A DNA stretch of 63,790 bases, counting the filler, from Stramenopiles sp. TOSAG23-6 (lineage: Eukaryota): NCBI GenBank assembly GCA_900128565.1. It is 56 parts of 56 records of this genome, joined end to end, with 100 filler letters (N's around TTAATTAATTAA, not from the genome) between each part and the next. Parts side by side here need not be neighbours in the genome. Positions count along the whole stretch, not along the records: positions 13,813 to 14,859 come from LT639865.1; 55 more parts are not named here. One strand, given 5' to 3'. The translations under genes and the position numbers were made by a program. The notes under the pieces were generated by a model. The model saw only the letters and a list, made by a program, of their open reading frames with translations, had not been told where the DNA came from and did no database searches. Within the stretch, counting starts at the first letter, position 1, and every line of letters starts with the position of its first letter. This document shows positions 1 through 63,790 of the stretch, one piece after another.

Positions 1-12789: not shown

Positions 12790-13712
12790 TAGAAAAAGTT
12801 GGAATATTTTTGATGCCATGTGTGTATTATTTGGCTGGTTAGGTGTTTTTTTAAATATCGGAGGTTTAAGTGTAGCTCGATCTTTACGTATATTTCGTGT
12901 TGTACGAATATTTCGTGTTGTCAAATATTTTAATGGTGTAAAACATTTATTGAAGACTTTTATTTATTCATTACCTTTACTAGTGAATATTGGTGCATTG
13001 TTTCTATTAATTATATTTATATTGGCAATTATAAGTATGAATTTATTTGGAAAAGTGAAACTTCAAGAAAATTTAAATCAACATGTTTGTTTTCATTTTT
13101 AAAATTTTTGAAAATTTTTGATTTTTTTTTTTTCGTACGAAATTTTGTACCTAAACAAAATTTTATTTTTTTTTTGAAAAAAAAATTTTACATAACAAAA
13201 AAAATATTTGAACAATATTTTCACACAATATATGCAAATTTTGAAACATTTTGGGTTTCTGTATTGACATTATTTCGTGCAGTTACTGGTGAAAGTTATA
13301 ATGCAATTATGCATGATACTTTAATAAAAACGCCGTACTGTGAAGAATCAAAATGGTGGGATCAAACACGAAATATGTATAGATATAGTAATTGTGGACC
13401 GGGTACCGTGAGTGCATTCTTTTTTACATTTTCATTTACAATTACAAATTATATATTTTTGAACATTTTGATTGCAATTATTCTTGATAATTATTTAGAA
13501 GCAAGAAAATTTTCTGAAAATGTGATATCAAATGAAATATTTGAAGATTTTAATACGAAATGGACAAGTTTTGTATGTTTTTTCTTTTTTTTTTTCATAA
13601 TTTTTTTTTTCGTACGAAATTTTGTACCTAACAAAAAATTTTTTTTTTTAAAATTTTACAATATATGATAAAAATGGTGATTTATTTATACCATTAAACA
13701 AATTAGCATCAC
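12790..13712 (+). CDS. Voltage-gated Ca/Na-type cation channel, domain IV, partial
   Basis: S4 RSLRIFRVVRIFRVVK, pore LTLFRAVTGESYNAIM, S6 LNILIAIILDNY; GT-AT introns 13085-13233 (NQH|ANFETF) and 13573-13666. Confidence 0.88.
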
Positions 13713-13864
13713 NNNNNNNNNNNNNNNNNNNNNNNNNNNNNNNNNNNNNNNNNNNNTTAATTAATTAANNNNNNNNNNNNNNNNNNNNNNNNNNNNNNNN
13801 NNNNNNNNNNNNTGTACCTAACAAATTTTTTAGAATTTTTTTGAAATATTTTTCCAAAATACAT

Positions 13865-14806
13865 GTAGGTACACATTTACATATAAGTCATGAAAATACT
13901 AGGTATAAAAAACCGTATGAATTTAGTCCAACGTATCCTTCTGAATTTTTAGTCCCAATGGGTTTAAATGAATCTGAAATGCATGAAATCGCTGCATTTA
14001 GAAGTAAAGCTAGAATGCCTGCAATGACATGGATGCATCCAGTTCATCGAAGATCACTTTGGCGTTGTTCTCAACCACGTGTTGGACCTAGTAATCGTCG
14101 TAGTGTTGCAGATGAAAAGTTATTGAAATTAATCAGTGAATTACATGTTTCAATTGAAAATGATGAAATGAATAAAAATGATAAAAATACTGATATCATT
14201 AAAAAAAAAGATAAATGGGAAAAACTTTTAGTTGCCGATTGTAGACCTAGAGCAAATGCTGTAGCAAATAAAGTAGGTGGTAAAGGATATGAAAGTAGCA
14301 CGAAATATCCATTTATGACTCTTGAATTCCTAAATATACAAAATATACATGTTGTACGAAGCGCATATGAAGATTTAGTAAATGTATGTGTACTAAAAAC
14401 AAATCCACATATCTTAGATTGGGGTGAACGTGTCAATAAAGGCGGTTGGTTAAGTCACGTTCGATCTGTTCTTGCAGGTGCAATACGTGTAGCAACTGCA
14501 TTACATGTATGTTTTATTTTTTTCAATTTCAAATTTATTTATTTTTTTCATATGAAATTTCGTACCTAACAAAAAAAAAAAAAAATATTCTTCACATTAC
14601 ATGTAGAAAAACGGTCTGTTTTGGTTCATTGTAGTGATGGTTGGGACAGAACAGCTCAAATATGTTCACTTGTTCAATTAATGTTAGATCCATATTTTAG
14701 AACAGTTCGTGGATTTTGTACACTTATAGAAAAAGATTGGTTGTCATTTGGTCATCAATTTGATGAACGTCACGGATTTGGTACAAGATCAACAGATGGA
14801 AACCAT
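13865..14806 (+). CDS. Myotubularin-family phosphoinositide phosphatase, partial
   Basis: [22 protein letters not shown], catalytic [21 protein letters not shown]. Confidence 0.95.
14507..14602 (+). other. GT-AT intron
   Basis: TTA CAT|GTATG...GTACCTAAC...ATTACAT|GTA GAA gives [20 protein letters not shown]; the intron has an in-frame stop and no AG. Confidence 0.92.
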
Positions 14807-15188
14807 GTATGTTTTATTTTTTTTCAAATTCCAACTTTTTTTTTTCGTACGAAATTTTGNNNNNNNNNNNNNNNNNNNNNNNNNNNNNNNNNNNNNNNNN
14901 NNNTTAATTAATTAANNNNNNNNNNNNNNNNNNNNNNNNNNNNNNNNNNNNNNNNNNNNGTACAATATTTACTATTAAAAAAACAAATAGACAAAAAAAA
15001 TTTGAAAATTCATTCGCATTTCGTGATTCTTTGATATGCGCATAATAAAAGCATTCAGATGATTTTTGCATTGAGATTTTGATTTATATATTCAATTTCT
15101 TGAATTACAAAGAAATGAACTTGAATACATACCCTAGAAAATATTATCTGAATCATTTTTAATTTTTTTTGATAAATACGATTACAAT

Positions 15189-16005
15189 TTACAATAATTC
15201 CGTCTTCTCTTCCTGTAATAATATCTCGGAACTAGTAGTTCTAGACACTTGTCTCATTCGAACTTTAAACCCTTCATCATTTTCAGGGATCATGGCAATA
15301 ATTTTTCCTCCTCGAGTCCATGATCTTAATCTGGCTTTATAGGAAGGATTGACCAACGCTGTGCCATGTGGACCTTGAGTACCAATCAAAGTATAACCTT
15401 CAGCTTCAACTCTTTTTGCCATATCAAAAAAGGACAATGTTGCTCGATGATTATTACTGTCACTTAGTTCGCTATCAGAACAGAATCTACTGCTGTCTAT
15501 CAGTTGAATTTTAACAGAGCCATCAATTACTAAGTCGTGTAAGATATGGGACATTGAAACATGTGTAGCCACTGTAGCAAAATATGATGTAATAATAGCA
15601 TTTGTCGGAACAAATTTAGCCAAACTTCTCACTCGGTGATTCCCTCCAAAAATTTTTAAAGAGCGTGGATCGAGTATTTCGCATAAAATATTTATCTTGT
15701 CATCTCTCAATGTAATGTCATCAAGACTAGCAATAGAATCAACTGAATCACTTGACGTTTTTTCACCATTTAACATCTTATCAAATTTTTTCCTTATTTC
15801 CATATTATAGATTGTGGAGGATGCAGAAGGAGAAGGAAACATATCTTTCCCAGTTTTTGCTGCCAACATATCACGCATTACCAGTAAACTCGAAATATTA
15901 TGACTATCTGCTTCTATTGCGGGAATTCCACATGGAGCTAAAATAAGAGTTGAATTCATCTTTTCTAAGGGCACCTTTTCATATGTACGAGGCAGTAATG
16001 TCGAT
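15189..16005 (-). CDS. CASTOR/POLLUX (DMI1)-like ion channel, C-terminal RCK region
   Basis: LILA...ADSHNISSLLVMRD, ILCEILDPRS, LSFFDM...LIG...LVNP...RSW resemble the POLLUX C terminus. Confidence 0.65.
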
Positions 16006-16666
16006 NNNNNNNNNNNNNNNNNNNNNNNNNNNNNNNNNNNNNNNNNNNNTTAATTAATTAANNNNNNNNNNNNNNNNNNNNNNNNNNNNNNNNNNNNNNN
16101 NNNNNCTTGTTCATGTTCTATCACCTTATATAAATTTAATAGTTAATTAAATATAAAGTCACAACACCAAATTGCAAGGACAGAATATTAAATTATATGC
16201 TACAGCAGTCTTAGTCTTGACAAAAGAAGAGTAACGACGCACCAAAGGCAGACTTTTTAAGAAATGAAAAAAGGGGGGGGATGGCGTAATGCTGGATGGC
16301 TAATGCCAAATTAGTATTTTTTTGTGTACTAATTGTTGGACTCTACTTATACATTATCAATAGTATTTATATATAAAATAAAGTATCAGGTTGAAGAGGG
16401 TACCAGATTATATGCCTTAGTATATTTTTTTAATTTTAAACGTATTGCACACAGTAGGCAGCCTTTGAAAGCAAATAGACCTTGTACCATTTCTTTCTGT
16501 ATGTAACTCGTACACGTCCGCATTCACTTCCCGATGTCAAAACCATGCACTGGACCGTTTCACAATCATTATTTTGTTTTCTATCTTATCCAGGACTATT
16601 ATCCTAGAACGTTTCTGTTACAAGCCAGGAGGATCATTGTACCTACAGTTTGAAAGTATTTGAACG

Positions 16667-17151
16667 ATGTCACGGTCCTTAGTGTGCGTAGTGCTCGCAG
16701 TGGTCTTCACCTTTTTTCACGCGAACGCATCTGTTCTGGACTTGCCGGTAGTAGAAGGCGTCGACACGGTCCTTCTTGACGCCGGTAAGAAGCCAGATAC
16801 CGACACACCGCTTGCCCCGGACGGAAAACCAGTGTTCGCAAACGGCAAGAAAGTAAGGCAGGACGCCGGCGAGTTAGACCCGCAGCCAAGCGTTAAAACA
16901 AACGTGCAGTCCCCAAGAGTTACCGTAGTGACTTTTGTTGGAAAGAAACACGTGCGTCGGCAACCCAATCAATTAGGGGGAAATTTTACCCCACCTATAG
17001 TGTACGACGATAGGATTATTATGCGTGAGGCTAGAACAATATTTAAGGATGTAATCAGCGAATACCCAGATAGAATTCATAACGTGGGCTTGTCTGATGA
17101 CGCCAGTTGCGTGGACAAAGATCCATACTTCCCAGGCTACCGCAACCCCGC
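16667..17151 (+). CDS. Secreted protein, N terminus
   Basis: Signal-peptide-like MSRSLVCVVLAVVFTFFHANA; GC richer than its neighbours. Confidence 0.6.
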
Positions 17152-17606
17152 NNNNNNNNNNNNNNNNNNNNNNNNNNNNNNNNNNNNNNNNNNNNTTAAT
17201 TAATTAANNNNNNNNNNNNNNNNNNNNNNNNNNNNNNNNNNNNNNNNNNNNCATCGAAACAAAAAAAACAGAATATATCTTCTTCGATACCATCGAAACC
17301 AAAAGCCGTAGTAGAAGATAAACCCACCGTAACCAAAGAAGAAACATGGAAAATGGTGAAATTGTTGGGAGTTTCAGAAAATGTATTCGAACAACAATGG
17401 ACGTCTATAGCTGGACAAAATGCGACAACTGTATTGAAATCAACTTTGGATAAAGCAATGGCTTCGTTAGAGAACAGCAATACAAGAAAACACAATCTGA
17501 AATTTGGAAAAAAGAATTAATTGATTATTCATTACAACTACAGCAGAAGGCTTTTGAATTAAAAGATGCCAATAAGATATCGGAGAGCTGTAAAATATAC
17601 AAAAGG

Positions 17607-18269
17607 TTGCGTGTGCTAAGGAAACAGTTAGGAAATCTAGATTCTTTGTCTAATTCTTCTTTGGATAAACAAATTGAAATACTTGCAAAACACTATAAAT
17701 TATCTAATACTAAAAATACAGTTACAATTGATACAACACCGGCGCCTCCTTCATATCAAGACGTTTTGAAGTTAAAGAAGTTGCAAGCAACCAAATCATC
17801 TGATTTGTCAAAGGAGGCATCTACTTCGAAATCGTCATCAAGAGTTGATACTGTAAATGAGAATGATTCAACTACTAACATTATGAATAGTATTAAGCAA
17901 AAGAAGATTCGATGGAATGAATTGCGAAACAAAGCTATGAAAGCCAAAGCGGATGGTCATATTACTGAAGCTCGGAAACTTGTTGTTGAAATTCGTTCTA
18001 TTCAAGTTGAGGTGAAAACACTTGAAAACAAAATTAAATCAAAGCAAAATAATCAACAAAGCGTAGCATTGAATAAAACGAAGAACACTAAAGATAAAAA
18101 AGGAACTGCACATGAAAACTCAACCGTTACTCATGTAAATCGACTTTCATCGTTTTATTTATATTATAATCCAGATCGTATTAAACAAGAACCTACACTT
18201 GTTGAAGATACTTTGAAGAGATGGGTAGGAGAAGAAACTATTCTTTTTCAGAAACTTTGTGAAAAATAC
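17607..18269 (+). CDS. Hypothetical coiled-coil protein, partial
   Basis: Long ORF ending at donor TAC|GTATG. Confidence 0.55.
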
Positions 18270-18568
18270 GTATGTTTTATTTTTTTTCAATTTTGAANNN
18301 NNNNNNNNNNNNNNNNNNNNNNNNNNNNNNNNNNNNNNNNNTTAATTAATTAANNNNNNNNNNNNNNNNNNNNNNNNNNNNNNNNNNNNNNNNNNNNTTA
18401 GGTACAAAATTTTTATAAAAAAATAAATTCAAAATTGAAAAAAAAATAAAACATACTTGAGGATTGCGAGTTAATTGTTGAGTGAGATTTGCCTCATTTT
18501 TAGGGTTAGGGTTAGATGTATTGGGGGCATAACACATTTAAGGTTTTAAGGTTTGTGTTTATTTTTAC

Positions 18569-18741
18569 ATTTACAACCCATCAAAGCCCCTCCGGCTTGA
18601 GGAGCCCGGCTGGAGGCCCCCGGCTGGAGGCCATTAATGCAAGTTGTGTTTTTAATTGAGGTTATTTTTGTGAAATTGCAGGTATGTGATTAATGGCCTC
18701 CAGCCGGGCTCCTGCCGGAGTGGCTTAGATGGGTTGTAATG
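18569..18741. repeat. GC-rich imperfect inverted repeat (MITE/hairpin-like)
   Basis: TTACAACCCATC...CCGGCTGGAGGCCATTAAT versus ATTAATGGCCTCCAGCCGG...GATGGGTTGTAA. Confidence 0.7.
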
Positions 18742-18796
18742 TCACGCTTCGCTATTTAGACCCTAATCATTGGTGTAATGTCACGCTTCGCTATTT

Positions 18797-19321
18797 ACAA
18801 ATTGTGGTTAAAAAATTGCGGTTAAAAATTGCGGTTAAAAAATTGCGGTTAAAAATTGCGGTTAAAAAATTGCGGTTAAAAAATTGCGGTTAGTTAAACA
18901 CAACTCAAGCTAGTGGCTTTTCCTCGCTAGATAAATAATAATATTACAAAACAATAATAATAATAATATTACAAAAACAATAATAATAATAATAATAATA
19001 TTACAAAACAATAATGGTTTGTACAAAATTGCGGTTAAAAATTGCGGTTAAAAATTGCGGTTACAAAATTGCGGTTAGTTAAACACAACTCAAGCTAGTG
19101 GCTTTTCCTCGCTAGATAAATAATAATATTACAAAACAATAATAATAATAATATTACAAAAACAATAATAATAATAATAATAATATTACAAAACAATAAT
19201 GGTTTGTACAAAATTGCGGTTAAAAATTGCGGTTAAAAATTGCGGTTACAAAATTGCGGTTAGTTAAACACAACTCAAGCTAGTGGCTTTTCCTCGCTAG
19301 ATAAATAATAATATTACAAAA
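18797..19321. repeat. 185-bp tandem repeat built from AAAAATTGCGGTT and AAT subrepeats
   Basis: TAGTTAAACACAACTCAAGCTAG recurs at 18891, 19076 and 19261. Confidence 0.85.
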
Positions 19322-20152
19322 GTACATAGTGAAGATACACAGTATCTTCACAGCCCCTGCGGCGAGCAGCCCGTCCGGAGGACATTAATCACATACCTGT
19401 AACTGTCCATTTTGATTTTGAAAAACAACATAAAAAAATACANNNNNNNNNNNNNNNNNNNNNNNNNNNNNNNNNNNNNNNNNNNNTTAATTAATTAANN
19501 NNNNNNNNNNNNNNNNNNNNNNNNNNNNNNNNNNNNNNNNNNAAGCATATTTCTAGTTAGGCATTTTGGAAATGGTCGAGCTTTGCTCTCTTCCAGAAAT
19601 GTGACGCATTCCTTGTAAATGCCTACTGGTAAGCTTTTGTATGTATGTGTCTCTCTTTTTCGACACCATACAATATAGAGTAGCACACTGATAATTGGTA
19701 CAACAGGAACTGGAAAAGAGAGTATGTGTAGTAGTATGCTTATACTCAATACCATTGCTCTAGTTGATGAGAAAAATAATGAACAAAACGAACAGAAGGG
19801 TATCGTTTGATAGGCTAGGTTTAATTGATATCAAGCCGCAATATATTTAATATTAGGCTAACGCAATTTAAATTTAAGATCTCATTCAATGATTCCTTGA
19901 TTGGCCAATGATTGGTCAAAATTCCGTAGTATTATTTTGTCCAAGGTTTCGTGTATATTCCATTCTCACTAGGACTCGCTATTTTTGCTCCTACTATTAT
20001 ATTACGTATAGTCCTCCTGACAGGAAATAGGAAAACAACAGCATTAGTGTACTGTGTGTGGTAGACACATTCAGACAAAGGATCTAGTGTTGTTATAATT
20101 AAATAAAGTGTATATTGTTGATATCACACAGTTCTACATAATATATTACGAA

Positions 20153-20586
20153 ATGCCATTGAAGCGAGAACCTTCTCAGTCAACACCAGTTGCTTTACCT
20201 CCTGATGCTGTGAAAAAAATAGCAAGACGAGTATCGCAACGTATTCCAAGAGTAGAGNNNNNNNNNNNNNNNNNNNNNNNNNNNNCATTTGCTGCTGGAG
20301 GTATATCTGGTACAATCGATGCTCTTATCACAATGCCACTAGATACTATAAAAGTTCAAATGCAATGCGATAGTAAACTACGAAATCCATTCCACGCTGC
20401 TGTACAAATTATCCGCAGAGACCCAAAGAGTTTCTATGCTGGGGTTCAACCATTCGTACTTCAATGCGCTGGTAAAGCAGCAATACGTTTCTTTGCCTTC
20501 GAAAAGTTCAAGTATATTCTCGGACCTACTTCACCAGGCACAGATCTTACAAAATACGTAGGTCATACTGGCTTAGCCATGATGAG
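20153..20586 (+). CDS. Mitochondrial carrier (SLC25) protein, partial
   Basis: AGGISG...ITMPLDTIKVQMQ, FYAG...GKAAIRFFAFE. Confidence 0.9.
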
Positions 20587-20699
20587 NNNNNNNNNNNNNN
20601 NNNNNNNNNNNNNNNNNNNNNNNNNNNNNNTTAATTAATTAANNNNNNNNNNNNNNNNNNNNNNNNNNNNNNNNNNNNNNNNNNNNACAGCAACCAATC

Positions 20700-21200
20700 A
20701 TGATGCGCCGTTCTCCAAAAAGAAGTCAAAAGTCGTATGAACGACCTGGCTTATCCAAAGAAGAAATCGAAGAAATCCGTGAAGCGTTCAACTTGTTTGA
20801 TACTGACGGCTCTGGTTCTATTGATCCACGTGAGTTAAAAAGTGCCATGCAGTCTCTGGGATTTGAAGCAAAGAATGCTACTATCTATCAAATGATTGGT
20901 GATATTGACAAAGATAACTCAGGTTCAATTGACTTTGAAGAGTTCTTAGACATGATGACAGCGAAAATGTCTGATAAAGATTCGAAAGCTGACATTGCAA
21001 AAGTGTTCAACCTCTTCGATGACGATAAGACAGGAAAAATTACCCTTAAGAACCTCAAACGTGTTGCTAAAGAACTTGGTGAAACAATGAGTGACGCTGA
21101 ATTGATGGAAATGATTGAACGCGCTGATACAGATGAAGACGGTGAGATTAACAATGAAGAGTTTTACGCTATCATGACCAAGAAAACTTTTGTCAGTTAA
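20700..21200 (+). CDS. CETN: Centrin (caltractin), complete and intronless
   Basis: [23 protein letters not shown]...[11 protein letters not shown]; four EF hands. Confidence 0.97.
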
Positions 21201-22279
21201 GAAACAATCCTTTGATTATGAAAAGGATTTTTTAATTGTGTAGAATATTCATTTTTGGGGATCAATTTGATTTATAAAATGAAAATGCATAATATTATTT
21301 ATCAAAAGTATATTTTTTTTATTTCATTCTTTCAGTCATTTCTATGCATCATATAATATTATCAATTAAAGAATAATTTATGAATCAGCTAGTTTTACTG
21401 TTATCAAAGGATTTCTTAACATATCATGTTTAGATAAGTTTTGTTTGTTTGAACTAAGTTTATCATTACCGTAAGTACGAAAAAAATATTTTTTGTCGGA
21501 ACAAAAGAACGTTACAAAATTACTATGAAAAATCCGTATGAAAATTTCGATTTTTTCGCACCAAAAATATCTCAAATCATCGAGAATCTCAAATCGAGAT
21601 ATATGATATCAATTTACGATACTCCTCCTCCTTCCAAAAGAAGACAAACAAAATCCAAAAACTGAAATATCTGAACAGCAACCAATCATGATGCGCCGTT
21701 CTCCAAAAAGAAGTCAAAAGTCGTATGAANNNNNNNNNNNNNNNNNNNNNNNNNNNNNNNNNNNNNNNNNNNNTTAATTAATTAANNNNNNNNNNNNNNN
21801 NNNNNNNNNNNNNNNNNNNNNNNNNNNNNTACTATATTGGGAACCGTAGGTGGACTTTATACTGCTTTACTAGGTTTGTGCACTTGTTGTGTTGTAAAAT
21901 GTGTTACAGTGAAAGATGCAGAAAAGCAATCAGGCTTAGGGGAAAGTCGAAATGCAGTCGGGAGAATAACACAGGCTGCGCTTGGCAGCATTAATAGCAT
22001 ATCACCAGTGTAGTGTATTACAGAAGATTCATACTTGGTATAATATAATTGACTTCATATTTGTAAAATAAAAGTTTTTAAAAATAAAAATACCGGGTAA
22101 CACATTTAACACTAGTATAGTACCGGGTATCCACATCAAGTTCAAAAAAGGCGCCATCGACGACATCAATTCATCATTATATCTGCTCTACGTCCTCTAC
22201 TACGACTCCTTCTTCTATTAGAAATTAACAGAAAACGATTCAAAATTGTTTCATTATCGATATATAGATATACATATTA

Positions 22280-22872
22280 ATGGTACGATCAAGTAAATCT
22301 GCTGCAAAGGCAAAAGCAAAAGCAAAAAAGGAGTTGCTTGCTAAGCAGCTTTCTGAAGAAATAGCCTCGAAAGCGCTCGTTGCAGCTGTAAATGCAAAAG
22401 TGAACCTCTTGGATGGTCTTCAAGCTTTTGCGCAGTATAAATTAAAAGGAAATTTATCAAAAACTGTGAACTTAGTATATAAAGCATCTGCTTCATTGAC
22501 GCAAGATGAACATGACTATGTATTTGATCTTCTTGAACGCAATATGAAAGCAGGCACAGGTTGGGGTTGGAATCCTGCCGAGAAAAAACGTGAACTTCAA
22601 GACGAGGAAGCACGTTTCATTTTAGTACAATGTGAAGGCAAATATGTTGGTTTTGCACATATACGATTTATAATGGAAGGTACCGCAGAAGTATGTTATC
22701 TATATGAGCTTCAACTTGAACAAAGTATGCGTAGATCTGGTGTTGGCCAACACGTCTTACGAACGGTAGAACTCATGTCAAAACTCAACAAAATGAGCTG
22801 GGTGATGCTTACAGTGTTTAACTGTAATACACAATCCATGTCTTTCTTTATGAAAAACAAATATACCGTAGA
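22280..22872 (+). CDS. NAA40: N-alpha-acetyltransferase 40 (NatD), partial
   Basis: FDLLERNMK...GW...KKREL, YLYELQLE...RRSGVG, VMLTVF. Confidence 0.88.
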
Positions 22873-22993
22873 NNNNNNNNNNNNNNNNNNNNNNNNNNNN
22901 NNNNNNNNNNNNNNNNTTAATTAATTAANNNNNNNNNNNNNNNNNNNNNNNNNNNNNNNNNNNNNNNNNNNNTGGAAAAAAAAAAAAACATAC

Positions 22994-23710
22994 AATACTT
23001 CCATGAGAAGAATCAATTGAAAGTTCAATTGATCCAGAGTATATACAAAGATTGCCTGTACCACTAGTACCAGTTGGAAGACCTGGTAGATTAATAATGC
23101 GATCTTCATGGTCAGGACATGACTTTTTAGTGGACCATGGTTCAGGAAAATGATGATAATGTTCACATTCTGATATTTTTGAATTAGACAGTTCTAACTG
23201 TGCAAGAGTCACTTTTAGCTCTTCATTGATTGCATTTTTTTCCTCTCGTGCTTTATCTAATTGTACAATGAAATCTGCGATAGTTTGTTGTGTAGCTGTA
23301 GTATTCTTTGAGTTTAATTTATCCAAGTTTTCAGTCATTTCTTTCAAACGACTCTTCAAATTATCATTTTCACTTTGAAGCTTCAGCATAGCATCGTCAT
23401 TGACAGTCTTCGTGGGAGGTACATCTGTGCTTTTTAATAGCGAAGGACCAATAAGAAATAAAAGAATGATGCTTGTAATAGAAACGATACAAAAAGATAC
23501 ACATGATGACGACGTCTGGTCTTTTCTCTGATGGATGGAATGGTTTTCAAATACAGATGTCAAGTCAATGACTTTTTCTTCAGCGTATTCGTGGTCACTT
23601 TCCTTACTATTTTCAGAAGCAATATCTCGCTCTAAAGATCGGTTAGATAACTCAATTCCATCTGGATCAATATCATGGACATTTACAGGGCTATATACAT
23701 CTATATTCAT
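22994..23710 (-). CDS. Membrane-anchored coiled-coil protein leading into a serine carboxypeptidase (S10)-like domain, first exon
   Basis: TM segment, coiled coil, then DRIINLPGLP...YSGSIEL; ends at a GTATG donor. Confidence 0.65.
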
Positions 23711-24115
23711 TCTATAGAAATTGCAAAAGCTTTCCTAATTCTGGAACCAGTTAATTGCAAGGAGGCGATCTAGATCGAAATGAGAGAAAATTATTGGATT
23801 CTGTAACATTCTGTAATATGAAATAGGGCGAGTCAAAAAAAAATTGGTCAAAAACGAAAAAAACGGTCAAGTCAACTCAAACGCAAACTTTGAAGAAAAG
23901 TAATTTAGAAAGAGTTTAATCTAGCTTAGAGGCTTAGCTTTAGCAGCAGCACATACAAGTATTAATACGTAGTGTTTAGTGTACTATATCATTGAATTGC
24001 GATTCATTCAATGTTNNNNNNNNNNNNNNNNNNNNNNNNNNNNNNNNNNNNNNNNNNNNTTAATTAATTAANNNNNNNNNNNNNNNNNNNNNNNNNNNNN
24101 NNNNNNNNNNNNNNN

Positions 24116-25099
24116 ATTCTTTTTGAACCAATGGATTAGCCTTGGGAGGTGGAAGCGGAGGGAGCATACCATATCTACGCTTTTTATCATCGAGAAGTGA
24201 AGCATATAAAGCATCTAGTTTGGAACTTTGTCCTTGAGCATCATCAAAGGCATTACTCACTTCCCGTTCTTTATCATCCCACTCATAACCGAGTTTTTTG
24301 TTAGAAGGATCCTTGCGCATTGCTTTCGCTCTCTGTGTCGCAGTAATTCTTATTTGGATTGCAGCCTGTCGTCTTGCCCATGCGGCTGCATAAGACAAAT
24401 GCTGATATAATGAAACTATAGCATCTTTATGACTCCAATAAAATGGAAGCTCGCGGTAATTTGTTACTGTTTTCAATCTTTTTGCTTGCTTAAAATAGTT
24501 ATTTCCTACCTTTAAATTTCGGCTGTATTGGCTAATTACTTTCATTAAATCTTTAAGTGTGTTTTTAAATGACTCTATTGTACCTTTTACTAATTGTCCT
24601 GCTTTCTCAAACTGGGCTTCTATTGTTTTAATACATTGTCTAAAATCACGTTTTTTTCCCGCCCGCTTCATTAGACAATATAAATTATCAAATATTTCCT
24701 TACCGAAAATTTTAATACAAATGTAGATGAAATTATAGCTTGTTTTTTGTGTAGCATAATGTGTACATGTAATGCTAAAAAATATTTCAGAATACAAATG
24801 TTAAAAACATTTCTATGAAAAACAATATGTTGGGTACAAAATTTGGTATGAAAACAAAATCATCATGAAAAAGTATGTTAAAAACATTTCTATGAAAAAA
24901 AAACATGTTAGGTACAAAATTTGGTATAAAAACAAAATCATCATGAAAAAGTACATTCTCTCCGTTTTGCAAAACTAATTCCAGATTCTTTAGCGCAATT
25001 ATAGTTGGCACTATTACACCAATCTTTATCTTCTAATCTTGAGGCTCGGCATACACCATCAACACGACCATCTAATTTATCTTTATCACATTGGGAGTC
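24116..25099 (-). CDS. Hypothetical protein, spliced
   Basis: GT-AT intron 24767-24954 joins KRRE to CTHYATQK in frame. Confidence 0.6.
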
Positions 25100-25257
25100 A
25101 TTTATTTTGGAAAAATATTTGAAAAAAAAACGTTAGGTACAAAATTTCGTATGAAAANNNNNNNNNNNNNNNNNNNNNNNNNNNNNNNNNNNNNNNNNNN
25201 NTTAATTAATTAANNNNNNNNNNNNNNNNNNNNNNNNNNNNNNNNNNNNNNNNNNNN

Positions 25258-25312
<55 letters not shown>

Positions 25313-25321
25313 TAGCAAAAA

Positions 25322-25357
<36 letters not shown>

Positions 25358-26217
25358 TAGCAAAATTAAATGATGCGTTGGGGTTAGAAGAATTATTTCA
25401 TAAGGTACTTTTATCTCATGAAAAAACGTTAGGTACAAAATTTACTAGTAAAAAAATACTTTCCTCTCATGAAAATGTCAATGAAAATTGTAGACAAATT
25501 TTCCGACATAGAAAGAAACATAATAACCCTAACCCTAATGTAAATGATAGAAAATTACGGATGTATTTACAATCTGTCAAAAGTGCGATTCAATGTGATT
25601 CAAAACAAATGACAAATATTGAAATAGAAAAGTCTATTAGTGCAATACAGTACGTTTTAGTTTTTTTCAATTTTTATCTAAATTTTTTTTCGTACGAAAT
25701 TTCGTACTTAACAAAACATTTTTTTAAAAAAAATATTTTTTCACAATATATTGTCATTGAACGAATGTGTGATGTTAATTTCATTACTGTTACTCCATTT
25801 ACCTGTGAGATTTTATTACAAATTTTACAGAAAAATAATGCTACTCGCGCTACCGAATTGTTTTTTAATAGACTGAAGATTTCACAATGTATGTTACATT
25901 ACATTCTCCATCATTTCAATGTTTGACCAATTTTTCAACCAATTTTTTTTTGTACCAAAACTTGTACCTAAAAAAAATTTGAAAAATTTGAAAAATTTGA
26001 AAAATTTGTACCTAACAAAACGTGTACAAAATTTTGAAATATTGTACAAACATTACATATACAACTATAAATGGATATTTAGAAATAATGAATTTATACA
26101 ATGATAAATTAGATTGGAAAAAAACTTTACAATTATATACAGAAGTTTTGTCAAATTATAAAGATAATTTAGAAATGAAATATCTTTCAAAGTTTCATGG
26201 TTTAGCGATAGAAGCAT
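25258..26217 (+). CDS. Hypothetical helical protein with poly-Asn, spliced (contig present five times, 25258-30867)
   Basis: Introns 25650-25751 and 25889-26058 (both GT-AT) keep the frame. Confidence 0.55.
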
Positions 26218-26399
26218 GTATGTTTTATTTTTTTTAAATTCGAATTTTTTTTCGTACGAAATTTTGTACCTAACGATTTTTTTTTGAAATATTTTTCCAN
26301 NNNNNNNNNNNNNNNNNNNNNNNNNNNNNNNNNNNNNNNNNNNTTAATTAATTAANNNNNNNNNNNNNNNNNNNNNNNNNNNNNNNNNNNNNNNNNNNN

Positions 26400-26454
<55 letters not shown>

Positions 26455-26463
26455 TAGCAAAAA

Positions 26464-26499
<36 letters not shown>

Positions 26500-27541
26500 T
26501 AGCAAAATTAAATGATGCGTTGGGGTTAGAAGAATTATTTCATAAGGTACTTTTATCTCATGAAAAAACGTTAGGTACAAAATTTACTAGTAAAAAAATA
26601 CTTTCCTCTCATGAAAATGTCAATGAAAATTGTAGACAAATTTTCCGACATAGAAAGAAACATAATAACCCTAACCCTAATGTAAATGATAGAAAATTAC
26701 GGATGTATTTACAATCTGTCAAAAGTGCGATTCAATGTGATTCAAAACAAATGACAAATATTGAAATAGAAAAGTCTATTAGTGCAATACAGTACGTTTT
26801 AGTTTTTTTCAATTTTTATCTAAATTTTTTTTCGTACGAAATTTCGTACTTAACAAAACATTTTTTTAAAAAAAATATTTTTTCACAATATATTGTCATT
26901 GAACGAATGTGTGATGTTAATTTCATTACTGTTACTCCATTTACCTGTGAGATTTTATTACAAATTTTACAGAAAAATAATGCTACTCGCGCTACCGAAT
27001 TGTTTTTTAATAGACTGAAGATTTCACAATGTATGTTACATTACATTCTCCATCATTTCAATGTTTGACCAATTTTTCAACCAATTTTTTTTTGTACCAA
27101 AACTTGTACCTAAAAAAAATTTGAAAAATTTGAAAAATTTGAAAAATTTGTACCTAACAAAACGTGTACAAAATTTTGAAATATTGTACAAACATTACAT
27201 ATACAACTATAAATGGATATTTAGAAATAATGAATTTATACAATGATAAATTAGATTGGAAAAAAACTTTACAATTATATACAGAAGTTTTGTCAAATTA
27301 TAAAGATAATTTAGAAATGAAATATCTTTCAAAGTTTCATGGTTTAGCGATAGAAGCATGTATGTTTTATTTTTTTTAAATTCGAATTTTTTTTCGTACG
27401 AAATTTTGTACCTAACGATTTTTTTTTGAAATATTTTTCCANNNNNNNNNNNNNNNNNNNNNNNNNNNNNNNNNNNNNNNNNNNNTTAATTAATTAANNN
27501 NNNNNNNNNNNNNNNNNNNNNNNNNNNNNNNNNNNNNNNNN

Positions 27542-27596
<55 letters not shown>

Positions 27597-27605
27597 TAGC
27601 AAAAA

Positions 27606-27641
<36 letters not shown>

Positions 27642-28683
27642 TAGCAAAATTAAATGATGCGTTGGGGTTAGAAGAATTATTTCATAAGGTACTTTTATCT
27701 CATGAAAAAACGTTAGGTACAAAATTTACTAGTAAAAAAATACTTTCCTCTCATGAAAATGTCAATGAAAATTGTAGACAAATTTTCCGACATAGAAAGA
27801 AACATAATAACCCTAACCCTAATGTAAATGATAGAAAATTACGGATGTATTTACAATCTGTCAAAAGTGCGATTCAATGTGATTCAAAACAAATGACAAA
27901 TATTGAAATAGAAAAGTCTATTAGTGCAATACAGTACGTTTTAGTTTTTTTCAATTTTTATCTAAATTTTTTTTCGTACGAAATTTCGTACTTAACAAAA
28001 CATTTTTTTAAAAAAAATATTTTTTCACAATATATTGTCATTGAACGAATGTGTGATGTTAATTTCATTACTGTTACTCCATTTACCTGTGAGATTTTAT
28101 TACAAATTTTACAGAAAAATAATGCTACTCGCGCTACCGAATTGTTTTTTAATAGACTGAAGATTTCACAATGTATGTTACATTACATTCTCCATCATTT
28201 CAATGTTTGACCAATTTTTCAACCAATTTTTTTTTGTACCAAAACTTGTACCTAAAAAAAATTTGAAAAATTTGAAAAATTTGAAAAATTTGTACCTAAC
28301 AAAACGTGTACAAAATTTTGAAATATTGTACAAACATTACATATACAACTATAAATGGATATTTAGAAATAATGAATTTATACAATGATAAATTAGATTG
28401 GAAAAAAACTTTACAATTATATACAGAAGTTTTGTCAAATTATAAAGATAATTTAGAAATGAAATATCTTTCAAAGTTTCATGGTTTAGCGATAGAAGCA
28501 TGTATGTTTTATTTTTTTTAAATTCGAATTTTTTTTCGTACGAAATTTTGTACCTAACGATTTTTTTTTGAAATATTTTTCCANNNNNNNNNNNNNNNNN
28601 NNNNNNNNNNNNNNNNNNNNNNNNNNNTTAATTAATTAANNNNNNNNNNNNNNNNNNNNNNNNNNNNNNNNNNNNNNNNNNNN

Positions 28684-28738
<55 letters not shown>

Positions 28739-28747
28739 TAGCAAAAA

Positions 28748-28783
<36 letters not shown>

Positions 28784-29825
28784 TAGCAAAATTAAATGAT
28801 GCGTTGGGGTTAGAAGAATTATTTCATAAGGTACTTTTATCTCATGAAAAAACGTTAGGTACAAAATTTACTAGTAAAAAAATACTTTCCTCTCATGAAA
28901 ATGTCAATGAAAATTGTAGACAAATTTTCCGACATAGAAAGAAACATAATAACCCTAACCCTAATGTAAATGATAGAAAATTACGGATGTATTTACAATC
29001 TGTCAAAAGTGCGATTCAATGTGATTCAAAACAAATGACAAATATTGAAATAGAAAAGTCTATTAGTGCAATACAGTACGTTTTAGTTTTTTTCAATTTT
29101 TATCTAAATTTTTTTTCGTACGAAATTTCGTACTTAACAAAACATTTTTTTAAAAAAAATATTTTTTCACAATATATTGTCATTGAACGAATGTGTGATG
29201 TTAATTTCATTACTGTTACTCCATTTACCTGTGAGATTTTATTACAAATTTTACAGAAAAATAATGCTACTCGCGCTACCGAATTGTTTTTTAATAGACT
29301 GAAGATTTCACAATGTATGTTACATTACATTCTCCATCATTTCAATGTTTGACCAATTTTTCAACCAATTTTTTTTTGTACCAAAACTTGTACCTAAAAA
29401 AAATTTGAAAAATTTGAAAAATTTGAAAAATTTGTACCTAACAAAACGTGTACAAAATTTTGAAATATTGTACAAACATTACATATACAACTATAAATGG
29501 ATATTTAGAAATAATGAATTTATACAATGATAAATTAGATTGGAAAAAAACTTTACAATTATATACAGAAGTTTTGTCAAATTATAAAGATAATTTAGAA
29601 ATGAAATATCTTTCAAAGTTTCATGGTTTAGCGATAGAAGCATGTATGTTTTATTTTTTTTAAATTCGAATTTTTTTTCGTACGAAATTTTGTACCTAAC
29701 GATTTTTTTTTGAAATATTTTTCCANNNNNNNNNNNNNNNNNNNNNNNNNNNNNNNNNNNNNNNNNNNNTTAATTAATTAANNNNNNNNNNNNNNNNNNN
29801 NNNNNNNNNNNNNNNNNNNNNNNNN

Positions 29826-29880
<55 letters not shown>

Positions 29881-29889
29881 TAGCAAAAA

Positions 29890-29925
<36 letters not shown>

Positions 29926-30967
29926 TAGCAAAATTAAATGATGCGTTGGGGTTAGAAGAATTATTTCATAAGGTACTTTTATCTCATGAAAAAACGTTAG
30001 GTACAAAATTTACTAGTAAAAAAATACTTTCCTCTCATGAAAATGTCAATGAAAATTGTAGACAAATTTTCCGACATAGAAAGAAACATAATAACCCTAA
30101 CCCTAATGTAAATGATAGAAAATTACGGATGTATTTACAATCTGTCAAAAGTGCGATTCAATGTGATTCAAAACAAATGACAAATATTGAAATAGAAAAG
30201 TCTATTAGTGCAATACAGTACGTTTTAGTTTTTTTCAATTTTTATCTAAATTTTTTTTCGTACGAAATTTCGTACTTAACAAAACATTTTTTTAAAAAAA
30301 ATATTTTTTCACAATATATTGTCATTGAACGAATGTGTGATGTTAATTTCATTACTGTTACTCCATTTACCTGTGAGATTTTATTACAAATTTTACAGAA
30401 AAATAATGCTACTCGCGCTACCGAATTGTTTTTTAATAGACTGAAGATTTCACAATGTATGTTACATTACATTCTCCATCATTTCAATGTTTGACCAATT
30501 TTTCAACCAATTTTTTTTTGTACCAAAACTTGTACCTAAAAAAAATTTGAAAAATTTGAAAAATTTGAAAAATTTGTACCTAACAAAACGTGTACAAAAT
30601 TTTGAAATATTGTACAAACATTACATATACAACTATAAATGGATATTTAGAAATAATGAATTTATACAATGATAAATTAGATTGGAAAAAAACTTTACAA
30701 TTATATACAGAAGTTTTGTCAAATTATAAAGATAATTTAGAAATGAAATATCTTTCAAAGTTTCATGGTTTAGCGATAGAAGCATGTATGTTTTATTTTT
30801 TTTAAATTCGAATTTTTTTTCGTACGAAATTTTGTACCTAACGATTTTTTTTTGAAATATTTTTCCANNNNNNNNNNNNNNNNNNNNNNNNNNNNNNNNN
30901 NNNNNNNNNNNTTAATTAATTAANNNNNNNNNNNNNNNNNNNNNNNNNNNNNNNNNNNNNNNNNNNN

Positions 30968-31509
30968 GTCAACTCCCATGTAATTTTAAAACACCTGAAG
31001 CTGAAAATGCTCATAAAAACGCAATGCTTGGAGTTTTAAGTCAACTTCCATGTGAGCAAATGAACGAACCAAACAAAGCAGAGCATCATCGACAGCTCTT
31101 ACAAGTGCTAAGTCAACTCCCATGTAATTTTAAAACACCTGAAGCTGAAAATGCTCATAAAAACGCAATGCTTGGAGTTTTAAGTCAACTTCCATGTGAG
31201 CAAATGAACGAACCAAACAAAGCAGAGCATCATCGACAGCTCTTACAAGTGCTAAGTCAACTCCCATGTAATTTTAAAACACCTGAAGCTGAAAATGCTC
31301 ATAAAAACGCAATGCTTGGAGTTTTAAGTCAACTTCCATGTGAGCAAATGAACGAACCAAACAAAGCAGAGCATCATCGACAGCTCTTACAAGTGCTAAG
31401 TCAACTCCCATGTAATTTTAAAACACCTGAAGCTGAAAATGCTCATAAAAACGCGATGCTTAGAATTTTAAGTCAGTTGAAACAGCAGATGAAACTTAAT
31501 GATCTTTAG
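30968..31509 (+). CDS. Protein with 45-aa (135-bp) near-perfect tandem repeats, C terminus
   Basis: SQLPCNFKTPEAENAHKNAMLGVLSQLPCEQMNEPNKAEHHRQLLQVL repeated ~3.5 times. Confidence 0.75.
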
Positions 31510-31564
31510 TACTTTTATGAAGTACAACAAAAAACAATTAATGAAAATAGTTACAATTATTAAT

Positions 31565-32009
31565 TTATATTTTTCTCTTTTGCTCCATCGTCTGCTTTTG
31601 CTTCATCATTTGTCTTCGTTTCTGCTTCAGTCTTTGCTTTTTCCTCAGCTTTATCTTCTAAATCAGTCTTTAACGTTATTTCTGCTTCAGTCTTTGCTTT
31701 TTCCTCAGCTTTATCTTCTGGTTCAGTCTTTAACTTTGTCTCTGCTTCAGTCTTTGCTACAGCATTTACCTTCGCATCGTCAGCCTTTGCATCTACTTCA
31801 TTTTCTGCATTTGTCTCTGCTTCGGATTTTGCCTCTGCCTCTGCTTCGGCTTTTACCTCTGCTTCGGCTTTTGCTTTTACATCAGCTTTTGCTTTTACAT
31901 CAGCTTTTGCTTTTACAACTGCTTCAGCTTTTGCTTTTACAACTGCTTCAGCTCTTGCTTTTACATCTGCTTCAGCTTTTGCTTTTACATCTGCTTCAGC
32001 TTTTGCTTT
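31565..32009 (-). CDS. Ala/Lys/Glu-rich low-complexity repeat protein, C terminus
   Basis: [14 protein letters not shown]... open frame ending QKRKI*. Confidence 0.65.
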
Positions 32010-32211
32010 NNNNNNNNNNNNNNNNNNNNNNNNNNNNNNNNNNNNNNNNNNNNTTAATTAATTAANNNNNNNNNNNNNNNNNNNNNNNNNNNNNNNNNNN
32101 NNNNNNNNNATGTATTTTGGAAAAATATTTCAAAAAAAATTCTAAAAAAATTGTTAGGTACAAAATTACGTACGAAAAAAAAATTAGAATTTGAAAAAAA
32201 ATAAAACATAC

Positions 32212-33020
32212 ATCTCCACCATATTGAATTACTATATTATCTGACACAATAGTCATTGGTATAGAATTATTTTCTACATACGATGGACACAACATTTCAA
32301 TTTCAGAAGTATCTAATTCAAATACAATTTCACTTTTTTGATTTTTTTCATTATTTTTTTCATTATTTTTTTCATTATTTTTTTCATTTTTTTCAAAATG
32401 ATGAAATATTCCAAATATTCCAAAATCATCAGAAGGAGTCCAAAANAGTAATGCAAAAACNCCTTGCCAGAAAAAATCATTTATTTCTAGCCATTGCTGT
32501 ACATGTAAACAGGAAAATGCTGGAGGAATTTTTACTTGAAGTAAAGATTGATGTTTATGAAATGGCATGTATTTCAGAAAAATATTTTTTTTTTTAGTAA
32601 TTTTTTTGTTAGGTACAAAATTTCGTATGAAAAAAAAATAAATTTAAAATTAAATTTAAAATTGATTTTGAAAATACATTCCAATAAGATCAGCAGCTTT
32701 TTTTGTTTGACTATTATCAAAAGTAAATGATAAACATTCATAGTTTTTCTTAGTTTTCTTAGTTTTGTTGTCTTTTTCTTTCGTACCAAAATTTGTACCT
32801 AATGAATTTTTCCGATTCAAAAACAATTTTGAATATTTTTTTTTAAATGTACTTTTTTTTGCGCATAACCCTAACCCTAATGAATTATTTTTTGTATTGA
32901 AAATATCGTCAAGAATCCAATCATGTGTATAGCCTTTAATAGTATATACATTTCCAATAATATTTGAATCAATTGAAATTGATTTTGCACGAAATGAGCA
33001 TAATCGCCGACCCATACGAT
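32212..33020 (-). CDS. Hypothetical protein, spliced
   Basis: GT-AT intron 32567-32677 joins LIGM to PFHK; flanking family introns. Confidence 0.55.
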
Positions 33021-33250
33021 CTTTATTGAAAGCAATGTTTTTTTGAACAATATTTTTTTTTTTTTGAAATTTTTTTTTTTTGTTAGGTACAAATTTTCCT
33101 ACAAAAAAAAAAAAAAAAAATTTTTTAAAAAAATTTTTTTTAAAAAAAAANNNNNNNNNNNNNNNNNNNNNNNNNNNNNNNNNNNNNNNNNNNNTTAATT
33201 AATTAANNNNNNNNNNNNNNNNNNNNNNNNNNNNNNNNNNNNNNNNNNNN

Positions 33251-34290
33251 AATAAAAGAGAAAGGCTCTTATGTGGTATTTTTGTGAATACGATAGAATG
33301 TCTCTACATTTATATACTGCACTATGATAATCTTTTGTTCTACTTATACCCAATACATTTTTACCAAAGTGATGACGATGATGATGCTTATGTGTTCTAT
33401 GATTGTGTAAATGTTTATGTTCTTTGCCTAAATCACTTGGTATGGAGTATTGATTTATTCTAGTGTGTTTATATATATCATAAGTTTGTTTGTATATTTG
33501 CGTCATAACACACATTATTCGACCTATAGAATCTAATTGGGAGGATTCATTAGCATTTACTAGACAATTATTAAAATTATTTGAACTTGAAGTATCTACT
33601 GATGGTGTTGATTTTTCATTGGATATTTCTGTACTATTAGTATCAGTGTTATTATTATCATTCTTCTCATAATTATCAGCACTATTATTATCTGCATTAT
33701 TATCTACCAATAATGCACGTTTTTTATTTGCTCTCAATCGATGTCTACTTTCTTTAATGTATTCACTGAAATACCATATTTCATCTGCACAATACAAATA
33801 AACATTACCATTATATCTATCTGGTATACCTTTATCACAAATCATTACTAAAAATGCTTCATAAGCGGCATACATTCCAATACGTCTTAAATACTTTTCA
33901 CCTTTTTCTGTAATTAAACCAAAACAAGCATCTTTCTGTTGTCTAGTATATATACTTCTTTGTTTTGATTGTATCTTTGTAGCAGCAAAATATTCTCTTC
34001 GCTGCTTCCGCAATGAAAATCCACGATGTCGTGATTGTATTTTTGTGGCAGCTGCCGTTTGTAAAACATGGTTTCGTAATACATTTCCTCTAAATATTGC
34101 CTGTATAGAAGTAGCTGATTTATGTTCTAATATCTTTTGATTTTCAATGGTTTTTCTTACAGCCCTACCACGAATCCTTGATTGAAGTAATATAGCAAGT
34201 CTCTTTTTTACTCGTAATGTTTCTCTAGCTGCTCTTCCTCGTTCCATTGTTTGCATTTTTTTTGCTGCTACATTTTGTGTTTTAATATTT
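33251..34290 (-). CDS. IQ calmodulin-binding motif protein, partial
   Basis: Repeated ATKIQSRHRG / LQSRIRG motifs. Confidence 0.8.
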
Positions 34291-34814
34291 NNNNNNNNNN
34301 NNNNNNNNNNNNNNNNNNNNNNNNNNNNNNNNNNTTAATTAATTAANNNNNNNNNNNNNNNNNNNNNNNNNNNNNNNNNNNNNNNNNNNNAAGAGCAAAG
34401 ATGAATAGATTTCGTTTAACGAGAAAAAAAAAAAGATTTAATTGTTTTATTAAAAAAAAAAAAAAAAAGAATTATTTTTGTTGATGGACCTCCAAAAAAA
34501 CGAATTCAAATGAGTATTTCTGAAATTGATAAAATACTTTTATTTCCATGTATTTCCACTCATCATGAAGAATTGAATGAACAAGAGAAAAAAAATTCTG
34601 CTTTATTAGATAAAAGAGTACGAGTTTAAGTGTATAGTATAGTCTTTTTTTTTCTTCTTTTTTTTTCTTCCTCTTTTTTTCTTCTTTTTTTTCTTCTTTT
34701 TTTTTTTTTTTTTCTTCTTCTTCTTTTTCTTCTTTTTTTTCTCGTTAAACGAAATCTATTCATCTTTGCTCTTGATATAACCTTTAATCTCCCTCCGTTT
34801 CTACATACACTGTG

Positions 34815-35129
34815 TTACCTTCTTTCTACAATTTCTTGATATTCTTCGTAATTTTTCAAAATATCACTCAACTCATTCAATGTTATTTTTTTATTCTCAT
34901 CACGATCTGCTTCATGCATAAACTCTTCGATCTCGATTGCACTTAATGGATAACCCATCTCACCTACCATAGCACGAAGTTCACGTTTTGATACTTCTTT
35001 GTTGTCATCATAATCAAACACTCTGAAAGCGTCTTCAATTTCTGCTGACGTAACTTTTCCTACACAACTGCGAAAAAGAAACATGAAAATTAGTAGTCTG
35101 AAATAGAGAACAGTGTTGGGATTTACCAT
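34815..35129 (-). CDS. Small EF-hand protein with a signal-peptide-like N terminus
   Basis: AFRVFDYDDNKEVSKREL and EADRDENKKITLNEL. Confidence 0.75.
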   Translation of the reverse strand: MVNPNTVLYFRLLIFMFLFRSCVGKVTSAEIEDAFRVFDYDDNKEVSKRELRAMVGEMGYPLSAIEIEEFMHEADRDENKKITLNELSDILKNYEEYQEIVERR

Positions 35130-35530
35130 GATTGTATCTTCTTCGTACTGGATGAAATGGAATGTATACGTGTTGGATTGATATAGGCTGTAGGATAAGA
35201 CAATGTTACGTACGTAAAAACACTACGAAAAATAACAAACAAAAGAATCTTGAAATGAATTGAGTATTATTTATATATATATATCAGTGTACTTTAGTGT
35301 TTTTGCGTGTACTCAAAATTGAAAATTTGAAATGACTCAAATGAGACACTTTTTCAAAAAAACAGGATTGTTCCATTTTTCTTCTTTTTTTTCTCGTTAA
35401 ACGAAATCTATTCATCTTTGCTCTTGATATNNNNNNNNNNNNNNNNNNNNNNNNNNNNNNNNNNNNNNNNNNNNTTAATTAATTAANNNNNNNNNNNNNN
35501 NNNNNNNNNNNNNNNNNNNNNNNNNNNNNN

Positions 35531-36570
35531 AAAGAAATACTTTTGAAACACGATAAAATTACATTTAGTGACATCAAAATGAAAATGAAAAACATTAGAA
35601 ATCAAAAAATATTACAATTCCTCAGTCCAACAAAGGATTTTGCAAGATATCTAAAAACAAAGCTTGGTATTGATGTTTGCGGCATAAACAAACGTCTTGA
35701 AATTTTTATCATCTTGGTACAAAGGGGATTTAACCCAAGTGATGAAGATTTTCAGAAAGTAAAGTTCAAAAATAAGCAAGAGAAAGATATATTCAAAAGG
35801 GTAATAGATGTATCTAAGGTCAAAGAGGTTGAAGAAGAAATAAATGATCAAAATGATGACAGTACAAACATGGAAGAGAATGGTCAAACCAAGGGATGGG
35901 AAAATACAGCTAAACAGAGACTTGGAAAAGATATCCTTCATTGCAAGTTGAAAGAGGTGAAAGACACACTCCTGAAACACGATAAAATCACATTTAATGG
36001 GATCAAATTACCAGGCTTTGGAAATCAAAAAATATTACATTTACTTAGTCCAACAGAGAATTTTGAACGTTTTCTTGAAAATAACCGTAAAATTATGCCA
36101 TGTGACATAAAAAGACGTTTTGAAATGTTTTGGGCTTTGCTTAATAGCGGATTCAAGGTCAATGATAAAGATATTGATAAAGCTAAAATAAAAGATGAAC
36201 AAGAGAGAGTCCTTTTTAAGAGACTATTGGGGAGATTCAATGGAAAGAAAAAAAAGAATTCAATGAAAATACTTTAAGCCAAGATTTGCCAAGTGAAATA
36301 AAAGAAAGATCTTCTGAAAATGATCTTAAAGGTAATTTTGATAGGAGACGTGGCCATTTTCGCGGTAATGAATGGCATAATGACAAACTTGGTGAACGTC
36401 GTGGAGATGGTCATGCTGAGAGACCCGATGAGAGAAAATATGATGAGAACGTACATGAAGAGAGAATACCTTCAGAGAGACGTTATGAGAACAAACGTGA
36501 TGAGAGAATACTTTCTGAGAGACGTTATGAGAGAAGACCTTCTGAGAGGGGTTATGATGAGAGACGTTAT
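35531..36570 (+). CDS. Unknown protein with two ~140-aa repeats and an ERRY-rich tail (contig present three times, to 38850)
   Basis: LLKHDKITF...NQKIL..LSPT repeated; the two ORFs join across an A-homopolymer frameshift near 36250. Confidence 0.6.
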
Positions 36571-38950
36571 NNNNNNNNNNNNNNNNNNNNNNNNNNNNNN
36601 NNNNNNNNNNNNNNTTAATTAATTAANNNNNNNNNNNNNNNNNNNNNNNNNNNNNNNNNNNNNNNNNNNNAAAGAAATACTTTTGAAACACGATAAAATT
36701 ACATTTAGTGACATCAAAATGAAAATGAAAAACATTAGAAATCAAAAAATATTACAATTCCTCAGTCCAACAAAGGATTTTGCAAGATATCTAAAAACAA
36801 AGCTTGGTATTGATGTTTGCGGCATAAACAAACGTCTTGAAATTTTTATCATCTTGGTACAAAGGGGATTTAACCCAAGTGATGAAGATTTTCAGAAAGT
36901 AAAGTTCAAAAATAAGCAAGAGAAAGATATATTCAAAAGGGTAATAGATGTATCTAAGGTCAAAGAGGTTGAAGAAGAAATAAATGATCAAAATGATGAC
37001 AGTACAAACATGGAAGAGAATGGTCAAACCAAGGGATGGGAAAATACAGCTAAACAGAGACTTGGAAAAGATATCCTTCATTGCAAGTTGAAAGAGGTGA
37101 AAGACACACTCCTGAAACACGATAAAATCACATTTAATGGGATCAAATTACCAGGCTTTGGAAATCAAAAAATATTACATTTACTTAGTCCAACAGAGAA
37201 TTTTGAACGTTTTCTTGAAAATAACCGTAAAATTATGCCATGTGACATAAAAAGACGTTTTGAAATGTTTTGGGCTTTGCTTAATAGCGGATTCAAGGTC
37301 AATGATAAAGATATTGATAAAGCTAAAATAAAAGATGAACAAGAGAGAGTCCTTTTTAAGAGACTATTGGGGAGATTCAATGGAAAGAAAAAAAAGAATT
37401 CAATGAAAATACTTTAAGCCAAGATTTGCCAAGTGAAATAAAAGAAAGATCTTCTGAAAATGATCTTAAAGGTAATTTTGATAGGAGACGTGGCCATTTT
37501 CGCGGTAATGAATGGCATAATGACAAACTTGGTGAACGTCGTGGAGATGGTCATGCTGAGAGACCCGATGAGAGAAAATATGATGAGAACGTACATGAAG
37601 AGAGAATACCTTCAGAGAGACGTTATGAGAACAAACGTGATGAGAGAATACTTTCTGAGAGACGTTATGAGAGAAGACCTTCTGAGAGGGGTTATGATGA
37701 GAGACGTTATNNNNNNNNNNNNNNNNNNNNNNNNNNNNNNNNNNNNNNNNNNNNTTAATTAATTAANNNNNNNNNNNNNNNNNNNNNNNNNNNNNNNNNN
37801 NNNNNNNNNNAAAGAAATACTTTTGAAACACGATAAAATTACATTTAGTGACATCAAAATGAAAATGAAAAACATTAGAAATCAAAAAATATTACAATTC
37901 CTCAGTCCAACAAAGGATTTTGCAAGATATCTAAAAACAAAGCTTGGTATTGATGTTTGCGGCATAAACAAACGTCTTGAAATTTTTATCATCTTGGTAC
38001 AAAGGGGATTTAACCCAAGTGATGAAGATTTTCAGAAAGTAAAGTTCAAAAATAAGCAAGAGAAAGATATATTCAAAAGGGTAATAGATGTATCTAAGGT
38101 CAAAGAGGTTGAAGAAGAAATAAATGATCAAAATGATGACAGTACAAACATGGAAGAGAATGGTCAAACCAAGGGATGGGAAAATACAGCTAAACAGAGA
38201 CTTGGAAAAGATATCCTTCATTGCAAGTTGAAAGAGGTGAAAGACACACTCCTGAAACACGATAAAATCACATTTAATGGGATCAAATTACCAGGCTTTG
38301 GAAATCAAAAAATATTACATTTACTTAGTCCAACAGAGAATTTTGAACGTTTTCTTGAAAATAACCGTAAAATTATGCCATGTGACATAAAAAGACGTTT
38401 TGAAATGTTTTGGGCTTTGCTTAATAGCGGATTCAAGGTCAATGATAAAGATATTGATAAAGCTAAAATAAAAGATGAACAAGAGAGAGTCCTTTTTAAG
38501 AGACTATTGGGGAGATTCAATGGAAAGAAAAAAAAGAATTCAATGAAAATACTTTAAGCCAAGATTTGCCAAGTGAAATAAAAGAAAGATCTTCTGAAAA
38601 TGATCTTAAAGGTAATTTTGATAGGAGACGTGGCCATTTTCGCGGTAATGAATGGCATAATGACAAACTTGGTGAACGTCGTGGAGATGGTCATGCTGAG
38701 AGACCCGATGAGAGAAAATATGATGAGAACGTACATGAAGAGAGAATACCTTCAGAGAGACGTTATGAGAACAAACGTGATGAGAGAATACTTTCTGAGA
38801 GACGTTATGAGAGAAGACCTTCTGAGAGGGGTTATGATGAGAGACGTTATNNNNNNNNNNNNNNNNNNNNNNNNNNNNNNNNNNNNNNNNNNNNTTAATT
38901 AATTAANNNNNNNNNNNNNNNNNNNNNNNNNNNNNNNNNNNNNNNNNNNN

Positions 38951-39990
38951 TGTGGGATGGAGCAACACGATGCAGCAACTAAATTACAAGCTATACAACG
39001 GGGGCGGGCAAGTAGAAGATTTTTATTTGAAAAGAAAATGCAAATCCAAAACGAACAAGACCATGCAGCAACTAAATTACAAGCTATACAACGCGGTCGG
39101 TTAAGTCGAAGATACATTTCCCAGAGACACAGTGCAGCTATAAAGCTACAATCTCGCCAAAGAGGAAGAATTGCTAGAATAAATCATATGAATAAGAATA
39201 ATTTTGAACGTGAACTTCAAGCGGAAATATTGTCGCTCATGCGGTCGCTCAATTAGAGAGATGTGGATTTGTATCCCAGATGATAAAGTAAAACAAGTAT
39301 CTCAAATAGGACCATTGGAAAATTGTCCTTCACAACATAGTTTAAATACTGGAACTCTTGGTATGAGAGCACCATCAAAGGATACAAAGATTGCTATGGC
39401 TTCTTTAGGTTCAATAGATCTTACTGAGGCAAATATGGCAACTCTTATATTACGGCAAACAAAATTAAAGGAGGAATTGAATATGATTCATGCCCAACTT
39501 CGGCTCCGACGCCTAAAAATTCTAAATGAAAAAAAAAATGTAGATTCTATGTCGGGTCGTAAAAGAGCATTGATGAGACTTCGAGAACGTAAACAAAAGC
39601 GAGAAGCAAAGTTAGGTTTTCTCCCTGCACAACAACGGGCGTTGGCTGCAAGAAGAGAGCGACTGAGTAAACTCTTGGCGGAAGTTACGGCAGATGATTT
39701 TAATGACAAATTTCGTAATTCCGGTGTCAATGCGCCATTTGATCCCTCGGTATTTGTACATCATCGAGGCTATGAGCATCATATATCTGCACGACAGTCA
39801 ATTGATCTAAATTCTAATTCTTCATTTCAATCCAAAGCGCAAACTTTTGCAAAAGATGCAGAAGTAACGAGAGTCTTATCAAATGAAAGAAAACGCTTTA
39901 AGAAATTAAAAATGGAAAAAGCAACTCTTCTTGAAAATACTAAACGTGAACAACGCAAACTAGCACGCGATCGACGGCGACAACTGAAAA
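38951..39990 (+). CDS. IQ-motif protein, partial, with a frameshift near 39250
   Basis: AATKLQAIQRG repeats. Confidence 0.7.
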
Positions 39991-40090
39991 NNNNNNNNNN
40001 NNNNNNNNNNNNNNNNNNNNNNNNNNNNNNNNNNTTAATTAATTAANNNNNNNNNNNNNNNNNNNNNNNNNNNNNNNNNNNNNNNNNNNN

Positions 40091-63790: not shown

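Follow-up and report, generated by a model that had tools for sequence, protein, structure and literature searches.

A Predicted GT-AT Intron in a Myotubularin-Family Gene

The window, as we call the whole stretch of DNA that was analyzed (63,790 nt from Stramenopiles sp. TOSAG23-6), contains a repeated family of introns whose hosts include genes for a myotubularin, a cation channel, an enoyl-CoA hydratase (ECH), an E2 enzyme, a helicase, and an MMPL-type protein (Table 1). Judged from its sequence, the segment at 14507-14602 in the myotubularin-family gene is a true intron and a member of this family. Its junctions read ...cattacat/GTATGTTTT...CACATTACAT/gtagaa (slashes mark splice sites throughout), and the flanking open reading frames (ORFs), of 231 and 85 codons, are joined in phase only when 96 nt are removed. 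The PF06602 profile matches the upstream exon at positions 44-229 and resumes in the downstream exon, from its second residue, at positions 231-291. The single GT-AG pair of equal length (14511-14606) leads to an in-frame TAA. A ciliate-like code, in which TAA would be a sense codon and 14511-14606 a GT-AG intron, was considered and rejected, since the standard code is used here and no such option exists for the other introns. Another family intron has its 3′ end (...CCAAAATACAT) at 13864, directly before the upstream exon, and a further family donor (GTATGTTTTATT) starts at 14807, its intron being cut off by the contig end.

An 11-nt direct repeat, CATTACATGTA, crosses both junctions of the intron, matching over 8 nt backward and 3 nt forward, so that 12 registers would give identical mRNA. 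This repeat makes the intron an outlier, since those of the remaining introns measure 0-7 nt.

Table 1. Coordinates of introns, exons, and sequence elements in the window.
Feature	Position	Strand	Details
Family intron copy, myotubularin-family gene	14507-14602	+	96 nt, GTATGT...TTACAT
11-nt direct repeat, upstream copy	14499-14509	+	Spans 5′ junction
11-nt direct repeat, downstream copy	14595-14605	+	Spans 3′ junction
Family core with branch-site-like CTAAC (TCGTACCTAAC)	14560-14570	+	34 nt upstream of 3′ end
Upstream exon, myotubularin-like phosphatase domain	13865-14506	+	PF06602, E = 5e-51
Downstream exon with CSDGWDR active-site motif	14603-14806	+	Myotubularin-family gene
GDP-mannose 4,6-dehydratase (GMD) intron	11752-11857	+	106 nt, GTAATT...CTATAT, without family core
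Family intron, enoyl-CoA hydratase gene	58744-58858	-	Exon end GT, intron end ACGT
Family intron	10540-10650	-	GTATCT...ATACAT; exon end GT; 194/45 codons
Family intron	11133-11224	-	GTATGT...AATCCAT; reading frame kept
Family intron	25650-25751	+	GTACGT...ATATAT; exon end CA; junction repeat 0 nt
Family intron, voltage-gated cation channel gene	13085-13233	+	GTTTGT...ATATAT; 99/144 codons; Ion_trans roughly continuous
Second family intron of channel gene	13573-13666	+	Exon end TT; junction repeat 1+1 nt
Family intron, core tandemly duplicated	54478-54632	-	Exon end CT; junction repeat 1 nt
Core-bearing copy ending in AG	53838-53943	+	GTACGT...AAAAAG; phase 1; 40/31 codons
Near-consensus family copy	42869-42992	-	GTATGTTTTATT...CCAAAATACAT; 111/166 codons
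Family intron	42668-42766	-	96/99 codons
Family intron, MMPL/sterol-sensing-type membrane protein gene	40529-40635	-	164/145 codons
Family intron, ubiquitin-conjugating enzyme gene	45390-45478	-	Upstream exon matches PF00179
Family intron, DEAH-type helicase gene	51733-51823	+	93/219 codons

The Repeated Intron Family

Family introns are ~90-125 nt long, and 54 copies of their core were found in 24 of 49 unique 1-kb contigs (50.9 kb in total). Five that had been named in a preliminary description of this DNA (25650-25751, 54478-54632, 13573-13666, 10540-10650, and 11133-11224) are present where it placed them. When 20 family copies were aligned with the AG-ending copy and the GMD intron (22 introns in all), the median pairwise identity was 0.71 and common blocks extended well beyond the splice signals. 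Family members share a 5′ splice site of yeast-like form (GTAYGTTTT), ~25 nt of conserved internal sequence (TTCGTACGAAATTTTGTACCTAAC) whose CTAAC resembles a branch site, a T-rich tract downstream of that motif, and a conserved 3′ tail (TTYCAAAATAYAT) ending in YAT. The CTAAC-type motif is present in 22 of 23 introns, at a distance of 31-56 nt (median 40) from the 3′ end; the GMD intron lacks it. A conserved hairpin upstream of the branch site (GTACGAAATTTTGTAC) was also considered and rejected, its pairs 1 and 4 being broken in 27 and 21 of 60 copies, respectively, and uncompensated.

Copies share a single strand in 10 of 15 multi-copy contigs, where 4.5 would be expected (p = 0.001), and one diverged antisense copy lies within an ORF near 32793. 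No demonstrably intergenic copies or empty sites were seen in the window, and no transposase was noticed among those of its listed ORFs that were scanned. The exact 24-mer of the core had no matches in contig collections from metagenomes, viruses, and prokaryote genomes; when the pattern was loosened and gaps were allowed, four single matches (L001-L004) appeared, which were taken as chance since each amounts to one motif in a contig of at least 10 kb.

Exon-Intron Boundaries

With boundaries of the GT...xT type, each of the 20 full-length copies tested stays in frame; this choice is clearly the best in 13 and best or tied in all, and 6 of the 20 have no in-phase GT/GC-AG alternative. GT-AG fits the introns in no register. 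At all three junctions where both exons match one family, Pfam coordinates are gap-free: GMD (232/[233]/234), myotubularin (229/230-231), and ECH, where PF00378 stops at 110 and restarts at 111. Internal AGs located 11-17 nt past the branch A are bypassed in five copies. Together, reading frames and protein homology support excision at the exact GT...AT bases; the excised segment is predicted to run from GT to AT, or in rare cases to GT or AG, and the nearest AG is not used. Comparing sense and antisense ORFs with boundaries left flexible gave results too noisy for use in this AT-rich sequence.

Individual copies illustrate the range of boundaries. The ECH intron (58744-58858), which reads as GT-GT, or as GT-AC in the -2 register, bypasses an internal TTTTAG 17 nt past the branch A. 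The intron at 10540-10650 has no canonical alternative, and its junction repeat of just 1 nt helps to fix the register. At 25650-25751, zero junction repeat makes the register unambiguous, provided that the length is correct. The copy at 53838-53943 is the sole GT-AG intron with reading-frame support, an AT 2 bases downstream being out of phase.

The GMD intron (11752-11857) is the best anchored of the predicted GT-AT introns. PF16363 covers positions 184-232 upstream and 234-332 downstream, with the junction codon AT/G (Met) as position 233, and six of six GMD homologs are gap-free across the junction, with Met in the column of the AT/G codon. The gene stops at a TAA about where the full-length homolog P0011 ends. 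A public gene model, P0010 (genomic), matches the window DNA letter for letter, and in this model exon 1 is out of frame and 13 codons are deleted in order to reach AG acceptors. It seems that at least one public gene model has missed a GT-AT intron.

Protein searches with four exons returned no spliced product of TOSAG23-6: exon 10651-11130 (minus strand) had no match, the best match to 13865-14506 was 47% identical, 11859-12200 found P0010 first and a 63% match next, and 25753-25887, compared with cluster representatives, found distant repeat proteins only. Twenty-four sequencing runs, mostly labeled as seawater metatranscriptomes, were matched to 10370-20257, each with 6-14% of sampled words; these small shares are evidence of nothing, including habitat.

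Composition of the Junctions

A census of the 49 unique contigs yielded 40 curated 5′ junctions and 41 curated 3′ junctions, which were compared with a background of long ORFs totaling 20,478 nt. Before counting, three junctions were removed as doubtful (57523, 62062, and the donor at 61969), and the donor of intron 57800-57915 is uncertain. Of the 40 5′ junctions, 26 have an upstream exon with AT at its end (65%; background 8.8%; binomial p = 2e-18) and 35 have T as its last base (88%; background 28%; p = 9e-15); the base before that is A at 72%. No exon among the 40 ends in AG, an absence with a chance probability of 0.08 and therefore not significant alone. These counts agree with the smaller sample of the preliminary description, in which exons ended in AT in 20 of 29 cases, in T in 27, and never in AG. 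The first base of the second exon is G at 21 of 41 3′ junctions (background 20%; p = 1e-5). The M of the consensus proposed there, MAT/G, is not supported, as exon position -3 is T in 12, C in 12, A in 11, and G in 5 of the 40. Counted by hand, the base preceding a terminal AT is C in 10 exons, T in 7, A in 6, and G in 3, and nine of nine phase-0 exons end in T, each where a synonymous C was possible. Phase 0 is the most frequent phase among the full-length copies tested. In canonical introns, G at -1 and A at -2 of the exon are conserved where U1 pairs; the T at -1 (88%) and A at -2 (72%) seen here resemble that conservation, a point against the mobile-element reading given below.

Introns end in AT at 38 of 41 3′ junctions (93%), in GT at two, and in AG at one, and intron position -3 is C in 27, T in 11, A in 3, and G in none. 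The last 12 nt of the introns are strongly conserved, far beyond the requirement of a U2-type 3′ site. GT is present at 40 of 40 curated donors, an invariance that is partly built in since the set was chosen by a GT-start pattern. The 43 donors of the first tally have A at +3 in 42 cases, G at +5 in 37, and T at +6 in 42; C is found at +4 in 11 and at +5 in 1, and conservation reaches +9.

Origin of the Junction Symmetry

The symmetry of the junctions may reflect the anatomy of a small mobile element. On balance we think it probable that the family is an introner-like element with GTAT...ATAC ends, inserted between AT...AT and spliced from GT to AT by a U2-type spliceosome. The ends of such an element would form a short inverted repeat lying between two ATs (exon...AT/GTAT...ATAC-AT/G...exon), and loss of the element together with one AT would bring back the reading frame that preceded insertion. 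On this view the element would have entered at an AT (possibly CATG-like) site and left the AT pair as its footprint, either through a 2-bp duplication or by inserting between A and T. The conventional 5′ site and branch site point to the major-type (U2-type) spliceosome as the remover, which at the 3′ end would accept YAU instead of YAG. Among U2-type features, the extended GT donor and the CTRAY branch site with its pyrimidine tract are present, and the 3′ AG is missing. To our knowledge, a major-type spliceosome with U as the usual last intron base is unprecedented.

A transposon origin is the best supported of the three readings offered in the preliminary description, as the introns form one family with a conserved block of ~25 nt. 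The 2-bp duplication considered with it is unproven, because the inverted repeat is only 4-7 nt and, apart from intron 14507-14602, the direct repeat does not exceed the common AT(G) in length. The terminal inverted repeat (GTAT...ATAC, ~7 nt with one gap) is far below that of typical TIR transposons, and so short that it is indistinguishable from chance or from splice signals. The claim that ATGTAT and ATACAT are exact reverse complements holds for the family consensus but not for intron 14507-14602, which ends in TTACAT and agrees at five of six positions. With that intron removed, junction repeats are no longer in real intron pairs than in shuffled ones (p = 0.29), so that the AT...AT could equally represent paired splicing signals.

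The GMD intron bears on this point: it lacks the family core and bears the same AT/GT...AT/G junctions as the family copies, which favors a genome-wide splicing rule over the footprint of one element. We regard it as quite possible, if short of probable, that GU-AU is the normal intron rule of this organism, with a U2-type spliceosome and conventional GUAUGU and CUAAC, YAG replaced by YAU and exon AG by AU, and that one mobile intron thereby colonized its genes. The rival account in which the exon-end AT and intron-end AT are signals of a co-evolved spliceosome and not insertion footprints appears unlikely. The U1 base opposite exon -1 might, for example, have changed, making CAU/GUAUGU the optimal donor while YAG became YAU, and the family would then carry the organism's normal signals. 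Besides the GMD intron, this account is favored by the YAG-like order of bases at intron -3 (C, T, A, G), the same order before exon AT, junction repeats that lack pair specificity, and the T that closes every phase-0 exon despite a synonymous C. However, it requires two independent changes in recognition where a single insertion footprint covers both junctions, exon AT is much less conserved than intron AT, and one family copy uses AG. No snRNA genes were found in the window at Rfam gathering or E ≤ 1 thresholds.

Derivation from minor-spliceosome (U12-type) introns, in which the 5′ GTATGTTTT and the 3′ tail TTYCAAAATAYAT would pair with diverged U11/U6atac and U12, is improbable. U12-type introns are flexible in their 3′ terminal dinucleotide, and the reach of 5′ conservation to +9, the occurrence of GTATCTTT in one copy, and a 3′ end more conserved than U2-type splicing needs would all suit such an origin. 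In the available text on Physarum, U12 introns likewise have inverted ends and a TA direct repeat, and a transposon origin is proposed for them (10.1101/2020.10.12.336362). The donors here nevertheless depart from the U12 5′ site RTATCCTT, the consensus being GTATGTTTT, and from RTATCC in having G at +5 in 37 of 43 and C at +4 in only 11 of 43 (C at +5 in 1 of 43). The U12 branch sequence TTCCTTRAC is not seen either; the nearest match is ACCTAAC, at 31-56 nt, and the tail TTYCAAAATAYAT is only loosely similar. A U12 branch motif lies ~10-15 nt from the 3′ end, whereas the clear branch-like motif here is the more distant CTAAC and not TCCTTAAC; a T-tract is present, and the predominance of phase 0 also speaks against a U12 origin.

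It is very unlikely that the true register lies two bases away, which would make these AT-AC introns and place the GT at positions +3 and +4. Both registers give the same mRNA for the 65% of introns that follow an exon-end AT, and 10 of 23 introns do become AT-AC once shifted, but the other 13 do not fit, AT-AT arising in five and GT-AC in two; AT-AA, AT-CC, GT-AT, TT-AT, CA-AT, CT-AC, and TT-AA occur once each. The AT-CC case is intron 11133-11224, as the preliminary description held. The homology-anchored GMD intron would become AT-AT, and every curated donor has GT whereas not every one has AT. The preference for GT-AT expressed in that description is upheld by these shifted pairs as well as by the reading frames (20 of 20) and Pfam joins (3 of 3).

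Non-spliceosomal removal, through paired ends (a mechanism proposed for the non-conventional introns of euglenids and hemistasiids) or through one endonuclease that cuts both AT/G junctions together with a ligase, is most unlikely. Both junctions do share AT/G(T), the intron ends could form five terminal base pairs in 18-21 of 22 introns, and non-canonical introns with paired ends provide precedents in the portions available of two sources (PMC12621601, PMC11282704). The RNA stem suggested in the preliminary description proved weak, however: a 5-6 bp A/U helix is possible in 16 of 21 introns, the isolated helix is unstable (median +2.2 kcal/mol), the median ensemble probability is 0.09, and pair probability is at least 0.5 in just 7 of 21. 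Compensatory changes are absent, C at +4 never being compensated, and the strong spliceosomal signals (GTAYGT, CTAAC, and the T-tract) are lacking in introns of the euglenid type as described in the accessible text (PMC12621601). Finally, assembly or amplification artifacts, pseudogene debris, or ciliate-like DNA elimination, although invited by a fragmentary assembly with exact duplicate contigs and one perfectly palindromic contig, have next to no probability given mutually diverged copies that lie in phase in many conserved genes left intact, a standard genetic code with ORFs of up to 350 codons and a GMD stop as expected from P0011, and AT boundaries where sequences eliminated by ciliates have TA.

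Significance

Few features of nuclear splicing are as conserved as the last G of the intron, which contacts the first intron base in the catalytic center. Should GU-AU prove to be the normal intron rule of this organism, a whole lineage would have departed from GT-AG at the catalytic step. A free-living eukaryote with U as the last base of >90% of its visible introns and with textbook donor and branch sites would be a natural experiment on substrate choice in the second step, and would reveal how far a spliceosome can drift in tolerating an invading element. Most genes of such a genome would be mis-built by gene finders bound to GT-AG. The family would also add a case to two debates, one over the spread of introns as transposons and the other over whether the biases seen at proto-splice sites are footprints or signals.

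Comparison With Known Systems

Our literature search turned up no published description of a genome in which GT-AT introns predominate, and those described here would constitute a new variant of transposon-derived non-canonical introns. In the work of Henriet et al. (2019) on the appendicularian Fritillaria borealis, as given in the available part of a review, MITE-derived introns obtain their 3′ splice site from the duplicated target TAC (PMC11282704). The organism studied here, a protist by the source label of P0010, would resemble it in having many recently gained introns that are copies of a small element with inverted ends, a 3′ site derived from the repeated target (TAC in F. borealis, AT or CAT in the window), non-AG boundaries, and an adapted major spliceosome credited with removal (PMC11282704). 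In F. borealis, however, the same text describes a 5′ end that is non-canonical too and diverse boundaries dominated by AG-AC and AG-AT (PMC11282704), whereas here the 5′ and branch sites are strongly canonical and GT-AT accounts for 93%.

Physarum polycephalum has thousands of young U12-type introns with rtatctt...aagATAT ends between TA repeats, and its snRNA and branch motif have co-evolved, according to the accessible text of Larue, Elias and Roy (10.1101/2020.10.12.336362). The likeness lies in a proposed transposon origin with frame-restoring splicing. GT-AT is among the Physarum boundaries as a small minority of a 0.8% non-canonical class and would be the norm here; the Physarum introns are demonstrably U12-type (RTATCYTT, and TTTGA 10-12 nt from the 3′ end), whereas the motifs here look U2-type (10.1101/2020.10.12.336362).

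The family also resembles the introners of Micromonas, Aureococcus, Polarella, Symbiodinium, and Amoebophrya in forming repeated families with a transposon-like spread; introners frequently have direct and inverted repeats at their boundaries and are common in aquatic protists, including stramenopiles, in the portions of the sources that we draw on (PMC7789003, PMC12130899, PMC11282704). In the same portions, those of Aureococcus and Micromonas use canonical sites, unlike the introns here, and those of Amoebophrya have no dominant boundary pair and carry inverted repeats of 8-20 nt that form hairpins. A 2025 survey, as far as its available text goes, treated AG/AC as the usual 3′ sites and retained families with unfamiliar sites only after inspection of transcript alignments (PMC7789003, PMC12130899, PMC11282704), and under such criteria an unannotated GT-AT family would probably have been overlooked.

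Similarly, the non-conventional introns of euglenids and hemistasiid diplonemids are non-GT-AG, have junction repeats and pairable ends, and are suspected of a MITE origin (PMC12621601, PMC6221363). As characterized in the accessible parts of these sources, they have no conserved boundaries, no complementarity to U1, and no clear branch sites, and depend on stable pairing of G/C-rich ends, whereas the introns described here combine a weak A/U helix with conserved GT...AT, GTAYGT, and CTAAC (PMC12621601, PMC6221363).

Reading Frame and Protein Evidence at the Intron Boundaries

The repeated GT...AT segments in this window are very probably introns removed from GT to AT, judging from reading frame and protein homology. 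When the GT donor was fixed in 20 full-length copies and the 3′ end that keeps the flanking ORFs in phase was sought, a GT...xT end did best, outright or in a tie, in every one of the 20; in 13/20 its margin over any 1–2 nt shift was 1.8-fold or more. With positions up to 30 nt from the donor and up to 45 nt from the acceptor considered, no in-phase GT/GC-AG alternative was present in 6/20 copies, and in the remaining copies such alternatives cost coding sequence.

Protein evidence, which is independent of the frame test, agrees with the GT...xT ends. Pfam profile coordinates are gap-free at all three junctions where both exons match one family (see table). One exon of the UQ_con pair and neither exon of the helicase pair matched in the first Pfam scan; a looser threshold gave only a sub-threshold DEAD match for the helicase first exon. 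The Ion_trans profile is roughly continuous across an intron of a channel gene (about 164 vs. 170). The intron of the GDP-mannose 4,6-dehydratase (GMD) gene, at 11752-11857 (+), offers the cleanest boundary: exon 1 ends ...GCA AT, the intron runs GTAATT...CTATAT, and exon 2 begins G TGG, giving a junction codon AT/G for a Met common to 6/6 homologues in an alignment without gaps. AG is absent from the ~40 nt before this intron's end and from approximately the first 15 nt after it. Protein searches with exon queries yielded no transcript-derived product of the source organism.

A public gene model overlapping the GMD gene, P0010, matches positions 11673-12200 exactly in three blocks and was built with GT-AG introns (AG acceptors). 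Its first 26 residues are GMD exon 1 read out of frame, 13 codons (about 11977-12015) are missing, cut out as a false intron, and its Pfam match starts only at residue 22 (78 bits for P0010 vs. 105 bits).

Junction Composition and Register

The junction bias is real and far beyond chance. In a census with donors chosen by GT pattern and three doubtful ones dropped, the upstream exon ended in AT at 26 of 40 5′ junctions, in GT and TT at four each, in AC at two, and in AA, CA, CT, and GC at one each, with T as the last exon base in 35/40. These counts reproduce the preliminary description (AT in 20 and T in 27 of 29 introns) and exceed coding background frequencies (AT 0.088, T 0.283, AG 0.062) with p = 2e-18 for AT and p = 9e-15 for T; AG, reported never to occur there, was again absent (0/40; p = 0.08 taken alone). 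Among 41 3′ junctions, the intron ends in AT in 38, in GT in two (57915, 58744), and in AG in one (53943, frame-supported). Intron position -3 is C in 27, T in 11, A in 3, and G in none, the order of the classical YAG, and exon 2 begins with G in 21/41 (p = 1e-5).

Moving both ends by -2 produces AT-AC in just 10 of 23 introns, while the other 13 become AT-AT (5), GT-AC (2), or AT-AA, AT-CC, GT-AT, TT-AT, CA-AT, CT-AC, and TT-AA (1 each); the homology-anchored GMD intron becomes AT-AT. GT...AT is therefore the sole register with near-uniform ends, as had been favored earlier, partly on account of an intron that would end in CC.

The 96-nt intron at 14507-14602 (+) of a myotubularin-family gene reads ...cattacat/GTATGTTTT...CACATTACAT/gtagaa. 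The claim that its donor and acceptor are reverse complements holds for ATGTAT (14505-14510) against the family consensus ATACAT, but this copy ends in TTACAT, so complementarity is 5/6. An 11-nt direct repeat (CATTACATGTA) spans both junctions, and 12 registers of the 96-nt deletion consequently yield identical mRNA; none of the 12 is GT-AG. The only GT-AG pair of that length, 14511-14606, introduces an in-frame TAA.

The Intron Family

Sequence common to the introns extends far beyond splice signals: GTATGTTTTATTTTTTTT is separated from TTTTTTCGTACGAAATTTTGTACCTAAC by a variable block, and an A/T spacer leads on to TTGAAATATTTTTCCAAAATACAT or its variant ...TTCACAATAYAT. We regard them as probably one introner-like family. 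Copies of the core (≤1 mismatch) number 54, in 24 of the 49 unique contigs (50.9 kb) of the window. All copies share a strand in 10 of 15 multi-copy contigs vs. 4.5 expected (p = 0.001), a co-orientation that fits copies lying in sense within genes. Pairwise identity across a 22-intron alignment has a median of 0.71 and a maximum of 0.91. The branch-site-like CTAAC precedes the 3′ end by 31–56 nt (median 40). In five copies an AG 11–17 nt 3′ of the putative branch A is necessarily skipped; in the enoyl-CoA hydratase intron (58744-58858, -), with its junction fixed by Pfam, the skipped AG is a perfect T10-AG. The core motif, as an exact 24-mer, was not found in three public contig collections (metagenome, viral, and prokaryote-genome).

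Internal tandem duplication of the core gives some family introns two branch-like motifs (54478-54632, -; 24767-24954, -; 25889-26058, +); the copy at 24767-24954 belongs to a distinct subfamily (ATACCAAATTTTGTACC...). A diverged + strand copy at about 32740-32880 lies antisense within a long - strand ORF; its reverse complement starts with GTACAT, ends with GAAT, and is in phase, and it could be either translated or spliced in the opposite orientation. At 61969-62130 (+), GTAAGT...TTTTAG with the family core is followed by 7 nt and a second element-like piece (GTATGTTTTC...ACAATAC), which may be a 7-nt micro-exon arrangement or a single composite intron. An apparent 40-nt exon at 4393-4432 (-) has a family intron on either side (...AATTACAT/exon/GTACGTCATT), so family copies can sit very densely.

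Contig Features

Rather than a single genomic stretch, the window (63,790 nt) consists of 56 contigs of 1,026–1,054 nt each, ordered by falling size and joined by N44-TTAATTAATTAA-N44 linkers (e.g., 1055-1154, 13713-13812). GC per contig is 0.22–0.45, and the longest ORFs reach 350 codons with standard stops. Contig 45780-46814 is a perfect palindrome over its whole extent and has the look of a chimera produced during amplification or assembly; spurious Rfam microRNA-hairpin matches there result from the palindrome. Positions 18800-19300 belong to a non-coding contig in which tandem repeats of the AAAATTGCGGTTAAAA type occur beside (AAT)n runs and inverted segments rich in G/C. Interstitial copies of a telomere-like motif, TTAGGGTTAGGG, number 10 (6 distinct loci) vs. 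0 expected: one lies between divergent ORF starts a few tens of bases apart (25527), one directly 3′ of a GTATG donor (6537), and one within the GMD coding sequence, where it adds Arg-Val (12025).

Table. Repeated contigs, palindrome arms, telomere-like loci, and Pfam profile continuity.
Feature	Position	Detail
Repeated contig	25258-26299	five copies, to 30867
Repeated contig	35531-36570	three copies, to 38850
Repeated contig	1155-2207	two copies, to 3360
Palindrome arms	45780-46091 / 46503-46814	100% complementary
Palindrome arms	46092-46268 / 46269-46445	100% complementary
TTAGGGTTAGGG loci	4036-4047, 6537-6548, 12025-12036, 18500-18511, 25527-25538, 32869-32880	4 duplicates of 25527-25538
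Myotubularin-related (Pfam)		profile 44-229, then 231-291 from residue 2
ECH_1 (Pfam)		profile stops at 110, restarts at 111
GDP_Man_Dehyd (Pfam)		profile 184-232, junction codon, 234-332

Origin and Splicing Machinery

A transposon origin, one of the readings in the preliminary description, has a clear repeated family in its favor, but the hallmarks of inverted repeat and duplication are thin. The inverted repeat is GTAT...ATAC, some 7 nt if one gap is allowed. Direct repeats at the junctions average 3.05 nt in real introns vs. 2.76 nt for shuffled 5′/3′ ends (p = 0.05); once the intron at 14507-14602 is removed the excess has p = 0.29, and thus no duplication beyond the shared AT(G) is seen. 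Parallel deviation is seen in one case, not significant (58858-58744, exon GT with intron end GT). We prefer to read the exon AT as an insertion footprint rather than as a co-evolved splicing signal.

The introns are most likely handled by a major-type spliceosome accepting YAU. It is improbable that they are minor-spliceosome (U12-type) introns, even though one account of Physarum U12-type introns lists GT-AT as a known minority boundary, describes short inverted ends flanked by TA repeats, and proposes a transposon origin (10.1101/2020.10.12.336362); here, +5 is G in 37/43 and +4 often C, the introns have a T-tract, and the branch-like CTAAC lies at a distance from the 3′ end. For another reading in the preliminary description, a possible U1 snRNA with an altered 5′ end, Rfam searches of the window gave no snRNA gene match of any kind, at gathering or E ≤ 1 threshold. 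The earlier suggestion of an RNA stem joining the intron ends is weak: five base pairs can form in 18–21 of 22 introns (exon -2/-1 with intron -1/-2, and +1 to +3 with -3 to -5), but the terminal helix alone is unstable (median +2.2 kcal/mol), the ensemble probability of the best helix pair is 0.09 at the median, reaching 0.5 or more in 7/21 introns, and helix variation is all one-sided, with C at +4 never compensated. The palindromic block 5′ of the branch site is not conserved as a hairpin either.

Comparison With Known Introns

Full-text literature searches on GT-AT introns yielded no genome dominated by them. In the main texts searched on genomes of uncultured MAST, neither introns nor splice sites are discussed (“intron” appears 2, 0, and 0 times, “splice” 0, 1, and 0 times, in a reference title only); their supplements might bear on the point. 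In a 2025 introner survey, AG and AC count as the usual 3′ splice sites (PMC12130899). We class the introns described here with transposon-derived non-canonical introns. Transposon-derived introns whose ends are non-canonical are reported for dinoflagellates, euglenids, and diplonemids (PMC11282704, PMC12621601) and for Amoebophrya (PMC7789003). In Fritillaria borealis, transposon-derived introns are AG-AC and AG-AT, and the 3′ site is built from the repeated target TAC (PMC11282704).
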